Source of the DNA: an uncultured Bacilli bacterium
GTDB lineage: Bacteria > Bacillota_I > Bacilli_A > RF39 > UBA660
Assembly (NCBI GenBank): GCA_934162195.1
Contig: CAKPHO010000004.1
Location: 7,031-71,030 of the forward strand
Direction of reading: 5' to 3'
Length of the DNA stretch: 64,000 nt
How positions within the stretch are numbered: the first letter of the stretch is position 1; each line of letters starts with the position of its first letter. The notes under the pieces are model-generated. The model saw only the letters and a program-made list of their open reading frames with translations. It searched no databases and was not told the origin of the DNA. A program made the translations under genes and the position numbers. This document shows positions 1 to 64,000 of this stretch, in pieces.

Positions 1-786
1 AGTATGTTTTTTGTTCTTGTTTATAATTAAAACTTTCTTATTTTCCGAATCAATGTCAGCAATGTTTATCGCCGTGGGATTAAGCTTTTTATTTATACTA
101 ATATATATTTCATTAGATTCTTTTATTAAATTATTATCTAGTGCATATTTAATCAAAATTTTAGCAACCATTAATGAATCTTCATTATAATATTTAGGAA
201 CAATATTAATTTTTTTAGTTGTACTAAGAATTCTCATAATTCTTTTTTTTATTTTTACAAGTTCCTTATATTTTTTTAATAAACCTTCTTCATTTTCATA
301 TCCGTATAAATATCCATCATTTACTATTTCACGATATGTAATTAAATCAGTTTCAAATTCAAACGGTAAATATCCTCTGTTTTTTTCTTTTCCTGCTTTT
401 TCAATTTTTATACACCAATTATAATTAAAATCTTCTTCTTTTATAGCTATTTCAGGAAGCCAAAAAACATAATTATTTTTATTATTGTTATAACATAAAT
501 ATCTATAATTTGTAGAATATGAATTACATAAAAAATCGTATCCACCTAAACCTATTCCATATTTACATACTATCTTATCAGGAATATCAAACATACCAAT
601 AAAACTTTCGTCATATGCAACTTTATCAAAACTTTCAAAGCAAGATTCTGCATTTAAAAACAAATGAACATAATTTTTATCTTCTTCATATTTGTGAGTA
701 TTAATACTATCTTCAAAACTGTTTTTATTATTATGAATCTTTTTATTTTGAAATTCCTCTTTAGACATTAATCTATAAAAAATCAT
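1..786 (-). CDS. hypothetical protein, 3' end lies beyond the window
   Basis: Minus-strand frame opens at ATG 784-786 (MIFYRLMSKEEFQNKK...). I found no stop down to position 1. It is absent from the ORF track, presumably because there is no in-window stop. No motif recognised. Confidence 0.45.
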   Translation of the reverse strand, partial: MIFYRLMSKEEFQNKKIHNNKNSFEDSINTHKYEEDKNYVHLFLNAESCFESFDKVAYDESFIGMFDIPDKIVCKYGIGLGGYDFLCNSYSTNYRYLCYNNNKNNYVFWLPEIAIKEEDFNYNWCIKIEKAGKEKNRGYLPFEFETDLITYREIVNDGYLYGYENEEGLLKKYKELVKIKKRIMRILSTTKKINIVPKYYNEDSLMVAKILIKYALDNNLIKESNEIYISINKKLNPTAINIADIDSENKKVLIINKNKKHT

Positions 787-870
787 AATTCTTTCCCCTT
801 CTTTTTTGAATGATTTTTATTATAACACAAAAATTTACATTTTAACACAAAAAAAGCACAAAATTTGTAC

Positions 871-1563
871 TCAATATTTAGCTACACATTTTAACTTTTT
901 TATTACCTTTTTTTCAATTCGAGATATATATGATTGACTTATACCTAACTTTTCAGCCACTTCCTTTTGCGTCATTTCTTTATGATTGAAAAGACCATAT
1001 CTTAAAACCATTATCTCTTTATCTCGATCATTTAATTTGGAAATTTCTTTATACATCATTTTTTTATCTGTTTCATCCTCTATTCCTTTTGTCACAATAT
1101 CAGAATCTGTTCCTAATATATCTTCTAAATGGAGTTCATTCCCTTCCGCATCATAACTTAAACTATCTTCAAAGCTAACCTCACTTTTCCTTCTTTTATT
1201 TTTTCTTAAAAACATTAATATTTCATTATCGATACATCTTGATGCGTAAGTTGCTAATTTAATATTTTTATCGGGCTTATAAGTCTTTATTCCCTTTATG
1301 AGACCAATACTTCCAATACTAACTAAATCTTCTAAATCAACACCTGTATTTTCATACTTTTTGGATAAAAATACCACTAATCTAAGATTGTGTTCTATTA
1401 ACTTTTCTCTAGCAAATTCGTCTCCATTACCAGCTCTTATAACATAATCTAGTTCTTCTTCCTTAGAAAGTGGTGCTGGTAACTTATCCGCGCTTCCGAC
1501 ATAAAAAATAGAATGTTCGCCACAAAATATTCTTATAATAAAATTAATAACTTTCTTTAACAT
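871..1563 (-). CDS. sigE: sporulation sigma factor SigE (pro-sigma-E)
   Basis: Sigma-70 family regions (EHNLRLVVFLSKKY, DLVSIGSIGLIKGI, HTH QKEVAEKLGISQSYISRIEKK). The N-terminal pro-sequence is followed by YVGSADKLPAPLSKEEE, typical of pro-sigma-E. Lies immediately downstream of a spoIIGA-like gene. Confidence 0.9.
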   Translation of the reverse strand: MLKKVINFIIRIFCGEHSIFYVGSADKLPAPLSKEEELDYVIRAGNGDEFAREKLIEHNLRLVVFLSKKYENTGVDLEDLVSIGSIGLIKGIKTYKPDKNIKLATYASRCIDNEILMFLRKNKRRKSEVSFEDSLSYDAEGNELHLEDILGTDSDIVTKGIEDETDKKMMYKEISKLNDRDKEIMVLRYGLFNHKEMTQKEVAEKLGISQSYISRIEKKVIKKLKCVAKY

Positions 1564-1564
1564 T

Positions 1565-2335
1565 TTATCCTCCTATTTCAGGTAGTATGCAGTCTACCCC
1601 ATCTATATTTATTTTTTTATTGATAAATCCTAGTAATAATTTTTCTTTTACTTCCTTACCATCTATTTCTAACTTTTCTAGTTTTAGACATTTAATCAGT
1701 CCTACACTATTAACAGTATTAATAGGCACGTATATACAAGGTTCTTGTATTTTACACTCTTTATTTATTAAAACAATCCTTCTTTTTAGATACGGATCAA
1801 CAACTTTATTTCCTGTATCAACATACCCTATACAATTAATACTTTTGTTATCAAAATACAATTTAACATAGTGATACTTACTGTAATTATTTTTTAAATT
1901 CAAACCTTGCCTTACATAAATATATATAATAAATGGTGAAAATATGATTAAAAATATAAAATTTATGCTTAACCCTTCGTGAAAAAAAACCAAACCTTGT
2001 TGCTTATACGAAAACTGTACATTCAAAAAATAAAGGAAACCTCCAAGAACAATACTAGCCATATATAAAAATCCCATGTTTTTAAAAAAGTATATTTTAT
2101 CTTTATAACCAAATGTCACTAATATCATAAATACACTTATTACTATTTTAAATAGAAATAAAACAAAAGAACTTATATTAATAAATAAAAATAAAATACT
2201 TAAACTTCCTACAAATGCTCCTAATAATAATCTATTGATTGATACCATTCTTCTTAAAATTAGTGAAACTGAAAGCAATAAAATAAAATCAAATCCAAAA
2301 TTTAATAAAAGAACAAGGTCTACATATATTTTCAT
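1565..2335 (-). CDS. spoIIGA: sigma-E processing peptidase SpoIIGA
   Basis: Polytopic membrane N-terminal half plus C-terminal aspartic-protease-like part with a DTGN motif (GYVDTGNKVVDP). Directly precedes sigE. Start moved to ATG 2335 (MKIYVDLVLLL) behind a GGTGAT Shine-Dalgarno; the track ORF extends to 2368. Confidence 0.85.
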   Translation of the reverse strand: MKIYVDLVLLLNFGFDFILLLSVSLILRRMVSINRLLLGAFVGSLSILFLFINISSFVLFLFKIVISVFMILVTFGYKDKIYFFKNMGFLYMASIVLGGFLYFLNVQFSYKQQGLVFFHEGLSINFIFLIIFSPFIIYIYVRQGLNLKNNYSKYHYVKLYFDNKSINCIGYVDTGNKVVDPYLKRRIVLINKECKIQEPCIYVPINTVNSVGLIKCLKLEKLEIDGKEVKEKLLLGFINKKINIDGVDCILPEIGG

Positions 2336-2353
2336 CGTATCACCATAAACATT

Positions 2354-2382
2354 ATAAAAAAACAACACAAATAATTGTGTCG
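2354..2382 (-). terminator. intrinsic terminator after pilin-like gene A
   Basis: Minus-strand hairpin ACACAA-ttat-TTGTGT followed by T7, just downstream of the stop at 2403. Confidence 0.6.
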
Positions 2383-2402
2383 TTTTGTGTTAGTATCTAA
2401 TT

Positions 2403-3416
2403 TTAATTTAATTGTGATTTTGAAATTGTGATTACTGGGCGAACGCCATAATTACCACTACCATCATTAACCTCAAGCTTAACTATAGATCCATCATGAT
2501 CGACTACCCACGCAAATTCAGAATCACCTATACAAGGAGAAGTTGTCCAATAGCCATATACTTCTGACTCCGAATTAGCTGTCCCTTCTAGATAATCATA
2601 TATCCATGTAGCTAACCCTGAAACTGAATTGTTATTAAATGATTTCCCTGAGGCCGTTGCTATTTGACTTGCAGTAGGAAAACTTACAGATATATTTCCA
2701 CCAAATATATCTTGCACATTTTTTAACAAGCTTTCTTCTCCAGTTGAATTTATATTCTCACATGTAGTATTATTATCTCCACCATCTATACACCATGACA
2801 CTGCAAAAAATCCACCTACAAAATTTCTATCCATTATTAAACTTATATTATCTCCAGAAGTCTCTAATACATAAAATGGTCTATCAAAATCTAAGTGACA
2901 TGTATATTTTGCCCCCACAGTTTGGCTTGTTCCTTCTTGCAATTCACATGTTAAAGTTGTCGGTTTATTATCGTCAGATGATGTATCATCTTTTTTAGTT
3001 GCTTCGTATTTCTTATTTTCTTCATCATATGAAACTTCATAATCTCCTATTGTCATCTCTGATGATTTTTTATCTACATTTCCATTTGATATTGTTATCT
3101 TACCTAAACTTGGTTTGGTTCCTTTCACATCAATAATGATTTTATCTTTATCACTACAACTTGCGCTTTTATCTCTACAAATATTTCCATCACTTGTGAT
3201 TTCATATTCTCCTTCTAAAATATTTCCGTCTAGACGTTCTGTTGCAACTACTGTTTCTACTGCACCGATATAACTATCCGCAGATCTCTCAGCTGCACCT
3301 TTCTTTGCACTTTTTATTGTGTTCATTACTATTGGGGTTGCTATTAGTGCTATTATTGCTAATACTACTATTACCGCTAGTAATTCTATTAAAGTAAAAG
3401 CATTTTTCTTCTTCAT
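2403..3416 (-). CDS. prepilin-type N-terminal cleavage/methylation domain protein with C-terminal lectin-like module (paralog A)
   Basis: MKKKNAFTLIELLAVIVVLAIIALIATPIV is a class III signal peptide (cleavage-site residue, then F+1, E+5, hydrophobic helix). Has the conserved pilin module shared with paralogs B, E, F and G. C-terminus reads YGYWTTSP...FAWVVDHDG...NYGVRPVITISKSQL. Confidence 0.85.
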   Translation of the reverse strand: MKKKNAFTLIELLAVIVVLAIIALIATPIVMNTIKSAKKGAAERSADSYIGAVETVVATERLDGNILEGEYEITSDGNICRDKSASCSDKDKIIIDVKGTKPSLGKITISNGNVDKKSSEMTIGDYEVSYDEENKKYEATKKDDTSSDDNKPTTLTCELQEGTSQTVGAKYTCHLDFDRPFYVLETSGDNISLIMDRNFVGGFFAVSWCIDGGDNNTTCENINSTGEESLLKNVQDIFGGNISVSFPTASQIATASGKSFNNNSVSGLATWIYDYLEGTANSESEVYGYWTTSPCIGDSEFAWVVDHDGSIVKLEVNDGSGNYGVRPVITISKSQLN

Positions 3417-3447
3417 CTTAACTCCTCCTAATTCTACTTCCTTTTAG

Positions 3448-3477
3448 ATTATAATCTATAAATTGTGACTTTGTCAA
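3448..3477 (-). promoter_or_regulatory. sigma-A type promoter of pilin-like gene A
   Basis: Minus-strand TTGACA (3472-3477), 18-nt spacer, TATAAT (3448-3453). About 30 nt further on is the GGAGGAG RBS and the ATG at 3416. Confidence 0.6.
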
Positions 3478-3503
3478 CAAGAAAAAATTTCACTTTACAC
3501 TAA

Positions 3504-3531
3504 CAAAAAAGGTACAAGTGTTTGTACCTTT
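3504..3531 (-). terminator. intrinsic terminator after GGDEF-domain gene
   Basis: Minus-strand AAGGTACAA-acac-TTGTACCTT hairpin followed by a T-run, starting 4 nt after the stop at 3535. Confidence 0.75.
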
Positions 3532-3534
3532 GTT

Positions 3535-5586
3535 TTAGTAATTTATTTCTTCTTTTATTTCTCTCATTATTGTTGTTGCTTCATTTATAGCATCATCAAC
3601 TGTTTTAATAGCATCATCAATCATACTATAACCAATAGCTGCTCCAAAACCATGAGATAATCCTTTAAATTCTTTATTCAATTTTCTTATATAACTTACT
3701 ACTTGTTTTTCATCATAACCTACCATGTAAATTAAGAATTCATTACCATTAGTTCTAATTATATCAGTATTTGGCATTTGAGTTGAAATAAGGATATTAG
3801 CAGCTTCACCAATTACTTTGTCACCTTCGGCATGACCATAATTATCATTAATATAAGCAACATTATTTAAATCTATTACAATAATTGTTTGTGGATATAC
3901 TTCACTATTATCCCACTTTTCAATATTATCATTTAAATAATTTCTATTTTTTAAAGATGTTAACATGTCAATATATTTTAATTTATCTTCTTTTGATAAA
4001 TTAACTTTCTTAACTTTTTTCTTTTTAGGCTTAAATATATTAAATCCAATGAATAATAATATTCCTGCACTTATTAATCCAACTATCGATAAAACAAATT
4101 TTCTAATAGAGAAAGGTCTTGCCATTAAGCTAGAAACTTCAAAGTAACCTTTATTTATTAATTCTTTTTCATTGTTAAAAGTTAAGTAGAAATCAAGCAA
4201 TTTAGCAAATAACTTATTATCATTAATATCTCTAATTGTAAAATTATAATTTGTATCTAAGTTAAAGATATTTAATATTTTATAATTTTTTAAATTCTTA
4301 CTAGCGTAAACATTATATGTATCTAAATCTAAAACAGCGATTGAATTACTTTTTAAATTAGAAAGTAAACTTTCGGTGTTTTTATAATTTTTTACTTTTA
4401 TTCCTAACTTATTTAAATAATCAGCAAGTCTAGTTTCCTCAACAACCATTACTTCTTTATCTTTTAAAGAGTTAACTGAATTTATAGAAATATTTTCATC
4501 ATTTGATAAAACTACTATTTTTTCATCATAACTAGAAACAGTATTGTAAACGTCCATATCAAATCCAAAATATGTTGTATTATTAAAAATAATATCTAAT
4601 TTATTTTGATTAAAGTCTTTAACTAAAGATGAAATATCATCATATTTTTTGTAGCTTATTTCTATACCAGCAAAATCAGAAAAATCAGAAATAATTGAAT
4701 GATTTATACCTACATATTTACCATCAACAACTAAATCATAAGGACTATTTTCATAAAAACCGTATGCGTATCTTTTGCTCTTAAATTCTACTTTATCTTT
4801 ATCTCCGATACTTGAGAAATTTAAATAACTATTTAAAAATTGATTAGCATAAGATTTATTTAATTTTTCCCTCTCCCATTTTTGATAATATTTAGTTAGA
4901 ATACTATTTAATTTATCATTACTTCCTAATTGTAAAACATAATATTTTGTCATTTCTGAAATATGATAATTGATATTTAATTTTTCGTTTGAAGCAATCT
5001 CCTTAAAGTAATTTAAACGTGGCAATACAATTGCGTCAATCTTCTTTTCTCCATCACTTTGTAAATCACTTATCATCGTTTCATAATTATCATAAGACTT
5101 TAATAAGATATCATTATTTAAATAAGTATTTACTAAGTTTAAATCATCTTTATATACTCCTACTGTGATATTTTTAATTTCATTTAAAGATCCATATTTA
5201 ACTTTATTTTTTGATATTAAAACATAGTCATCTTCATATACTTTTATTTGATTAGATTCAATATTATCAACATATTTTAATGAATATTCATTTTTTATTT
5301 CATCACCATTATTGTATGCGACCTTATTAAATTCTAATTTTGTATTATCTTCTAAATCTTTTAGAAAATCAAAAAATATACCATCACCATTATAACTTAT
5401 TAGCGGAACATTGTTAATTATTGATAAATCAATTAATTTTGATTTATTATTTTCTATCCATTGTTTTTCTAATAATGTTAAAGTGGTATTTTTGTCTTGT
5501 TTAAAGCCTATAAAATAAACTACTAAACTAACTGCTACTAAAGCTATAACACTTATAATTGTTATTCCTATTTTCTTATTCTTCAT
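3535..5586 (-). CDS. membrane-anchored sensor protein with extracytoplasmic substrate-binding-like repeats and a degenerate GGDEF domain
   Basis: N-terminal TM helix, long extracellular region, second TM helix (FVLSIVGLISAGILLFIGF). C-terminal GGDEF-type domain (LTSLKNRNYL, IDLNNVAYINDNYGHAEGDKV), but the signature is NGNEF (3736-3750) instead of GG(D/E)EF. Confidence 0.8.
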   Translation of the reverse strand: MKNKKIGITIISVIALVAVSLVVYFIGFKQDKNTTLTLLEKQWIENNKSKLIDLSIINNVPLISYNGDGIFFDFLKDLEDNTKLEFNKVAYNNGDEIKNEYSLKYVDNIESNQIKVYEDDYVLISKNKVKYGSLNEIKNITVGVYKDDLNLVNTYLNNDILLKSYDNYETMISDLQSDGEKKIDAIVLPRLNYFKEIASNEKLNINYHISEMTKYYVLQLGSNDKLNSILTKYYQKWEREKLNKSYANQFLNSYLNFSSIGDKDKVEFKSKRYAYGFYENSPYDLVVDGKYVGINHSIISDFSDFAGIEISYKKYDDISSLVKDFNQNKLDIIFNNTTYFGFDMDVYNTVSSYDEKIVVLSNDENISINSVNSLKDKEVMVVEETRLADYLNKLGIKVKNYKNTESLLSNLKSNSIAVLDLDTYNVYASKNLKNYKILNIFNLDTNYNFTIRDINDNKLFAKLLDFYLTFNNEKELINKGYFEVSSLMARPFSIRKFVLSIVGLISAGILLFIGFNIFKPKKKKVKKVNLSKEDKLKYIDMLTSLKNRNYLNDNIEKWDNSEVYPQTIIVIDLNNVAYINDNYGHAEGDKVIGEAANILISTQMPNTDIIRTNGNEFLIYMVGYDEKQVVSYIRKLNKEFKGLSHGFGAAIGYSMIDDAIKTVDDAINEATTIMREIKEEINY

Positions 5587-6034
5587 CTTGAACTACCTCT
5601 TTTCTTGATATTGAGAAAACCTCATTATTTCTATGCTTATATGCTATAACTGGATATGATTTTGATGTGCTCGTTACAAATATTTCAAAATCATAAAATG
5701 CTTTTTCCGAATCAGAGAAACCATCTAAAATTAAATTAAACATACTTTCTAAAGAAAGTTCATCTGTTTCTGGTTTTACATCAATAAAAAATTTTATTAT
5801 TTTACCATCTAATTTGTAATTAACAGTATTACAATTGTTATTACTTAAAAGTTTATCTTTTATGTTAGTAATTTTATTATCACTAATCAAAACATTTTCT
5901 ATCCCATTTAATCGATTGCCATATTTATTTGAATTATTTTGATACAAATAAATATAAATAGCTAATATTATTATAAATACAAATACTAATGTAAGAATCG
6001 CCACTAAAACTTTATTCTTTTTAATAAAATTCAT
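5576..6034 (-). CDS. hypothetical single-pass membrane protein
   Basis: Start placed at ATG 6034 (MNFIKKNKVLVAILTLVFVFIIILAIYIYL) behind AGGAGAG. Overlaps the start of the downstream GGDEF gene by 11 nt, which suggests an operon. Confidence 0.6.
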   Translation of the reverse strand: MNFIKKNKVLVAILTLVFVFIIILAIYIYLYQNNSNKYGNRLNGIENVLISDNKITNIKDKLLSNNNCNTVNYKLDGKIIKFFIDVKPETDELSLESMFNLILDGFSDSEKAFYDFEIFVTSTSKSYPVIAYKHRNNEVFSISRKEVVQDEE

Positions 6035-6122
6035 ATTTTCTCTCCTATCATCTCGCGAGATAATTATACTATATTTACCAATATTTTTCAATTTCTTATA
6101 AAGAAAAAAACACAAAAAGTGT

Positions 6123-6533
6123 TTATTTTTCTTTGGCTTCTAATTTTTCCAAAACTTCTTTAGTAACATCAATAGCTTTTAATCTAATTGCATTAGCAGC
6201 ATCTTCAAGAACTGGAGTTCCTTTTTCAACTGCATAATCAACTAATTTTTTGGCTGAATTTTCAATATCTTTGGCTTTCTTTTTAGCAATTTTTAAAACT
6301 TTTTCTTTGTCTAAATCTGCTAATTCTTCCTTAATTTCATCAATTTTCTTTTCAATATTTTCTTTTACTTCATCAGCATCAACATCTTTTAGTTTATTGA
6401 TCATTTCATCAATTTTTATTTTTAATTCAGCTCTTGTTTTACTACCTTCCTTTGGAGCAAATAAAACTCCTAATCCAGCCCCTACTGCAGCTCCTGTTAA
6501 AAATTTAAAAAATCCATGCTTATTCTTTCCCAT
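6123..6533 (-). CDS. YtxH domain-containing protein
   Basis: GFFKFLTGAAVGAGLGVLFAPKEGSKTRAELK N-terminus typical of the YtxH family, followed by a charged coiled coil. Start placed at MGKNKHGFF behind GGAGGAG. Confidence 0.75.
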   Translation of the reverse strand: MGKNKHGFFKFLTGAAVGAGLGVLFAPKEGSKTRAELKIKIDEMINKLKDVDADEVKENIEKKIDEIKEELADLDKEKVLKIAKKKAKDIENSAKKLVDYAVEKGTPVLEDAANAIRLKAIDVTKEVLEKLEAKEK

Positions 6534-6825
6534 CTTCTTCTCCTCCATTTTCTTCTTTATGTTTTCTTTTCTTAAATAATGAAGCTAATCCTGCTGTCAC
6601 AGTGCCAACAATCTTGTCAGTTAGTAAACTTATTGCATCAGCACTACGATCAACTAATGAAAATACTCCATTTAATTTAGACATCTTATAATTTACGTCA
6701 TCAATTGTTCTGTCTACTCTGTTTAAAGTTTTAATAGCTCTAATAGATAAAACAATTAAGACTACTATTAGTATACTCAACAATATATATAATATGATTG
6801 GTAAAATTTTTAATAATGCTTCCAT
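6520..6825 (-). CDS. DUF948 domain-containing protein (YtxG-like)
   Basis: N-terminal TM helix then RAIKTLNRVDRTIDDVNYKMSKLNGVFSLVD, typical of DUF948. Adjacent to the YtxH gene, as in the Bacillus ytxGH arrangement. Confidence 0.7.
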   Translation of the reverse strand: MEALLKILPIILYILLSILIVVLIVLSIRAIKTLNRVDRTIDDVNYKMSKLNGVFSLVDRSADAISLLTDKIVGTVTAGLASLFKKRKHKEENGGEEDGKE

Positions 6826-7601
6826 TATTCACCATCCTTCTTATCATACATAGAATCTATTAAATTAAACAAATCACTATCTGTTAATTCTTCTTTTGTT
6901 TCATCTTTTTCTTCTTGAAGTTCTTCAAACATTTCTTCATCACTAAGAGGTTCTTCTTTACTCTCTATTTCTTCAAACAAATCATTTTTATTTTCCTCTA
7001 TATTTTCTATTACATCATCTTTTTTAGCAAATCTAGGTTGATAATCTAAATCTACTAATCCATCATCTAGTGTTTCGACTTCATCATTAATAATACCGTT
7101 TTCTTCAGTAATTTCATAATCATCACTTGGTATAATTACTTCTAAATCATCTTCTAAAGTGCCATAAGCTTTTCTTCTAACATCATCAATAGTTAAATGT
7201 GAATTATCATACTCTGTTATTATTGGTCTATTTTTCTTAGGTGTTATATCATCTTTACGATAATTTTTATCTAAAACTCCATATACTGGTGAAATAATAG
7301 GTGTTGGCCTAAATACTTTTTTTTCTTCTTCTTTTCCTTTGTATTTTTCTTCTAGTTTCTTTGGTTTTGGTTTTTTTTCTTCTTTTCTTTCTAAACTAGC
7401 AAAATCCTTATCATCAAAGAAAACCGGAGCTTGAGGTTTTTCTTCTTTTACAAGAACCTCACTTTCTGCTACCACAGTTTTTTTAGGTTCCTCCACAGTT
7501 GGTGTAGGAGCTGGTATTTCTACCTGCATAACTTCTTTTTTTATTGGTGTTTCTTCTACTTCTTCTGTAAACATATTTTTTACTTTTTCTAAAAATCCCA
7601 T
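6825..7601 (-). CDS. hypothetical acidic (E/K/D-rich) protein
   Basis: Start placed at ATG 7601 (MGFLEKVKNMF) behind AGAGGTGAT. Low-complexity and highly charged. No confident family assignment. Confidence 0.55.
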   Translation of the reverse strand: MGFLEKVKNMFTEEVEETPIKKEVMQVEIPAPTPTVEEPKKTVVAESEVLVKEEKPQAPVFFDDKDFASLERKEEKKPKPKKLEEKYKGKEEEKKVFRPTPIISPVYGVLDKNYRKDDITPKKNRPIITEYDNSHLTIDDVRRKAYGTLEDDLEVIIPSDDYEITEENGIINDEVETLDDGLVDLDYQPRFAKKDDVIENIEENKNDLFEEIESKEEPLSDEEMFEELQEEKDETKEELTDSDLFNLIDSMYDKKDGE

Positions 7602-7611
7602 TCTATCACCT

Positions 7612-8226
7612 CTATTGTTTTTCCTCTTCATTTTCATCTGCATAATCTAAGAAATTATTATCTTCAGCTTCTGATTCAAATATATCATATTTCTCTTCTT
7701 TATTAGTAAAGAATTCATCATCAAGCATTAACTTAATAACCTCTGGATTAAACTTTATTGTGGATAAAATATACGTTGCATTTAAAACTACTGATTCCAC
7801 ATCATCTTTTTCTACTAATGCCTGAATTCTAGCATAATTATAATAGAAATTAATCAAGTACTTACCATTTTGTTCTTCTATTTTTAGGTAACCTTTTTTA
7901 TCATTTATATTAAATTCTCGTGAATAATACGCCGAATCATTAATCTCATAATTCATTTCTTTTTGATAAAAATAACTTATGGCATCAACATATAAATAAT
8001 AATAATTACCATTTGAATAAAGTTTATCATTAAATTCAACTGTATCTATATAACTTACACCACGTGGAACATAATACTTATAACCTTTACCAACCCGATT
8101 ATATAAAGTATTATTTTTAGATAAAATAACATTAATAGTATTATCAATATCTTTTGTATTTATTCTAACAGCGGTGCATCCAGTTAGAGACAAACCAACT
8201 AAAAGCAGTAACACTATTTTTTTCAT
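7612..8226 (-). CDS. putative lipoprotein
   Basis: Signal peptide with lipobox LSLTGC (MKKIVLLLLVGLSLTGCTAV). Confidence 0.7.
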   Translation of the reverse strand: MKKIVLLLLVGLSLTGCTAVRINTKDIDNTINVILSKNNTLYNRVGKGYKYYVPRGVSYIDTVEFNDKLYSNGNYYYLYVDAISYFYQKEMNYEINDSAYYSREFNINDKKGYLKIEEQNGKYLINFYYNYARIQALVEKDDVESVVLNATYILSTIKFNPEVIKLMLDDEFFTNKEEKYDIFESEAEDNNFLDYADENEEEKQ

Positions 8227-8305
8227 ATCTCACCTACTTAACTAAATTATATCAAATTTTATAAATTTTTAAATATTTTTTGTTACTTTACTGTAAATAT
8301 AATGT

Positions 8306-8944
8306 CTATTTAGTAACATCAACCATATATATTTGGTTTCCTTTGTTTACAAATTTTTCTTCATATTCAGTCATAATATTATCCGGATAACTATCACTAT
8401 GCAAGTCCAAAGATATATCATTTATTTTATATCCATAATCAATAAATGATTTTACTGAATATTCAAACAATTTTCTATTATCTGTTTTCATAGTAATATT
8501 TTTAATATTTTTAAAGATATTATCATACTTTTTTAAAAATATTTTACTAGATAATCTTCTATGTGCATGTCTATCTTTAGGCCAAGGATCAGAAAAGTTT
8601 AAATATATTTTAGATATTTCATGATCAAACACATCGTCTATTTCTAAAGCATCCATTCTAATAATCCTTAAATTAGGAATATCTTTGTTTTCTAATTTTT
8701 GAATAGCTCTTACTACAACGCTGTCATATTTTTCAATCCCAATAAAATTGATATTAGGATATTTTAAAGCATTATCAATAATAAATTTACCCTTACCCAT
8801 TCCAATTTCTATGTATATAGGATTATCATTACCAAATAATTTACTATATTTACCCCTATGCTCTTTATAATCTAGAACAACATAATTAGATGATTCTATT
8901 ATCTCTTTTGCACCTTTTACGTTTCTTAATCTCACTCTAATCAC
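8306..8944 (-). CDS. trmB: tRNA (guanine46-N7)-methyltransferase
   Basis: SAM-binding EIGMGKGKF and the FSDPWPKDRHAHRRL motif characteristic of TrmB. GTG start. Confidence 0.9.
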   Translation of the reverse strand: MIRVRLRNVKGAKEIIESSNYVVLDYKEHRGKYSKLFGNDNPIYIEIGMGKGKFIIDNALKYPNINFIGIEKYDSVVVRAIQKLENKDIPNLRIIRMDALEIDDVFDHEISKIYLNFSDPWPKDRHAHRRLSSKIFLKKYDNIFKNIKNITMKTDNRKLFEYSVKSFIDYGYKINDISLDLHSDSYPDNIMTEYEEKFVNKGNQIYMVDVTK

Positions 8945-8965
8945 CTATATCAATTATAACACATA

Positions 8966-8999
8966 AACAAAAAAAAGAATATAACTTGTATTATATTCT
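8966..8999 (-). terminator. intrinsic terminator after pilin-like gene B
   Basis: Minus-strand AGAATATAA-loop-TTATATTCT hairpin followed by T8. Confidence 0.75.
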
Positions 9000-9006
9000 C
9001 TATAAA

Positions 9007-10125
9007 CTATCCTAATAGTGATTTTGAAATTGTTATTACTGGACGAACTCCATAATAAGTAGTAGAAGTTATATCATTTTCAATTAAATTTCCCTCTATA
9101 TCATAATTATCGTGATCAAGACCACCGGCATATATTACATGCCAAGCATCATAAGAATTCTTTTGACTAGGTGTTGATGTCCAATAACCTTGCGCAACAG
9201 GAAGTTCTGTATAACTATATAACCACGTTTCCAACCCAACAATAAGACTGTCCCCAAGGTTTTCATCTAAAGTTTTTGCTATTTGCTCTGCCGTTGGTAA
9301 TGTGATTTGTGATCGATTTATTTTTGTCCAAGCTGATGTTCTTTCTTTTAATGCATCATTTGCCGTAAGTGGACCTTTAGTATTATTCAATATAATATCT
9401 TCTTTACACTGTGCTTCATTCCCACACCAAGCAACCGTATTACCTAAATTAAATCCAGCTATTAGAGATACATTATCTCCATTTGTTTCCAAAATATAAA
9501 ATATACTCTCTTTACCATCCCCTAGTTCACAAGTGTATGTTACCCCTGTATCATATTCATGCCCAGCACTTACTAACAATCCTACTTCTTCTTTTGAATA
9601 TGATGATTCTTGAGATGGATCAGCACCTCCTGACCATACTAATGCACTAGCCTTGGTAGTATTAGCTTTACATAGTACTTCTAATACTGGTGTATCTGGA
9701 GTTGTATTTCCTTTTTCTGTTGCTTCATATTTCTTTGTTGTTGGGTTGTATGATACTTCATAAGAACCTACCGTTATCTTAGAATCTGTTGTCACTTGGC
9801 CATTGCTTATTGTTACAGTCCCTGAAGTTGGTTTTTTACCATTCATTTCTATTTTTAATTTTCCATCTGGTAATCCTGTTCCTATTAGATTTCCTTGTCC
9901 ATCTATTTGATATGTTCCATCTGGTACTGTTTTATTATCTAACCTTGCTTCTGCTACTGTTGTTTCTACTTGTTTTATGTAGCTATCGGCACTTCTCTCA
10001 GCTGCCCCTTTCTTCGCATTCTTAATTGTATTCATTACTATTGGTGTTGCTATTAATGCTATTATTGCTAATACTACTATTACTGCTAGTAATTCGATTA
10101 AAGTGAAAGCATTTTTTCTTTTCAT
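9007..10125 (-). CDS. prepilin-type N-terminal domain protein with C-terminal lectin-like module (paralog B)
   Basis: MKRKNAFTLIELLAVIVVLAIIALIATPIV class III signal. Has the conserved pilin module (GKKPTSGTVTISNGQVTTDSKITVGSYEVSYNPTTKKYEATEK). C-terminus reads QGYWTSTP...DAWHVIYAGG...YYGVRPVITISKSLL. Confidence 0.85.
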   Translation of the reverse strand: MKRKNAFTLIELLAVIVVLAIIALIATPIVMNTIKNAKKGAAERSADSYIKQVETTVAEARLDNKTVPDGTYQIDGQGNLIGTGLPDGKLKIEMNGKKPTSGTVTISNGQVTTDSKITVGSYEVSYNPTTKKYEATEKGNTTPDTPVLEVLCKANTTKASALVWSGGADPSQESSYSKEEVGLLVSAGHEYDTGVTYTCELGDGKESIFYILETNGDNVSLIAGFNLGNTVAWCGNEAQCKEDIILNNTKGPLTANDALKERTSAWTKINRSQITLPTAEQIAKTLDENLGDSLIVGLETWLYSYTELPVAQGYWTSTPSQKNSYDAWHVIYAGGLDHDNYDIEGNLIENDITSTTYYGVRPVITISKSLLG

Positions 10126-10156
10126 TTTAACTCCTCCTAATCTTACTTTCTATTTA

Positions 10157-10185
10157 AGAATACCTCTATAAGGAGGAATTGTCAA
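10157..10185 (-). promoter_or_regulatory. possible promoter of pilin-like gene B
   Basis: Minus-strand TTGACA (10180-10185), 17-nt spacer, TATTCT (10157-10162). Overlaps the 3' flank of the small SOS ORF. Confidence 0.4.
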
Positions 10186-10190
10186 TTATT

Positions 10191-10337
10191 TTATTTTAAA
10201 TCAGCCATTACTATTTCATTATTTTTAATATTTTCTTTCCTATCTAATCTAACCGTAATAGAAGAATCAACAAATACAATCCCTAACATTAATACTACAA
10301 ACCCTATAACAATTTTACTTTTTAACATTTCTTTCAT
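10191..10337 (-). CDS. 48-aa membrane peptide, candidate SOS-induced protein
   Basis: Below the track's size cut-off. GGGAGG RBS then ATG 10337. Sequence MKEMLKSKIVIGFVVLMLGIVFVDSSITVRLDRKENIKNNEIVMADLK has one TM helix. It is divergent from lexA, and its promoter spacer contains a perfect LexA box. Confidence 0.55.
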   Translation of the reverse strand: MKEMLKSKIVIGFVVLMLGIVFVDSSITVRLDRKENIKNNEIVMADLK

Positions 10338-10362
10338 CTTAATTCCTCCCTCATCTGTTTAT

Positions 10363-10391
10363 ATATTATCACGAACATTGGTTCGTGTCAA
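10363..10391 (-). promoter_or_regulatory. sigma-A type promoter of the small ORF, with embedded LexA operator
   Basis: Minus-strand TTGACA (10386-10391), 17-nt spacer, TAATAT (10363-10368). The spacer is CGAACCAATGTTCGTGA, i.e. it contains the SOS box. Confidence 0.6.
10372..10385. promoter_or_regulatory. LexA operator (Cheo box, CGAAC-N4-GTTCG)
   Basis: Perfect palindrome CGAACATTGGTTCG in the lexA-divergent intergenic region. Confidence 0.85.
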
Positions 10392-10400
10392 TATCTTTTA

Positions 10401-10414
10401 CAAACAAATGTTTG
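10401..10414. promoter_or_regulatory. second, degenerate LexA-box-like palindrome overlapping the lexA -35
   Basis: CAAACAAATGTTTG (AAAC/GTTT half sites instead of GAAC/GTTC). Overlaps TTGACT of the lexA promoter. Confidence 0.5.
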
Positions 10415-10440
10415 ACTTTTTTAAAAAGGTTTGTTATAAT
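10412..10440 (+). promoter_or_regulatory. lexA promoter
   Basis: TTGACT (10412-10417), 17-nt spacer, TATAAT (10435-10440). About 25 nt further on is AAGGAGG and the ATG at 10468. Confidence 0.7.
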
Positions 10441-10467
10441 GTAAACGGAAAGTAAAAAGGAGGAAAA

Positions 10468-11085
10468 ATGGAAGAATTAACTAAAAGACAAAATGAAATC
10501 TTAACTTATATAAAAAAATTTATTGTTTCTAATGGTTATCCACCTACGGTAAGAGAAATTGGTGAAGCCTTAGATGTATCTAGCCCTGCTACTATACATG
10601 CCCACTTACAAAATTTGGAAGAAAAAGGTTGGATAAAAAAACAAGGTAGTAAAAACAGAGCTATCGAACTACTTGTAGAAAATGAGTTTGAACCAAAAAA
10701 TGAAAATGTTGTAGAAGTTCCTTTGCTCGGAAAAATAACAGCTGGTAGCCCAATTGAAGCAATTGAACAACCTGATGAATACTTCTCATTACCTACATAT
10801 CTATTACCTAATGACAAAGATGTCTTTACATTAAAAGTTAGTGGTAATAGTATGATTAATGCAGGAATATTTGATGGTGATATTGTTATTGTAGAAAAAA
10901 AGAATACAGCTCGTAATGGAGAAATAGTTGTAGCTATGACAGATGAAAATGAAGTAACATTAAAAACTTTTTATAAGGAATCTAATTATTTTAGATTACA
11001 ACCGGAAAATGATACCATGGATCCTATTATTTTAAATAATGTTACTATTTTAGGAAAAGCTATTGGATTATATCGTAAATTTTAA
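10468..11085 (+). CDS. lexA: LexA repressor (S24 self-cleaving)
   Basis: N-terminal winged HTH (PTVREIGEALDVSSPATIHAHLQNLEEKGWI), cleavage region, and S24 catalytic VSGNSMINAGI...K. Confidence 0.95.
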   Translation: MEELTKRQNEILTYIKKFIVSNGYPPTVREIGEALDVSSPATIHAHLQNLEEKGWIKKQGSKNRAIELLVENEFEPKNENVVEVPLLGKITAGSPIEAIEQPDEYFSLPTYLLPNDKDVFTLKVSGNSMINAGIFDGDIVIVEKKNTARNGEIVVAMTDENEVTLKTFYKESNYFRLQPENDTMDPIILNNVTILGKAIGLYRKF

Positions 11086-11119
11086 AAAAAAATATTTGCA
11101 ATTAAGCAAATATTTTTTT
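11086..11119. terminator. bidirectional intrinsic terminator (lexA / pilin-like gene C)
   Basis: AATATTTGC-loop-GCAAATATT hairpin flanked by an A-run and a T-run. Confidence 0.75.
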
Positions 11120-11723
11120 ATGCTACTTTAACAGTCTTTACTGTTATTCCGAGCTTTCCATTTCCTAGTTTACTATAATATACTTCATATACTCCCTTAA
11201 CTGAAGTATCAATTGAACTTACCTCTTTACCATTGGTTATTATTTGTCTTGAAACACCATCTTTTGACTCTAATTCATAAATACTACCAACAGAAATAGT
11301 TTCATTTGAACTACCTGCTAATGTTATTATTGGTGCACCACTTACAACTTCTGACACATCAGTTAAATCATAAATTGTTGTTTCATAACGATAATTGTTT
11401 TTATCTTTTGTAACAGTTACATAACTCTCATTAGAAATCAAATTATTAGTTTTAGGGTTTTTAACATTTATCTGCATTATTCCAGCCGCTTTAATATCAC
11501 CAAATTTTATTTGTATAGAATTTCCCTCTTCTGCTGGTAATTTATCTGTATTCATTTCCAAATAATCTTTGGCATGTCCTTCTATCTGTTTTACCAAGAC
11601 ATTATAAACTTTATCTTCATTTTCAGCTAAAGTATTTTGAATTACGGGTGTAACAATAGTTGCTATAATACCTAGTACAACAATTATTCCTAATAATTCA
11701 ATTAAAGTAAAACCCTTTTTCAT
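11118..11723 (-). CDS. prepilin-type N-terminal domain protein with Ig-like C-terminal region (minor-pilin-like, C)
   Basis: Start at ATG 11723. MKKGFTLIELLGIIVVLGIIATIVTPVI is a class III signal with E+5. The rest of the sequence is unrelated to the A/B/E/F/G family. Confidence 0.75.
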   Translation of the reverse strand: MKKGFTLIELLGIIVVLGIIATIVTPVIQNTLAENEDKVYNVLVKQIEGHAKDYLEMNTDKLPAEEGNSIQIKFGDIKAAGIMQINVKNPKTNNLISNESYVTVTKDKNNYRYETTIYDLTDVSEVVSGAPIITLAGSSNETISVGSIYELESKDGVSRQIITNGKEVSSIDTSVKGVYEVYYSKLGNGKLGITVKTVKVA

Positions 11724-11773
11724 ATCATCACCATCTATATTATAGCAAAAAAAGTTCACAATAGTAAACTTTT

Positions 11774-12073
11774 TTATTTATTTTCTAAAATCCATTCTTC
11801 CAAAACTTCTTTTGGCATAAATCCACTCTGTTTATTTTTTAGATCTCCATTACTAAATATCATTAGTGTAGGAACACTCATTATAGCATATTTACGTGCT
11901 AAATCTGGACACTCGTCTACATCTATTTTCACTACATCAATGTTTTCCAAACTCTCTAAGACTGGACCTAACATTTTACATGGGCCACACCAAGTAGCAA
12001 AAAAATCAACCAAAACTAAATCTTTATTAATTAAACTTTCAAAATTTTTTTCATTGCCATGAATAACGCTCAT
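11774..12073 (-). CDS. trxA: thioredoxin
   Basis: 99 aa with the WCGPC active site. Confidence 0.9.
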   Translation of the reverse strand: MSVIHGNEKNFESLINKDLVLVDFFATWCGPCKMLGPVLESLENIDVVKIDVDECPDLARKYAIMSVPTLMIFSNGDLKNKQSGFMPKEVLEEWILENK

Positions 12074-12074
12074 A

Positions 12075-12794
12075 CTAATCCTCCCTATATTTCATAAGTA
12101 TTTCTTCGACATTATTTATTTGTAGTTTACCTTTTTCAACCAATTTATCTATTGAAGAAACTTTTACTACATCATATTTTAAGAACAAATCTAACACTTC
12201 TTTATTAAATTCTTCAGCATTTTTATTATTATCTTCATACTTTTCTTTTATACCTGCAAACTCATTTACTACTCCCATTGTTTTTTTAGAAAAAGCAGAT
12301 AATACTGGGGTATTATTTAATATTTGATTTTTCCATTTTGAATTTTCAACAAAAGAAATATTAAATATCGGTAAAGAAATAACATATAGTACAATAAATA
12401 CAATGACAAATGCCTCTACAGCCCCTACTACTGCACCCATTATCTTTGATGGTATTCCTAAAATAATAGTCATCTTTAAAAGCTTTTCAAATACAGAAGT
12501 TGCAACCATCAAGATTTTTAACGCTATTCCCAAAATGGCTAAAACAATAACAAAGGCTAAAAGTTCATATAATGCAATATTTAAAACAGTAACACCTTTT
12601 AGTATTCCCCCAAATTTAAAGAATGGTAAATTTTCATATAAAAGAACTGATAAAGGATTTTTTAAGAAAAATGCTAAAATAGCAATTATAATAAATCCTA
12701 AAGCAGAAACTAAAGATCTTGTGAATCCTCTTTTAAATCCAATAACTGCACCAAATAAAATAATAATTAAAATAATTATATCAACAATTTCCAT
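12075..12794 (-). CDS. CvpA family membrane protein
   Basis: MEIVDIIILIIILFGAVIGFKRGF N-terminus and multiple TM helices typical of the CvpA/colicin V production family. Has a C-terminal soluble extension. Confidence 0.7.
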   Translation of the reverse strand: MEIVDIIILIIILFGAVIGFKRGFTRSLVSALGFIIIAILAFFLKNPLSVLLYENLPFFKFGGILKGVTVLNIALYELLAFVIVLAILGIALKILMVATSVFEKLLKMTIILGIPSKIMGAVVGAVEAFVIVFIVLYVISLPIFNISFVENSKWKNQILNNTPVLSAFSKKTMGVVNEFAGIKEKYEDNNKNAEEFNKEVLDLFLKYDVVKVSSIDKLVEKGKLQINNVEEILMKYRED

Positions 12795-12894
12795 AATATT
12801 ACTCTCCTAATAGAATTATATTATAAATTATTTAAAAAATAAAGTAATTTTATTTTTTTTATGATAAAATAAGACTAGTGATGGAGGTTTATCT

Positions 12895-13854
12895 ATGGAA
12901 AAGAATAAAGTTGGAGTTATAACTTTTAAAGTATGTGATAAAACACAAGAAATGATGAGTGAAGAATTAGATTGGTGCAAAAGACCAACCACTCCTCCTT
13001 ACGCTAAGTGGCAAGCTAAAGATGGAGATACGGTTATAACTTTATATGAATCAGGTAAGGTTGTTTTTCAGGGAAAAGATGCAGATTTAGCTAGTGATTT
13101 TTGGATTACAACTGAAAAAATTAATAGTGGTAAAGTAGATGTTAAAAACAGTGCTAATAAAGAAAAAAAAGAAAAATTAGAATATATTGATCCTAAAATA
13201 TATCATGCTAATACAATTGGTTCAGACGAAGTCGGTACTGGAGATTACTTTGGTCCTATCGTTGTAACAGCAACATATGTAGCAAAAGAAAATATCCCTT
13301 TTTTAGAGGATCTTGGTGTCAAAGATTCTAAAAAAATGACAGACGAAAAAATATTAGAAGTAGTTCCTAAAGTAATTAAAGTTATCCCCTATGAAAGTAT
13401 TATTTTATCTAATAAAGAATATAATGAAAAATATGATGAAAACACTAACATGAATAAAATTAAAGCTATTATGCATAATAAAGTCTTATTCTCTATGAGA
13501 GAAAAACAGCCAGATTATAATTATATAGTTGTGGATCAATTTGCTATGCCATATGTTTATTTTAATTATTTAAAAAGCAGTTCAAATGTTGTTAAAAATA
13601 TTACATTCATGACAAAAGCTGAAGATAAGTGTTTAAGCGTTGCATGTGCTTCTATTATAAGCAGATATATCTTCTTAAAAGAATTTGATAAATTAGGTAA
13701 TAATCTTAATTTAAGTTTATTAAAAGGTGCTAGTGATAAGGTTGATGAACAAGGTGTTTTAATAGCAAAACAATATGGAATAGATAAACTAAGCGATATT
13801 GCTAAACTTAATTTTAAAAATACAGGGAAAATAAAAGCAAAACTTGAAAACTAG
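12895..13854 (+). CDS. rnhC: ribonuclease HIII
   Basis: N-terminal substrate-binding domain followed by an RNase H type 2 core with GSDEVGTGDYFGPIVV. Length of about 319 aa is typical of RNase HIII. Confidence 0.88.
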   Translation: MEKNKVGVITFKVCDKTQEMMSEELDWCKRPTTPPYAKWQAKDGDTVITLYESGKVVFQGKDADLASDFWITTEKINSGKVDVKNSANKEKKEKLEYIDPKIYHANTIGSDEVGTGDYFGPIVVTATYVAKENIPFLEDLGVKDSKKMTDEKILEVVPKVIKVIPYESIILSNKEYNEKYDENTNMNKIKAIMHNKVLFSMREKQPDYNYIVVDQFAMPYVYFNYLKSSSNVVKNITFMTKAEDKCLSVACASIISRYIFLKEFDKLGNNLNLSLLKGASDKVDEQGVLIAKQYGIDKLSDIAKLNFKNTGKIKAKLEN

Positions 13855-13868
13855 TTTTGCTTTTTTTG
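13834..13868 (+). terminator. intrinsic terminator of rnhC
   Basis: AAGCAAAACT-loop-AGTTTTGCTT hairpin overlapping the stop codon, followed by T7. Confidence 0.7.
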
Positions 13869-13871
13869 ATA

Positions 13872-14690
13872 CTATTTTTGACAAGTAGGACAATAATATG
13901 TTCCCCTACCATTAACTGTTATTTTGATAATAGTTTCACCACAATTTGGACATTTATCACCTTCATGATTGTGAACTAATAAATTATTTTGAAATCTTCC
14001 ATGTACACCCTCTGCAGATTCATAACTTCTAATTGTTGTTCCTCCTTGCTTTATAGCTTCTTCTAATATTTTTCTTGTATATTTTATGATATCATTTAAA
14101 TTACTTTTTGTTAAATTAGAAGCTTGAGTTAAAGGATTTATATGACTCAAAAATAATATTTCATCAGCGTATATATTACCTATTCCTGTTATAATCGACT
14201 GATCTAATAACAACGTTTTTATTGGTAATCTTTTACTCTTGTATTTAGATTTTAAATATTCAGAATTCAAATTATCATCCCAAGGTTCTAAACCTAAATC
14301 TCTTAGTGGGGCAACATCATAAACATTTTCTTTTTTTACCAAGTACATTCTTCCAAATTTTCTTGTATCTTGATATCTTAATTCATTATCATCAAACTCA
14401 AAAATAACATGTTCATGTTTATTAATTTCATCCTTTTTATCTTTTATGAAGTATTTACCCTCCATTCTTAAATGGCTAACTAAATAATAATTATCAAGTT
14501 CAAACATTAGCCACTTACCTCTTCTTTTTATATCTTTTATACTTTGATTTATTATTTCCTTTTTAAATTCTGAAACACTAGGATAAGCAATAATGTTATC
14601 ATATCTTACTGTAACATTAATTATCTTTTTATTTAATACCAATCTTTTTAAGGTATTTTTTACTGTTTCTACCTCTGGTAATTCTGGCAT
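13872..14690 (-). CDS. mutM: formamidopyrimidine-DNA glycosylase
   Basis: MPELPEVETV N-terminus, H2TH region, and a C-terminal zinc finger CPNCG...YYCPTCQ. Confidence 0.93.
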   Translation of the reverse strand: MPELPEVETVKNTLKRLVLNKKIINVTVRYDNIIAYPSVSEFKKEIINQSIKDIKRRGKWLMFELDNYYLVSHLRMEGKYFIKDKKDEINKHEHVIFEFDDNELRYQDTRKFGRMYLVKKENVYDVAPLRDLGLEPWDDNLNSEYLKSKYKSKRLPIKTLLLDQSIITGIGNIYADEILFLSHINPLTQASNLTKSNLNDIIKYTRKILEEAIKQGGTTIRSYESAEGVHGRFQNNLLVHNHEGDKCPNCGETIIKITVNGRGTYYCPTCQK

Positions 14691-14701
14691 ATTATCACTT
14701 C

Positions 14702-15436
14702 CTATAAATCTAACTTCTTAATACTTATCTTTTGATTTAATATCTCACTTACTTTATCTTCTAATTCTTTATTATAATTAGTAAAATATATATCTAAGGA
14801 TTTATTTCCACTTTTTAAATAAACAGAATTAGCAAGAATAACTCCCATGTCGTAACAATTAACATCCCCTAAATAGTTTTTTATGTTTTCTGCAAGCAAA
14901 GGATAATGAGTACATCCTAAAATAATATTTTTAATTCTTTCTTTTTTTATCTCTTTTAAATATTGTTCAATATATAAATTTTTAAATTTCGAATCTAAAT
15001 CTCCTTCAATTAAAGGCACAAATTTATCACAACTAATTTCTAATACTTTTTTACAGTTTAAATTATTTTTAAATATGTGGGAATTAATTGTGTTTGGGGT
15101 TGCTAAAACAGCAATTTCATCTAAATTTAAACTATTTATTTTAGTAACTGTTGTATTAACAATACTTACGATAGGAACTCGATATTTTTCTTTTAGTTCC
15201 TCATATATCGTTGAACTTACTGTCCCACACGCTATAAAAATAATATTAACTCCTTCTTTTATTAGATAATCTATCATATTACTTGCGAGTAATAAAAGTT
15301 GCTCTTTTGTTTTAGTTCCATAAGGTAAGTTTTTATTATCACCTATATAAATATATTCTTCATTTGGATACATTTTTAATAACTCTTTTAAAACATTTAT
15401 TCCTCCAAGTCCCGAATCAAAAACACCAATTTTCAT
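14702..15436 (-). CDS. murI: glutamate racemase
   Basis: IGVFDSGLGG, the ACGTVS and GCTHYPLL catalytic Cys motifs. Confidence 0.92.
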   Translation of the reverse strand: MKIGVFDSGLGGINVLKELLKMYPNEEYIYIGDNKNLPYGTKTKEQLLLLASNMIDYLIKEGVNIIFIACGTVSSTIYEELKEKYRVPIVSIVNTTVTKINSLNLDEIAVLATPNTINSHIFKNNLNCKKVLEISCDKFVPLIEGDLDSKFKNLYIEQYLKEIKKERIKNIILGCTHYPLLAENIKNYLGDVNCYDMGVILANSVYLKSGNKSLDIYFTNYNKELEDKVSEILNQKISIKKLDL

Positions 15437-15471
15437 ATTATGCCTCCCATATGTATTATATCATAACATAC

Positions 15472-15494
15472 CAAAAAAGCGATTAAAATCGCTT
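15472..15494 (-). terminator. intrinsic terminator of serS
   Basis: Minus-strand AGCGAT-tttA-ATCGCT hairpin followed by T6, overlapping the serS stop. Confidence 0.65.
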
Positions 15495-16783
15495 TATTTG
15501 ATTGGAATAAGTTTTTCTTTACCACCCATGTATGGTCTTAAACTTTCAGGAACATTAACACTTCCATCTTTATTTAAATTATTTTCTAAGAAGGCAATTA
15601 ACATTCTAGGTGGTGCGATTACTGTATTATTTAAAGTATGAGCAAAAGCTTTATCTCCATTTTCTTTTTTATAACGAATTCCAAGTCTTCTAGCTTGTGC
15701 ATCTGTTAAATTTGAGCAGGAACAAACCTCAAAATATTTTTGTTGACGAGGTGACCACGCTTCTATATCACAAGAACGATATTTTAAATCTGCTAAATCT
15801 CCGCTACAGCAAACCAATTTACGAACTGGAATATCTAAACTTCTAAATAGTTCAACTGAGTAGTTCCACATTTTGTTATACCAAGTTTCACTGTCTTCTG
15901 GTTTACATACAACAACCATTTCTTGTTTTTCAAATTGATGAATACGATATACTCCTCTTTCTTCAATTCCATGTGCTCCTACTTCTTTTCTAAAGCAAGG
16001 TGAATAAGATGTCATTGTTATAGGTAAATCACTTTCTTTTAATATTTGATCTTTAAACTTAGCTATCATAGAATGTTCAGAAGTTCCTATTAAATATAAG
16101 TCCTCACCTTCTATTTTATACATCATATTTTCTTTTTCCTCAAATGACATTACACCATTTACCGCATCTCCATGGATCATATATGGAGGAATACAATAAG
16201 TAAATCCTTTATCAATCATAAAATCACGAGCATAAGCAAGCACTGCAGAATGAAGACGAGCTATATCTCCCATTAGATAATAAAAACCATTACCACTTAC
16301 TCTTCCAGCCGCTTCTTTATCTAAACCATTAAATCTAGCCATAATATCTGAATGATATGGAATTTCAAAATCTGGAACAATTGGTTCTCCAAAACGAGCC
16401 TCTTCAACATTTTTACTGTCATCTTCACCAATTGGAACATCATCAGCAATAATGTTTGGAATCATCATCATTTTTTCTTTAATTAAAGAACTTATTCTTT
16501 CCTCTTCTGCTTCTAATGATTTTATTTCTTCTCCATAGTTAGCAATTTCTGCCTTTAATTTTTCTGCTTCTTCTTTTTTACCTTCACGCATAAGTGATCC
16601 AATTTCTGCACTACGACTATTCTTTAAAGCTCTTAGATTATCTCCTTTTTGTTTAGCATCTCTAAATTTTTTATCTAATTCTTCTACTTCATCGACTAAA
16701 ACTAATTTTTTATCTTGAAATTTTTTTCTAATATTTTCTTTTACTAATTCTTTGTTTTCTCTTATTAAATTAATATCTATCAT
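15494..16783 (-). CDS. serS: serine--tRNA ligase
   Basis: N-terminal coiled-coil arm and class II core motifs (FRKEVGAHG, RIHQFEKQEM, GSGLA-like region). 429 aa. Confidence 0.95.
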   Translation of the reverse strand: MIDINLIRENKELVKENIRKKFQDKKLVLVDEVEELDKKFRDAKQKGDNLRALKNSRSAEIGSLMREGKKEEAEKLKAEIANYGEEIKSLEAEEERISSLIKEKMMMIPNIIADDVPIGEDDSKNVEEARFGEPIVPDFEIPYHSDIMARFNGLDKEAAGRVSGNGFYYLMGDIARLHSAVLAYARDFMIDKGFTYCIPPYMIHGDAVNGVMSFEEKENMMYKIEGEDLYLIGTSEHSMIAKFKDQILKESDLPITMTSYSPCFRKEVGAHGIEERGVYRIHQFEKQEMVVVCKPEDSETWYNKMWNYSVELFRSLDIPVRKLVCCSGDLADLKYRSCDIEAWSPRQQKYFEVCSCSNLTDAQARRLGIRYKKENGDKAFAHTLNNTVIAPPRMLIAFLENNLNKDGSVNVPESLRPYMGGKEKLIPIK

Positions 16784-17718
16784 AATATATCTCCTTCTTT
16801 CTTAGCTTTTTTTAATTTAACTAGTTGTGGCCCATATTTTTTATTAAGCCACTCTTGTTTTTCTTCTGATAATTTTTTTATTCTATCATGATTAAAGTTA
16901 TCTGTCATATCTGCATATTTTAATCTTATCGCGTGAATATTTCCACTATTAATAATTTTATTTATTTCTTTATCATATAATTTTAATTTTTCTTCTTCTG
17001 TTAGTTTTGACTTATCAATTTTTTCTTTTGTCACTAATTTTACGATTTCAATAACTTCTAATGGAAAACCAACATCTAATAAATCTCTATATGTAATATC
17101 TGTATCTTCTACTATATCGTGAAGTAATCCTGCAGTTTCTTCTACCTCACTATATAGTTTTTGTGATACTCTAAATAAATGTTCAAAATATGGTTGTCCG
17201 CTTTTATCTTTTATATTGTGAAATACAACATAACATATTATAAAAGCTTTACTGTACATGTCATATTCTCTTATTTGATTTAATTGATTTTCACTAAAGT
17301 ACTTTAATAAATTATTTTTTTGTTTATCTATATTTAACAAATTACCTTCTATGATTATTGGTTTTAAATCTTTTACTTCATTAAATAATTGACCATAAGG
17401 TATGTTGTTATACAAATATATATCATGTTCCAACTTATGTGAATCATACATTTCTAAAAAAGTTAATCCTGTCACATAATTTTCTAATAATTTTTTATTT
17501 TCATCTCTAATTGGATTAAGGACTAATATAGCATCGCTATTTTCTATATATTTTTTAAACCTGGTACAATAATTATTTGCAAATTTTTCCTGATCCATAA
17601 TTATGAAATGTGAATCTTGTGGTGGTAAAACTTCGTAGCCTAATAATTCTAATGTTTTTTTAGTTTCAAGCTCTAACTCTCGCGAACCATTATTATTAGC
17701 AATAAATATTTTTTTCAT
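16780..17718 (-). CDS. two-domain protein: N-terminal nucleoside 2-deoxyribosyltransferase-like Rossmann part fused to an HD-domain (RelA/SpoT-hydrolase-like) phosphohydrolase
   Basis: Start placed at ATG 17718 (MKKIFIANNNG); the track extension is T-box leader sequence. The C-terminal half has HLFRV...GLLHDIVEDTDITYRDL (HD motif). An ATGA overlap with the serS start implies co-translation in one operon. Confidence 0.6.
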   Translation of the reverse strand: MKKIFIANNNGSRELELETKKTLELLGYEVLPPQDSHFIIMDQEKFANNYCTRFKKYIENSDAILVLNPIRDENKKLLENYVTGLTFLEMYDSHKLEHDIYLYNNIPYGQLFNEVKDLKPIIIEGNLLNIDKQKNNLLKYFSENQLNQIREYDMYSKAFIICYVVFHNIKDKSGQPYFEHLFRVSQKLYSEVEETAGLLHDIVEDTDITYRDLLDVGFPLEVIEIVKLVTKEKIDKSKLTEEEKLKLYDKEINKIINSGNIHAIRLKYADMTDNFNHDRIKKLSEEKQEWLNKKYGPQLVKLKKAKKEGDIL

Positions 17719-17727
17719 AAATCCTCC

Positions 17728-17920
17728 AAAAAAAGGATAGCACCACAAGGAGTGCGAAAAGCACGGTACCATCCTTCTATTCTTAATTTGTATAACGGCA
17801 AGGCCGGAAATGTTTACATTCCTCTCCAGAGTAGATTCGTAAGATACAAGTATTAATTTTCACCAACCATTAACTCTCTTAAAAATAATATCTTATTACT
17901 ATTCTCTTTCTTCAATTTAT
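17728..17920 (-). promoter_or_regulatory. T-box riboswitch leader, Ser specifier (UCU)
   Basis: Minus strand has AGAGAG (GA/K-turn region) and the distal hairpin TTAAT-GGTTGGTGAAA-ATTAA. The specifier loop is GAA-UCU-A (TCT at 17833-17835). The T-box sequence GGATGGTACCGTG (17762-17774) overlaps a terminator helix followed by T7. serS lies downstream. Confidence 0.85.
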
Positions 17921-17926
17921 AGATTT

Positions 17927-17955
17927 ATTTTAGCATTATTATTATTGTTAGTCAA
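17927..17955 (-). promoter_or_regulatory. putative promoter of the Ser T-box operon
   Basis: Minus-strand TTGACT (17950-17955), 17-nt spacer, TAAAAT (17927-17932). Confidence 0.45.
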
Positions 17956-18095
17956 ATGTTTTGCAAGATTTATTTATACTTTATTCACAAGTATATGGAA
18001 ATCCTGCATAATTTTCTTTAATTAAATCAAAGTTAAAACTTTAAATATACTTTTTATCACTTTTACATCATTTTTAGAATATTCTTTTTCATGCA

Positions 18096-18119
18096 ACAAA
18101 AAACCCTTATAAAAAGGGA
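18096..18119 (-). terminator. intrinsic terminator after tRNA-Cys
   Basis: Minus-strand CCCTT-tttat-AAGGG hairpin followed by T6. Confidence 0.55.
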
Positions 18120-18130
18120 TGGTTACAATC

Positions 18131-18204
18131 TGGAGGGCCTAGTCGGATTTGAACCAACGATCAGGGAGTTGCAGTCCCACGCCTTACCACTTGGCTATAG
18201 ACCC
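18131..18204 (-). tRNA. tRNA-Cys (anticodon GCA)
   Basis: 74-nt cloverleaf on the minus strand: acceptor GGGTCTA/TAGGCCC, anticodon arm GGGA-CTGCAAC-TCCC, T arm GTTGGTTCAAATCCGAC, and an encoded CCA end. Confidence 0.9.
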
Positions 18205-18316
18205 ATCTGCGAGTACAAATTGATTATAGCAAATATTTATTTGAAATTCAATACTTTTTAATATTATATTTAAAAAAGTCCTAGAGATTACAAAAAAGAG
18301 AAAATTTTACTTTTCT

Positions 18317-20362
18317 CTATTTATATTTCTTTAATAAATCTTCAGTTTCTTTTGTTTTTCTAATTAAGTCGTAAGTAATAATTGAATTAGAGACTGCGAC
18401 TACATCTTCCGCATGTTTTGTATTCTTTTCAATATAATCTATCGTAACAGGAAGTGTTGGATCAATCAAGAATGCTTCTCCTGTTTGATTATTATAATAA
18501 ATTTTATTAGTTAACCAGTTTCCATCTGGAAATACAACTATGTTCTCATCAATACTAAACATATCATGACCTAAAGCATATTCACTTTCAAAACCAAACA
18601 TATTACCTAAAGTTGGAAGAACATCGTACATACCCATAACTTCATTTACTTCAACATTAAACTCTTGATCTTTAGTCCAAATAATAAATGGAACTTTACG
18701 ATTTAACTCGTATTCATAAGTATCAACCTTATGATAATCAGGATCATTTACATCAAGCATAGTTCCTGTTTCAGGATCATAGTTATACATATATTCATAT
18801 TCACTTGTCTTTAATTTAGCATCATGATCACCATATATAACAATAACAGTATTATCTAATAATCCTTCTTTATCTAATCCTTTAATAAACTCTCCAATAG
18901 CTTCATCGGCATAATGGATAGATTTTAGATAGTTACCCATTGTTGTTCCTTCTAAATAATGCTGCGTTGTAGTAATAATTTCATTAGTTTTAGGATCAAT
19001 AGTTTCTTTTTCTATGTCAACACTATAATCACTAAATGGAGTTATATATGAAAATGGTGTGTGATTTGTTAACATAATAAGAGTTCCATAGAAATTATTA
19101 TGTTCTTTATTTATATCTTTAATTTTAGAAACAGATTGTTTAAAGAATGACTTGTCAGATAATCCTAAGCCAATTGTTTCATCTATAGTATAGTCATTTG
19201 TATAATTATAAAAATGATCATATCCAAAACTTTCATGTAATAAATTACGATTCCAAAAAGTACCATTATTACCATGCATACTAAAGGTATAATAACCTTG
19301 CATTTTTAAAAGTTTAGGAATTGTTACATATTCGCGGTCATAATAATTTATTGCAACTGTTCCTGAAGAAGCAGGAGTTAAACTAGTATTAAAAGTAAAT
19401 TCACTATCACTACTAGTTCCTACGCTCTCTTGTGAATAAAAGTTGGAAAAATAAATTCCCTCTTTAGCTAATTTATTCATGTTTGGAGTTAACTCTTTTC
19501 CGTTGAAACTTAAACTCATAGTAAATTGTTGGAAACTTTCTGCATGAATTACAATAACATTTTTCCCTTTAAAAATATCTGTATATTGATTATTTTTCTT
19601 TTCTTTTTGATTTTCTTCATAATAATCTCTAAAGATTTTAAAATTACTATCATAACCAAACATACTGTTTATTTTTGGTGTTAAATTACTTATTAAATCA
19701 CTTATTTGATAAGTATAGATTCCATATCGCATTACAATATATTCTCTATTCCATTGTTTAAGTAATCTTCCAATATCAGTTGAAGATAAAGTTATAATAA
19801 ATAGTAGTAAAAAACTTACTCCTGTTATTATTGTATTCTTAAATAATTTTTTATTTGATTTTTCTTTAGTTCTACGAACTTTTTTAGCATCAACAGTTAC
19901 ATAAACAAATATTAGCGCAAAAATTTGCCATAAGTAAGAGAAATCCTTTAATTCCATGATATTTTCAACTACAGCATCTCCAACATCAACTATTTGTAAT
20001 GAAGTTGCTAAAAGTGAAAAAGATCCAAATGATAAATAATTCGTATAATACATTGAATTAATAACACATATAGCTACAAATATTATAGATACTGTTAAAA
20101 GATATTTAAATCTATTCTTAGGTTTAAATAAGTAGTTAAATGATCCTAATATTATTACCATTATTAAGTCACCAATGATAGGTCTAATTGAAAAATAATT
20201 TTTTACTGTTAAAAATCTTAATAGACAACCATTAATGACTGATGATAGGACAAAAATTAAAAATAAACTATTTTCCTTCAAATAACTTTTAAAATCAAAA
20301 TTTTTAATTTTATCTATTATTTTATTTTTTATATTTATAAGTTTTTCTTTCAAAACAACCAC
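18317..20362 (-). CDS. ltaS: LTA synthase family protein (polyglycerol-phosphate transferase, sulfatase domain)
   Basis: Five N-terminal TM helices plus an extracellular sulfatase-like domain (VIHAESFQ, SQESVGTSSDSEF, GDHD). GTG start. Confidence 0.85.
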   Translation of the reverse strand: MVVLKEKLINIKNKIIDKIKNFDFKSYLKENSLFLIFVLSSVINGCLLRFLTVKNYFSIRPIIGDLIMVIILGSFNYLFKPKNRFKYLLTVSIIFVAICVINSMYYTNYLSFGSFSLLATSLQIVDVGDAVVENIMELKDFSYLWQIFALIFVYVTVDAKKVRRTKEKSNKKLFKNTIITGVSFLLLFIITLSSTDIGRLLKQWNREYIVMRYGIYTYQISDLISNLTPKINSMFGYDSNFKIFRDYYEENQKEKKNNQYTDIFKGKNVIVIHAESFQQFTMSLSFNGKELTPNMNKLAKEGIYFSNFYSQESVGTSSDSEFTFNTSLTPASSGTVAINYYDREYVTIPKLLKMQGYYTFSMHGNNGTFWNRNLLHESFGYDHFYNYTNDYTIDETIGLGLSDKSFFKQSVSKIKDINKEHNNFYGTLIMLTNHTPFSYITPFSDYSVDIEKETIDPKTNEIITTTQHYLEGTTMGNYLKSIHYADEAIGEFIKGLDKEGLLDNTVIVIYGDHDAKLKTSEYEYMYNYDPETGTMLDVNDPDYHKVDTYEYELNRKVPFIIWTKDQEFNVEVNEVMGMYDVLPTLGNMFGFESEYALGHDMFSIDENIVVFPDGNWLTNKIYYNNQTGEAFLIDPTLPVTIDYIEKNTKHAEDVVAVSNSIITYDLIRKTKETEDLLKKYK

Positions 20363-20410
20363 CTCAATAGCTGTGATAAGTATATCACTTTTTATTTATT
20401 TTTTCAATTT

Positions 20411-20437
20411 CAAAAAAAAACGAGACATTGTCTCGTC
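20411..20437 (-). terminator. intrinsic terminator downstream of the yihY-like gene
   Basis: Minus-strand CGAGA-caatg-TCTCG hairpin followed by T9. Confidence 0.6.
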
Positions 20438-20570
20438 AAAAAAGGAGAATTCGTTACCTTCCAAATAAAATACTTGTTAGTTCACAGTAAAACTAGATTA
20501 AGTACTTATTTAGTCTGTGTTAAATACATATAGGTAACAATATATGTACAAACTTATTATGTTCCCTTTT

Positions 20571-21395
20571 TTAGTTTTTATTATCTAAATAATTTTTATA
20601 AGAGTTAGCATTAATAGCCATTCCAAAAACAAGAATATATGATAAGAAATAAATCCATAACATTAATACAATTATATTTGTAAGGTTCCCATAAAACATA
20701 TTATAATTTCCAATATTAGATACATAATAAGAATAAATTATGGTTATAAAAATCCAACCAAGTGTTGTAAATATTGTACCCTTTGTATTAAATTTGCTAG
20801 GAATATGGCTATCTGGCGCTATTGAATATATTAGTTTTACCATAAAAAAGATTATGAATAAAGCAAGTGGCCATTTTAACCAAAAATAAACTTTGTATGC
20901 AAGTGCACTTATAGGTTGAAGTACTTTTAAACTTAAAAGAAAAGCAACTATATGATTTCCGAATGCCAAAACAATTAATGTAAAAACAAAGGATAATAAT
21001 AATAGTATAGTTAAAATTAAGGCTTTTATACGTCTTTTTAAGTAATTAGAATGTGGTATCCCATATAATGTATTTGATGTAATAATAATAGAATGTGGTC
21101 CATTAGATGCTAGCACAAAACCAACTGCAGTTGAAAGACCAATACTAAGATTTAATCCTTCCCCATTTATATATGATATAAATATTTCGCTAACTCCTTT
21201 AGGTAATATTTCATTCATTGCATAAATAACATTTGTAAAAGGTACTTTAAATGTTGAACATATAAAACCAAGTAATACAACAGTAGGAATAATTGATAAA
21301 ACTAAAAAGAAAGCCAGTTGTCCTGGTAACACCTTCATCTCTGGTTTTATTACAATACTATATATTTGACTAATAACCTTTTTTATTTCTTTCAT
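20571..21395 (-). CDS. YihY/virulence factor BrkB family membrane protein
   Basis: 274 aa and polytopic. LPGQLAFFLVLSIIP N-terminal signature typical of the YihY/RNase BN-like family. Confidence 0.75.
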   Translation of the reverse strand: MKEIKKVISQIYSIVIKPEMKVLPGQLAFFLVLSIIPTVVLLGFICSTFKVPFTNVIYAMNEILPKGVSEIFISYINGEGLNLSIGLSTAVGFVLASNGPHSIIITSNTLYGIPHSNYLKRRIKALILTILLLLSFVFTLIVLAFGNHIVAFLLSLKVLQPISALAYKVYFWLKWPLALFIIFFMVKLIYSIAPDSHIPSKFNTKGTIFTTLGWIFITIIYSYYVSNIGNYNMFYGNLTNIIVLMLWIYFLSYILVFGMAINANSYKNYLDNKN

Positions 21396-21419
21396 TTTAT
21401 CACCACTACTATTAATATA

Positions 21420-23633
21420 TCAAAAATTGTTTTTATTTACAAATTTGACTTTATTAGAAATAAAATCAATATCTTTCTTATCAAAGAGATTAAATCTAAT
21501 TGAATTAATACCAATTTTATATAAATTATCTATGTTCATATTTAATCTTTCACTATTAAATATATACATTAAGTCATTCTTTTCTTTAATTGGATATACC
21601 TTGTTATAACGATCTTTTAAATAAATATTTTGATTGTTATATAACTTATTTAAATTAAATTTACTAACCATCATTTCCTGTCTACCAAATACTATTAATT
21701 CTAAATTAGGATTACTATTATATCTTTTATTATACTCTTCTATTATCTCTTTTATTTCATCAAGAGAAAGTTCATAGGAAAGAGTTACTTTTTTTACACC
21801 TAAGGTATGTAAAAAGTGAACGGTATAGGAGTTAGTAACATTTAAAGAAAAATCACTTGAATCTATATTTTTATAAATCAAACTACCAATCTCACCTATC
21901 ATAACCGGTTTATCATAACTAATATAGTTGTAATTTACACGTGGTATTTTCAATATTAATCTTTTATCATCATTTTCAAGTAAACTTATATCATCAGTAT
22001 AAATTTTATCAACATTTAAGTTTTTTATTTGATTATAAAGCGAAGAATCCTCTAATAAAACAGAAACTTCTTTTCTATTATTTACTTCTATCTTAGAAAA
22101 ACAAACTTCTTTTTTTTCGTAAGCTTTTTTATATTTTCTTTTTTCTAATAATAACTCAATAGCTTTTCTTCTTATTTCGTTTAGTTCCTTGTTATTAACA
22201 TAAACATTATCATCTTTATAAATACTAATATTATTAAGGACAAATGGCGTATTTCCTAGTTTACTTAATTGTTTTGTTATAAGTTTCTCATCTAAAGGAG
22301 CATTATTTGCTTCGTAAACAGAACCATCTAAAACACACACAGTATTTATCCCATCAGTTAATTCTAATTTAATATTACTTCCAATTTTTAAAGTGACAGA
22401 CATATCGATTTTGATTTTTTTATTAATTCCATTAGTATACGTTTTTAAATTATTTAACTGTTTAATATCCGTTGTTTTAGAAACAGTACTATTTAATGTT
22501 ACTTTTTCTCCAACGTATAGAGTAACTGTATCTCCCTTTTTAGCTTCTTTTATTTTTTTATTATCTTTTGTCATACTTGTAACAATAAATCCATAATCAT
22601 TGTCAACTATTCTTATACCATCACCAGTATTTAAATCATCTTCTAGTTTTATTTTAATAATATTTTTATTAACATAAACAATTTTACCTATTCTTATTCC
22701 CGCGTGATTAGGTCTATAATCATTAGTTATTTTATCATTATGCTCATTAAATAAAAATCCTTTTGTAAAGTCACGATTAAATATCTTTTTTAATTCTTTA
22801 ATATCATTGTTTGAAATAGTGACTGTACCGCTTTCAAAATATGAATCTATTGCTTTACGATATAAAGATACAACCAAGTATACATACTCAGCTCTTTTCA
22901 TGCGCCCTTCAATTTTAAAACTATCTATTCCACTTTCAATTAGTTTATCAATATTATCTAATGTAAATAAATCCTTAGTACTTAAGGGATAACTGTGTTT
23001 ATTTAGTTTAATGTTATCTTTATCAATAACATCAAATGGCAATCTGCAAGTCCCAGCGCAAGCTCCTCTATTACCACTTCTACCACCAATTATACTACTC
23101 ATCAAACATTGACCAGAATAACTTATGCAAAGAGCGCCATGAACAAACACCTCTAAATCAACAGATGTGTTTTTTTTAATCTCTTTAATTAAATCTATAC
23201 TTGTTTCACGCGCAAGTACTACTCTTTTGATACCTAGTTTCTCGCATATTCTAACGCCTTCTAAGTTATGAATATGCATTTGTGTTGATGCATGTATTTC
23301 TAAATTAGGGTATGTTTTTCTAACTAAATCAACCATTCCTAAATCTTGAATAATAATAGCATCTACATTATTTTGGTGAAGAAAATCAATGTAATTCATA
23401 AATCTTGCTACTTCATTTTCTTTTATTAAAGTATTAACTGTTACATATACTTTTACACCATACACATGACATAAATCAATTGCTTCTTTTAACTCATCTA
23501 AATCAAAATTAGGTGCAAAAGCACGAGCACCAAAGGAATAACCACTAAGATAAACAGCATCACACCCAGCATTAATAGCAGCTATTAATGCTTCTTTAGA
23601 ACCTACTGGTGCTAATAACTCTGGTTTTTTCAT
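21420..23633 (-). CDS. peptidase U32 family protein (long form)
   Basis: Start at ATG 23633. MKKPELLAPVGSKEALIAAINAGCDAVYLSG and the E..VHGALC...SGQC motifs are typical of U32 (PrtC-like). Confidence 0.85.
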   Translation of the reverse strand: MKKPELLAPVGSKEALIAAINAGCDAVYLSGYSFGARAFAPNFDLDELKEAIDLCHVYGVKVYVTVNTLIKENEVARFMNYIDFLHQNNVDAIIIQDLGMVDLVRKTYPNLEIHASTQMHIHNLEGVRICEKLGIKRVVLARETSIDLIKEIKKNTSVDLEVFVHGALCISYSGQCLMSSIIGGRSGNRGACAGTCRLPFDVIDKDNIKLNKHSYPLSTKDLFTLDNIDKLIESGIDSFKIEGRMKRAEYVYLVVSLYRKAIDSYFESGTVTISNNDIKELKKIFNRDFTKGFLFNEHNDKITNDYRPNHAGIRIGKIVYVNKNIIKIKLEDDLNTGDGIRIVDNDYGFIVTSMTKDNKKIKEAKKGDTVTLYVGEKVTLNSTVSKTTDIKQLNNLKTYTNGINKKIKIDMSVTLKIGSNIKLELTDGINTVCVLDGSVYEANNAPLDEKLITKQLSKLGNTPFVLNNISIYKDDNVYVNNKELNEIRRKAIELLLEKRKYKKAYEKKEVCFSKIEVNNRKEVSVLLEDSSLYNQIKNLNVDKIYTDDISLLENDDKRLILKIPRVNYNYISYDKPVMIGEIGSLIYKNIDSSDFSLNVTNSYTVHFLHTLGVKKVTLSYELSLDEIKEIIEEYNKRYNSNPNLELIVFGRQEMMVSKFNLNKLYNNQNIYLKDRYNKVYPIKEKNDLMYIFNSERLNMNIDNLYKIGINSIRFNLFDKKDIDFISNKVKFVNKNNF

Positions 23634-23656
23634 TCTAAAACCTCCTAAAAAAGTTG

Positions 23657-24028
23657 CTAATGGCAACCTTGTATACTTTTATATTCATCATATGTATAAA
23701 CATATTTATTATTTTGATATTCAATTTTAATGCATCCTCTAACTTTTGTCTCTGTTTCAGGATCTAAAATATCTTTATTTTCTAATAAACCACTTTTCTT
23801 TAAATCTTCTATTTGTAAATAATAAGGTTCCGTTTCTGACAATAAATCTGTATTTTGTGCTCCCCACATTCTAGCAATATTTTCTAAAGATTCTTTTTGG
23901 CTTTTAGATAAATTACTACTAGAATCATTAAAAACATCATCAATAACAGGGTAAATTATTAAAACAAGTACTCCTAGTATTGTTATGACACCTATTAATT
24001 CTACTAAAGTAAATCCATTTTTTTTCAT
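23657..24028 (-). CDS. prepilin-type N-terminal domain protein (short, ComGC/minor-pilin-like, D)
   Basis: Start at ATG 24028 behind AGGTGAT. MKKNGFTLVELIGVITILGVLVLIIYPVI is a class III signal with E+5. 123 aa. Confidence 0.75.
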   Translation of the reverse strand: MKKNGFTLVELIGVITILGVLVLIIYPVIDDVFNDSSSNLSKSQKESLENIARMWGAQNTDLLSETEPYYLQIEDLKKSGLLENKDILDPETETKVRGCIKIEYQNNKYVYTYDEYKSIQGCH

Positions 24029-24065
24029 TCTATCACCTATAAAAATTATAATATACTTTTTATAA

Positions 24066-24102
24066 AAACACAAGAAAAGAAATAATCAAAATTGATTATT
24101 TC
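24066..24102 (-). terminator. intrinsic terminator after the zinc-ribbon gene
   Basis: Perfect 10-bp hairpin GAAATAATCA/TGATTATTTC followed on the minus strand by a T-rich run. Confidence 0.65.
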
Positions 24103-24229
24103 TAAAGTGAGTAAGGAGTGTATTTATTTCTATTAATTTATATTTTATTTTATTTCTTTCTTAATTATCACCTCCACTATAATAAGTGTACCAGACAATT
24201 ATGAAATTTTTTTGTTAGATATGTGAATT

Positions 24230-24916
24230 TTATATTTTTTTACCACATAAGAAGCAAGTTGTTGCGGATGGTGATAGCGGAGCACCACAATTTGGGCAAA
24301 TTTTATTACCATTTTCGTTAATTTTAACTTCTTCTTTAACTTCCTCTTTTGGTTCTTCTATAACTGGCTTTGGTTTTAAATCTTCTGGATTAACATCATG
24401 TATTTTAGCTTTTATTGGTTCATCAGAAGCTCCAAATATAGATAATTTTTTCTCAGAAGTAACTTTATTTTCTAATTTATTTAAAGGTACAGTATTATTT
24501 TCATCATCTATGTCTATTATTTCTATATTATCATCTTTTTTTATTTCATCATCGATTTTTTCATCATATATTGAAGTTGATGTAACTTTGTTTTTCTCAT
24601 CAATATATTCATTATTTACTAGCTCCATCAAATCATCGCGTATATCTTTTTTAGGAACATTAACAGTCTTTACATTTGGATTTAATTCTTCATATCCAAA
24701 ATCATTTTGATCTACTACAATATCTATTTTTTTACCATCACGGGCTTTATATTTAGGAACGTTAGAATAATCCTTTGGTTGATATATATATTCATCATAT
24801 GAATTATCAACCGTTTGCTTTTGAATTTTATCTTTAGTATCAAATAAAGACTTTTGATCATCCAAATAAGAATTTGAACTGTCTTTTGCTACTTGTTTAT
24901 TAAAAAATAACCCCAT
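24230..24916 (-). CDS. zinc-ribbon domain-containing protein
   Basis: C-terminal CPNCGAPLSPSATTCFLCG zinc ribbon. The rest is a charged, low-complexity region. Confidence 0.6.
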   Translation of the reverse strand: MGLFFNKQVAKDSSNSYLDDQKSLFDTKDKIQKQTVDNSYDEYIYQPKDYSNVPKYKARDGKKIDIVVDQNDFGYEELNPNVKTVNVPKKDIRDDLMELVNNEYIDEKNKVTSTSIYDEKIDDEIKKDDNIEIIDIDDENNTVPLNKLENKVTSEKKLSIFGASDEPIKAKIHDVNPEDLKPKPVIEEPKEEVKEEVKINENGNKICPNCGAPLSPSATTCFLCGKKI

Positions 24917-24933
24917 ATTATTCCTCCTAACTA

Positions 24934-25194
24934 TTAATCTCTATTAATATTTCGTAAATTATTTACTCTATTTCTAAAATCAGTTGAATGATTAAAATCA
25001 TTTTGATTATTTACTTCTGTTTTTCTTTCGAATGTTTTATTTTCAAAGTTTTTATATTTTAAATTGTTCATTTCTTCTTGCACTTGTTCAACTGTCTTAC
25101 GGCCAAGTTTTGCATAATTACTAAACTTGCCATTATTATATTGATTATTGTTACTACTGCTTACAAAAGGATTTTTTTGAAAACTATTATTCAT
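24934..25194 (-). CDS. hypothetical N/Q-rich small protein
   Basis: 86 aa. Overlaps the rnhB stop by 8 nt. No motif recognised. Confidence 0.45.
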   Translation of the reverse strand: MNNSFQKNPFVSSSNNNQYNNGKFSNYAKLGRKTVEQVQEEMNNLKYKNFENKTFERKTEVNNQNDFNHSTDFRNRVNNLRNINRD

Positions 25195-25816
25195 GTTCTA
25201 CCTCCAAGATTTCTTTTATAGGTCCATAACTCTTTCTATAACCATCAATCAAACCATATTTATGAATTGCTTCTAAATGTTTCTTTGTTGGGTAACCCTT
25301 ATGCGAAGCAAATCCATATTCTGGATGTAATTTATCTAAATCATACATCATTTTATCTCTAGTTACTTTAGCTATAACGCTTGCCGCTGCTATACTAATG
25401 CTTTTAGCATCACCTTTAATAATAGATGTTGTTGGTATATCCATATCAATAGGCATAGCGTCTATTAAGACATGTTCTAAAGGAATGCTTTTTCTAACTT
25501 CATTTATAGCTCTAATCATAGCTTGCCTACTTGCCTCGTAAATATTCATCTCATCTATTTCTTCTGGAGTACACATTCCTATCGCATAACACACTGCATG
25601 TTCTTTTATATAGTCATAAAAAAGATTTCTCTTTTTTTCACTTAATTTTTTTGAATCAGTCAAACCCTCTAATTTAAAATCTAAAGGTAAGACTACACAA
25701 GCAGTTACTACCGGCCCAACTAAAGGTCCTCTACCTACTTCATCTACTCCACCTATATATTTTAACCCTTTATCATATAATTCATGTTCATATTTATATA
25801 AATCAAACTCTTCCAT
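25187..25816 (-). CDS. rnhB: ribonuclease HII
   Basis: GVDEVGRGPLVGPVV catalytic motif. 209 aa. Confidence 0.92.
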   Translation of the reverse strand: MEEFDLYKYEHELYDKGLKYIGGVDEVGRGPLVGPVVTACVVLPLDFKLEGLTDSKKLSEKKRNLFYDYIKEHAVCYAIGMCTPEEIDEMNIYEASRQAMIRAINEVRKSIPLEHVLIDAMPIDMDIPTTSIIKGDAKSISIAAASVIAKVTRDKMMYDLDKLHPEYGFASHKGYPTKKHLEAIHKYGLIDGYRKSYGPIKEILEVEHE

Positions 25817-25879
25817 ATTATCACACTACTATTATAGCAAAAACTTTAGAAATATGCTATAATTTACACGGTGATTTAC

Positions 25880-26812
25880 ATGAACTTTAAATATAGTGAC
25901 ACAAATAAACGTTATCACACACTTGATTATTTTTATAAACACAAATTTAATAGTAAAGTTTTTAAAGTTAGTTTGAATGCAGGTTTTACTTGCCCTAATA
26001 TAGATGGTAAATGTGGATATGGTGGATGTATTTATTGTTCTTCTTTAGGTAGTGGTGAATTTGCAGGAAATAAAAATGATGATTTAGTAACTCAATTTAA
26101 TGAAGTTAAAGATATGATATCGAAAAAATGGCCTAACAGTTTATATATCGGTTACTTTCAAGCTAATACTAATACATATGCTCCTGTTAATATTTTGAAA
26201 GAAAAATATGAAACTATTCTAAAACTAGATAATGTTGTTGGTTTAAACATCGCAACTAGGGCTGATAGCATTACCGATGAATGTTTAAACTATTTAGAAG
26301 AATTAAGTAAAAAAACATACCTTACTATAGAACTTGGTTTACAAACAATACACGATGGTACTTCTAAACTTATAAATAGATGTCATAATCTTGATTGTTT
26401 TTATGATATGGTACAAAAATTAAGAGCTAGAAATATAAATGTTGTCGTACATATTATTAATGGTCTGCCATTTGAAACCAAAGATATGATGATTGAAACA
26501 GTTAAGTATCTAAACAATCTTGATATTCAAGGAATTAAAATACATATGTTAAGTATTTTAAAAAATACTGCATTAGAAAAATTATATAATAAAACAAAAT
26601 TTCATGTTCTAACAAAAGAAGAATATATCGATATAGTTTGTGATCAACTAGAATATCTAAGACCAGAAATAGTTATCAATAGAATTACTGGAGATCCAAA
26701 AAAAGAAGACTTAGTTGAACCAAATTGGCTAATAAAGAAGTTTTGTGTTCTAAATGATATTGATAAAGAAATGAAAAAAAGAGATAGTTATCAAGGAATT
26801 AAAGTAAAATAA
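25880..26812 (+). CDS. TIGR01212 family radical SAM protein
   Basis: CPNIDGKCGYGGCIYC cluster motif and YF(Q)A.TNTY are typical of the YtqA/TIGR01212 family. Start placed at ATG 25880. Confidence 0.8.
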   Translation: MNFKYSDTNKRYHTLDYFYKHKFNSKVFKVSLNAGFTCPNIDGKCGYGGCIYCSSLGSGEFAGNKNDDLVTQFNEVKDMISKKWPNSLYIGYFQANTNTYAPVNILKEKYETILKLDNVVGLNIATRADSITDECLNYLEELSKKTYLTIELGLQTIHDGTSKLINRCHNLDCFYDMVQKLRARNINVVVHIINGLPFETKDMMIETVKYLNNLDIQGIKIHMLSILKNTALEKLYNKTKFHVLTKEEYIDIVCDQLEYLRPEIVINRITGDPKKEDLVEPNWLIKKFCVLNDIDKEMKKRDSYQGIKVK

Positions 26813-26870
26813 GCACACATTACCTACTATTTCATATAATTAATTAGAAATGTAAAAGGAGTGTGTATTA

Positions 26871-27149
26871 ATGAAAAAAGATCGTAATTGTGGTGGACCT
26901 TCATATCCAATATATCCTGCTTACCCTGGTGGAATGATGGGAATGCCAATGCCTGGAATGGGAATGATGCCAATGAATCCTTATCCACCACAAACAGTAA
27001 CAAGTACAACTACTACATCTACTACTATTGAACAACAATTATCTAATCTTAACAATCAAATAAATAGTCTAGAAAGAAGAGTTTCAAATCTAGAAAGTTT
27101 AATTGGTAGTGCAAATAAATACAATAATTCAAATTATCAAGTAATGTAA
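26871..27149 (+). CDS. hypothetical small protein, Met/Pro/Gly-rich N-terminus and coiled-coil C-terminus
   Basis: AAAGGAG RBS. PGGMMGMPMPGMGMMPMNPYPP is followed by a Thr/Ser run and a heptad-like LSNLNNQINSLERRVSNLESLIG. Confidence 0.55.
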   Translation: MKKDRNCGGPSYPIYPAYPGGMMGMPMPGMGMMPMNPYPPQTVTSTTTTSTTIEQQLSNLNNQINSLERRVSNLESLIGSANKYNNSNYQVM

Positions 27150-27184
27150 AAAAAAATCACATCAAAATGATGTGATTTTTTTTA
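27148..27184. terminator. bidirectional intrinsic terminator
   Basis: ATCACATC-aaaat-GATGTGAT hairpin flanked by A8 and T9. Serves the convergent genes 26871-27149 (+) and 27188-28288 (-). Confidence 0.8.
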
Positions 27185-27187
27185 TTT

Positions 27188-28288
27188 TTAATTGTTTAAA
27201 ATAGAATTTGGTAACGTTATAACCGGTCGAAGAACACGATATGTTGTTTCCGCCAAACAATTTTCTTGTGAACTCATTAGTGTATCACAATTTGGATGTG
27301 AAAAATTTGTTCCCGTTATATATCCGTCATATCCACTATTTGTTGTACTTACAGTAAGAGTTAGTTCATATTTATTATTTGAGCATCCTCCCATACCATC
27401 TGGTTCACATGTTGTATAGTCAATTTCATCCTTTGTAATTGTTCTCGCTTTTAGGCCACTAAAATCTGATGTATAGCTTTTTGTTGTTGTTTGGCATCCA
27501 GAAGCTCCGTAATAACTGCAATCAGAAGTACCAAAATTTGTAACTACTTTTATCGTTGATGAATATGAATCATCTCTGATTAGTCCTTTACTCCAATTAC
27601 TAGTAATTTCTGATAATTTACTCATTATTAAAGTTGGACCATTGACAGTTCCCCAGCCTGAACTAAATTTAGAATCCGTCATCATTGCTTCAAAAGAATT
27701 TTCATTTCCTGTTGAATTTGCTATTATTAACCAATTATAGCAAGTGTCTCCTGATGTACATTTTTTATAATTCACAGGATCAAATTTAAATTTGGTTCCT
27801 ACTGTACCACCCGAGTAACTACAACTTTTACTTTTAAAGCAGCTTTTAGAAGGAACCGGCTGTGGACTTTTATCAGCAGGTATGGCAATGTAACTTTTAC
27901 TGTTTAAATCATAGCTAACATCATAATCTCCAACAGTTATAGTTGAATCATTTGTTACTTGGCCATCTTTTATTACAACTGTTCCACCTGTTGGTCTATC
28001 TCCATTTGCATCTACCTCTAGTTTTCCATTTGGTAGGCCTGTTCCTATTAAATTACCATCACTATCTATACTATAGCTTCCATTTGGAATAGCTTTCCTA
28101 TTAAGTTCTGAATTAGATATAGCTAACTCTACAGCTCTTATATAATTTTGAGCTGCTATCTCCGCAGATCCTTTCTTTGCATTCTTTATTGTTTTTGTTA
28201 CTATCGGTGTTACTATTAGTGCTATTGTTGCTAACACTACTATTACTGCTAGTAATTCAATTAAAGTAAAACCTTTTTTATTTTTCAT
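27188..28288 (-). CDS. prepilin-type N-terminal domain protein with Cys-rich C-terminal module (paralog E)
   Basis: Start at ATG 28288 behind AGGAGGA. MKNKKGFTLIELLAVIVVLATIALIVTPIV class III signal. Has the pilin module (GDRPTGGTVVIKDGQVTNDSTITVGDYDVSY). Ends in YRVLRPVITLPNSIL. Confidence 0.85.
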   Translation of the reverse strand: MKNKKGFTLIELLAVIVVLATIALIVTPIVTKTIKNAKKGSAEIAAQNYIRAVELAISNSELNRKAIPNGSYSIDSDGNLIGTGLPNGKLEVDANGDRPTGGTVVIKDGQVTNDSTITVGDYDVSYDLNSKSYIAIPADKSPQPVPSKSCFKSKSCSYSGGTVGTKFKFDPVNYKKCTSGDTCYNWLIIANSTGNENSFEAMMTDSKFSSGWGTVNGPTLIMSKLSEITSNWSKGLIRDDSYSSTIKVVTNFGTSDCSYYGASGCQTTTKSYTSDFSGLKARTITKDEIDYTTCEPDGMGGCSNNKYELTLTVSTTNSGYDGYITGTNFSHPNCDTLMSSQENCLAETTYRVLRPVITLPNSILNN

Positions 28289-28342
28289 ATTATCTTTCCT
28301 CCTTCTTTTATTTAGATTTACTTTATTTAGTAAAGGTACATC

Positions 28343-28395
28343 AAAAAAACACAAAGAAATCTAGACTATCAAAAAGTCTAGAAACTTTGTGTTTT
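28343..28395 (-). terminator. intrinsic terminator inside the leader of pilin-like gene E
   Basis: Minus-strand AAAACACAAAG-ttt-CTAGA ... TCTAG-attt-CTTTGTGTTTT composite hairpin followed by T7, about 55 nt upstream of the ATG at 28288. Confidence 0.7.
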
Positions 28396-28421
28396 CTTTA
28401 TTTTTTATTATTATAGTATGA

Positions 28422-28481
28422 TTAAATAACCCCCCCCCAGATTAGGTTTTGTGCTAAATTTATATTTACATCTTTAACCAT
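28422..28481 (-). CDS. 19-codon leader ORF containing the G9 tract (copy 1)
   Basis: The SD-like AAAGGTAGTGAT has the same layout as GGTGATAGTATG starts of real genes here. ATG at 28481. Sequence MVKDVNINLAQNLIWGGVI, then a stop. Copy 2 encodes MVKDVKINLAQNLTWGGVI with 2 synonymous and 2 non-synonymous changes. Confidence 0.5.
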   Translation of the reverse strand: MVKDVNINLAQNLIWGGVI

Positions 28482-28538
28482 ACTATCACTACCTTTACTG
28501 TATTAATTATACATTTTTATATTTATTGTTGTCAATAA

Positions 28539-30767
28539 TTACTCATCTTTGTTCTCTAGTTTTACTAGTACTTCACGAGGTTTAGATCCATTACTTGGTC
28601 CTACTATTCCACGTTCTTCCAATAAATCTATACAACGAGCAGCTCTATTGTATCCAAGTCTAAATCTGCGTTGTAATAGTGATGCACTAGCTTTTCCTTG
28701 TGTTACAACAAACTCAACTATTTCATTATAAAGTGGTTCTTCATAATCGTCTTTATTTTCTGTCATTGTTGTTGCATGAGCTTCTTCTTCATCCATAGCA
28801 AGTGTTTCATCATAACGAGCTTTTTGTTGTGATATTGTATAATCAACAATTGCTTTTATTTCTTCATCAGATATGAAGGTGCCTTGAACTCGGACTGGCG
28901 TGTTTTCTCCTTGTGGTAAGAAAAGCATATCTCCTTTTCCTAAAAGTTTTTCTGCACCTGTCATATCCAAAATAGTACGTGAATCAATACTTGATGATAC
29001 AGCAAATGAAATACGAGATGGAATATTAGCTTTAACAACTCCAGTAATAACATCTGTAGATGGTCTTTGTGTTGCTACTATTAAATGTATTCCTGCCGCA
29101 CGTGCCATCTGTGTAATACGCATAATAGAATCTTCTACTTCTTTAGCTGCTACTAACATTAAGTCGGCAAGCTCATCGATGATAACGACAATAAATGGCA
29201 TCTTTTGAATTTGTCCTGCTTCATCAGTGTTTTTATTCTTCTTTTCAACATAAGCGTTATACCCGGCTATATTTTTTGTGCCACTAGCTTCAAAAACGTC
29301 ATATCTTCTTTCCATCTCTGAAACTATTTTCTTTAAAACATTATTAGCTTTTCTTGGATCACTTACAACTGGTGTAAGAAGATGTGGAACACCATTATAC
29401 ATAGAAAGTTCTACCTTTTTAGGATCCACTAAAACAAGTTTTACTTCTTCTGGTTTTGTACGCATCAATATTGATGTAATAATACTATTGATACATACAG
29501 ATTTACCACTACCTGTAGAACCTGCTACTAAAAGATGTGGTGTTTTATTTATTTCACAATAAATTGGTTTACCCATGATGTTCTTACCTAACGTAACAAG
29601 TAATTTACTATCATCCATAGATTTTGGTATTGTCTCTAATATTTCACGAACAGTAACCATAGATATTGTTTTATTTGGTATTTCGATTCCTATTGTACGC
29701 TTACCTGGAATAGGAGCCTGAATACGAACATCTTTTGCTGCTGTAGCAAGAGCTATTTCTCTATTTATACCTAAAATCTTACTAACTTTAGTACCTGCTT
29801 TTACTTCCATTTCATATTGTGTAACCGCAGGTCCAACATTAGCTGCAACAACTTTCCCTTCTATTCCAAAATCATGGAATACTTCTTCTAAAACTCCGAC
29901 ATTATCTTTAATTGCCGCTTTATTTTCATCATTCTTTTTTCTTGGAGGCAATTTCAATAAAGAAATTGGTGGAAATTTATAACCATTATTTATAGTTACT
30001 ACTGCTTCTTTTGTTTTTGGTTCAATAATATCTAAAGATGGTACAGCATCTTTATTTTTTTCTTCATTATTACCATTATTAATATTTTCAGAAGTATGAA
30101 TTAATTCATCCATACTTGATATAACAACTTTGTTATCTTTTTCATAGTTATCTTCAGCTATCTTAATATCAGCTCTATCTTTAACTTTTTCGTTATGCTT
30201 AATAACCTCTTTAATTTTATTTTTACTCTTTGTAAACATTTCATAAATACTCATACCGGTAAACATTACAATACCACAAATAAGTAAAACTATACACACT
30301 ACTCTAGTACCATTAATAGTAAATAACTTTACAAAAAGCACTGAAAGAACTGCTCCTATAATTCCTCCACCTTGTATTTTTTCTACTCCATTAATTGCAC
30401 CCATCAAGTTATCAACTGTTTCTTTAACAACTTCAAATCCTTGCAAATCTAAATTTTTCATATAGTTAGCATGAAATAAGATAAGGAGTGCTAAAGAGAA
30501 AATATATATTCCAACAAGCTTTGATGTAAAAAAGTCAGGTTTTTCTCTTTTTACTATCATGTATACTCCAACAATGAAGACACATGCAAGTAAAATTGTA
30601 TATGCTGTTCCCACTAAAAAACTAGCAAATCCTGATAAAAAATTACCAACAATTCCAAATTGACATATTCCTATTATTGCTATAGCTATTAAAACAACAC
30701 CTGTTAGTTCTACACTATAATTACTACTTGGTTTTTTAGTTTCTTTTCTTTTTTTCTTCTTAGCCAT
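28539..30767 (-). CDS. ftsK: DNA translocase FtsK/SpoIIIE
   Basis: N-terminal TM segments, a linker, a motor domain with Walker A GSTGSGKS and Walker B VVIIDELAD, and a C-terminal gamma winged-helix domain. Confidence 0.93.
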   Translation of the reverse strand: MAKKKKRKETKKPSSNYSVELTGVVLIAIAIIGICQFGIVGNFLSGFASFLVGTAYTILLACVFIVGVYMIVKREKPDFFTSKLVGIYIFSLALLILFHANYMKNLDLQGFEVVKETVDNLMGAINGVEKIQGGGIIGAVLSVLFVKLFTINGTRVVCIVLLICGIVMFTGMSIYEMFTKSKNKIKEVIKHNEKVKDRADIKIAEDNYEKDNKVVISSMDELIHTSENINNGNNEEKNKDAVPSLDIIEPKTKEAVVTINNGYKFPPISLLKLPPRKKNDENKAAIKDNVGVLEEVFHDFGIEGKVVAANVGPAVTQYEMEVKAGTKVSKILGINREIALATAAKDVRIQAPIPGKRTIGIEIPNKTISMVTVREILETIPKSMDDSKLLVTLGKNIMGKPIYCEINKTPHLLVAGSTGSGKSVCINSIITSILMRTKPEEVKLVLVDPKKVELSMYNGVPHLLTPVVSDPRKANNVLKKIVSEMERRYDVFEASGTKNIAGYNAYVEKKNKNTDEAGQIQKMPFIVVIIDELADLMLVAAKEVEDSIMRITQMARAAGIHLIVATQRPSTDVITGVVKANIPSRISFAVSSSIDSRTILDMTGAEKLLGKGDMLFLPQGENTPVRVQGTFISDEEIKAIVDYTISQQKARYDETLAMDEEEAHATTMTENKDDYEEPLYNEIVEFVVTQGKASASLLQRRFRLGYNRAARCIDLLEERGIVGPSNGSKPREVLVKLENKDE

Positions 30768-30850
30768 GATACATCCTCCTAGCGTCTAAATATATTATAA
30801 CACAAATTATAATTTAATGAAGAAAAAAAGCAAGATTTCTTGCTTTATGA

Positions 30851-32602
30851 TTACTCTAGAATAGCTTTTATTCTTCTAACTCCAGCACTACTAGCTTCCT
30901 CTTTTTTAATTTTAAATGTTCCAAGTTCACTAGTATTTTTAACGTGAGGCCCACCACATAATTCATGGGAAATATCACCAATACTATAAACAGTTACAAT
31001 GTCTGGATATTTATCAATAAACATACACTCTGCTCCTGATTTAAGAGCTTCTTCTTTTTTCATTTCTTTTACAGTAACATCTAGACCTTCTTTAATCCAT
31101 TTATTTACTAATTCTTCTGTCTTAGCTTTCTCTTCATCTGTTAACTTATGATCACAAGAAAAGTCAAATCTCATTCTTTCGTCAGTTATATTAGATCCTT
31201 TTTGATGTACGTCTTGTCCTACTACTTGTTTTAATGCCGCATTTAATAAATGAGTTGCTGTATGATATTTAGTTTCAATAACACTATCCCCAGCTAGTCC
31301 ACCTTTAAACTTACCTTGACTAGCAGTACGCGATAATTCTTGATGAGCTTTAAATTTTTCTTTAAAGCCTTCAATATCAACCTTAATATTTTTTTCTTTC
31401 GCTAGTTCCTCTGTAAGTTCAATTGGGAAACCATATGTATCATAAAGTTTAAATGCTAAATCTTTATTTAACATACCATCATTAATATTGTTAGTAATTT
31501 TTTCAAATTCTCTTAAACCTTTTTCTAGAGTACGATTGAATTTAACTTTTTCTTTCGCTAGTTCTTCTAAAACAATATTTTTATTAGCTTCTATTTCACT
31601 ATAATATTTAATATATTTATCAATAATCATATTAGCTATATCTTGTTCCCAATTACTATTGATATCAATATTTAATTTTTTAGCATGTCTTATTGCTCTT
31701 CTTATTAATCTTCTTAGAATATATCCCTGATCAGTATTAGATGGTCTAATTCCAGCATTATCAGCAAGAATAAATACAGCACTTCTGATATGGTCAGCAA
31801 TTATTCTCATACTTTCTGGATTTTCTTCATAGCTTACATTAGACATAGACTCTATTTTTTTAATTATATCAATCCATACTGATGATAAGTAGTTATCATC
31901 AACGCCTTCTAAAACAGCAACCACTCTTTCAAGCCCCATACCTGTATCAACATTCTTTTTAGGAAGTTCTGTAACATTACCATCTTTGTCTTTATTATAT
32001 TGCATAAAAACATTATTCCATATTTCTACCCAACGTTCATCATTTGGATTAAAAACATCTGGGACTGGCTCTTCGCTTCTCCAATAGAAAATCTCTGTAT
32101 CTCCCCCACAAGGTCCTGATTCACCTGCAATCCAGAAGTTATTAGATGCATCTAAATATGCAATTCTTTCTTTTTTAATACCATGATTCATCCATGCATT
32201 GGCACTTACCTCGTCACGTGGGATATCTTTATCTCCCTCAAATACAGTTACTGCAAGTTTTTCAACTGGTATTTTTAAAACACTAGTTAAAAATTCAAAA
32301 CTATAAGCTATACTTTCTTCTTTAAAATAATCTCCTAAACTCCAGTTACCTAACATTTCAAAGAAAGTGTGATGTGTTTTATCTCCAATACTATCTAAAT
32401 CATTAGTTCTAATACATTTTTGATAGTCACATAGTCTTGTCCCATATGGATGTGGTTGTCCCATTAAATATGGTATTAATGGTTGCATCCCTGCTGTGTT
32501 AAATAATACACTTGAATCATTTTCAGGTACAACTGGTGCACTTGGTATTTGTTTGTGTCCTTTACTTACAAAATAATTTATATATAAATCTTTAAGATTC
32601 AT
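30851..32602 (-). CDS. alaS: alanine--tRNA ligase, short form (no C-Ala domain)
   Basis: Class II AlaRS core (FNTAGMQP, FFEMLGNWS, GMGLERV). Editing-domain motifs HTATH (aa 447-451) and CGGPH. The protein ends right after GVRRIKAILE at 583 aa. Confidence 0.9.
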   Translation of the reverse strand: MNLKDLYINYFVSKGHKQIPSAPVVPENDSSVLFNTAGMQPLIPYLMGQPHPYGTRLCDYQKCIRTNDLDSIGDKTHHTFFEMLGNWSLGDYFKEESIAYSFEFLTSVLKIPVEKLAVTVFEGDKDIPRDEVSANAWMNHGIKKERIAYLDASNNFWIAGESGPCGGDTEIFYWRSEEPVPDVFNPNDERWVEIWNNVFMQYNKDKDGNVTELPKKNVDTGMGLERVVAVLEGVDDNYLSSVWIDIIKKIESMSNVSYEENPESMRIIADHIRSAVFILADNAGIRPSNTDQGYILRRLIRRAIRHAKKLNIDINSNWEQDIANMIIDKYIKYYSEIEANKNIVLEELAKEKVKFNRTLEKGLREFEKITNNINDGMLNKDLAFKLYDTYGFPIELTEELAKEKNIKVDIEGFKEKFKAHQELSRTASQGKFKGGLAGDSVIETKYHTATHLLNAALKQVVGQDVHQKGSNITDERMRFDFSCDHKLTDEEKAKTEELVNKWIKEGLDVTVKEMKKEEALKSGAECMFIDKYPDIVTVYSIGDISHELCGGPHVKNTSELGTFKIKKEEASSAGVRRIKAILE

Positions 32603-32603
32603 T

Positions 32604-33155
32604 TTACTCCTCCTCTAACATCTTATTATAAACTTTTTCTATATTTTTCATGTATTCTTTCTCGCTATCATTATTTAAAATAAAGTAATCTGCATAACAG
32701 ATTGGTCCACCTTTTTCTAGATTTTCTATTTCAGATATGTCACGAGTAACAGCTTGTTCATAATTAAATGGTCTAACTTCTCTATTATTTAATCTATCAT
32801 ATCTTTTTTCTTTATCAACAACAATAGAAATAAATTTTATATTTGGAAATTCTTGTTTTAATATTTTTAATTCACTCCAAGAATAAACTCCATCTAAAAC
32901 AACATTACCCTTTTCTAAAGATGATCTAATATCATCAATCAAAACATGAGCATACGCTCCCATACCAAAATCACGTCTAAGTCGTTCTCTCATCATTTTT
33001 TCATTTTCAGGTGTTACTTCTAAGCCTTCTTCTGCCAATTTTTTCATAGTTACTCCGCCAAAATATATAACTTCATAACCATGATCTTTAAAAAATGTGG
33101 TTGCAACTGACTTGCCAGATCCACACATACCTACGATTGCTACTAATCTATTCAT
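32604..33155 (-). CDS. P-loop nucleotide/nucleoside kinase family protein
   Basis: Walker A GMCGSGKS at the N-terminus and about 183 aa with a kinase-like layout. Abuts the alaS start. Confidence 0.55.
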   Translation of the reverse strand: MNRLVAIVGMCGSGKSVATTFFKDHGYEVIYFGGVTMKKLAEEGLEVTPENEKMMRERLRRDFGMGAYAHVLIDDIRSSLEKGNVVLDGVYSWSELKILKQEFPNIKFISIVVDKEKRYDRLNNREVRPFNYEQAVTRDISEIENLEKGGPICYADYFILNNDSEKEYMKNIEKVYNKMLEEE

Positions 33156-33699
33156 AATCCACCTCTTTTAATATTTTATCGATATCTACTTTTAATTTAT
33201 CTAATTCATTATTACTTACTATATAATCAAAATTATTATATCCATCTAATCCTGTTTCTGTAATATGATTCTTTTGATCACTTGTTAAATTACTTTCATA
33301 ATTGTTTCTAATAATTCTAATTGTTACCGCATCTTTATATTTATCTTTTACTGATTCTACCTCTTCTACTAGTCTAGCATCAGTTATTATAATAACATCA
33401 AAGAAATATGAATAAACTTCTATATCCTCTAAAACTCTTCTTATAAATAATTTATTATCTATTTTTTCTTTTATCAGTTCTATTCCTAGTTGTTGTAAAA
33501 GTTCTCTTGGTTTAGTCTCTTCACTACCATCCCATCCACTTATGTTTTTAGCGTATTCTTTTAAATAGCCAGCAAAAGATATAGATATAACTTTTTTACT
33601 AGAATAATAATCTTTTATCATACTAGAAACAGTTTCCTTACCACTTCTAGCTTTACCTGACAATAAAAATATTTTAACTTCTTTTTTTGCAAATTCCAT
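33148..33699 (-). CDS. P-loop protein, deoxynucleoside-monophosphate-kinase-like
   Basis: Start at ATG 33699 behind AAGGAGGAA; the track extension is T-box leader. Walker A GKARSGKET and IIITDARL (Walker B-like). Overlaps the next gene by 8 nt. Confidence 0.5.
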   Translation of the reverse strand: MEFAKKEVKIFLLSGKARSGKETVSSMIKDYYSSKKVISISFAGYLKEYAKNISGWDGSEETKPRELLQQLGIELIKEKIDNKLFIRRVLEDIEVYSYFFDVIIITDARLVEEVESVKDKYKDAVTIRIIRNNYESNLTSDQKNHITETGLDGYNNFDYIVSNNELDKLKVDIDKILKEVDYE

Positions 33700-33725
33700 A
33701 GTTCCTCCTTTATATCTAAATATAT

Positions 33726-33890
33726 AAAAACCACGTGTTTTTCTAGGAACGAAAAACCGTGGTACCATCCTAATTGATCTTAATTTTGATAACGGTTTCC
33801 CGGTGATTATTAATCACACTCCAAAGGAGCTTCAATCAAAACATTTATCTGTTTTCACCAACCACAGACTCTCTTTAAAATATTTTTAAT
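33726..33890 (-). promoter_or_regulatory. T-box riboswitch leader, Ala specifier (GCU)
   Basis: Minus strand has AGAGAG and the distal hairpin TCTGT-GGTTGGTGAAA-ACAGA. The specifier is GAA-GCU (GCT at 33828-33830). The T-box sequence GGATGGTACCACGG (33757-33770) overlaps a terminator helix followed by T5. alaS is the third gene downstream. Confidence 0.8.
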
Positions 33891-33912
33891 TTACTAATCT
33901 TCTTCAACGTTT

Positions 33913-34455
33913 TTATACAGTCATTAATTCTTGTTCTTTTATCTTAAACTTTTCATCAACAATTTTATTATATTTATTAATTAATTCTTGAACATCTTCT
34001 TGACCACTTTTTATTTCATCTTCAGGCACTTCTAATTTTTTTATATCGTTATTAGCATCTTGTCTAATATTACGAAGCGCTATTTTACATTCTTCACAAA
34101 TCGTTTTAGCTTGTTTTACATATTCTCTTCTTGTATCTTCTGTTAAAATAGGAATATTTAAAATTATTACTTCACCATTATTATTTGGAGTTAGTCCGAC
34201 ATTTGCTTCATAAATTCCTTTTTCAATAGCTCCTAAAGTAGTTCTATCAAATGGCTTAATCATAAGTTGACGTGCCTCAGGAATAGAAATAGTAGCAAGT
34301 TGTTTTAATGGTGTGTCAACTCCATAATAAGATACCATAACACCATCTAAAATAGCTGGATTTGCACGTCCTGCTCTAATATTAATTAATCTTTTTTCCA
34401 TACTCTCAATAGAAGCTTCCATTTTCATTTCTGTTTCCATTAAAATATCATCCAT
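33913..34455 (-). CDS. frr: ribosome recycling factor
   Basis: Start placed at MDDILMETEMKMEASIESMEKRLINIRAGRANPAILD. Typical Frr sequence and length of about 180 aa. Confidence 0.92.
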   Translation of the reverse strand: MDDILMETEMKMEASIESMEKRLINIRAGRANPAILDGVMVSYYGVDTPLKQLATISIPEARQLMIKPFDRTTLGAIEKGIYEANVGLTPNNNGEVIILNIPILTEDTRREYVKQAKTICEECKIALRNIRQDANNDIKKLEVPEDEIKSGQEDVQELINKYNKIVDEKFKIKEQELMTV

Positions 34456-34548
34456 ATAATTCATCCTCTCAACTACATATATTATATTATAAAGTGTTAT
34501 ATTTATCAACAATAAAATTAATTTATAATGAATATTTATCACAAACTG

Positions 34549-34577
34549 TTGAATGCGTAGTTAACTTCTGGTATAAC
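34549..34577 (+). promoter_or_regulatory. putative promoter of the small hydrophobic ORF
   Basis: TTGAAT (34549-34554), 17-nt spacer, TATAAC (34572-34577). Confidence 0.45.
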
Positions 34578-34641
34578 CATCATAGGAAACTTCAGCTGTT
34601 TGAGTGTCTACCTCCACCATCAATGAGAGGAGGTTGAAAAA

Positions 34642-34734
34642 ATGAAAATGAAAACTTTTATTATAAAATTTTTAAAACTCATTTCTTTCATTTTATTACT
34701 TTTAACCTTGTTGGTTTTAGCAATAAAAAAATGA
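34642..34734 (+). CDS. 30-aa hydrophobic peptide, type I toxin-like
   Basis: GAGAGGAGG RBS then ATG. MKMKTFIIKFLKLISFILLLLTLLVLAIKK has a single TM helix with lysine flanks. An upstream ACCTCC could pair with the SD. It has its own terminator downstream. Confidence 0.5.
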   Translation: MKMKTFIIKFLKLISFILLLLTLLVLAIKK

Positions 34735-34758
34735 CACTTAAGTCTATGACTTAAATGT
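34723..34758 (-). terminator. minus-strand hairpin plus U-tract overlapping the 3' end of the small ORF (end of an antisense RNA or of the dnaJ 3' UTR)
   Basis: Minus-strand ACATTTAAGTC-ata-GACTTAAGTGT (11 bp, one G-U pair) followed by CATTTTTTTATT. The U-tract is the complement of the last codons of the ORF. Confidence 0.5.
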
Positions 34759-34779
34759 CCACCAAATTTAAACGGGTAG

Positions 34780-34819
34780 ACATTCAGCAACCAAAACTGA
34801 ATGTTTCCTTTTTTATTTT
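34780..34819 (+). terminator. intrinsic terminator of the small ORF transcript
   Basis: ACATTCAG-caaccaaaa-CTGAATGT hairpin followed by TTCCTTTTTTATTTT. Confidence 0.65.
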
Positions 34820-34842
34820 ATGCAAGTTCTCTTGCTAAATAC

Positions 34843-34871
34843 ATAATAACATAAAATTAACTTTATGTAAA
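34843..34871 (-). promoter_or_regulatory. possible promoter for an antisense RNA convergent with the small ORF
   Basis: Minus-strand TTTACA (34866-34871), 17-nt spacer, TATTAT (34843-34848), just after the dnaJ stop. Confidence 0.35.
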
Positions 34872-34874
34872 GTA

Positions 34875-35996
34875 TTATAAATATTGGTTAATTTTTTTAA
34901 ATTCTAAACTATCGTCTAAAGTTGTATTTGAAAGTTCTTCAAATAATTTCTTTTGATCACGAGTTAGTTTCTTAGGAGTTATTACCTTTATAACAACATA
35001 CATATCACCTTTACGTGAAGAATGTACATCTTCTATTCCTTTTCCTTTGATACGATATTTATCATTTGTTTGAGTTCCTGCGGTAATCGTTAAAACAACT
35101 TTACCATTTAAAGTAGGGACTTCTTTTTTACATCCTAATACCGCATCAGTAATTGTAATTGGTAACTCTAAATATATATCATTTTCTTCACGTTTAAATA
35201 ATGGATGTTCTTTTACTCTAAACTCTAAATATACATCTCCATTAGGTCCACCATTAGTTCCAGCGGTACCTTTTCCAGCTAAACGTAATTGATTTCCAGT
35301 GTCTACTCCGGCTGGAACTTTAACTTCTAAAGTCTTTGTTACTTTTAATTTACCAGCTCCACGGCACTTACTACATTTAGTTTCATATATTTTTCCTTTT
35401 CCTCTACAACTAGGACAAGTTGTTCTAGTCATGAAAGAACCAAATAATGTGTGTTGCTCTGTTGTTACTGTACCACTACCATGACAATCAGGACAATTTT
35501 TTTCTCCATGTCCACCTTTACCATCACATTCACTACATTCTTCCATTATTTCTAATGTAATATCTTTTTTACAACCAAAAGCAGCTTCTTCAAATGTTAA
35601 ATCCATTCTAATTAAGCTATCAGCGCCTCTAGTGGCACGGTTTGAGCCTCTCGATCTACCTCCACCGAATCCAAAATCAAATCCACTTTCTCCAAAAAGG
35701 TCACCGAAAATATCAGAAAAATCGAAACCAGAAAAATCAAATCCACCTGCTCCAGATCCACCTCCGGCACTTTGTTCAAATGCGGCATGGCCAAATTGAT
35801 CATATTGTTTTCTTTTTTGTGGATCAGAAAGTACCGCGTATGCTTCTTGGGCTTCTTTAAATTTTTCAGCAGCATCTGGTTCTTTAGAAACATCGGGATG
35901 ATACTTCTTTGCTAATTTACGAAACGCTGATTTTATTTCATCATCCGTAGCAGTTTTACTAACTCCTAGGACCTCGTAATAATCTCTTTTATTCAT
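34875..35996 (-). CDS. dnaJ: molecular chaperone DnaJ
   Basis: J domain with HPD (KKYHPDVSK), a G/F-rich region, and four CxxCxGxG zinc-finger repeats. Confidence 0.96.
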
Positions 35997-36005
35997 TTAC
36001 ATCAC

Positions 36006-37802
36006 CTAACTTAATTCTTTAAATTGTTTAATTAAATTATCAAACATCTTAATTGCACTTTCAACTACTTCACTCTTTGTAACATCAATACCAGCAATTT
36101 TAAGTTCGTTTGCTGGATAGTCACTACCACCTAAAGATAAGAATTTCTTATAGTTTTCAAGAGCGTTTGGTTTATCATTTAATATGCCATCTGCAATATA
36201 ACATGCGCAAGACAAACCAATGGCATATTTATAAACATAAAAATCATAATAGAAATGAGGAATTCTTTCCCATTCATATCTAATAACATCGTCAACTACA
36301 ACATCAGGTCCAAAATATTTTTTATTTAATTCATAATACTTATCCGAAAGTAATTGACTAGTTAGTATTTCGCCTTTTTCTTTTAAGGCATGCATAACTC
36401 TTTCAAATTCCGCAAACATAGTTTGTCTATAAATTGTCGATTTAAAATTATTCATCATTTCGTTAATAATATATTTTTTTTCATTTACATCATCAGTATG
36501 ATTTAAGATGTAATATTTTAATAACAATTCATTAACGGTAGATGCGACTTCAGCAACAAAAATTTTATAACTAGAATATTGATATGGATTATTATGACAC
36601 GAATAATATGTGTGCATTGAATGACCAAGTTCATGAGCAAGTGTTGACACATCACCAAATTTACCATTAAAGTTTAGTAACACATATGGATTTGTATCAT
36701 AGAAACCACTTGAATAGGCACCTGTTCTTTTTCCTTTATTATTATAAACATCAATCCATCTTTCACCAAAAGCTTTATTTAGATTTGCTACATAATCTTC
36801 TCCTAAAACCGCTAGTGCTTTCAAAACTAACTCTTTAGCTTCTTCAAATGTATAATTTTTTGAACAATCAGGTACTAAAGAATTATATTGATCATATAAA
36901 TGGAATTCATCTAAACCTAAAACTTCTTTTTTTAAATCAAAATATTTATATAAAACATTTAAATTATTAGACACTGTATCTATTAAGTTATTATAAACTT
37001 CAGTACTAATATTATCATCAAATAAAGATGCTTCTAAACTGCTTGAATATTTTTTTAACTTCGCCATAGTAGTTAAAACTTCAACATTACCAGCAAAAGT
37101 ATTAGCTATAGTATTTTTATAGTTACTATAGGTTTTTAATAACATTTCAAAAGCTTCTTTTCTAACATCTCTATTAGTAGATTCTATAAACGAAGAATAA
37201 TTGCTTTCAGTAAGTTCAATTTCTTCACCTTTATCATTTTTTACTTTACCAAATCTTAAATCAGAATCAGTAAGAGCCTCAAATACTTGTTCTGGAGTAC
37301 TATTTATATTAGCAAAAGATGAAATAATACTCTCTGCTTCTGTGTTTAATATATGATCTTTGTATCGATATAGTTGTTCCAACAAAAACTCATATTCTTC
37401 TAATCTTGGTTCTTCTTTATAAAATTCTTTTACTTGACTATAATCTATTTTCATCATTTCAGGATTAGCAAAGGAATCTAATCTATTATATTCAGCTAAC
37501 AAATTTTCAATTTTACCATTCATCTTTTGATATTCATCATTTGTTGTATCACTATCAAAATTTAGATGAGCATAATAATAAAGCTTATATAATTTTCTTT
37601 CTAAATTCATTGAGAACTCAATATAATCAAGTAAATTTTTAGCATTTTTTACAATATTACCTTTAAATTCTAGAACTTTTTTTATTTCTTTTGAAGCCAA
37701 ATCATAATCCTCATACCATGAATCTACATCTTTGTAAATCGGTGTCAAATCCCATTTATATTTTTCTTCAATTTCACTTCTAGTTTTTTGTCTTTGTTCC
37801 AT
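36006..37802 (-). CDS. pepF: oligoendopeptidase F (M3B)
   Basis: 598 aa with the HELGHSMH zinc motif and the typical PepF N-terminus (WDLTPIY). Confidence 0.9.
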   Translation of the reverse strand: MEQRQKTRSEIEEKYKWDLTPIYKDVDSWYEDYDLASKEIKKVLEFKGNIVKNAKNLLDYIEFSMNLERKLYKLYYYAHLNFDSDTTNDEYQKMNGKIENLLAEYNRLDSFANPEMMKIDYSQVKEFYKEEPRLEEYEFLLEQLYRYKDHILNTEAESIISSFANINSTPEQVFEALTDSDLRFGKVKNDKGEEIELTESNYSSFIESTNRDVRKEAFEMLLKTYSNYKNTIANTFAGNVEVLTTMAKLKKYSSSLEASLFDDNISTEVYNNLIDTVSNNLNVLYKYFDLKKEVLGLDEFHLYDQYNSLVPDCSKNYTFEEAKELVLKALAVLGEDYVANLNKAFGERWIDVYNNKGKRTGAYSSGFYDTNPYVLLNFNGKFGDVSTLAHELGHSMHTYYSCHNNPYQYSSYKIFVAEVASTVNELLLKYYILNHTDDVNEKKYIINEMMNNFKSTIYRQTMFAEFERVMHALKEKGEILTSQLLSDKYYELNKKYFGPDVVVDDVIRYEWERIPHFYYDFYVYKYAIGLSCACYIADGILNDKPNALENYKKFLSLGGSDYPANELKIAGIDVTKSEVVESAIKMFDNLIKQFKELS

Positions 37803-37822
37803 AGTCTCTCCTTAAATATACG

Positions 37823-37849
37823 AGAAGTTCTAGACTAGCTAGAACTTCT
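37823..37849 (-). terminator. strong hairpin between dnaK and pepF (attenuator or processing site; weak U-tract)
   Basis: AGAAGTTCTAG-actag-CTAGAACTTCT, an 11-bp perfect stem. On the minus strand it is not followed by a clean T-run. Confidence 0.4.
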
Positions 37850-37851
37850 TT

Positions 37852-39678
<1,827 letters not shown>

Positions 39679-39689
39679 TCACCTTTCCT

Positions 39690-40241
39690 TTATTCTGAAA
39701 CCCTGACCATTGCTGGACGGATTACTTTATCTTTTAATAGATATCCTTTTTGTAAAACCTCTATTACCATTCCAGGTTCTACACCTTCTCTTTTTTCTGT
39801 CATAACAGCTTGATGATAAGTTGGATCAAATGGTTTATTTATTCCATCAATAGCTTTAACTTCATACTTTTCCATCGTATTAACAAAACTGCAATAAATC
39901 ATTTTGAATCCTTCTAAAAACTTAGAAACTTCATCAGTTAAGTCATCATCATCCATTTTTATTGCTCTTTCAAAATTATCAATTGTTGGAAGAAGTTCTT
40001 TTACTAAGTCTTCATTTGAAAACTTTAACATTCGAGCGATTTCTTCATCTTTTCTTTTGCGATAATTTATCAAATCAGCTTTAGCTAATAAAACATCTTG
40101 TTCTAATTTCTTGTTTTCTTCTTTTAACTTACCTATCTCTTCTTTATGTTTGTTCTTTTTAGGTTCGTGACACTCACACTTTTCAGAGCAAGTACATTTT
40201 TCATCATGTTTTTCTTCACATTTACATTTATCTTTTTCCAT
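39690..40241 (-). CDS. grpE: nucleotide exchange factor GrpE with Cys/His-rich N-terminal extension
   Basis: GrpE core (LLPTIDNFERA, FDPTYHQAV, KGYLLKDKVIRPAMV). The N-terminus is MEKDKCKCEEKHDEKCTCSEKCECHEPKK. Confidence 0.92.
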   Translation of the reverse strand: MEKDKCKCEEKHDEKCTCSEKCECHEPKKNKHKEEIGKLKEENKKLEQDVLLAKADLINYRKRKDEEIARMLKFSNEDLVKELLPTIDNFERAIKMDDDDLTDEVSKFLEGFKMIYCSFVNTMEKYEVKAIDGINKPFDPTYHQAVMTEKREGVEPGMVIEVLQKGYLLKDKVIRPAMVRVSE

Positions 40242-40250
40242 TTTAACCTC

Positions 40251-41237
40251 CTATTTACAATTTTCCTTGATGTAATTTAGAAGTGAAACTACTCTTTCAT
40301 ATTCCATTCTCTTAGGACCTATCAAAGCAATTGTTCCTTCTTCACCATCAATAGAATATTTGGTTTTAATAATTGTTAAATCGTCATCTAAATCATTTTC
40401 ACTACCAATATAAACATTGATGCCATTATCTTCTTCTTTGATATTATTAATTAATGATTTATCATGGAATTTATTAATTATCTCTCTTATTTTATTGGTA
40501 TTATCAAATTCTGGTTGCATCAAAATATTTTTGGCTCCAGCCACTTTAAAATTTTGATCATTTTTAAAATCAGCAAATGCATTATAAAAAGCATTATATA
40601 AAGCTTCGTGTTGCTTTACATACCTAGAAATAATTGGTTTTATTTCAAACTCTAAAGCAGCACTTACTTCATCAATTGGTGTACCTACTAAAAGCTTATT
40701 TATTAAATCAACAGTTTGTTTTATGTCATTTAGTGATACATGTTCTTCTAAATACATATTTTTATGCTCAACATAGCCCTTATCAGTAACTACTATTGCT
40801 ATTAACTGTTGTTCATTAAGTGGTACTACCTCTAATTTACTAATTTTATTTTCCTTTGATGATTTACCTAAAACTACCGCTGTATAATTAGTAAGTTCTG
40901 ATATTATTTCCATACTTTTTGTAATAACATCACTCAACACCAAATTTTTATTGTGGAAAACAGTCTGCAATTTCAACATGTCTTCACCACTCAATTTTTT
41001 TGGTTCCATCAAGTAATCAACATAATATCTATATCCCTTTTCACTAGGAACTCTACCAGAAGATGTATGTGTTTTTTCTAACAGACCTAACTCCTCTAAC
41101 TCACTCATTTCATTACGAATTGTTGCACTTGAACATTTCATAATACTACAAAGTGACTTCGAACTTATTGGCCTAGCACTTTTTATATAATCTTCAACAA
41201 TAAGTCTTAGTAAAGTTTCTTTTCTGTTACTAATCAT
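40251..41237 (-). CDS. hrcA: heat-inducible transcription repressor HrcA
   Basis: N-terminal winged HTH (RPISSKSL...SSATIRNEMSELEELGLL). Position upstream of grpE-dnaK, with CIRCE operators upstream. Confidence 0.93.
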   Translation of the reverse strand: MISNRKETLLRLIVEDYIKSARPISSKSLCSIMKCSSATIRNEMSELEELGLLEKTHTSSGRVPSEKGYRYYVDYLMEPKKLSGEDMLKLQTVFHNKNLVLSDVITKSMEIISELTNYTAVVLGKSSKENKISKLEVVPLNEQQLIAIVVTDKGYVEHKNMYLEEHVSLNDIKQTVDLINKLLVGTPIDEVSAALEFEIKPIISRYVKQHEALYNAFYNAFADFKNDQNFKVAGAKNILMQPEFDNTNKIREIINKFHDKSLINNIKEEDNGINVYIGSENDLDDDLTIIKTKYSIDGEEGTIALIGPKRMEYERVVSLLNYIKENCK

Positions 41238-41249
41238 TAAATCACCTCT

Positions 41250-41276
41250 TTAGCAGACGTTATTCTCGAATGCTAA
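41250..41276. promoter_or_regulatory. CIRCE operator 1
   Basis: Minus-strand TTAGCATTC-N9-GTCTGCTAA, between the -10 and the hrcA RBS. Consensus is TTAGCACTC-N9-GAGTGCTAA. Confidence 0.8.
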
Positions 41277-41280
41277 TTTC

Positions 41281-41309
41281 ATTATACTAGTATATGTTAG
41301 CATTGTCAA
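41281..41309 (-). promoter_or_regulatory. hrcA operon promoter
   Basis: Minus-strand TTGACA (41304-41309), 17-nt spacer, TATAAT (41281-41286). Confidence 0.7.
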
Positions 41310-41323
41310 TATATGAGTGCTAA
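41297..41323. promoter_or_regulatory. CIRCE operator 2 (overlaps the -35)
   Basis: TTAGCATTG-N9-GAGTGCTAA. Confidence 0.8.
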
Positions 41324-41390
41324 AAAATTATTTTTTCACAAATTTTTCATTTTTTTACATTTTTATTACATAATATTATTAGGTGAAATT

Positions 41391-41891
41391 ATGAATATTA
41401 TTCTTTATTTTATTATTTTTATATCAAAAACAATTGAACTAGCTTTAGGTACACTTAGAATCATTGTTATTGCAAATGGAAGAAAAGTATTCGGAGCTAT
41501 TTTGCAAGGTATTATAGCAATTGTATGGATGTGTATTACTGGTGTTGTCATTGTAAATATTACAAAAGATCCATTTAAAATAGTAGCGTTTGCTCTAGGT
41601 TCTGCTTTTGGTTCATACGTTGGTAGTATGATAGAAGAAAAAATGGCTATTGGTAATAATATGCTAATTATTATTATAAAAAAGGAACTAGAAGAAAAGA
41701 TTGTTTCAATTATTAAAGATAACGGTTACAAAGTTACTAATGTTGAAAGTTGCGATAAAGAAAAATCTATATTGGTTGTTGTTCTAACTAGAAAGGATAG
41801 AAAAATGATTGTAAATTTAATTAGAAATGAGGATAAAGATGTTACTATCATCGCCAATAACGCTTTCAAATTAAATAACAAAAAAAGGTAA
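41391..41891 (+). CDS. UPF0316/DUF2179 family membrane protein
   Basis: Start at ATG 41391 behind AGGTGA. Three TM helices plus a C-terminal DUF2179-like soluble domain (layout like Bacillus UPF0316 proteins). Confidence 0.6.
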   Translation: MNIILYFIIFISKTIELALGTLRIIVIANGRKVFGAILQGIIAIVWMCITGVVIVNITKDPFKIVAFALGSAFGSYVGSMIEEKMAIGNNMLIIIIKKELEEKIVSIIKDNGYKVTNVESCDKEKSILVVVLTRKDRKMIVNLIRNEDKDVTIIANNAFKLNNKKR

Positions 41892-41914
41892 TTGAAAAGA
41901 TTATTTTAATTACC
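41887..41914. terminator. hairpin between convergent genes
   Basis: GGTAATT-14 nt-AATTACC flanked by an A-run and TTTGTTT. Confidence 0.45.
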
Positions 41915-41947
41915 TTTGTTTAAATGAATATATAACTAACATAACTA

Positions 41948-42814
41948 CTAATTTTCACAATATGAGGCATCATTATCATATGAATAACAATAACTATTAG
42001 TATTTCTATCTTCAGATTTAACATAACCATCTGAATAAGAAGTCAATCCAATTATTGAATCATCATCACCATTTTCACATCCACAACCAAACTCATTGAA
42101 ATTACGACAAATAAAATCTTCAGAATGATAATTTTTTAAAACCAATGCATTTCCTGTGTAATCTGCTTCATTTTCTGCATATCCATATTCACCATTTGTT
42201 AAACAATATTCCTTATTATTAACGTCAACGCATACATACGTCTCTGTTACTTTACTATCTTTATCCAACACATGTTTTAAATAATTATTTTTTCCTAATG
42301 TGCTTGCATCTTTTGTAAATTTAGAAGTGTCACTTGAATCTATTGTATCTCCTATCTTTATTCTATCTGTTGACCATCTATATACAACTGTTGATGAACT
42401 ACTATCTTTCTCTGTTGCTTCATATTTCTTATTTGCTGAGTTGTATGCTACTTCATAAGAACCTACTGTCATCTTTGAATCAGTTGTTACTTGTCCATTG
42501 CTTATTTTTATGGTTCCTGATGTTGGCTTATTTCCATTCATTTCTATTACTAGAGGTTCTGTTAATCCGTTACCTGTTAAATTTCCTTTGTCATTTATTG
42601 TATACGTTCCATCTGGAATACCATCACTATCTAGTCTTGCTGTTGCAACTGCTGTTTCTACAGCTTCAATATAATTATCTGCACTTCTCTCTGCGGCTCC
42701 TTTTTGTGATTTTTTTATTGTATTCATTACTATTGGTGTTGCTATTAATGCGATTATTGCTAGCACTACTATTACCGCTAGTAATTCGATTAAAGTAAAT
42801 CCTCTTTTTTTCAT
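41948..42814 (-). CDS. prepilin-type N-terminal domain protein with Cys-rich C-terminal module (paralog F)
   Basis: MKKRGFTLIELLAVIVVLAIIALIATPIV class III signal. Has the pilin module (GNKPTSGTIKISNGQVTTDSKMTVGSYEVAYNSANKKYEATEK). The distinct C-terminus has about 8 Cys and no GVRPVI ending. Confidence 0.85.
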   Translation of the reverse strand: MKKRGFTLIELLAVIVVLAIIALIATPIVMNTIKKSQKGAAERSADNYIEAVETAVATARLDSDGIPDGTYTINDKGNLTGNGLTEPLVIEMNGNKPTSGTIKISNGQVTTDSKMTVGSYEVAYNSANKKYEATEKDSSSSTVVYRWSTDRIKIGDTIDSSDTSKFTKDASTLGKNNYLKHVLDKDSKVTETYVCVDVNNKEYCLTNGEYGYAENEADYTGNALVLKNYHSEDFICRNFNEFGCGCENGDDDSIIGLTSYSDGYVKSEDRNTNSYCYSYDNDASYCEN

Positions 42815-42958
42815 CTTTCTTACCTCCCTTATGATTTACATTTTAATTATACCCTTTTTTGTTTATTATAAACATAGAGTCATAATACAACTTTTATTTC
42901 CATTATTATGCTTATAATACCATTCCTTTCTATTTTATATGTTTCATAAAGGTATAAC

Positions 42959-43006
42959 AAAAACACAAAGAAATCTAGATTATCAAAAATCTAGAAACTT
43001 TGTGTT
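42959..43006 (-). terminator. intrinsic terminator inside leader cassette copy 2
   Basis: Same composite hairpin (ACACAAAG/CTTTGTGT plus TCTAGA arms) followed by T5. Confidence 0.6.
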
Positions 43007-43034
43007 TTCTTTATCTTTTATTATTATAGTATGA

Positions 43035-43094
43035 TTAAATAACCCCCCCCCAGGTTAGGTTTTGAGCTAAGTTTATTTTTACATCTTTAACCAT
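43035..43094 (-). CDS. 19-codon leader ORF containing the G9 tract (copy 2)
   Basis: ATG at 43094. Sequence MVKDVKINLAQNLTWGGVI, then a stop. Same SD-like AAAGGTAGTGAT upstream. Confidence 0.5.
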   Translation of the reverse strand: MVKDVKINLAQNLTWGGVI

Positions 43095-43153
43095 ACTATC
43101 ACTACCTTTACTGTCTTTATTATACAGTTCTATATTTATTTTTGTCAACATTT

Positions 43154-43184
43154 ACAAAAAAATATTCGTTTTATTTACGAATAC
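43154..43184 (-). terminator. intrinsic terminator of the greA-like gene
   Basis: Minus-strand GTATTCG-loop-CGAATAT hairpin overlapping the stop codon, followed by T7 and then immediately the cassette -35. Confidence 0.6.
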
Positions 43185-43677
43185 ATTTTGTTTTTACATC
43201 CTCCTCTATTTTTATTATTTTATTTATTCTTCCAGAAATTATAGATTTTTCTACTGAATAGCTAAAGTTATCTCCTTGAGTTTTACCAATAACAGCCTTT
43301 CCTAATGGACTACTAATTGAAATAAAGTTTACTGGGTCTTTTGAGAGCTTTGTTTCAATTAATGTAAATGTAGATTTATTATCCTCATCATCAAAAACTA
43401 TTTCAAAAGTACTTCCTATTCCTATTTCATCACTGTTATTTCTTTCAACAATTTTACAATTTTGTAATTTTTCTTTAATATCGTTAAGCGCTGCAACATT
43501 CATAAAAGAATGTTGCAGTAAAGAACTGTCAAATAAAACTCTGGCTTCTTCTCCTTGACCAGTCTTTCTTTCTAAATAATTCTCTTTTCTTATTTCAAGA
43601 ATATCATTGAATTTTTCATTTTCATATTTTAATTGTCTTTTTAAATTTTCAATTTGTTCAGGCAAAAAATTATACAT
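43171..43677 (-). CDS. GreA/GreB family elongation factor-like protein
   Basis: C-terminal GreA-type domain (IGIGSTFEIVF...ISISSPLGKAVIGKTQGD). The N-terminal coiled coil is atypical. Confidence 0.6.
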   Translation of the reverse strand: MYNFLPEQIENLKRQLKYENEKFNDILEIRKENYLERKTGQGEEARVLFDSSLLQHSFMNVAALNDIKEKLQNCKIVERNNSDEIGIGSTFEIVFDDEDNKSTFTLIETKLSKDPVNFISISSPLGKAVIGKTQGDNFSYSVEKSIISGRINKIIKIEEDVKTKCIRK

Positions 43678-43732
43678 TTTATCTTCCTTTCCACACGAGG
43701 CATACTATGGCATAATACTTCTATCATATCAA

Positions 43733-44785
43733 CTAACTTAAGACAATAAAAAGTATAAAACCAATTCCAAATAACAAAGTTACTAAAGATAAAAATATTA
43801 AATTTAAATAACCATTTTGTTTTTTAGGATCGTTAAATTTCAAAGTGTATTGATATCCTTTTTCATTATTTAAATCCCTAGTATTTTCATTAGATTTCAT
43901 TTCTTTTCGACGTTCTATTATTGCTAGTAAAGTTTGTTTTTGTTCCGGAGTTAAACTATTAAATTTGTTATCTAACATATATTGAAGTTCATAATCATCT
44001 AAATTGTTCATATCTACATCTTGAGGAGCTTCTACCATAACTTGAGTTTCCATTCCTTTTTCATCAATACTATTAACATCATCAGATATAGTTTCAGATG
44101 TTGTTTCATTAACTTTTCTAACTTCCATTTTGTTATCATTATTTAAATAAGTATAATAAGTTTCTCCTGTATCTTTATCAATATATATATTTCTTTTTGT
44201 ATCAACTATAAAGTTTATTTCATCTGCTTTTCTACCTTTCATAACAGCAGCAAATTCTCTTCTTTCTTCTGGAGTTAATTCTCTTGTGTTTATACTGTTG
44301 GTTGACTCTAAATTAGCTTCTAATTTATCTTTTCTCATCTCTTTTACTATTTCTTCCTTATTTTTTACCCCATCGTTACTTTGAAGATTAACAGATTTAT
44401 TTTGACGTTCATTAAATTGGGTAACAAAATCTTTATTATTCATATTATCTTCTAAAACAGTGTACGAACCATCTTTATTTTCAATTTTTATATATTTATC
44501 ATCAAAGCCTTTCTCATCTTTAATTACCATTTGAGAAACACCATCTAAATTTAAGCTAGTAGTATCTTCTTTAGTTCTATCATAATAATCAAGTACTGCA
44601 GTTGTAACTTTATTTAAATCTTGTTCATCTAGGTTTATACCAGCTTCTTTTAGTAGATTCATTAATTCTGGACTAGAATACGCTGATTCTCTTATCTTTC
44701 TAATATAATTAAGTATGTCTTCTTTTGTCTTTAACTCACCAGAATTAACCTTACTTTTTATTAAATCTACAAACTTATTATTCAT
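43733..44785 (-). CDS. hypothetical tail-anchored membrane protein
   Basis: Start at ATG 44785 behind GGTGATAGT. Charged soluble region with a single C-terminal TM helix (LNLIFLSLVTLLFGIGFILFIVL). Confidence 0.55.
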   Translation of the reverse strand: MNNKFVDLIKSKVNSGELKTKEDILNYIRKIRESAYSSPELMNLLKEAGINLDEQDLNKVTTAVLDYYDRTKEDTTSLNLDGVSQMVIKDEKGFDDKYIKIENKDGSYTVLEDNMNNKDFVTQFNERQNKSVNLQSNDGVKNKEEIVKEMRKDKLEANLESTNSINTRELTPEERREFAAVMKGRKADEINFIVDTKRNIYIDKDTGETYYTYLNNDNKMEVRKVNETTSETISDDVNSIDEKGMETQVMVEAPQDVDMNNLDDYELQYMLDNKFNSLTPEQKQTLLAIIERRKEMKSNENTRDLNNEKGYQYTLKFNDPKKQNGYLNLIFLSLVTLLFGIGFILFIVLS

Positions 44786-44821
44786 ACTATCACCAACTAT
44801 AGTATAACATAAGACTCTCAT

Positions 44822-47146
44822 TTAAACACTAACTTTATTGTTTATTGACACAATATTAACGTTAGTAATGCCATTCATACATTTTTCAATTATTTGATTT
44901 TCAACTAATTCTTTTATTATCTTACTTATTTTTCTAGCTCCAAATTCTTTATATTTACTTTTTTCAATTATTTCAGTTACTACATTTTTAGAGTTAGTTA
45001 CTTTTATTCCTTTGTTCTTATATTTATTTTTTAATTTTTTTAAATTCATATCAACTATTTTTGTAATATCTTCTTTATTTAGTGATTTAAAGAAAATAGT
45101 AGTATCAATACGATTAATAAACGGTAGAGAAAAATTCTCTTTTAGTTTTTGTTCTATTATACTATTTTTGTCATTAGAAAAACCAATACTATTTTCATTA
45201 AATCCTATATTAGATGTCATTATAATTGTTGTATTATCAAAGCGAACTTCTATCCCCTTAGAATCTTTTATTTTTCCTTCATCTAATATTTGAAATAATA
45301 AGTTTATAATAGCTGGATGAGCTTTCTCTATTTCATCTAAAATAATAACAGAAAATGGTTTGTTTCTAACTTCTTCTAATATATTTTTAGAGTCTGAATA
45401 TCCAACATATCCTGGAGGAGCTCCTACTATTTTACTGACAGAATGAGCTTCAGAATACTCACTCATATCTAATTTAATAACATTTTCCTTTCCCACTAGT
45501 TCATTACCAAATGTTTTAGCTAAACAAGTTTTACCTATACCACTCGATCCACAAAAGATAATAGAATTACACTTATTTTCATCTACAAATCCCAACTTAA
45601 TTCTTTTAGCTAGATTTATTAATTTACTGATGGCCTCATCTTGACCAATGATATTACTTTTTAAGTTTTCTTCAATATTAAAAATTATTTGTTCTTTCTC
45701 TTTTAATAATTCGTATACCGGTATTCTAGTTCTTTTATTTATAACAAGTGCAACATCTTCTTTAGATATAACTCTTTTATTAGTATCTTTAATAACATCT
45801 AATTCTATCTTGTTTATTTTATCCATTAATTCTTTTTCTTTTTTTCTAAATTTTGCTGCACTATCAAAATTATTGTTAATAATAGCCTCATTTTTACTAT
45901 TAATCACAAGTTGTAGATTTTTATTATAATTTTTATATTTTTTTATTTCATCACTTTCTTTTAAACTTGCAAAGCTACATACCTCATCTAATATATCTAT
46001 AGATTTATCTGGTTGATTACGATCATATATATATCTTTCAGATAAGTCAACAATCAAATCTATTATTTCTTCATTTATAATTACGTTGTGATACTTTTCA
46101 TAAATCGGTTTTAGTTTACTCAATATTTCTTTTACAGTCGCTTTATCAGGAGTTTGTATTAATATTTTTTGAAATCTTCTATCTAACGCTCCATCTGCCT
46201 CTATATACTTTTTATACTCTTCTGTTGTTGTAGCTCCTATACATTTTATTTTACCTCTAGCTAAAGCCGGCTTAAAAATATTAGAAGCATCTATTGCTCC
46301 TTCAGCACCTCCTGCTCCTACTAATGTGTGTATCTCGTCAATAAAAATAATAATATCATCATTATCTTCTATTTCTTTTAACACTTTACGCATTCTCTCT
46401 TCAAATTCACCACGATATTTAGTACCCGCTACCATAGTAGCCATATCTAAACTTATAATACGTTTGTTTTTTAATTTCTTAGGGACTTCTCCAAAGGCTA
46501 CCATTCTACTAAGCTCTTCTACAATTGCTGTTTTCCCTACACCTGCCTCTCCTATTAAGATAGGATTATTCTTTGTCCTACGACATAATATTTCTAAAAG
46601 TCTACTGATTTCTTCATCTCTTCCTATAACAGGATCTAACTCATTATTTAAAGCTTTCTTTGTTAAATCATATCCTAGTTCATCAATTAATAGTTTTTTA
46701 TTTTTTTTAGTTTTAGAAGACATTATTAACTTGTTTGAGAAATCTTTATATAATTTATCAAGATCAATATCCATTCCAAGCATTATTCTGATACCAACAC
46801 CTTCCCCTTCTTCAAGAAGACTTGCAAAAAGATGTTCTACAGTTACATCACCATTATTATTTTCTTTACTATCAACTATAGCATTTTCAATTATTCTTTT
46901 AAGTAATGGTGTATATAAAAACCATTCCGGATGTTCACTACCAACACCTATAATGTTAGTTATTTCTTTTTTTAACACATCATAAGTCAAATTATATTCT
47001 TTTAGTTTCTTTGAAACAGCATTGTTATCTTTTAAAATAGCTAAAAGTAAGTGTTCACTACCAACATAAGGATGTTTTAATTCATACATTTCTTCCTTAG
47101 CGCTAACTAGTATTTTACGTGCTTCTTCTGTAAATTCTCCAAACAC
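44822..47146 (-). CDS. clpC: ATP-dependent Clp protease ATP-binding subunit (ClpC-like AAA+)
   Basis: Clp_N repeats (GSEHLLLAIL), two AAA+ modules (GEAGVGKTAIVE; GSSGIGKTCLAK). Start placed at GTG 47146 (MFGEFTEEARKIL) behind AAGGAG. Confidence 0.88.
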   Translation of the reverse strand: MFGEFTEEARKILVSAKEEMYELKHPYVGSEHLLLAILKDNNAVSKKLKEYNLTYDVLKKEITNIIGVGSEHPEWFLYTPLLKRIIENAIVDSKENNNGDVTVEHLFASLLEEGEGVGIRIMLGMDIDLDKLYKDFSNKLIMSSKTKKNKKLLIDELGYDLTKKALNNELDPVIGRDEEISRLLEILCRRTKNNPILIGEAGVGKTAIVEELSRMVAFGEVPKKLKNKRIISLDMATMVAGTKYRGEFEERMRKVLKEIEDNDDIIIFIDEIHTLVGAGGAEGAIDASNIFKPALARGKIKCIGATTTEEYKKYIEADGALDRRFQKILIQTPDKATVKEILSKLKPIYEKYHNVIINEEIIDLIVDLSERYIYDRNQPDKSIDILDEVCSFASLKESDEIKKYKNYNKNLQLVINSKNEAIINNNFDSAAKFRKKEKELMDKINKIELDVIKDTNKRVISKEDVALVINKRTRIPVYELLKEKEQIIFNIEENLKSNIIGQDEAISKLINLAKRIKLGFVDENKCNSIIFCGSSGIGKTCLAKTFGNELVGKENVIKLDMSEYSEAHSVSKIVGAPPGYVGYSDSKNILEEVRNKPFSVIILDEIEKAHPAIINLLFQILDEGKIKDSKGIEVRFDNTTIIMTSNIGFNENSIGFSNDKNSIIEQKLKENFSLPFINRIDTTIFFKSLNKEDITKIVDMNLKKLKNKYKNKGIKVTNSKNVVTEIIEKSKYKEFGARKISKIIKELVENQIIEKCMNGITNVNIVSINNKVSV

Positions 47147-47196
47147 ATTATCATCTCCTTTATATTCTATGTTATTGTGTAACTTATTTATCATTT

Positions 47197-47367
47197 TTAA
47201 TCATATATAATCATTGCTGAAAAACAAAATACTTGTTCCTCCGAAAAAACACTAACACTAACTTGATATTTAATATCTATTACATCACCATCCAAGTCTT
47301 TTAAAAAATTATTTACCGCTGCTTCTAAATCTTTTTCATGACCTTCATCAAATATTTTAACCTTCAT
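47197..47367 (-). CDS. cse60: sporulation protein Cse60
   Basis: 56 aa, below the track cut-off. MKVKIFDEGHEKDLEAAVNNFLKDLDGDVIDIKYQVSV...FSAMIIYD matches the Cse60 family pattern. Confidence 0.65.
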   Translation of the reverse strand: MKVKIFDEGHEKDLEAAVNNFLKDLDGDVIDIKYQVSVSVFSEEQVFCFSAMIIYD

Positions 47368-47417
47368 TTAAATCACCACTATCATTCTAATACCAAAGAT
47401 ATAAAAAAAAAGACGTA

Positions 47418-47894
47418 TTATATCGTCTTCTTATAATAAATTGTTTTTTCTTCAATAGCGCTATTAACATAATTTATTAATAGTTTAATTTCAGGATGAA
47501 AATCCTCTTTATCTTTAGTATAATCAATATATCCAACAAGAACAATTCCTTTATTAGTATCTTCTTCAGTTCTTTCTACCATTAGGTTAATTGGTTCCTC
47601 ATCAAAAACACCTATACTCGGAAATCCATCATGTGTTTCCATATTATGACTAACAACAATATTGATATTTCTCATATCTTCTTTTGGATTATCTAAAACA
47701 ATTTGATAACTATATTGTGTATCACTTATTTTATCATAAGTTATCTCAATATCACATGGAACATATCCACTTGTTTCATTTGATGATAATAAATTATTCA
47801 TATATTTGTTATAATCTATTGTCATATTATCTTTTACAGCACTACATCCTGTAAGTAATAAAACTGTTGCCAACACTAATAATATCTTTTTCAT
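47418..47894 (-). CDS. putative lipoprotein
   Basis: Signal peptide with lipobox LLLTGC. Confidence 0.7.
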   Translation of the reverse strand: MKKILLVLATVLLLTGCSAVKDNMTIDYNKYMNNLLSSNETSGYVPCDIEITYDKISDTQYSYQIVLDNPKEDMRNINIVVSHNMETHDGFPSIGVFDEEPINLMVERTEEDTNKGIVLVGYIDYTKDKEDFHPEIKLLINYVNSAIEEKTIYYKKTI

Positions 47895-47896
47895 AA

Positions 47897-48532
47897 TTAC
47901 TCCTTCAATTCTTTCCTGATTCTTTTATAATCTGGTTTATACTTTGCCACCAAATTCCAAAAACTATTTGAATGATTAAAATGAATTAAATGAGAAAGCT
48001 CATGAACAATAACATAATCCAAAGCTTCTAATGGATACTCTATCAGTCTAGAATTAAGGGTTATTGTCTTACTTTTAACATTGCATACACCCCAACGAGT
48101 TTTCATTTCTCTAATTCTCATTCTATAAAATGGAATTTGCTCCTCGAATTTATTATATAACATTTTATAATGTTCGTCAAAAATATTTTGCATCTGCTTT
48201 TTGTACCATTTGTCAAATTGTTTTTGATCATGAGCATATATCTTATTTCCTGCAATTTCCACTTCGTCAAACAAGTTACCAAACACTAAATCATACTTAT
48301 TTCCAAAATATAAAATATATTCTTTTTTTTCGATTTCTTTTTTTCTTTTTTCAATCATCTTTATTATATATGCTTGATTTTGATTTAAAACATCTAAGAT
48401 TTGGTTTTTAGATGTTAAATAATTAGTTGTAACTAGTATTGTTAAATCTTCTTTAACCCTAATATATAAATTTTTATTATTCTTCTTTTCAATAACTACA
48501 TCATATATTTCATTGTTTATTTCATACTTCAT
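47897..48532 (-). CDS. YgjP-like (DUF45/M48 superfamily) metallopeptidase
   Basis: HELSHLIHFNHSNSFW zinc motif typical of the YgjP family. Confidence 0.8.
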   Translation of the reverse strand: MKYEINNEIYDVVIEKKNNKNLYIRVKEDLTILVTTNYLTSKNQILDVLNQNQAYIIKMIEKRKKEIEKKEYILYFGNKYDLVFGNLFDEVEIAGNKIYAHDQKQFDKWYKKQMQNIFDEHYKMLYNKFEEQIPFYRMRIREMKTRWGVCNVKSKTITLNSRLIEYPLEALDYVIVHELSHLIHFNHSNSFWNLVAKYKPDYKRIRKELKE

Positions 48533-48539
48533 GAGTCAC

Positions 48540-50846
48540 CTATTTTTGTAATATTTTATTAAGTCTCTTATAAATTTTCTTTTCAAAAAATATTGTATTT
48601 ACTTTAAGAAGTAGTATGGTGTTTAAAAATAAAACTATCATTACAAGTAACATCCTCAAATTAAATATAGTTAGAGAAAATAAATTGTTAAGACCAACTA
48701 CACCAAAAGTAAAGAAAATAATTAGTGTAACAATTAAGAATGTTCTTAATTTATTTAATGGTTTACAAATTCTATACAAATGAACAAAACCAGTAAATCC
48801 AACTAAAGTAACTGCTATAGTAGATACTTCTTTTGAATCTATATTAAAAATAGAACCAAATATAACTGTAATTAAAATATTAATAACAATTGTCATTGCG
48901 GTTGGAATTGCAGCCTTAAATATATTATACAAGAAGTTTCCTTTAATAATATCTTTGTTAGGTTCAAGTGCTAAAATAAATGATGGTATGCCGATTGTAA
49001 ATGAACTAGTGAGTGTTAATTGAATTGGAATAAAAGGATACTTTAGAGGGAGAAAAACAAATATTAAAGCAAGTAATGATGCATATACTGTTTTTACTAT
49101 GAAAAGGCTTGCTGATCTTTCAATGTTGTTAATTGTTCTTCTTCCTTCTTTTACGATTAAAGGCATTGCATCAAAATTAGAGTCTAGTAAAACAAGTTCC
49201 CCAACATTACGAGCTGCTTCACTACCATTATTTAAAGCTATACTTGAATCAGCTTCTTTTAATGCCAGAACATCATTAACTCCATCACCTATCATTGCTA
49301 CTTTATGCCCTTTTTTCTTTAAAGCATTAATTATAGTTTTCTTTTGATATGGACTAACACGTCCAAATATTGAATAATCTTCTACTATCTCTTCTAACTT
49401 TTCATCACTTAATTTTGATACATCTTTATACTTTTTAATACCAAGATTTAATCTGTTTGCAATATTTAAAATAGTTTTAGGATTATCACCAGATACTATT
49501 TTAACATCTACATTTTCTTTTTTAAAATACTCGATTGTTTTCAACACATTTTTTCTGATTTTATCTTGAATTAAAATAATTGCAATAGGATAAATATCTT
49601 TATATTTTTCTTCTACTAAAAGGACTATTCTTCCTTCTTTAACATATTTATCAATATCATAATCGTTATACTTTTCTTTTAATATTATTTCCGGAGCACC
49701 TAAAATATATGTTCCTAAAGTTTCAAAGCTAACTTTAGAGTATTTACGATCTGATGAAAATGGTATACTTTTTTCTACTTTATAATTATTACGAACGCCA
49801 AAATAACGGGTTAAAGCAGCCATAGTTTCATTTTCATTATCAAAAACATTACATATTTCACTCATTATTTCTTTAACATCATATTTTTTATTAGTAAGAG
49901 GAATATATTTACTTACTTCCATTACACCTTCCGTAAGAGTACCTGTTTTATCAAAACATATTGTATCAACGCGTGCTAAAGATTCAATTGAATATAATTG
50001 CTTAATTAAAACTTTATTATGCGCAAGTTTAATCGAACTAACAGCTAAAGCTGTACTAGTAAGTAATACAAGACCTTCAGGAATCATTGCAACTAATGCG
50101 GCTACAACATTTACTATAGCATTAGAAAATGATTGATGAATGATAAAAAATTGGTTGATAAAAAGTAGAAGTCCTAAAGGAATTATAACTATAGAAACTA
50201 ACTTTATGATTTTATTTAATGAATTTAAAAGTAAAGAATCTATTTTTTTTATATATTTAGCTCCATTAGTTATTTTAGATGTATAGTTATCTTCTCCGAT
50301 ATGTATAACTTGGGCTAAACATTTTCCACTTACAATAAAACTTCCAGAAAGAATAGTGTCACCAGTTTTCTTTGCACGTGGCTTAGATTCTCCCGTTATA
50401 AATGATTCATCAACTTCTACTCTACCACTTCTTACAACACTATCAACAACTACTTGATTACCAACTTTAAAATTTATAATATCATCAATAACAATTTCAT
50501 TAATACCTATAGTATTTTCTTTTTCATCTCTTTTTACATTTACTTTTGTCTCTGCAATAATAGATAGTTTATCTATTTCTATCTTAGCTCTTATTTCTTG
50601 AAAAATGCTTATTAATGTATTACATATAACAACGCCTAAAAATAGTAGATTTTTATATGATCCTACTAAAAAAATTAATAGACCTAAAACTAAATTTAGT
50701 AAATTAAAAAGTGTAAATATATTATCTCTTATAATTTCTTTTATACCCTTTGTAGGCACTTCTGAATTATAATTAACTAACTTTTGTTTTTTACGAATTT
50801 CAACTTGCTTTTTTGTTAACCCTGTATCTATATCTGTGTAATTCAT
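48540..50846 (-). CDS. cation-translocating P-type ATPase
   Basis: DKTGTLT phosphorylation site, TGES-like actuator (ITGES), and the GDGVNDVLALKEAD hinge. Start placed at MNYTD behind GGAGG. Confidence 0.9.
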   Translation of the reverse strand: MNYTDIDTGLTKKQVEIRKKQKLVNYNSEVPTKGIKEIIRDNIFTLFNLLNLVLGLLIFLVGSYKNLLFLGVVICNTLISIFQEIRAKIEIDKLSIIAETKVNVKRDEKENTIGINEIVIDDIINFKVGNQVVVDSVVRSGRVEVDESFITGESKPRAKKTGDTILSGSFIVSGKCLAQVIHIGEDNYTSKITNGAKYIKKIDSLLLNSLNKIIKLVSIVIIPLGLLLFINQFFIIHQSFSNAIVNVVAALVAMIPEGLVLLTSTALAVSSIKLAHNKVLIKQLYSIESLARVDTICFDKTGTLTEGVMEVSKYIPLTNKKYDVKEIMSEICNVFDNENETMAALTRYFGVRNNYKVEKSIPFSSDRKYSKVSFETLGTYILGAPEIILKEKYNDYDIDKYVKEGRIVLLVEEKYKDIYPIAIILIQDKIRKNVLKTIEYFKKENVDVKIVSGDNPKTILNIANRLNLGIKKYKDVSKLSDEKLEEIVEDYSIFGRVSPYQKKTIINALKKKGHKVAMIGDGVNDVLALKEADSSIALNNGSEAARNVGELVLLDSNFDAMPLIVKEGRRTINNIERSASLFIVKTVYASLLALIFVFLPLKYPFIPIQLTLTSSFTIGIPSFILALEPNKDIIKGNFLYNIFKAAIPTAMTIVINILITVIFGSIFNIDSKEVSTIAVTLVGFTGFVHLYRICKPLNKLRTFLIVTLIIFFTFGVVGLNNLFSLTIFNLRMLLVMIVLFLNTILLLKVNTIFFEKKIYKRLNKILQK

Positions 50847-50917
50847 AACTGCCTCCAATCCTATTTTATTATATCACGTATACTTGTTTTTTAAAACTTG
50901 AAAAAACTTTTTTAATA

Positions 50918-50955
50918 TCAAAAATAGCACTTAATCTACTTTAAGATTAAGTGCT
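50918..50955 (-). terminator. hairpin terminator in the decayed region
   Basis: AGCACTTAATC-8 nt-GATTAAGTGCT, an 11-bp perfect stem followed on the minus strand by ATTTTTG. Confidence 0.5.
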
Positions 50956-50984
50956 ACCTATAAATTTTACTTCCAATGTACATT

Positions 50985-51385
50985 TTAATTGTTATTTAAA
51001 TCAATTCCATCAATGCTTGTATCATAAATTCATTGTTTTAAATCACTATTATCTCCCATTTCATAGAATTTAATAAGTTTTTCAAAAAATGTTGGTTGAT
51101 TTTCCTGCGAAATTGTAATTATTCCACAGCCATTATCTATCATTATTTTATTAGCAAATAACATAACACTTTAAAATCGTAATCAATTTCCTCATTTTCT
51201 AATATAAATTGCCACGAATACTTTAAATTATTAATTGCCAAAATCTTATCGACTGTTAAACTATTGACAATCCCATCATCATAAATAGCTTGTGTTTCAG
51301 GGTAAGTTACTCTAATTCCCTCTAGATTTGCACTTTTCCAAATATAATTAACAATATTTCTTTTGGCAACGAGATATATTAAATT
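50985..51385 (-). pseudogene. degraded ORF remnant (5'-truncated, frameshifted; possibly Fic/Doc-like)
   Basis: The minus strand reads KNLIYLVAKRNIVNYIWKSANLEGIRVTYPETQAIYDDGIVNSLTVDKILAINNLKYSWQFILEN...LIK, then a stop. Another frame continues MLFANKIMIDNGCGIITISQENQPTFFEKLIKFYEMG..., then a stop. No intact ORF of 60 aa or more in 50860-51594. Confidence 0.35.
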
Positions 51386-51594
51386 TTTTTATTTTTCTCT
51401 TAGATTGTTTTCTTTCTTCATTTAATTATGGCACAAATGATATATTTTGTCTGTTTTTCCACAAAAACTACGGTAAAATAGATAAATCTTCTTTTATGTA
51501 ATTATAAAAACATTTTAATTTTTAATTTGAAATCATTATTTTTAAAAAGATGTATTAATTTGATATTAACAACTATTGTAATATTAATTATATT

Positions 51595-52458
51595 TTAATC
51601 ATCATATGGATTAACATGAATAGTTATATATTTATTTCTTTCATCATCTTTTTTTAATTTATTTTCTATTTTTTCTAAAACATCATGACTTCTTTTCAAG
51701 CTTAAATTGCCACTCATTCCTACTTCACAAACAATTTTAAAATAATAACCATATTTTATTAATGTAAGTTTATCAACGCACATTATCTCTTTTTCACTTG
51801 TTATTATTTTTCTTATATTTTCTAAATATACAGGATCTATTTCTTGTTCTCCTAAAATATTACTAATATTTTCTTTTAAAACATCAAATCCTACTTTTAC
51901 AATAAATAACCCTACTACGATAGTTGCAACCTTATCTGCATATTTAAACCATTCAATTTTATCAGAAAAGAGCATTAAAATTGTGGATACTAGAACAACA
52001 AGCGAACTTAAAACATCCATTGATGACTCGCATCCACTGGATATCAAAATGTTATTCTTATATTCTTTTCCTTTCCTTGTTATATAATGAGCAAGTAAAT
52101 ATTTAGAAACAATGGTAAACAAACTTACTAAAATTACTAAAATACTAGGAATTACTATTTTATTGTTATATGAGTTATATATAATAGAAAATCCTACAAA
52201 TAAAATAACTAATCCAATTCCAATACTGGTTAAATATTCTAACTTACCATGACCAAAAGGATGTTTTAAATCAGCGGGTTTTCTACTAAGTAAATTGCCA
52301 AATATTGCAAAAACATCTGTAAATAAATCACTAAAAGAATGAATCCCATCTGCTATAAGTGCTGATGATTTACCTACTATTCCCACTATTATTTTAATAA
52401 TAGAAAGAAAAGAATTAACTATCATACTAGTTAACATTACTTTATTTTCTTTTTTCAT
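51595..52458 (-). CDS. cation diffusion facilitator family transporter
   Basis: Six TM helices with the ADGIHSFSDLFTD motif and a C-terminal cytoplasmic domain. Confidence 0.85.
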   Translation of the reverse strand: MKKENKVMLTSMIVNSFLSIIKIIVGIVGKSSALIADGIHSFSDLFTDVFAIFGNLLSRKPADLKHPFGHGKLEYLTSIGIGLVILFVGFSIIYNSYNNKIVIPSILVILVSLFTIVSKYLLAHYITRKGKEYKNNILISSGCESSMDVLSSLVVLVSTILMLFSDKIEWFKYADKVATIVVGLFIVKVGFDVLKENISNILGEQEIDPVYLENIRKIITSEKEIMCVDKLTLIKYGYYFKIVCEVGMSGNLSLKRSHDVLEKIENKLKKDDERNKYITIHVNPYDD

Positions 52459-52461
52459 AAA

Positions 52462-55053
52462 CTATTTGGCTTGATACCAATTCTCACCACTTTCTATATC
52501 AATTTCTAAAGGAACATTGATATTATAATCTGCATCCATAACACTTTCAATTATTTCACATACTTTTTCTTTTTCTTCTTTCAAAGTATCAAATATAAGT
52601 TCATCATGAACTTGTAAAATCATTTTACTTTTAATATTATTTTCTTTAAATTTTTTATCAACTTCAATCATTGCTTTTTTTATAATATCTGCACTAGTAC
52701 CTTGAATTGGTGTATTTAATGCAATTCTTTCTCCAGCACTTCTTATCATATAATTTTTATTATTTAATTCAGGAATAATTCTCTTACGATTAAACAAAGT
52801 TCTTACATACCCAACTTCTTTTGCTTTAGCAATAGTATCATCCATATATTTTTTTATTCCAGGGTATGTTTCTAAGTAATTATTAATAAATTCTTTAGCT
52901 TCTTTTGTAGACACTCCAATATTTTCTGATAAACCAAAACCACTTATTCCATAAATAATACCAAAATTAACAGCTTTAGCTATTCTTCGCATATTTTTAG
53001 TAACCATATCAATTGGTATATTAAATATATCACTAGCTGTTTTACTATGAATATCTTTTCCTTCTTTAAACGCTTGTTTTAATGCCTCTACATTAGCAAT
53101 TGATGCTAAAATTCTAAGTTCTATTTGTGAATAATCCGCACTTACGATAATTGAACTAGGTGATGGAATAAAGGCTTTTCTTATTAATTTTCCGTATTCA
53201 TCCCTAACTGGTATATTTTGTAAGTTAGGTTCGATTGAAGACAAACGTCCAGTTCTAGTTAAAGCTTGTGTATAAATAGTATGAACTTTATTATCAGGCA
53301 TAATACTATTTATTAAACCTTCAATATATGTTGAATTCAATTTTGTTAAATTGCGGTGTTCAATAATTAAGTTTATAATTGGATGTTTATCTTTTATTTT
53401 TTCTAAAACATCTATAGCAGTAGAATATCCCCTAGTACCTTTTTTACCATGAGGTAATCCAAGCTTATCAAAAAGAATATCACCAAGCTGGAACGGAGAT
53501 GAAATATTAAACTCTTCTCCAGCAAGATTATAAATATCTTTGCTTAAGAGTTCTAATTTTATTTCTATTTCTTTACCCATTTCTTCTAAAATACTTTTAT
53601 CAACATATACACCATTATATTCCATATCACCCAAAACAGTGATTAAAGGATGTTCTATATCATCATATAACTCTAACATTTCTTCATCTGTTAACTTATT
53701 TAATAATTCTTTTTTGGTTTCATAAACAAATCTAGCTTTATTTATACAGTTTTTAGCCACTTCTATTTCATCTGGGATATGTAATTTAACACCCTTACCA
53801 TAGACATTTTCATAAAAATCTAAATCATATCCCATTTGATTAGAAAGATAAGCAATATCATCTTTTACATTATAATCAAGTAAAGAAGACGCTATCATAG
53901 TATCAAAATTTACATTGGTAATATCAATATTGTTCCACTTTAAAGCAACATATGTCTTTTTTAAGTCATATACACTTTTTACTGTATTAGTAAGTAAGTC
54001 TTTACAATCTTTCAAAATAGAAAATGGAATATATAAACTTACATCTTGGTTATAAACACCAGCACCTATTATTTCTGATTTATGATAATTAGTTCCTAAA
54101 ATTTCTAAATAAAAGGCACATTCTTCTATCTTAGGAACTTCATTTATATTCTTAACAATTGTAACGTTAGTTTCTCTAACTATCTTTTTTTCTTCTTTTT
54201 CTTTTTTTAAGAATGAATAAAACTCTAAATCTTCATATAAACTATTTAATTTTTCACTATTTTTTTCTTTTAAAACTACATCTTTAATGTCTATTTCCAT
54301 TGGAACATCTCTTACAATAGTAGCAAGGTCAAAACTTTTATAGGCATTATCTTTGTCATCCATTAATTTTTGCTTAGTAGCGCCTTTTATACTATCTATA
54401 TTTTGATATATATTATCTAGGCTACCATACTGTTGAAGAAGCTTTAAAGCTGTTTTTTCACCTATTCCTTTAACGCCCGGAATGTTATCTGAAGAGTCCC
54501 CCATAAGTGCTTTAAGATCAATAATTCTAATAGGTTCTATACCATAAGCCTCTTTAAAAGTTTCCTCATTATACCTAATATAATCTTTTTGTTTTAATAA
54601 CTTTATATCAACATCAGAAGAAATTAACTGTAATAAATCCTTATCACTACTTACAATGGTACCAATAAATTCATCTTCATCATCACAAAATTTAGCGAAT
54701 GTTCCGATAATATCATCTGCTTCATAATTATCAATTTCATAGTATTTTATTCCCATATACGTTAATAACTCTTTAGCAATAGGAAACTGCATTTTTAATT
54801 CATCAGGAGTTTCTCCTCTACCACCTTTATAATCAGCATATTTTTCATGCCTAAATGTTTTACCTTTATCAAACGCAACTATAATGTGAGTAGGATTTTC
54901 TTCATGTAATATTTTATTAATCATATTAGTAAATCCAAATAGTGCATTAGTTGGAAAACCTTTACTATTTTTCATTAAATTGCCAGTATAAGCAGTTGCA
55001 TAATAACTTCTAAACAATAAGTTATTACCATCTACTAAAATTATCTTCTTCAT
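52462..55053 (-). CDS. polA: DNA polymerase I
   Basis: 5'-nuclease domain (LVDGNNLLFRSYYA), polymerase motifs A (SADYSQIELR), B (RRIAKAVNFGIIYG) and C (QVHDE). Confidence 0.96.
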   Translation of the reverse strand: MKKIILVDGNNLLFRSYYATAYTGNLMKNSKGFPTNALFGFTNMINKILHEENPTHIIVAFDKGKTFRHEKYADYKGGRGETPDELKMQFPIAKELLTYMGIKYYEIDNYEADDIIGTFAKFCDDEDEFIGTIVSSDKDLLQLISSDVDIKLLKQKDYIRYNEETFKEAYGIEPIRIIDLKALMGDSSDNIPGVKGIGEKTALKLLQQYGSLDNIYQNIDSIKGATKQKLMDDKDNAYKSFDLATIVRDVPMEIDIKDVVLKEKNSEKLNSLYEDLEFYSFLKKEKEEKKIVRETNVTIVKNINEVPKIEECAFYLEILGTNYHKSEIIGAGVYNQDVSLYIPFSILKDCKDLLTNTVKSVYDLKKTYVALKWNNIDITNVNFDTMIASSLLDYNVKDDIAYLSNQMGYDLDFYENVYGKGVKLHIPDEIEVAKNCINKARFVYETKKELLNKLTDEEMLELYDDIEHPLITVLGDMEYNGVYVDKSILEEMGKEIEIKLELLSKDIYNLAGEEFNISSPFQLGDILFDKLGLPHGKKGTRGYSTAIDVLEKIKDKHPIINLIIEHRNLTKLNSTYIEGLINSIMPDNKVHTIYTQALTRTGRLSSIEPNLQNIPVRDEYGKLIRKAFIPSPSSIIVSADYSQIELRILASIANVEALKQAFKEGKDIHSKTASDIFNIPIDMVTKNMRRIAKAVNFGIIYGISGFGLSENIGVSTKEAKEFINNYLETYPGIKKYMDDTIAKAKEVGYVRTLFNRKRIIPELNNKNYMIRSAGERIALNTPIQGTSADIIKKAMIEVDKKFKENNIKSKMILQVHDELIFDTLKEEKEKVCEIIESVMDADYNINVPLEIDIESGENWYQAK

Positions 55054-55117
55054 GTTATCACCATTTTTATTATAACATATTTTTTATATATAAAGATATA
55101 CTAATACTGGTGAAAAT

Positions 55118-56062
55118 ATGATTATAAAACTAGGATACGTTTCAATTAGTAAAGCATTAGATGTTACAACATCTCATACTATAAATTATACTAATTATTT
55201 AAAAGAAAAAAATAAAAATAAAAAAATAGATGAAATTATAAAAAGGAATTTAGAATCTTTAAATAAGATAATAGATTATAATATTAAAAATAATATTCAT
55301 TTTTATAGACTAACATCTAATTTAATACCGCTTGCAACAATGAAAGATGTAAATTTCGATTATATTACCAACTATAAAGATTTATATAATAAAATAGGAA
55401 ATAAAATTAATAAATATATGATGCGCATTGATATGCATCCCGATCAATTTACCGTTTTAAATAGTACTAAAAAAGAAGTATTAGAAAACACCTTTGAAAT
55501 ACTAAAATATCATTATAATATTTTGGATGCGCTTAATATCAAAAATAAAAATTTGATTCTTCATGTTGGAAGTAATGTATTTGGAAAGGAACAATCATTA
55601 ACAAGATTTATCAATAATTTTAATAAGTTACCACAAAATATAAAAAACTGTATTATTGTGGAAAATGATGATAAAATTTTTAATATTAAAGATACTTTAT
55701 ATCTGTGTCAAAAGATAAATAGACCAATGGTTCTAGATTATCATCACCACATTTGTAATAATGATAATTTAAATATTGATGATTATTATAAGCAAATATT
55801 TTCAACTTGGACTGATATAAATCCTAAGATACATTTTTCTAGTCCAAAAAATAAAACAAAAAAAGATATGCGAAGTCATCATGATTATATTAATCCCGAA
55901 GATTTTATTAATTTTTTAGAATCTATCAAACATTTAAATTTTAATATTGATATTATGTTAGAAGCGAAAGCTAAAGATGACGCTTTATTTAGATTAGTAA
56001 GACAGCTTAAATATATGACTAATTATAAATTTATTGATGAAACTACTTTCGAAGTAAAATAA
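55118..56062 (+). CDS. uvsE: UV damage endonuclease UvsE/UvdE
   Basis: LGYVSIS N-terminus, TIM-barrel UvdE-type sequence with HPDQF, LHVGS and HHHD motifs. Confidence 0.85.
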   Translation: MIIKLGYVSISKALDVTTSHTINYTNYLKEKNKNKKIDEIIKRNLESLNKIIDYNIKNNIHFYRLTSNLIPLATMKDVNFDYITNYKDLYNKIGNKINKYMMRIDMHPDQFTVLNSTKKEVLENTFEILKYHYNILDALNIKNKNLILHVGSNVFGKEQSLTRFINNFNKLPQNIKNCIIVENDDKIFNIKDTLYLCQKINRPMVLDYHHHICNNDNLNIDDYYKQIFSTWTDINPKIHFSSPKNKTKKDMRSHHDYINPEDFINFLESIKHLNFNIDIMLEAKAKDDALFRLVRQLKYMTNYKFIDETTFEVK

Positions 56063-56063
56063 T

Positions 56064-56948
56064 TTAAACTAATTCATACCTTCTCGATATTATCCTACTA
56101 TCACTACAATATTCTATTACATACTTATTTTCTTTTTTGCAAATAATTATTCCAACAGTTTCATTATCGTCAATATTTTTAACATTATGATTTATATAAT
56201 TCATATAATTTTGAATTTGACCTGTATGCTTATAACTTAATTCAGCCACTTTTAGTTCTACTTCTACATAACACTTATATTTAACATTATATAAAAGTAA
56301 ATCTATATAATTATACTTATCTCCCATTTTTATTTTATATTCACTATCTATAAAACTAAAACCTTCTCCTAGCTCCTTCATAAAGTTTGGTAAATCTTCA
56401 AGTATTAATTTTTGTAATATCTTCTCTGATATTTCTTTATAATCATAACTATTCTTAATTAGAATGGGATTCTTTATTAAATCATTTACCTTAGGTTCTT
56501 CATTACTCATTAATTTTTCTTTTGTCTTTTCATCTAATCTATCATATTCTTTATTTTTTATTCTTTCTCTCAACTGTCTCACTGACATATTTTGAGTTAA
56601 AGATATTTGTACATAATAATTGATTTCATTAATATTATCAAGTGGCAGTAGTTCCACATAGTGACTCCATGTCAATAGGTGCGACACTGTCGCACTTTTT
56701 GACACAATTAAATAAAATTGTCTCATTCTCTTTAACGAGGAAAAATTATAACCTTTACCTAATTCGCTTGTTAATCTTTTTGAATACTCCTTAATAATAC
56801 CTTCACCGTAGTGTTTACCTGCTTCAAATAATAATTTACCTACATTATAGTATGTATTTAAATCACTTCTATTTTTACTATAATCTTTTACCCTTTTTGT
56901 TATCTCGTTATTTATTAGTTCATGTTTAATTTCTTTATAGTAATTCAT
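56064..56948 (-). CDS. DUF1016 (YhcG-like) PDDEXK nuclease family protein
   Basis: N-terminal YhcG-type region (YYNVGKLL..AGKHYGEGIIKEYS..L...GYNFSSLKRMRQFY...LTWSHYVELL). C-terminal PD-(D/E)xK-like region (IDLLLYN...VEVELK). Confidence 0.75.
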   Translation of the reverse strand: MNYYKEIKHELINNEITKRVKDYSKNRSDLNTYYNVGKLLFEAGKHYGEGIIKEYSKRLTSELGKGYNFSSLKRMRQFYLIVSKSATVSHLLTWSHYVELLPLDNINEINYYVQISLTQNMSVRQLRERIKNKEYDRLDEKTKEKLMSNEEPKVNDLIKNPILIKNSYDYKEISEKILQKLILEDLPNFMKELGEGFSFIDSEYKIKMGDKYNYIDLLLYNVKYKCYVEVELKVAELSYKHTGQIQNYMNYINHNVKNIDDNETVGIIICKKENKYVIEYCSDSRIISRRYELV

Positions 56949-57010
56949 GATTACCTCCTCCTACTTATAATATACGAGATAACTTCTCTATTTCCTTTTT
57001 TACAAACAAA

Positions 57011-57039
57011 AAATCACAGAAAACTTTTTTCCATGATTT
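57011..57039 (-). terminator. imperfect hairpin terminator after pilin-like gene G
   Basis: Minus-strand AAATCA..GAAAA-loop-TTTTC..TGATTT followed by a T-rich run. Confidence 0.45.
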
Positions 57040-57073
57040 TTTATTAATATTTAAAAATATATAAATTTGCTTT

Positions 57074-58459
57074 TTATAATATTTTAGTTCTTAATACTTC
57101 TATAACTGGGCGCACACCATAACTAAAATACTGATGAACATTATTGCTGATTAGTTGTCCTTGTTCATTAACCAGCCATGCATTAGGAGATGATCCAGAA
57201 TAAGAAGAAGCTGTCCAATAATTGCCACTTACGCTATCCGAATTATTTAAACATCCATATGTTGTACAATTTGTTCTTGTTCTATCATATAACCATCCAT
57301 ATTTACATCCTGTTGTGTTTCCACTTGTACATGTTGTACTTGCTGTTGTTGTATTTGTATCAAAATAAAACATACGATAAGCATTCCTTTCATCAAAAGA
57401 TAAATTTCCTGTTATTTTAGCTATTTCATTAGCTGTTATTAATCTTGCTTTATAACTACTATAATCTATTGTATAGTTTGCTTTACTATACTGTGCTGAT
57501 TGATCCATTGTATAATTTGATGGTGTTATAGTTCCTTGCCATGATTCTGTATCTTTTTTTAACCTCGTCAATACATCTTTGGGACCATCAACTATAGTTT
57601 TTGTTGAATCCCATGCGATTAAATTTGAAGTATTATGATCTAATAACAAGCTTACTATATTTCCTCCATCATCATTGAAAGCATAAAATTTCAAACAGCC
57701 CTCTTTTACTCCTGTATTACTTTGAGTTTCTGTATAATCAGACGATGAACATTTTTCTCCTGTTGTTACATTAAAATATACTACTTCTCCATTTGTATAT
57801 GGAGGCATTTCTTCTCCTATTATTGTTACAGTTACATCACCATTTACTTTGGATAATGTTAATGTTCCGGTAGTTTTATCCCATACACTTGTTGCTCCTG
57901 CTACTGTTACACTATCTGGTAAAACATATCCTGAATTAGCAGTAAATTTTAACACTTTAACACCTTTTGTTGTTATACTTGATCCATTATTATTATCTCC
58001 ACTTACATTTGTTAGATTATATTTTATAGAATATGTTTCTAATTTTGTGGCAGTATATTTCTTTGTTGTTTCATCATAACTTACATCATATTCTCCTATT
58101 GTCATTGTTGAGTTATTTGTTACTTGACCATTATTTATTGTTATTGTTCCGCCTGATGGTTTATTTCCTTCCATCTCTATAATAACTTTATCTTTATCAT
58201 TTTCTCCACATCCTGATAGTGGACACAAATTACCATCTGGTTGAATTATATATTCACCTTCTAAGATGTTTCCTTCAAGTCTTTCGGTTGCTACTACTGT
58301 TTCTACTTGTTTTATGTAGCTATCCGCACTTCTCTCAGCTGCTCCTTTCTTTGATTTTTTGATTGTATTCATTACTATTGGTGTTGCTATTAATGCTATT
58401 ATTGCTAGCACTACTATTACCGCTAGTAATTCGATTAAAGTAAATCCTCTTTTTTTCAT
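57074..58459 (-). CDS. prepilin-type N-terminal domain protein with Ig-like plus lectin-like C-terminal modules (paralog G)
   Basis: MKKRGFTLIELLAVIVVLAIIALIATPIV; the first 94 nt differ at 1 position from paralog F. Has the pilin module, then a beta-rich insert. C-terminus reads GNYWTASS...NAWLVNEQG...SYGVRPVIEVLRTKIL. Confidence 0.85.
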   Translation of the reverse strand: MKKRGFTLIELLAVIVVLAIIALIATPIVMNTIKKSKKGAAERSADSYIKQVETVVATERLEGNILEGEYIIQPDGNLCPLSGCGENDKDKVIIEMEGNKPSGGTITINNGQVTNNSTMTIGEYDVSYDETTKKYTATKLETYSIKYNLTNVSGDNNNGSSITTKGVKVLKFTANSGYVLPDSVTVAGATSVWDKTTGTLTLSKVNGDVTVTIIGEEMPPYTNGEVVYFNVTTGEKCSSSDYTETQSNTGVKEGCLKFYAFNDDGGNIVSLLLDHNTSNLIAWDSTKTIVDGPKDVLTRLKKDTESWQGTITPSNYTMDQSAQYSKANYTIDYSSYKARLITANEIAKITGNLSFDERNAYRMFYFDTNTTTASTTCTSGNTTGCKYGWLYDRTRTNCTTYGCLNNSDSVSGNYWTASSYSGSSPNAWLVNEQGQLISNNVHQYFSYGVRPVIEVLRTKIL

Positions 58460-58492
58460 AATTTGTCCTCCTACTCTTTACTTTACATTTTA

Positions 58493-58521
58493 ATTATATA
58501 GCTAGGTTTTTTTATTGTCAA
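58493..58521 (-). promoter_or_regulatory. sigma-A type promoter of pilin-like gene G
   Basis: Minus-strand TTGACA (58516-58521), 17-nt spacer, TATAAT (58493-58498). Confidence 0.6.
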
Positions 58522-58537
58522 TCACATTTTCTTTTCT

Positions 58538-59427
58538 TTACACTAACTCATACACTCTTTGATATATCCTATCATCACTACAGTATTCCATTATAGATTT
58601 ATTATCTTTCTTACATATAATTATTCCTATTGTTGTATCTTGGTCTACTCTTCTTATATTCTTATCAACATAATTCATATATGTTTCTATTTGTCCCCTA
58701 TGTTCTTTCTTTAACTCTGTTACTTTCAGTTATATTACTACATAACAATTATAATTAATATTATAAAGTAATAAATCTATATAATTATATCTATCTACTA
58801 TTTTTATTTTGTATTCACTTTCTATATAACAAAAGCAAACACCTAATTCTTTCATAAACCCTGATAACTCTTCAAGTATCAACTTTTGTAATATCTTCTC
58901 CGATATCTTTTTATAATCATAGGTATTCTTAATTAGAATAGGATTCTTTATTAAATCATTTACTTTAGGTTCCTCGTTATTAATCAACTTTTCTTTTGTT
59001 TTTTCGTCTAATCTTTCATATTCTTTATTTTTGATTCTTTCTCTTAACTCCCTTTTACTGAGATTTTGATTAATAATTATTTTTATATAATAATTGATTT
59101 TATTAACATCTTTTAATGGTAATAACTCTACATAATGACTCCAGTTTAAAAGGTGCCCAGTGGGGCACCTTTTTCAATTGCTAAATAAAACTGCCTCATT
59201 CTTTTTAAAGAAGTCTCATTATATCCCCTACCCAAATCATTAGTCAATTTATTTGAATACTCCTTAATAATACCTTCACCATAATGTTTACCTGCTTCGG
59301 ATAATAACTTACCTACATTATAATATGTATTTAAATCACTTCTATTTTTACTATAATCTTTTACTCTCTTTGTTATCTCGTTATTTATAAGTTCCTCTTT
59401 TATTTCTCTATAGTAATTCATGATCAC
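58538..59427 (-). pseudogene. DUF1016 (YhcG-like) nuclease pseudogene, paralog of 56064-56948
   Basis: Collinear with the intact copy over its full length, including the upstream RBS/promoter region. It is broken by a frameshift near 59146-59170 and an in-frame TAA at 58730-58732 (VEVELK in the intact copy reads VVI-stop-LK here). Track fragments are 59146-59427 and 58730-58987. Confidence 0.8.
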
Positions 59428-59481
59428 CTCCTTCTAATTATAATATACGAGATAACTTTCCCATTTCCTTTTTATCAAATT

Positions 59482-59507
59482 AAAAAACCGTAATTTTTAC
59501 GGTTTTT
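59482..59507. terminator. terminator hairpin at the end of polC
   Basis: AAAACCGTAA-ttt-TTACGGTTTT overlapping the polC stop. Confidence 0.65.
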
Positions 59508-62500
59508 AAAACAAACTAAGTTGACTTGATTCATCCATACCATCTAGAATGCCCATTGAACGCATTTTTTCAATTAATGTTCCAGAAATCTTTCCACGTT
59601 TTTGTAAATCTTCAATACTTAAGAAAGTTCCTTTTTCACGTTCTGCGACAATGTTATTAGCGACTGTATCACCTAGCCCATCAATAGATGAGAATGGTGG
59701 ATAAATACTAGTATCATCTTTTACTCCCCATACGGTTGAATTACTTTTATTAAGATCAATTGGTAAAAATTTAATACCACGTGCTGTTGCTTCTAAACAA
59801 ACTTTCAAACTTTCAAGTTGTCCCATTTCTTTGTTAGTTGCATCATAACCTTTATTTTGGATTTCAATTATCTTAGCTTTAATAGCGTCATAGCCTTTTA
59901 TCATTACTTCAACATCTACATCAGTAGCTTTAGATGTTAACCATGAAGCATAGAAATATACTGGCATATGTACTTTATACCAAGCTATTCTAAATGCGCT
60001 TATAACATAAGCAGCAGCATGAGCTTTGGGGAACATATACTTAATCTTTTGACAAGAATCAATAAACCAAGGTTCAATACCAGCTTTTTCCATTGTTTCT
60101 CTATGTCCTGCCCAGGTATCTGGATCTTTACTAGCACGACCTTTACGTACAAACTCCATTATTTTGAAGGCCTTAATTGGTGCGACTCCATGATACATAA
60201 GATAAACCATAATGTCATCACGACATCCGATAACCTCTTTAAATGGTACAATATTATTTTTAATTAATTCTTGAGCATTACCCAACCATACATCAGTACC
60301 ATGTGAAAGACCAGAAATCTTAATAAGTTCGGCAAATGTCGTTGGCTTAGTCTCAGCTACCATACTTACTGTAAATGGCGTACCAAATTCAGGTATCCCA
60401 AGTGTTCCTGTATCATTCATTATTTGTTCTGTTGTAACACCTAAGGCTTTAGTTGATGTAAAGATACTCATTGTTTCTTTATCATCCATTGGAACTTTCA
60501 AAATGTCGGTTTTAGTTAAATCTTGAATCATACGAAGTTGGGTTGGATCTGAATGTCCTAAAATATCAAGTTTTAATAAATCTTGATCTATGGCATGATA
60601 ATCAAAGTGTGTTGTACGCCATGGACTTGTTGGATCATCAGCAGGAAATTGGAATGGTGTAAAATCAGATACTTCCATATAATCTGGAACAACAACTATT
60701 CCTCCTGGATGTTGTCCTGTTGTTCTTTTAACACCAGTACAACCTATAGCTAGTCTTTCAACCTCCGCTGTTCTCATTGTTATACCTTTATCTTCACAAT
60801 AACCTTTTACATAACCAAACGCTGTTTTATCCGCAACTGTACCAATTGTTCCAGCACGGTAAACATTATCAACACCAAATAATACTTTGGTATATTCGTG
60901 AGCAGATGCTTGGTTTAAATCAGAGAAGTTTAAGTCTATATCTGGTACCTTATCAGCATTAAACCCAAGAAATGTAGCAAATGGCATATCTTGACCATCT
61001 TTATACATAGCTTCTCCACAATTAGGACATTTTTTATCGGGAAGATCAAATCCACTTGAATAAGTAGCTCCTAGTGGATTACCATTGTCGTCATTAAAAA
61101 CACTAGTCTTACAATTTAGACAACGATAATGAGCTGGAAGTGGATTTACTTCTGTTATTCCCATCATAGTTGCAACAAAACTTGAACCAACAGAACCACG
61201 GGAACCAACTAAATAGCCATCATCATTAGAGTGTTTAACTAAACGTTGAGCAATTAAGTATATTGGATCAAATCCTCCACCAATAATACCTCCAAGTTCT
61301 TTCTTTAATTTTTTATTTAAAGCTTCATCAGTTAATTCTCCATCTTCTTCTGTCCATTTATCTTTAAGATAACTAGATAATACTTCTTTTACTTTATCAA
61401 AACCTGCAACTATTGTTTCATGTACTTTACCAAATACTTCTTTATTAAATTCTTCATCACTAATACTAGGATTAGCTTCTTTTATTCTATCACTAAAACA
61501 CTTATAAACAATATCACCATATAACTCTTTAGCAATACGTTCTTCAATGTTGTATGGTAAGTTTTCACCATACCAATCAGCAGCTTTTTCAAATACTAAG
61601 TCTGTAACAACACGAGGACAATCTAAGTAAGATTTTCCATCATCACTTTTTACACGAGGTGAGAATGGGATTCCATTTGTATCAATAATAACCTCTATTT
61701 CTTCAACCATATCTAATATTTTATTAGTGTTAGTAACAACTATTTCATACGCTAAATCTTTATCTAAGAAACTAAAATCACTAAGCATTTCTTCTGTTGT
61801 TCTAAAGTGTTGAGATGGAATGTTAGTAATATTGTTACGAGCAAGTGGATGTCTTCCTCCTCCAGGTACTTTTTGATTGACAATTATTTCACGGTAAATT
61901 TTATCCTCTCGTGTAAAATGATGCACATCACCCGTGGCAACCATAATCTTACCAGCGTCTTTAACAGCGTCCACAATTTTTTTGATATGATTTTCAAGTT
62001 CAATTTCATCTTTAAAATCACTAGTTTGAATTAAGTGATTATATACTTCTGGTGGTTGAACCTCAACATAATCATAGAAATTGATGATATTAGTAAGTTC
62101 TTGTCCTTCTTTGCTTCTAGCTTCTATAAATACCTCTGATTCATAACATCCACTACCAATAAGCAATCCTTCTCTTAATTCTTCTAACTTACTACGTAAG
62201 ATACGTGGTGTTTTATAAAGATATACAGTATTAGCTAAAGATATTATTTTGAATAAATTCTTTAATCCCTTTTTATTTACAGCAATAGCATTAAAATGAT
62301 AAGTACGTCCAAACTTATGAATTTCATCTTTAGAAATCAATCTTTCTAAGTCACTAATTTTTTCATAATTTTGAGCAATTAATTTTTTCATCATCTTATC
62401 ATAAACAAGAGCTGTTCCTTCCGCATCATAATCAGCACGATGGTGAGCATCTTCATCCCAAGGTACATTATAACGTTTAACTAAAGCTGATAAACCATGA

Positions 62501-63915
62501 CGAGCATATCCTTGATCTATAGCCCTTGAAAGTTGTAACGTATCTACTACAGTATTTTTAAATTCACCTAAATTATATTTCTTCATTGCCATTTCAATAA
62601 AAGAAATATCAAATTTTGCATTGTGCGCTACCATAGGAAGGTCTCCTGCCCACTCTAAAAACTTACGAGTAACAGTCTCTTCATTATCTTTACCCTTAAC
62701 CATCTCATCAGTAATATATGTTAAATTAGTAATTTTATCAGGAATATGGCACCCAGGATCAATTAATTCATCAAATCTATCAATTATATTTCCATCGCAT
62801 ATTTTAACAGCACCAATTTCAATCATCTGATCTCCACCAGCCGCATTAAAACCAGTTGTTTCTGTATCAAATACAACAAAAGTTGTTCCTTCTAAAGGAA
62901 GATCAGTAGGTCTTACAACAATATTGATAGTATCATCAACAAGTGTTAATTCTGTACCATATAAACCTTTAAATTTTTTGCTTGGATCTTCTTGTTTTTT
63001 ATTATATGAATTAATTATTCCATAAGCTATTGGAAAAGCTTGACATCCATTATGATCTGTAATAGCAACACCACGATATCCCATGTCTATAGCACGGCTA
63101 ACAAGTTCACAAGTATGCTTACCTAAATCTATTTTTGTTAACCCATCCATTTGACTCATCATCGTGTGAGCATGAAGTTCAACTCTTTTTACTTCTGCCT
63201 TGTCTTCTATTTTTTCTACTTTTTTATCTAATTTATTTATATCCCTAGCATTTAATACAAGTTCTTTAGAAAAAGTATCATTTTTAGTGTAACCTCTAAT
63301 TTTTAACCAACTACCAACACCTAAAGCTTTCTTTAAAGTCGAATACTCACTATCTCCTCTAACAAAAACTTTGCAGTACATACTATCTGTATTATCAGTG
63401 ATTTTTAAAGTGATAATTCTAAAATCAGATTTAGATGATTCAAAATAATCTACACCAAATACATAGGCATCAACTGTAACATTGTCTTCTTCTGAGAATA
63501 TTGTATTGATTGTTGATACTTTACCATCAATTAATCTTCCTAATATAACATTTGGATCATCTGATTTTTTACTAGAACGATTATAAACTGGTTTATCATT
63601 TTTAACCACTTCTTTTTTTGCTTCTTCTTTTATTTCTACTTTCAAACTTTCCTTTATTTCTTCAGTAATACTATTATTTATTTCCGCATTAACATTAATC
63701 ATTACATCTAGATCTTTAAAACCGATATTCTCTAAATCTTCTAATAATTTAGAAGATAGACTACTCAACTTCATTTTTTCTGCAAGATTACCTACTTCAA
63801 ATATAATCTTATCATTATCTATTTCACATTTATTATCTTTAAACATTGAAAGTAAAGGATTTTCTTTAGTATATTCATCCATAAATAAATTAATATATTC
63901 TTTAATATTATCCAC
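59506..63915 (-). CDS. polC: DNA polymerase III PolC-type (N-terminus may extend beyond the window)
   Basis: OB fold, PHP domain (HAHTMMSQMDG), inserted 3'-5' exonuclease (VVFDTETTG), and polymerase core (PDIDLNF). The frame stays open from the track GTG start at 63915 to position 64000. Confidence 0.95.
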   Translation of the reverse strand: MDNIKEYINLFMDEYTKENPLLSMFKDNKCEIDNDKIIFEVGNLAEKMKLSSLSSKLLEDLENIGFKDLDVMINVNAEINNSITEEIKESLKVEIKEEAKKEVVKNDKPVYNRSSKKSDDPNVILGRLIDGKVSTINTIFSEEDNVTVDAYVFGVDYFESSKSDFRIITLKITDNTDSMYCKVFVRGDSEYSTLKKALGVGSWLKIRGYTKNDTFSKELVLNARDINKLDKKVEKIEDKAEVKRVELHAHTMMSQMDGLTKIDLGKHTCELVSRAIDMGYRGVAITDHNGCQAFPIAYGIINSYNKKQEDPSKKFKGLYGTELTLVDDTINIVVRPTDLPLEGTTFVVFDTETTGFNAAGGDQMIEIGAVKICDGNIIDRFDELIDPGCHIPDKITNLTYITDEMVKGKDNEETVTRKFLEWAGDLPMVAHNAKFDISFIEMAMKKYNLGEFKNTVVDTLQLSRAIDQGYARHGLSALVKRYNVPWDEDAHHRADYDAEGTALVYDKMMKKLIAQNYEKISDLERLISKDEIHKFGRTYHFNAIAVNKKGLKNLFKIISLANTVYLYKTPRILRSKLEELREGLLIGSGCYESEVFIEARSKEGQELTNIINFYDYVEVQPPEVYNHLIQTSDFKDEIELENHIKKIVDAVKDAGKIMVATGDVHHFTREDKIYREIIVNQKVPGGGRHPLARNNITNIPSQHFRTTEEMLSDFSFLDKDLAYEIVVTNTNKILDMVEEIEVIIDTNGIPFSPRVKSDDGKSYLDCPRVVTDLVFEKAADWYGENLPYNIEERIAKELYGDIVYKCFSDRIKEANPSISDEEFNKEVFGKVHETIVAGFDKVKEVLSSYLKDKWTEEDGELTDEALNKKLKKELGGIIGGGFDPIYLIAQRLVKHSNDDGYLVGSRGSVGSSFVATMMGITEVNPLPAHYRCLNCKTSVFNDDNGNPLGATYSSGFDLPDKKCPNCGEAMYKDGQDMPFATFLGFNADKVPDIDLNFSDLNQASAHEYTKVLFGVDNVYRAGTIGTVADKTAFGYVKGYCEDKGITMRTAEVERLAIGCTGVKRTTGQHPGGIVVVPDYMEVSDFTPFQFPADDPTSPWRTTHFDYHAIDQDLLKLDILGHSDPTQLRMIQDLTKTDILKVPMDDKETMSIFTSTKALGVTTEQIMNDTGTLGIPEFGTPFTVSMVAETKPTTFAELIKISGLSHGTDVWLGNAQELIKNNIVPFKEVIGCRDDIMVYLMYHGVAPIKAFKIMEFVRKGRASKDPDTWAGHRETMEKAGIEPWFIDSCQKIKYMFPKAHAAAYVISAFRIAWYKVHMPVYFYASWLTSKATDVDVEVMIKGYDAIKAKIIEIQNKGYDATNKEMGQLESLKVCLEATARGIKFLPIDLNKSNSTVWGVKDDTSIYPPFSSIDGLGDTVANNIVAEREKGTFLSIEDLQKRGKISGTLIEKMRSMGILDGMDESSQLSLF

Positions 63916-64000
63916 AGTATAATTTTTTAAATTTAATTTAAAACTAACATTCTTTACTGTAGGAAAACCTAGAGGTAGTTTTTCTTTAAATTCAAGATAA

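Follow-up and report, generated by a model that had tools for sequence, protein, structure and literature searches.

The closest described system is the leader-peptide switch of pil1 and pil3 in Streptococcus gallolyticus, whose logic was proven by mutagenesis with ATG, stop-codon, and terminator-deletion mutants (Danne et al. 2014, PMC3894217). Its OFF frame stops 39 nt ahead of the terminator hairpin, and its ON frames stop inside or past the hairpin (PMC3894217). The two cassettes described here lie in one 64-kb stretch of DNA from an uncultured gut bacterium (the window, meaning the whole stretch that we analyzed) and are built from similar parts: a promoter, an SD site with an ATG, a short leader ORF bearing a repeat, an intrinsic terminator, and pilus genes. 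The resting frame of both systems ends tens of nucleotides ahead of the hairpin (by 39 nt in pil1/pil3 and by about 25 nt in the cassettes), the shifted frame stops within or after it, and the ribosome is proposed to prevent the hairpin. Repeat number differs between strains in both, and the target is a pilus or surface structure in a gut-associated Gram-positive lineage. To our knowledge, this type of switch has been demonstrated so far in one streptococcus. The mechanism itself is not new, as it matches the pil1/pil3 switch; what appears to be new is the homopolymer tract, the prepilin-type genes, and the many loci per genome.

The differences from pil1/pil3 are as follows. The repeat is a G homopolymer here and GCAGA x 13-23 there, and here just one of the two alternative frames runs into the terminator. 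Sortase-pilus operons lie behind the two loci there; each cassette here precedes a single prepilin-type (type IV/Com-like) gene, and there are about 10-15 or more dispersed loci per genome. An extra hairpin, P1, containing the AUG and the OFF-frame stops, a possible helix P0, and a probable second promoter in some copies are peculiar to the system described here. Sequence similarity between the two systems is absent, and ours is known from sequence alone.

The E. coli pyrBI attenuator (Turnbough-type) does not need an antiterminator, since its leader ORF overlaps the terminator and a close ribosome blocks the hairpin. The switch proposed here resembles it in that the hairpin would be physically prevented by a ribosome near the polymerase, with no antiterminator structure. 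In pyrBI, UTP-dependent pausing sets the coupling, whereas tract length would set the frame genetically here, and two of the three frames here never reach the terminator. Poly-A tracts change promoter spacing in the vlp genes of Mycoplasma hyorhinis, and a DNA inversion makes or breaks the leader terminator of cwpV in Clostridioides difficile. Like these, the present genes code for surface proteins, share conserved 5' regions, and would each be switched on their own by a hypermutable element; as in cwpV, a leader terminator would be made or broken. Unlike both, they would use a translated leader ORF. In Bifidobacterium breve, an intragenic G-tract in a sortase-pilus gene truncates the protein (Penno et al. 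2022, PMC9187656). That switch shares with ours the G homopolymer, replication slippage, ON/OFF pilus control, and a gut commensal host, whereas our tract sits in a separate leader ORF with transcription termination as the proposed target, not inside the structural gene.

Architecture of the two cassettes

Two minus-strand cassettes, about 96% identical, were found at 28535-28340 (copy 1) and 43148-42955 (copy 2). In both, a consensus promoter is followed in turn by an SD-like site, a 19-codon ORF bearing a G9 tract, a strong terminator, and a prepilin-type gene. The promoter of copy 1 (28506..28535, minus strand) consists of TTGACA, an 18-nt spacer, and TATAAT, agrees with the consensus at 12/12 positions, and is kept in related cassettes. 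The promoter of copy 2 (43119..43148, minus strand) has the same perfect boxes and the same spacer. The whole cassettes with these promoters, the position of the ATG and the G9-frame stop inside a predicted 14-bp hairpin (P1), and the long spacer of copy 2 with its probable second promoter go beyond what an earlier sequence-only reading of this DNA had described.

In copy 1, a split SD-like site, AAAGGTAGTGAT (28485..28496, minus strand), is separated from the ATG by 3 nt (AGT) and matches AAAGGAGGTGAT at 10/12 positions. The leader ORF (28422..28481, minus strand; 19 codons and TAA) reads ATG GTT AAA GAT GTA AAT ATA AAT TTA GCA CAA AAC CTA ATC TGG GGG GGG GTT ATT TAA, and this frame, called frame A, is the proposed OFF state. 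The sequence-only reading had given this ORF and the 10/12 match correctly, and the motif GGTGATAGTATG that it had cited from the start of another gene is present at 44785. The leader ORF of copy 2 (43035..43094, minus strand) also has 19 codons and TAA and is preceded by the same SD-like site at 43098-43109. It differs from that of copy 1 at 4 nt, two of them non-synonymous (AAT>AAA, ATC>ACC) and two synonymous (AAT>AAC, GCA>GCT). The earlier reading was right about the shared frame and length and about these differences; the 2:2 split that it took as a sign of translation is statistically weightless. The 5' half of the copy 1 SD-like site would also serve as the 5' side of a helix P0, if that helix forms.

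With an assumed anti-SD, the predicted SD/anti-SD duplex of copy 1 has an energy of -12.2 kcal/mol, compared with a median of -9.95 for 48 window ORFs of at least 150 aa that were taken as genes. The leader SD duplexes range from -10.7 to -12.2 kcal/mol across all three leader types, and less than 1% of internal ATGs equal that.

The G9 tract of copy 1 (28430..28438, minus strand) lies in the codons TGG GGG GGG G, and that of copy 2 is at 43043..43051 (minus strand). No other G or C run reaches 7 on either strand of the low-GC window, and the sequence-only reading had noticed none of the same length as the two tracts. In a shuffle test of G/C runs, 0.32 were expected and 0/100 shuffles got to 6 matches.

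Around the body of the copy 1 ORF, a hairpin with a 14-bp stem, P1 (AUAGUAUGGUUAAA / UUUAAUCAUACUAU; 28413..28486, minus strand), is predicted at -15.1 kcal/mol; its counterpart in copy 2 is predicted at 43026..43099 (minus strand). P1 takes up the AUG and some of the SD spacer in its 5' arm, and the stop of frame A in its 3' arm. An intrinsic terminator follows at 28343..28398 (minus strand), predicted as a 14+8 bp hairpin with a U tract at -24.6 kcal/mol, and the terminator hairpin of copy 2 is predicted at 42959..43009 (minus strand). This 22-bp interrupted hairpin with its U tract is predicted in all complete cassettes. Downstream of the copy 1 terminator, UACCUUUACU (28329..28338, minus strand) is the complement of AGUAAAGGUA (28490-28499), and the two may form the closing helix P0.

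Reading frames and the proposed switch

The tract unit is 1 nt, which is not a multiple of 3, so changes in tract length give three reading frames. Frame A (G9) ends about 25 nt short of the terminator hairpin. Frame B (G10 or G7) ends about 14 nt short of it, and its stop overlaps the last pair of P1. Frame C (G8) reads ...WGGLFNHTIIIKNKENTKFLDFLIV in copy 1, passes through the 5' arm and the loop, and ends at a TAG in the 3' arm of the terminator; in copy 2 it ends at a TGA (then TAA) in the loop. The stops of the G8 frame are placed as the sequence-only reading had them. In 37/37 complete cassettes, whatever their present state, frame C runs on without a stop from the 3' arm of P1 into the terminator; its stop falls within the hairpin in 36/37 and beyond it in 1/37. 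We did not use the stop-free frame C in the spacer as statistical evidence, because only about 5% of single substitutions there make a stop.

This arrangement suggests that each cassette is probably a heritable stochastic on/off switch of the pilin-like gene behind it, in which a hypermutable homopolymer is combined with ribosome-dependent attenuation. The strong constitutive promoter would begin the leader RNA, and a ribosome would load at the split SD and AUG and translate the short ORF that holds the G tract. In the commonest state, with G9 followed by TTA (frame A), the ribosome would halt at the TAA about 25 nt ahead of the terminator, and in a second state, for example with G10 or G7 (frame B), it would halt about 14 nt ahead. 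In both frames the hairpin would form and transcription would end as an RNA of about 150 nt, leaving the gene OFF or low. Slipped-strand mispairing at replication, with the loss of one G or the gain of two, would lead to frame C, which stays open through the A-rich spacer and the terminator 5' arm and has its stop in the loop or the 3' arm. A frame-C ribosome following RNA polymerase would cover the 5' arm and block the hairpin, and read-through would turn the gene ON. With about 15 or more such loci per genome, each cell would carry its own subset of surface proteins.

We infer that the ribosome would have to stay coupled to the polymerase for this read-through. Close ribosome-polymerase coupling is not universal in Firmicutes. 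Speculatively, only a co-transcriptionally loaded ribosome would count, since P1, once transcribed, buries the AUG, and P0 would close the leader SD in the read-through RNA.

Cassette family and tract polymorphism

We collected 44 distinct cassettes from two related gut MAGs and many gut metagenomes. Behind each complete cassette, in the same orientation, is a pilin-like gene with the N-terminus GFTLIELLAVIVVLAIIALIATPIV. The comparison with relatives that the sequence-only reading had suggested went in favor of its interpretation, since related leaders that keep the hairpin also keep both the ORF and the homopolymer. Among 41 distinct pre-tract sequences, none has an in-frame stop before the tract (0/41) despite peptide differences and indels. 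The other two frames carry pre-tract stops in 40/41 and 23/41 sequences, and a shuffled pre-tract sequence has in each case a chance of about 0.4 of being open. The pre-tract indels (-10, +12, and +13 nt) are not all multiples of 3, and 2/3 of them are compensated just past the tract. In a codon-position test of the pre-tract region, the third-position excess was absent (entropy 0.75, 0.77, and 0.85). The leader peptide is therefore not under purifying selection, and the test neither supports nor excludes translation. The conserved property of the pre-tract ORF is its openness only and not its peptide sequence.

Tract length ranges from G6 to G11 among paralogs, and G9 is strongly predominant, which could stem from gene conversion instead of selection. 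The rarity of such runs in the window, their place ahead of prepilin-type genes, and this variation in length agree with a contingency locus of the slipped-strand homopolymer kind. One locus recovered from seven samples (L060-L066) is identical over about 275 nt except for the tract, which is G9 in 6 samples and G10 in 1 sample. Samples also vary in what precedes one identical pilin gene, which is TG9 (frame A) in some and CG9 (frame C) in others, and in the CG9 version a 39-aa ORF was called by the gene caller. Both window copies have orthologs in the MAG CAKOTU01 whose tract or frame is different; the locus orthologous to copy 2 (L009) has G7. Other contigs with the window loci have the same G9 (L001, L003) or end within the cassette or at the tract (L002, L073). 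Such tract differences, seen from one metagenome assembly to another, distinguish strains and do not prove that a clone switches.

Copies that have lost the tract (G<6) are in frame C in 7/8 cases, compared with 6/37 of the copies with an intact tract (Fisher p = 2.6e-4; 0.028 after collapsing to lineages). The indels within the tract-less lineages are all multiples of 3 (63, 66, and 69 nt). These copies bear on the alternative that switching takes place at the RNA or ribosome level, where slippage of RNA polymerase or frameshifting of the ribosome on the G run would bring a constant share of ribosomes into frame C and give a set, low, non-heritable read-through. Long homopolymers are known slippage sites, and the predominant genomic G9 would suit such a fixed, leaky setting. 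The fixation of tract-less copies in frame C argues that the DNA-encoded frame matters, and genomic tract length varies between strains and paralogs; we regard this alternative as very improbable as the principal explanation. It is compatible with the heritable switch, and the two are not mutually exclusive. Taken with the tract variation, the open ORF, the open frame C, and the pil1/pil3 precedent, the tract-less frame bias gives comparative support to the slippage-controlled attenuator that the sequence-only reading had put forward.

Leaders are also mosaic, as one flanking locus carries different leader types depending on the sample (L048, L037, and L045; L036 vs L044). An identical pilin gene was found behind different upstream neighbours, ThrRS or UvrC. 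Breaks in the assemblies are frequent within the cassette or at its tract. These three observations would suit a cassette that serves mainly for variation at the DNA level, in which a module of about 250 bp with a transcribed G-run is a portable region of homology and a recombination hot spot, and tract changes are a neutral by-product. This could be loosely likened to the transcribed G4 element upstream of Neisseria pilE. A G9 tract cannot form an intramolecular quadruplex, which counts against the idea. Moreover, recombination does not explain the maintenance of the ORF or the tract-less frame bias, and mosaicism is expected of any repeated sequence and fits the switch model too, so that we hold a purely DNA-level role to be quite unlikely. 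The P1 arms form 14-bp inverted repeats 42-55 bp apart, and the G run is on the transcribed strand in all fully read cassettes. DNA inversion between the P1 arms, of the fimS or cwpV type, was rejected, as every copy has one orientation.

Downstream genes and their promoters

The gene behind copy 1 (27188..28288, minus strand) encodes a pilin-like protein of 366 aa with a prepilin N-terminal cleavage/methylation domain, and that behind copy 2 (41948..42814, minus strand) encodes one of 288 aa with a prepilin N-terminal domain. PF07963 and TIGR02532 scored above their cut-offs, with the prepilin motif G|FTLIE followed by a hydrophobic helix. No family match was found for the C-terminal domains of the pilin-like proteins, which are about 230-640 aa long. 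A published study of TANB77 pili (PMC11680825) was considered and set aside, as it deals with Tad-type pili of a different clade.

In class-a cassettes, including window copy 1, about 47-61 nt without a promoter separate the terminator from the gene; in copy 1 no same-strand promoter match of at least 9/12 was found between them. In copy 2, which belongs to class b, the separation is about 145 nt. This long spacer has a candidate second promoter, P2, with a -10 box TATAAT (42846..42851, minus strand) within GGGTATAATTAAAATG. Candidate P2, which was not among the calls of the consensus scan, is kept in all class-b cassettes and resembles the promoter region of a family member near 58.5 kb that lacks the cassette. 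Class-b cassettes, copy 2 among them, thus probably carry a second promoter downstream of the terminator. With such a probable proximal promoter of its own, copy 2 may be only modulated by a partial switch.

The cassette is optional, since further family members lack it: P0032 lies 64 nt past uvrA, and in P0031 the promoter is fused straight to the gene. Natural variants occur that have lost the P1-terminator module, their promoter being joined to the 5' UTR of the gene.

The probable second promoter is one of the points that would favor a different role of the tract, namely phase variation of the leader product itself, with the pilin-like gene controlled otherwise. That product could be the frame-C protein of 35-40 aa (MVK...WGGLFNHTII.NKENTKFLDFLIV) or the RNA of about 150 nt acting in trans. 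The terminated RNA would hold the entire frame-C ORF with its stop, and, as both the promoter and the terminator are strong, this short RNA would be the default product; gene callers also call the 39-aa ORF. On the other hand, that called ORF has no Pfam family on record, and the C-terminal half of the frame-C peptide is set by the terminator sequence while its N-terminal half is poorly conserved. All complete cassettes are tied on the same strand to one pilin-like family, and the class-a genes have no other promoter. We therefore consider a function of the leader product unlikely and favor the control of the downstream gene.

RNA structure of the leader

P1 and the terminator are strongly predicted (z about -5.5), and once folded, P1 should block initiation at the leader AUG. 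The predicted fold of P1 and terminator is identical from G5 to G12, for which reason we rejected the possibility that tract length works via RNA structure. The MFE and centroid folds contain only P1 and the terminator, with no antiterminator helix that competes with the terminator, and no conserved codon run was found in the leader besides the G tract. A classical attenuator of the trp/his type was rejected, there being neither an alternative antiterminator pairing nor regulatory codons. A scan of the whole window against Rfam 15 at the gathering score gave no match, and at E<=10 the two leaders gave only chance-level matches to the terminator hairpin. A riboswitch or another known structured RNA (T-box etc.) was rejected on the basis of these chance matches.

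Covariation, counted over the pairs of P0, P1, and the terminator in 34 cassettes, gave no support for the helices, as shuffled alignments equal the observed values. In these cassettes the helices are 94% paired yet nearly invariant. For P1 the test is uninformative because its stem is almost invariant in the family, and this invariance is partly imposed by the search pattern used to collect the cassettes. For P0, 85.9% of the cells are paired, the core never varies, and an inner pair shows both compensatory changes and mismatches. We keep as a possibility that P0 forms, which it could do only in read-through RNA.

A strongly predicted P1 and terminator with a buried AUG, together with a peptide sequence that is not conserved, could also be read as a non-coding leader RNA with an incidental ORF. 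The G tract would then bind a C/U-rich sRNA or a protein, or P1 and its loop would recruit an antitermination factor, and the strength of this interaction would be tuned by the length of the tract. A precedent is the tlpB leader of Helicobacter pylori, where an untranslated, variable G-repeat is the target site of the RepG sRNA and its length sets expression (PMC8295292). In the present cassettes, as in tlpB, a G homopolymer of variable length stands in the 5' leader of a gene related to the surface or to sensing; unlike in tlpB, the repeat is part of a maintained ORF with a reading-frame rule. No C-rich run that could mark a partner sRNA was found within the 64-kb window, including its transcribed strand, and Rfam gave no match. 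The predicted folds have no antiterminator pairing and stay constant across tract lengths. A non-coding role leaves unexplained that 0/41 variants have an in-frame stop, that the tract-less copies obey a 0 modulo 3 length rule, and that frame C leads into the terminator without a stop in all copies. Such a role for the leader has, in our judgment, a small chance of being correct, and the translated leader ORF with its frame-dependent terminator is the reading that we follow below.

Implications

A wider reading joins these elements into genome-wide combinatorial surface variation with three states, commitment by P1, and recombination in a prevalent uncultured gut lineage with small genomes. 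We offer it tentatively, as a possibility that falls short of being probable. Each genome would have about 10-15 or more genes for pilin-like adhesins, every one with its own poly-G leader-ORF attenuator, and the family would have thousands of members in metagenomes. The expression states may be off in frame A, borderline in frame B, and on in frame C. P1 would act as a commitment hairpin that limits control to the first co-transcriptionally loaded ribosome. The cassette would also provide the recombination homology that moves leader states and genes among loci, so that phase variation and antigenic variation would be combined.

If confirmed, the switch would bring to just two the known cases in which phase variation works via a leader peptide and a terminator. 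It would also be the first of them to use a homopolymer, to act on prepilin-type proteins, and to be spread over many loci as a dispersed family. The frame rule would be a simple predictor of the ON/OFF state that needs the DNA sequence only. The reading of metagenome assemblies and gene catalogues would be affected, since the tract state would decide which members are expressed and assemblies break at the cassettes. Uncultured low-GC gut bacteria with reduced genomes would then spend many loci on stochastic surface variation, which would have a bearing on colonization, immune evasion, and phage resistance.

Cassette architecture and downstream genes

Both cassettes lie on the minus strand, are ~200 nt long (copy 1, 28535 to 28340; copy 2, 43148 to 42955) and are about 95% identical, with ~8 differing positions and 3 gap columns over an alignment of ~200 columns that spans the −35 box through the terminator end. 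Each opens with a perfect promoter (TTGACA, 18-nt spacer, TATAAT), followed by CAGTAAAGGTAGTGATAGT, an ATG-started 19-codon ORF with an internal G9, an A-rich spacer, and a long hairpin with a U tract. Apart from the two G9 tracts, the 64 kb contain no G or C run of at least 7 nt; 0.32 were expected. Re-reading of the sequence confirmed the original observation of the sequence-only reading, and its codon-level statements were all correct, including the stop positions of the G8, G9, and G10 frames. An Rfam scan found no family matching the cassettes. Elsewhere in the window are a T-box leader (33742-33916, minus; 109.5 bits, above the gathering score), a 206-aa ORF starting within its 3' end (33148-33768, minus), and a tRNA gene (18134-18204, minus; 61.7 bits).

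The genes behind copy 1 (27188-28288, minus) and copy 2 (41948-42814, minus) encode a prepilin-type N-terminal cleavage/methylation domain, and the C-terminal parts of both matched no family. The loci are surrounded by ordinary chromosomal genes, such as those for FtsK, a GreA-like protein, ClpC, and HrcA-GrpE.

RNA structure of the leader

Folding prediction adds a helix absent from the sequence-only reading. This 14-bp hairpin, P1 (−15.1 kcal/mol), holds the ATG and the G9-frame TAA in its arms, with the tract and the variable ORF segment lying between them; the terminator hairpin is predicted at −24.6 kcal/mol. Because the predicted fold is identical from G5 to G12, tract length does not act via folding. 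The burial of the AUG in P1 speaks against a leader-frame switch, since initiation would then have to precede synthesis of the P1 3' arm. Speculatively, P1 would limit control to a co-transcriptionally loaded ribosome. Covariation analysis was uninformative because the helices are nearly invariant.

[quoted passage not shown] Covariation for this closing helix is mixed. In the predicted MFE fold, P1 and the terminator are closed into a three-helix junction, which could form in read-through RNA only.

The cassette family

Searching with a pattern built around the P1 arms gave 25 copies from two species-representative MAGs, namely CAKOTU01 (Hadza gut; labelled 'uncultured Bacilli') and UMGS688 (which carries the label 'uncultured Tenericutes'). 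The same pattern matched 21 additional metagenome stretches. With loci added by look-ups of related pilin-like proteins, the distinct cassettes total 44. Downstream of every complete cassette, on the same strand, is a gene whose product starts with M-K-x-K-GFTLIELLAVIVVLAIIALIATPIV and continues into a variable C-terminal part (~230-670 aa). The protein family comprises 2258 database clusters at E<=1e-5.

The cassette is optional for these genes. Three further family members in the window (58420-58540, 10080-10200, and 3370-3500, all minus; N-terminus ...[GA]FTLIELLAVIVVLAIIALIATPIVMNTIK) have a plain TTGACA/TATAAT-type promoter and neither leader cassette nor G tract. At some loci the P1-terminator module is exactly deleted: in three related stretches (L081-L083, 520-600) the gene's 5' UTR (AAAGTAAACAAGGAGG) follows directly on the promoter and 5' end of the cassette (TATAGTAAAGATAGTAT), and P1, tract, and terminator are missing. 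Other loci carry decayed remnants. In one cassette (L071, 230-290) the terminator is intact, but promoter, SD, and ATG are missing and the tract has decayed (CTGAGGGG); this is probably a dead copy or a chimeric assembly.

A 683-aa GGDEF-domain protein (3535-5586, minus) is encoded directly upstream of a cassette-less member, which hints at a c-di-GMP link to the family. One relative bearing this lineage label encodes two sporulation proteins, YabP and YqfD, beside a family member (L075, 8359-9799), which is unexpected in a genome labelled 'Tenericutes'.

Evidence for the leader ORF

None of the 41 distinct pre-tract sequences contains an in-frame stop, despite widely differing peptides and length changes of +12, +13, and −10 nt through indels. 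Stops interrupt the remaining two frames in 40/41 and 23/41, and shuffled pre-tract sequence is open only ~40% of the time. The SD-like site is split (AAAGG, 2-3 nt, GTGAT or GTGGT). With the assumed Firmicutes anti-SD, its predicted duplex is −10.7 to −12.2 kcal/mol in all three sequence variants, stronger than for the median window gene (−9.95) and equalled by <1% of internal ATGs. Leader codons show no third-position excess, so selection is on the open frame only and not on the peptide sequence, which is what a purely regulatory leader ORF predicts.

One mechanically called window ORF starts at the ATG at 44821 (44783-44821, minus). Its internal ATG at 44785 follows GGTGATAGT, spaced as in the leader ORF, and may be the true start.

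Tract variation and the three frames

Cassettes were assigned to three frames by total length modulo 3. Frame A (for example G9 + TTA) ends ~25 nt short of the terminator at a TAA within the 3' arm of P1; frame B (G10 or G7) ends ~14 nt short of it, at a TAA or TAG just past P1. Frame C (G8, G11, G6 + TA) continues as ...LFNHTII.NKENTKFLDFLIV across the 5' arm of the terminator, and its stop lies in the loop or the 3' arm. Whichever frame is present, frame C is open into the terminator in all 37 complete cassettes, with its stop within the hairpin in 36.

Tracts range from G6 to G11 across paralogs, G9 being most frequent. At one locus found in seven samples (L060-L066), ~275 nt are identical except for G9 (six samples) versus G10 (one). 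The tract upstream of an identical 288-aa pilin gene is TG9 in two samples, which gives frame A; in three others it is CG9, which gives frame C, and there the gene caller annotated a 39-aa leader ORF. Frame B is the state of both CAKOTU01 orthologs, with G9 + TA for copy 1 and G7 for copy 2. These comparisons indicate that the G tract is hypermutable.

The same 288-aa gene and its downstream neighbour (a RecD2-like helicase) lie behind ThrRS or UvrC, by sample (L067/L070 versus L068/L069/L072). The position of the breakpoint, at the cassette, points to rearrangement or gene conversion there. Two contigs start at, or two bases within, the G tract (L073, L078), and another terminates in the P1 5' arm (L002); repeat collapse, poly-G sequencing drop-out, or tract heterogeneity could account for this.

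Decayed tracts (GGGAGGTG, TGGAGA, TGGAGGAGA, AGGGTATTG, CTTGTTATTG, TTGGTATTG) are in frame C in 7/8 copies, versus 6/37 with an intact tract (Fisher p = 2.6e-4; 0.028 collapsed to three or four lineages), and length differences inside these lineages are multiples of 3. Such a bias would be predicted if a locked gene survives only when locked ON; a non-coding model does not predict it. Behind one frame-C-locked cassette of UMGS688 (L020, ~3190-3215), the signal-helix codons of the pilin-like gene have lost 1 nt relative to L048, reflecting a pseudogene or an assembly error.

Spacer classes and a probable second promoter

In class a (copy 1), the spacer after the terminator is ~47-61 nt, and no promoter was found in these spacers. 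In class b (copy 2), it measures ~130-150 nt and contains a conserved element whose end is GGGTATAATTAAA. The block ...TGTATTATGACTAGATGTTTATAAG...GGGTATAATTAAA... (42815-42958, minus) recurs in related stretches L008, L013, L015, L018, L021, L024, L028, L029, L031, L036, L045, and L060, and the cassette-less gene at 58.5 kb has a promoter similar to this element. The block probably serves as a second promoter whose −35 is weak, and it may also hold an operator. That class-b copies probably have their own promoter counts against the switch.

Proposed mechanism and known systems

The sequence-only reading proposed that tract slippage sets the frame and that a ribosome in the G8 frame blocks the terminator, turning the surface-protein gene ON. 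Comparative evidence across the family supports this interpretation, and we consider a leader-frame switch the fairly likely best explanation. A ribosome in frame C would trail polymerase into the terminator 5' arm and prevent the hairpin, and slipped-strand changes in the tract would switch the gene behind the cassette. Frame B, stopping close to the hairpin, may be intermediate in expression, a weak point of this reading. Translation, coupling, read-through, and switching within a clone are steps that we infer. A further point against the mechanism is that ribosome-polymerase coupling is not universal in Firmicutes. The pyrBI ribosome-occlusion attenuator is related, yet distinct.

The same mechanism is already established for pil1 and pil3 of S. 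gallolyticus, where GCAGA repeats in a leader-peptide gene fix the stop position; a stop 39 nt ahead of the terminator gives low expression and one within or after it high expression, as proven with ATG, stop-codon, and terminator-deletion mutants (PMC3894217). The cassettes share the promoter, the leader ORF with its SD-like site, a repeat unit that is not a multiple of 3, the predicted terminator, and the stop geometry of this class, and their repeat number varies between strains. Their repeat type, target genes, copy number, and additional helices are different, and no sequence is common to both. Likewise related, yet distinct, are the G-tract inside B. breve pilus genes (PMC9187656) and the G-repeat of H. 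pylori tlpB that RepG targets (PMC8295292). No other homopolymer-in-leader attenuator was found in literature searches. The frame rule is directly testable, and if it is true, its significance would lie in scale: each genome of an uncultured gut lineage would carry many loci able to switch independently.

What the first reader, a model, noticed from the sequence alone, without database searches (positions are those of the whole stretch)
34549..34871. Type I toxin-antitoxin-like module between frr and dnaJ: 30-aa hydrophobic peptide with a sequestered SD and a convergent overlapping minus-strand terminator
Plus strand, in order:
- TTGAAT, 17-nt spacer, TATAAC
- a 5' UTR of about 60 nt in which ACCTCC (34610-34615) can pair with the GGAGGT of the SD (34629-34634)
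- the ORF MKMKTFIIKFLKLISFILLLLTLLVLAIKK (34642-34734)
- a clean terminator (34780-34819)

Minus strand. A possible promoter (TTTACA, 17-nt spacer, TATTAT, 34843-34871) sits just after the dnaJ stop. An 11-bp hairpin plus U-tract (34723-34758) follows, and that U-tract is the complement of the last codons of the ORF. A minus-strand RNA, either an independent sRNA of about 110 nt or the dnaJ 3' UTR, would therefore be antisense to the 3' end of the peptide mRNA.

This is the arrangement seen in Bacillus txpA/RatA-type and bsrG/SR4-type systems. Peptide size, charge distribution and SD occlusion also fit type I toxins.
Basis: partly seen in the sequence, partly recalled or inferred. Interest (0 to 1): 0.65.

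Follow-up and report, generated by a model that had tools for sequence, protein, structure and literature searches.

The report
New type I toxin-antitoxin-like family

Summary
Comparison with relatives shows the elements are conserved and not chance.

I found 16 further copies of the same about 330-nt module in human and rabbit gut Bacilli/'Tenericutes' MAGs. They sit in at least 8 genomic contexts, and some form tandem arrays.

- **The ORF is coding.** dN/dS is 0.05-0.67, and 0.12 against the closest relative.
- **The minus strand has its own gene.** It has a TG-extended -10 promoter at a fixed position in 16/16 copies, three stem-loops, and a terminator whose wobble pairs are valid only on the minus strand.
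The 5' UTR of the peptide mRNA pairs with both arms of its own 3' terminator region. There are 23 pairs, 13 with compensatory double changes, 94% of cells paired, and 0/500 shuffles reach this.
- **The SD is occluded locally as well.**
- **Decayed copies** keep the antisense gene and lose the ORF.
- **Sister species** carry cassettes of different specificity groups between near-identical flanks.
- **No known family matches** in Rfam, Pfam or NCBIfam, and a search of 1.84 billion representative proteins gave no hit.

Best reading: a new type I TA-like family with a 3'-overlapping antisense RNA plus a hok/aapA-style 5'-3' lock. Toxicity and transcription are untested.

The parts
34549..34577 (+). 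Promoter of the peptide mRNA: -35 TTGAAT, 17-nt spacer, TGg, -10 TATAAC (TATAAT in other strains)
   Evidence: All 11 full copies have a -35/-10 pair at 17-nt spacing, 49-65 nt upstream of the SD.
34584..34819 (+). Predicted peptide (toxin) mRNA, about 232 nt. The ends are inferred from the -10 box and the T-run.
   Evidence: MFE -60 kcal/mol, z = -5.75. No transcript data were available.
34585..34595 (+). 5' UTR segment A (GGAAACTTCAG). It pairs with 34797-34808, the 3' arm of the terminator.
   Evidence: helices 1 and 2; 5 of the 6 pairs in helix 2 have compensatory double changes.
34599..34612 (+). 5' UTR segment B (TTTGAGTGTCTACC). It pairs with 34775-34787, the 5' arm of the terminator plus upstream bases.
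   Evidence: helix 3 has 14 pairs, 8 with compensatory double changes; 93.5% of cells are paired.
34610..34634 (+). Anti-SD ACCTCC (34610-34615), loop, and SD GGAGGT (34629-34634). ACC is shared with segment B.
   Evidence: P(SD unpaired) 0.011 against 0.30 in shuffles. Other subgroups use different anti-SD/SD pairings (CUUUC/GAAAG, UCACCA/UGGUGA, CCUUCU/AGAAGG), read by eye and in the folds.
34642..34734 (+). ORF of 30 aa: MKMKTFIIKFLKLISFILLLLTLLVLAIKK. Basic N-terminus, 16-residue apolar core, C-terminal KK.
   Evidence: dN/dS 0.12 against L096; GRAVY 1.64, net charge +6.
34775..34819 (+). 3' partner of the long-distance pairing, and the intrinsic terminator of the peptide mRNA: stem 34780-34787/34797-34804, T-run 34809-34819.
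   Evidence: The same hairpin read on the minus strand is SL2: 8 pairs, 5 with compensatory changes.
34843..34871 (-). Promoter of the antisense RNA: -35 TTTACA, 17 nt, TGt, -10 TATTAT. It starts 3 nt after the dnaJ stop codon.
   Evidence: A TG-extended -10 sits at the same offset from SL1 in 16/16 copies in at least 8 contexts.
34725..34836 (-). Predicted antisense RNA (antitoxin candidate), about 112 nt. SL1 34822-34835, SL2 34780-34804, SL3/terminator 34733-34759. Complementary to about 90 nt of the peptide mRNA 3' end.
   Evidence: covariance model hit 34722-34838, 111.8 bits.
34723..34759 (-). Intrinsic terminator of the antisense RNA and of dnaJ read-through: 12-bp hairpin plus U7. The U-tract is the complement of codons I28-K29-K30.
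   Evidence: The hairpin is more stable on the minus strand in 12/15 copies, with 21 G.U pairs on minus against 4 on plus.

Best explanation
This is a self-contained type I toxin-antitoxin-like cassette of a previously undescribed family, inserted between dnaJ and frr.

Shown by sequence comparison:
- A plus-strand gene with its own sigma-A-type promoter encodes a 26-30-residue basic/hydrophobic single-helix peptide that is under purifying selection.
- The first ~30 nt of its mRNA pair with the last ~35 nt before the U-tract. The 5' UTR pairs with both arms of the terminator hairpin, closing the molecule.
- An anti-SD immediately downstream of that helix occludes the SD.
- A convergent minus-strand gene has its own TG-extended promoter, three stem-loops and a terminator. 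It is fully complementary to the 3' UTR of the peptide mRNA, and here also to its last three codons.

Inferred by analogy with txpA/RatA and bsrG/SR4:
- The closed mRNA is stable and poorly translated.
- The antisense RNA is supplied both from its own promoter and as the dnaJ 3' UTR. It forms a ~90-bp duplex with the mRNA 3' end, which triggers RNase III-type decay and leaves the SD hairpin intact.
- If the peptide is made in excess, it inserts into the membrane and arrests growth.

Because the 5' UTR and the antisense RNA target the same 3' segment, they must compete for it.
For: - **Family.** 16 further copies were found by DNA pattern, nhmmer and covariance-model searches. They lie in at least 8 contexts.
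- **Insertion.** dnaJ and frr are 58-105 nt apart in 5 relatives.
- **Coding.** dN/dS is 0.05-0.67. Third-position changes dominate in close pairs: [1,1,9], [4,3,11] and [4,3,8] by codon position. Length, charge pattern and apolar core are kept.
- **5'-3' pairing.** RNAalifold returns it as the only consensus structure, with 23 pairs, 13 of them compensatory. 94.4% of cells are paired, 47 cells show double changes, 0/500 shuffles reach this, and slid controls give 33-52%.
- **Cognate specificity.** Cognate duplexes are -31 to -38 kcal/mol against a non-cognate mean of -19.7. They are always more stable on the plus strand than the minus-strand equivalent. The pairing is in the MFE fold of all 11 full copies.
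- **SD occlusion**.
- **Antisense gene.** Promoter in 16/16 copies. SL1 and SL2 are found by RNAalifold, with compensatory changes in 5 of the 8 SL2 pairs. The terminator is strand-specific.
- **Decay pattern.** L074c, L090b, L090c and L096b keep the antisense gene but lack the ORF start, SD and promoter.
- **Tandem arrays.** Tandem arrays occur in L064, L074 and L090.
- **Determinants.** The set of features (SD/anti-SD, terminator, 5'-3' interaction, 3'-side overlapping asRNA) is the set of determinants used to recognise type I systems (PMC8594479).
Against:
- No test of toxicity or of neutralisation.
- No sequence similarity to any described toxin or antitoxin family.
- Only one copy in this 64-kb window.
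- SD occlusion is only partial in three of the four subgroups, with P(unpaired) 0.12-0.40.
- Two strain SNPs (34593 C>A and 34605 T>C) each break one long-distance pair without compensation.
- Small hydrophobic ORFs are common in a 27% GC genome, so the peptide composition alone proves nothing.
Confidence: 0.7

Rival explanations
1. It is a genuine small membrane protein gene under cis-antisense control, but not a toxin. For example, the peptide could modulate a membrane complex or be a stress-related small protein. The antisense RNA and mRNA lock would then simply tune its level.
For: The coding signal and the RNA features show function but not toxicity. The position downstream of the heat-shock gene dnaJ recurs in four species: the window, L009, L064 and L074.
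Against: Several features are typical of selfish TA cassettes and unusual for a housekeeping small protein.
- Tandem duplication.
- Copies that retain only the antisense gene.
- At least 8 unrelated contexts.
- Presence near dnaJ in only 3 of 80 related species.
- Replacement of the cassette between sister species with near-identical flanks.
- Double silencing of translation.
Confidence: 0.2
2. It is a non-coding mobile intergenic repeat. It could be MITE-like or a portable bidirectional terminator cassette, whose inverted repeats are DNA-level features and whose ORF is incidental.
For: There are inverted repeats at both ends of the unit. The unit has multiple contexts and often lies just after the 3' end of a convergent gene, where it supplies that gene's terminator.
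Against: - dN/dS is well below 1 and changes fall mostly at third codon positions.
- SD, start codon and ORF length are conserved across 44-72% nucleotide identity.
- The wobble pairs of the 5'-3' helix are valid only in plus-strand RNA, and those of the post-stop hairpin only in minus-strand RNA. This argues for RNA-level rather than DNA-level selection.
- The arms covary between copies, whereas transposase-binding ends would keep one conserved sequence.
Confidence: 0.06
3. It is a chance combination of promoter-like and hairpin motifs in an AT-rich intergenic region.
For: Promoter-like sites are common here: 16 were found against 11.8 expected in shuffles.
Against: The whole architecture recurs in 16 other copies with covariation. 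Fold z-scores are -5.75 and -4.14.
Confidence: 0.01

Closest known systems
bsrG/SR4 and bsrE/SR5 (Bacillus subtilis type I TA)
   Same: - Small hydrophobic peptide.
- Convergent antisense RNA of about 100-180 nt with its own promoter, overlapping the toxin mRNA at the 3' end.
- SD sequestered in a short GC helix.
- In bsrG/SR4 the antisense RNA acts at the 3' end, promotes RNase III-initiated decay and extends SD sequestration (PMC3834814, PMC6562991).
   Different: - No sequence similarity of peptide or RNA.
- Here the mRNA 5' end pairs extensively with the very 3' segment that the antisense RNA targets. The B. subtilis review contrasts local RBS sequestration in B. subtilis with the long inactive mRNAs of Gram-negatives.
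- The B. subtilis loci are prophage or prophage-like. These are not visibly prophage-borne.
txpA/RatA (Bacillus subtilis)
   Same: [quoted passage not shown] The antitoxin works by provoking RNase III cleavage (PMC6562991).
   Different: TxpA has 59 aa and the overlap reaches well into its ORF. There is no Rfam match to any antitoxin family. The peptide here is half that size and the ORF overlap is 0-10 nt.
hok/Sok and aapA1/IsoA1 (Gram-negative type I TA)
   Same: The full-length toxin mRNA is closed by a 5'-3' long-distance interaction that keeps it inert. SD sequestration adds a second lock (PMC8594479).
   Different: - In those systems the antisense RNA binds the 5' part of the mRNA, and 3' or 5' processing activates the mRNA.
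- Here the antisense RNA binds the 3' partner of the long-distance helix itself.
- No processing signal is known here.
- The host is a low-GC Bacilli lineage.
Clostridioides difficile type I TA modules near CRISPR arrays and in prophages
   Same: Gut Firmicutes. Short hydrophobic toxins with Lys-rich ends, convergent overlapping antisense RNAs, and multiple copies (PMC5961336 and PMC6563280, listed; details from my own knowledge).
   Different: No sequence relationship was detected. The genomic contexts differ, and a 5'-3' lock has not been reported there to my knowledge.
Fst/RNAII (par, Enterococcus)
   Same: A peptide of about 30 residues, and a convergent antisense RNA sharing a bidirectional terminator region.
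   Different: In Fst/RNAII the interaction occurs through direct repeats outside the overlap (PMC8594479). The peptides here gave no significant Pfam match (all E >= 0.4).

Membership tests
Type I toxin-antitoxin systems (generic class) | Small (about 20-60 aa) hydrophobic peptide ORF that is genuinely coding | tested here: met
   26-30 aa, GRAVY 1.4-2.3, apolar core of 16-22 residues. dN/dS 0.05-0.67.
Type I toxin-antitoxin systems (generic class) | Antisense RNA gene complementary to the toxin mRNA, with its own promoter and terminator | tested here: met
   TG-extended -10 with a -35 at 17 nt in 16/16 copies. Three stem-loops and a minus-strand-specific terminator. This is a sequence-level prediction only, with no transcript data.
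Type I toxin-antitoxin systems (generic class) | Toxin mRNA structured to prevent translation (SD/anti-SD and/or a 5'-3' long-distance interaction) | tested here: met
   5'-3' helix of 23 pairs, 13 compensatory, 0/500 shuffles. SD occlusion.
Type I toxin-antitoxin systems (generic class) | Peptide is toxic when overexpressed | not testable with these tools
   Needs expression in a host.
Type I toxin-antitoxin systems (generic class) | Antisense RNA neutralises toxin expression | not testable with these tools
   Needs co-expression or deletion experiments.
Type I toxin-antitoxin systems (generic class) | Multicopy or tandem occurrence and patchy distribution (typical, not strictly defining) | tested here: met
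   Tandem arrays in L064, L074, L090 and L096. Present near dnaJ in only 3 of 80 related species. There is a single copy in this window.
Described antitoxin RNA families in Rfam (RatA, SR4-type, RNAII, SprA1as, Sok, Sib, etc.) | Match to the family covariance model | tested here: not met
   No hit at gathering score in the window. At E<=10 over 34400-34950 there are only four noise hits to unrelated families.
Described type I toxin protein families (Fst, TxpA/Bsr-type, Hok, Ldr, etc.) | Match to a Pfam or NCBIfam model, or to any predicted protein | tested here: not met
   Pfam and NCBIfam give only E>=0.4 noise. phmmer against 1.84 billion representatives gives 0 hits.
Gram-positive 3'-overlap architecture (TxpA/RatA, BsrE-G-H, YonT, SprG/SprF) | [quoted passage not shown] | tested here: met
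   About 90 nt of predicted overlap, 34725-34815. The definition is from PMC8594479.

The most novel reading that the evidence does not exclude
The 5' UTR of the toxin mRNA acts as a built-in mimic of its own antitoxin. Both are complementary to the same 3' terminator segment.

On this reading the closed mRNA is shielded from antisense-triggered decay and is untranslatable at the same time. The antisense RNA, including the dnaJ heat-shock read-through transcript, acts by strand displacement on this lock.

The four mutually non-cognate pairing groups would be orthogonal 'specificities'. They would let tandem copies coexist and would be swapped as cassettes between the conserved promoter and the antisense-5' ends. 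This would be a regulatory logic not described for 3'-overlap type I systems.
Probability: 0.3. Interest if true: 0.72.

Novelty: new member of a known kind. Interest (0 to 1): 0.6.

Why it matters
Type I TA systems are hard to find by homology and are reported from few phyla (PMC12390103).

This case adds a family in uncultured, genome-reduced gut Bacilli. No gene caller had recorded the peptide.

The natural covariation data are unusually clean. They define the mRNA lock, the antisense RNA and four specificity groups without any experiment.

The family combines the Gram-positive 3'-overlap layout with a Gram-negative-style 5'-3' lock. That makes it a compact model for studying how an mRNA's own 5' end and an antisense RNA compete for one target.

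The orthogonal variants could also serve as parts for RNA devices of the kind built from type I systems (PMC12721322, listed).

Tried and rejected
- **Exact-product look-up of the peptide:** not on record.
- **phmmer of the peptide against 1.84 billion representatives:** 0 hits.
- **Pfam and NCBIfam:** noise only.
- **Rfam, gathering and E<=10:** nothing relevant.
- **Plasmid and phage collections, and viral contigs:** no module.
- **Second copy in the window:** none by tblastn, blastn, nhmmer or covariance model.
- **Same-species contigs L001-L008:** 99-100% identical, so uninformative for covariation. Their 5 SNPs all lie outside the ORF, which is not significant on its own.
- **'dnaJ 3' UTR only' reading of the minus RNA:** rejected, because the antisense promoter is conserved in contexts without dnaJ.
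- **In-situ rapid divergence as the sole cause of the window/L009 difference:** judged less likely than cassette replacement. Each cassette is closer to copies at other loci (72% and 66%) than to the other (57%), while the flanks are 94-99% identical.
- **L093:** left out of the mRNA alignment because its 5' side is foreign, next to an IS-like ORF on a contig of 0.9x coverage.

Full report
**Setting.** The window has 27% GC. It comes from an uncultured gut bacterium labelled 'Tenericutes' or 'Bacilli' in public records. The closest genome is UMGS688, with DnaJ 97% identical. Identical DnaJ genes occur on at least 10 human-gut contigs. Nearly all genes in the window are on the minus strand. frr is at 33913-34463 (-) and dnaJ at 34875-35996 (-). 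They flank a 411-nt spacer that holds the finding.

**Observation.**
- The plus promoter is TTGAAT-17-TATAAC. It is TG-extended, and TATAAT in three other strains and in the sister species.
- ACCTCC/GGAGGT, the 30-codon ORF at 34642-34734, and the plus hairpin with its T-run are all there.
- So are the minus promoter TTTACA-17-TATTAT and the minus hairpin 34759..34733 with U7.
- The predicted plus and minus RNAs fold far better than shuffles, with z = -5.75 and -4.14.
- The 5' UTR alone is not unusually stable. But the SD specifically is paired: P(unpaired) is 0.011 against 0.30 in shuffles.

**Relatives.** Same-species contigs are 99-100% identical and uninformative. The sister species L009 has a 29-aa ORF, MKKKDLLISFLILIIILLIVSLMILSIKK, at the same place. 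I scanned metagenome contigs with 23 nt from the 5' part of the putative antisense RNA. I then searched all loci held with nhmmer and a covariance model. Together these gave 16 further copies.
- Full copies: L096, L092 (also L095 and L097), L090a, L009, L099, L094 (also L098), L064a/b and L074a/b.
- Partial copies: L064c, L074c, L090b/c and L096b.
- L093 has a foreign 5' side.

The flanking genes differ in most of these loci. In L064 and L074 the copies form tandem arrays immediately after dnaJ. In five related species dnaJ and frr are only 58-105 nt apart, so the module is an insertion.

**The ORF is coding.** Peptides are 26-30 residues long. They have a basic N-terminus, an apolar core of 16-22 residues and usually a basic C-terminus. 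Nei-Gojobori dN/dS values are:

| Pair | dN/dS |
|---|---|
| window vs L096 | 0.12 |
| L064a vs L064b | 0.05 |
| L074a vs L074b | 0.07 |
| more distant pairs | 0.24-0.67 |

Differences concentrate at third codon positions.

**The mRNA lock.** Folding the whole predicted plus RNA pairs its first ~30 nt with the region just before the U-tract.
- Segment A (34585-34595) pairs with the 3' arm of the terminator (34797-34808).
- Segment B (34599-34612) pairs with the 5' arm and upstream bases (34775-34787).

On an alignment of 11 full copies, RNAalifold returns exactly this as the only consensus structure. It has 23 pairs, 13 of them with compensatory double changes. Pair counting gives 94.4% of cells paired and 47 double-change cells. 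No shuffle out of 500 reaches this, and controls with the partner slid by 1-3 columns give 33-52%.

An alignment-free test agrees. Cognate 5'-UTR/3'-end duplexes are -31 to -38 kcal/mol, against a mean of -19.7 for non-cognate pairs. This defines four groups: {window, L096, L092, L090a}, {L009, L064a/b}, {L099, L094} and {L074a/b}. The plus-strand duplex is always more stable than its minus-strand equivalent, which points to selection on the plus RNA. The helix is in the MFE fold of all 11 copies.

The anti-SD follows segment B directly and shares ACC with it in the window. SD occlusion is strong in the window's group and in L099, and partial elsewhere.

**The antisense gene.** In all 16 copies, whatever the neighbouring gene, a TG-extended -10 sits at the same offset from a conserved hairpin, SL1 (GCAAG/CUUGC). 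A -35-like hexamer (TTGACA, TTGCAA, TTGAAA, TTTACA, TTGACG or TAGAAA) lies exactly 17 nt upstream. The predicted RNA is about 105-123 nt, and about 112 nt in the window (34836 to about 34725). It has three parts:
- SL1.
- SL2, the complement of the plus terminator, with 8 pairs of which 5 have compensatory changes.
- SL3 followed by a U-tract.

SL3 is more stable on the minus strand in 12 of 15 copies and holds 21 G.U pairs there against 4 on the plus strand. It is therefore the terminator of the minus RNA. No other terminator lies between the dnaJ stop and SL3, so dnaJ transcripts should carry the same antisense sequence as a 3' UTR.

The overlap with the peptide mRNA covers its whole 3' UTR. 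In the window it also covers the last three codons. In L064, L099 and L094 it stops short of the ORF.

**Turnover.** Third units of tandem arrays are decayed. L074c keeps the antisense promoter, stem-loops and terminator, but its ORF has no ATG or SD and has lost the apolar core. L090b/c and L096b keep only the last few codons plus the antisense gene. L064c is decayed on both sides.

Between the window and L009, the frr-side flank is 98.8% identical and the dnaJ-side flank 93.5%, but the cassette only 57%. The window cassette is closest to L090a (72%) and L096 (69%), which sit at other loci. The L009 cassette is closest to L064a/b (65-66%). Cassette replacement between the conserved promoter and the antisense-5' ends is the simplest reading.

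**Comparison with known systems.** The layout is that of the Gram-positive families: TxpA/RatA, BsrE-G-H, YonT, SprG/SprF and Fst. In these the asRNA lies on the 3' side and partly overlaps the mRNA (PMC8594479). SD/anti-SD, terminator stem-loops and 5'-3' long-distance interactions are the determinants used to recognise type I toxin mRNAs.

For bsrG/SR4, 3'-end pairing promotes RNase III-initiated decay and extends SD sequestration. For txpA/RatA, decay alone is used (PMC3834814, PMC6562991). The same review contrasts B. subtilis (local RBS sequestration) with Gram-negative systems (long, inactive, processed mRNAs). This family shows both kinds of lock.

It is not a sequence member of any described family. 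There is no Rfam hit, no Pfam or NCBIfam hit, and no protein hit among 1.84 billion representatives. Nothing was found in plasmids, phages or viral contigs.

**Mechanism proposed.** The following steps are inferred, not shown.
1. The mRNA terminates at its hairpin and then refolds, so that the 5' UTR invades the hairpin and closes the molecule. The SD stays paired. The mRNA is stable and silent.
2. The antisense RNA, from its own promoter and from dnaJ read-through, pairs with the 3' UTR. To do so it must displace the 5' UTR.
3. The duplex is cleaved, and the freed segment B/anti-SD can form the full SD hairpin. In the window's group, predicted P(SD unpaired) falls from 0.06-0.12 to 0.003-0.02 when the 3' region is blocked.
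4. If the antisense RNA is lost, translation of the peptide would damage the membrane.

**Verdict.**
- This is a new family of a known kind.
- One distinctive feature, the 5' UTR and the antitoxin sharing one target, deserves experiment.
- Confidence that this is a functional sense/antisense peptide module is about 0.9.
- Confidence that it behaves as a toxin-antitoxin pair is about 0.7.

Noticed in passing
window 33742-33916 (-): T-box leader (RF00230, 109.5 bits) between frr and a string of genes: a kinase-like gene, an AAA_18 gene and alaS. It is presumably an Ala-responsive leader for the alaS operon.
   Followed up: no
window 36006-37802 (-): An M3 oligoendopeptidase F gene sits between dnaK and dnaJ inside the heat-shock gene string. 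This order is also seen in same-species contigs.
   Followed up: no
window near 3422, 10104, 11717, 42796, 58441 (all -): Several large ORFs start with a prepilin-type N-terminus (...FTLIELLAVIVVLAI). This suggests a set of pseudopilin or competence-like proteins. I saw them only as low-scoring tblastn hits of the hydrophobic peptide.
   Followed up: no
L074 4601-4790 (-); L090 725-1119 (-); L096 1799-1961 (+); L064 4999-5183 (-): Decayed units in tandem arrays. The antisense RNA gene with its promoter and terminator is retained, while the peptide ORF has lost its start, SD and apolar core. L064c is decayed on both sides.
   Followed up: yes
window 34578-34811 versus L009 4165-4398: Sister species (DnaJ 97%) carry cassettes of different pairing groups between flanks that are 94-99% identical. 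The break points lie at the -10 box and at the T-run.
   Followed up: partly
window 34577, 34593, 34605: Strain polymorphisms. The window strain has -10 TATAAC where other strains have TATAAT. 34593 C>A (L002) and 34605 T>C (L004/L005) each break one pair of the 5'-3' helix without a compensating change.
   Followed up: partly
L093 1-830: A module whose promoter and 5' UTR are replaced by unrelated sequence, next to an IS-like helix-turn-helix ORF. The contig has 0.9x coverage, so a chimera cannot be excluded.
   Followed up: no
window 34481-34509 (-): A strong frr promoter candidate (TTGATA-17-TATAAT, 11/12 matches). It lies back-to-back with the peptide promoter, 40 nt away, so the insertion left frr with its own promoter.
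   Followed up: no
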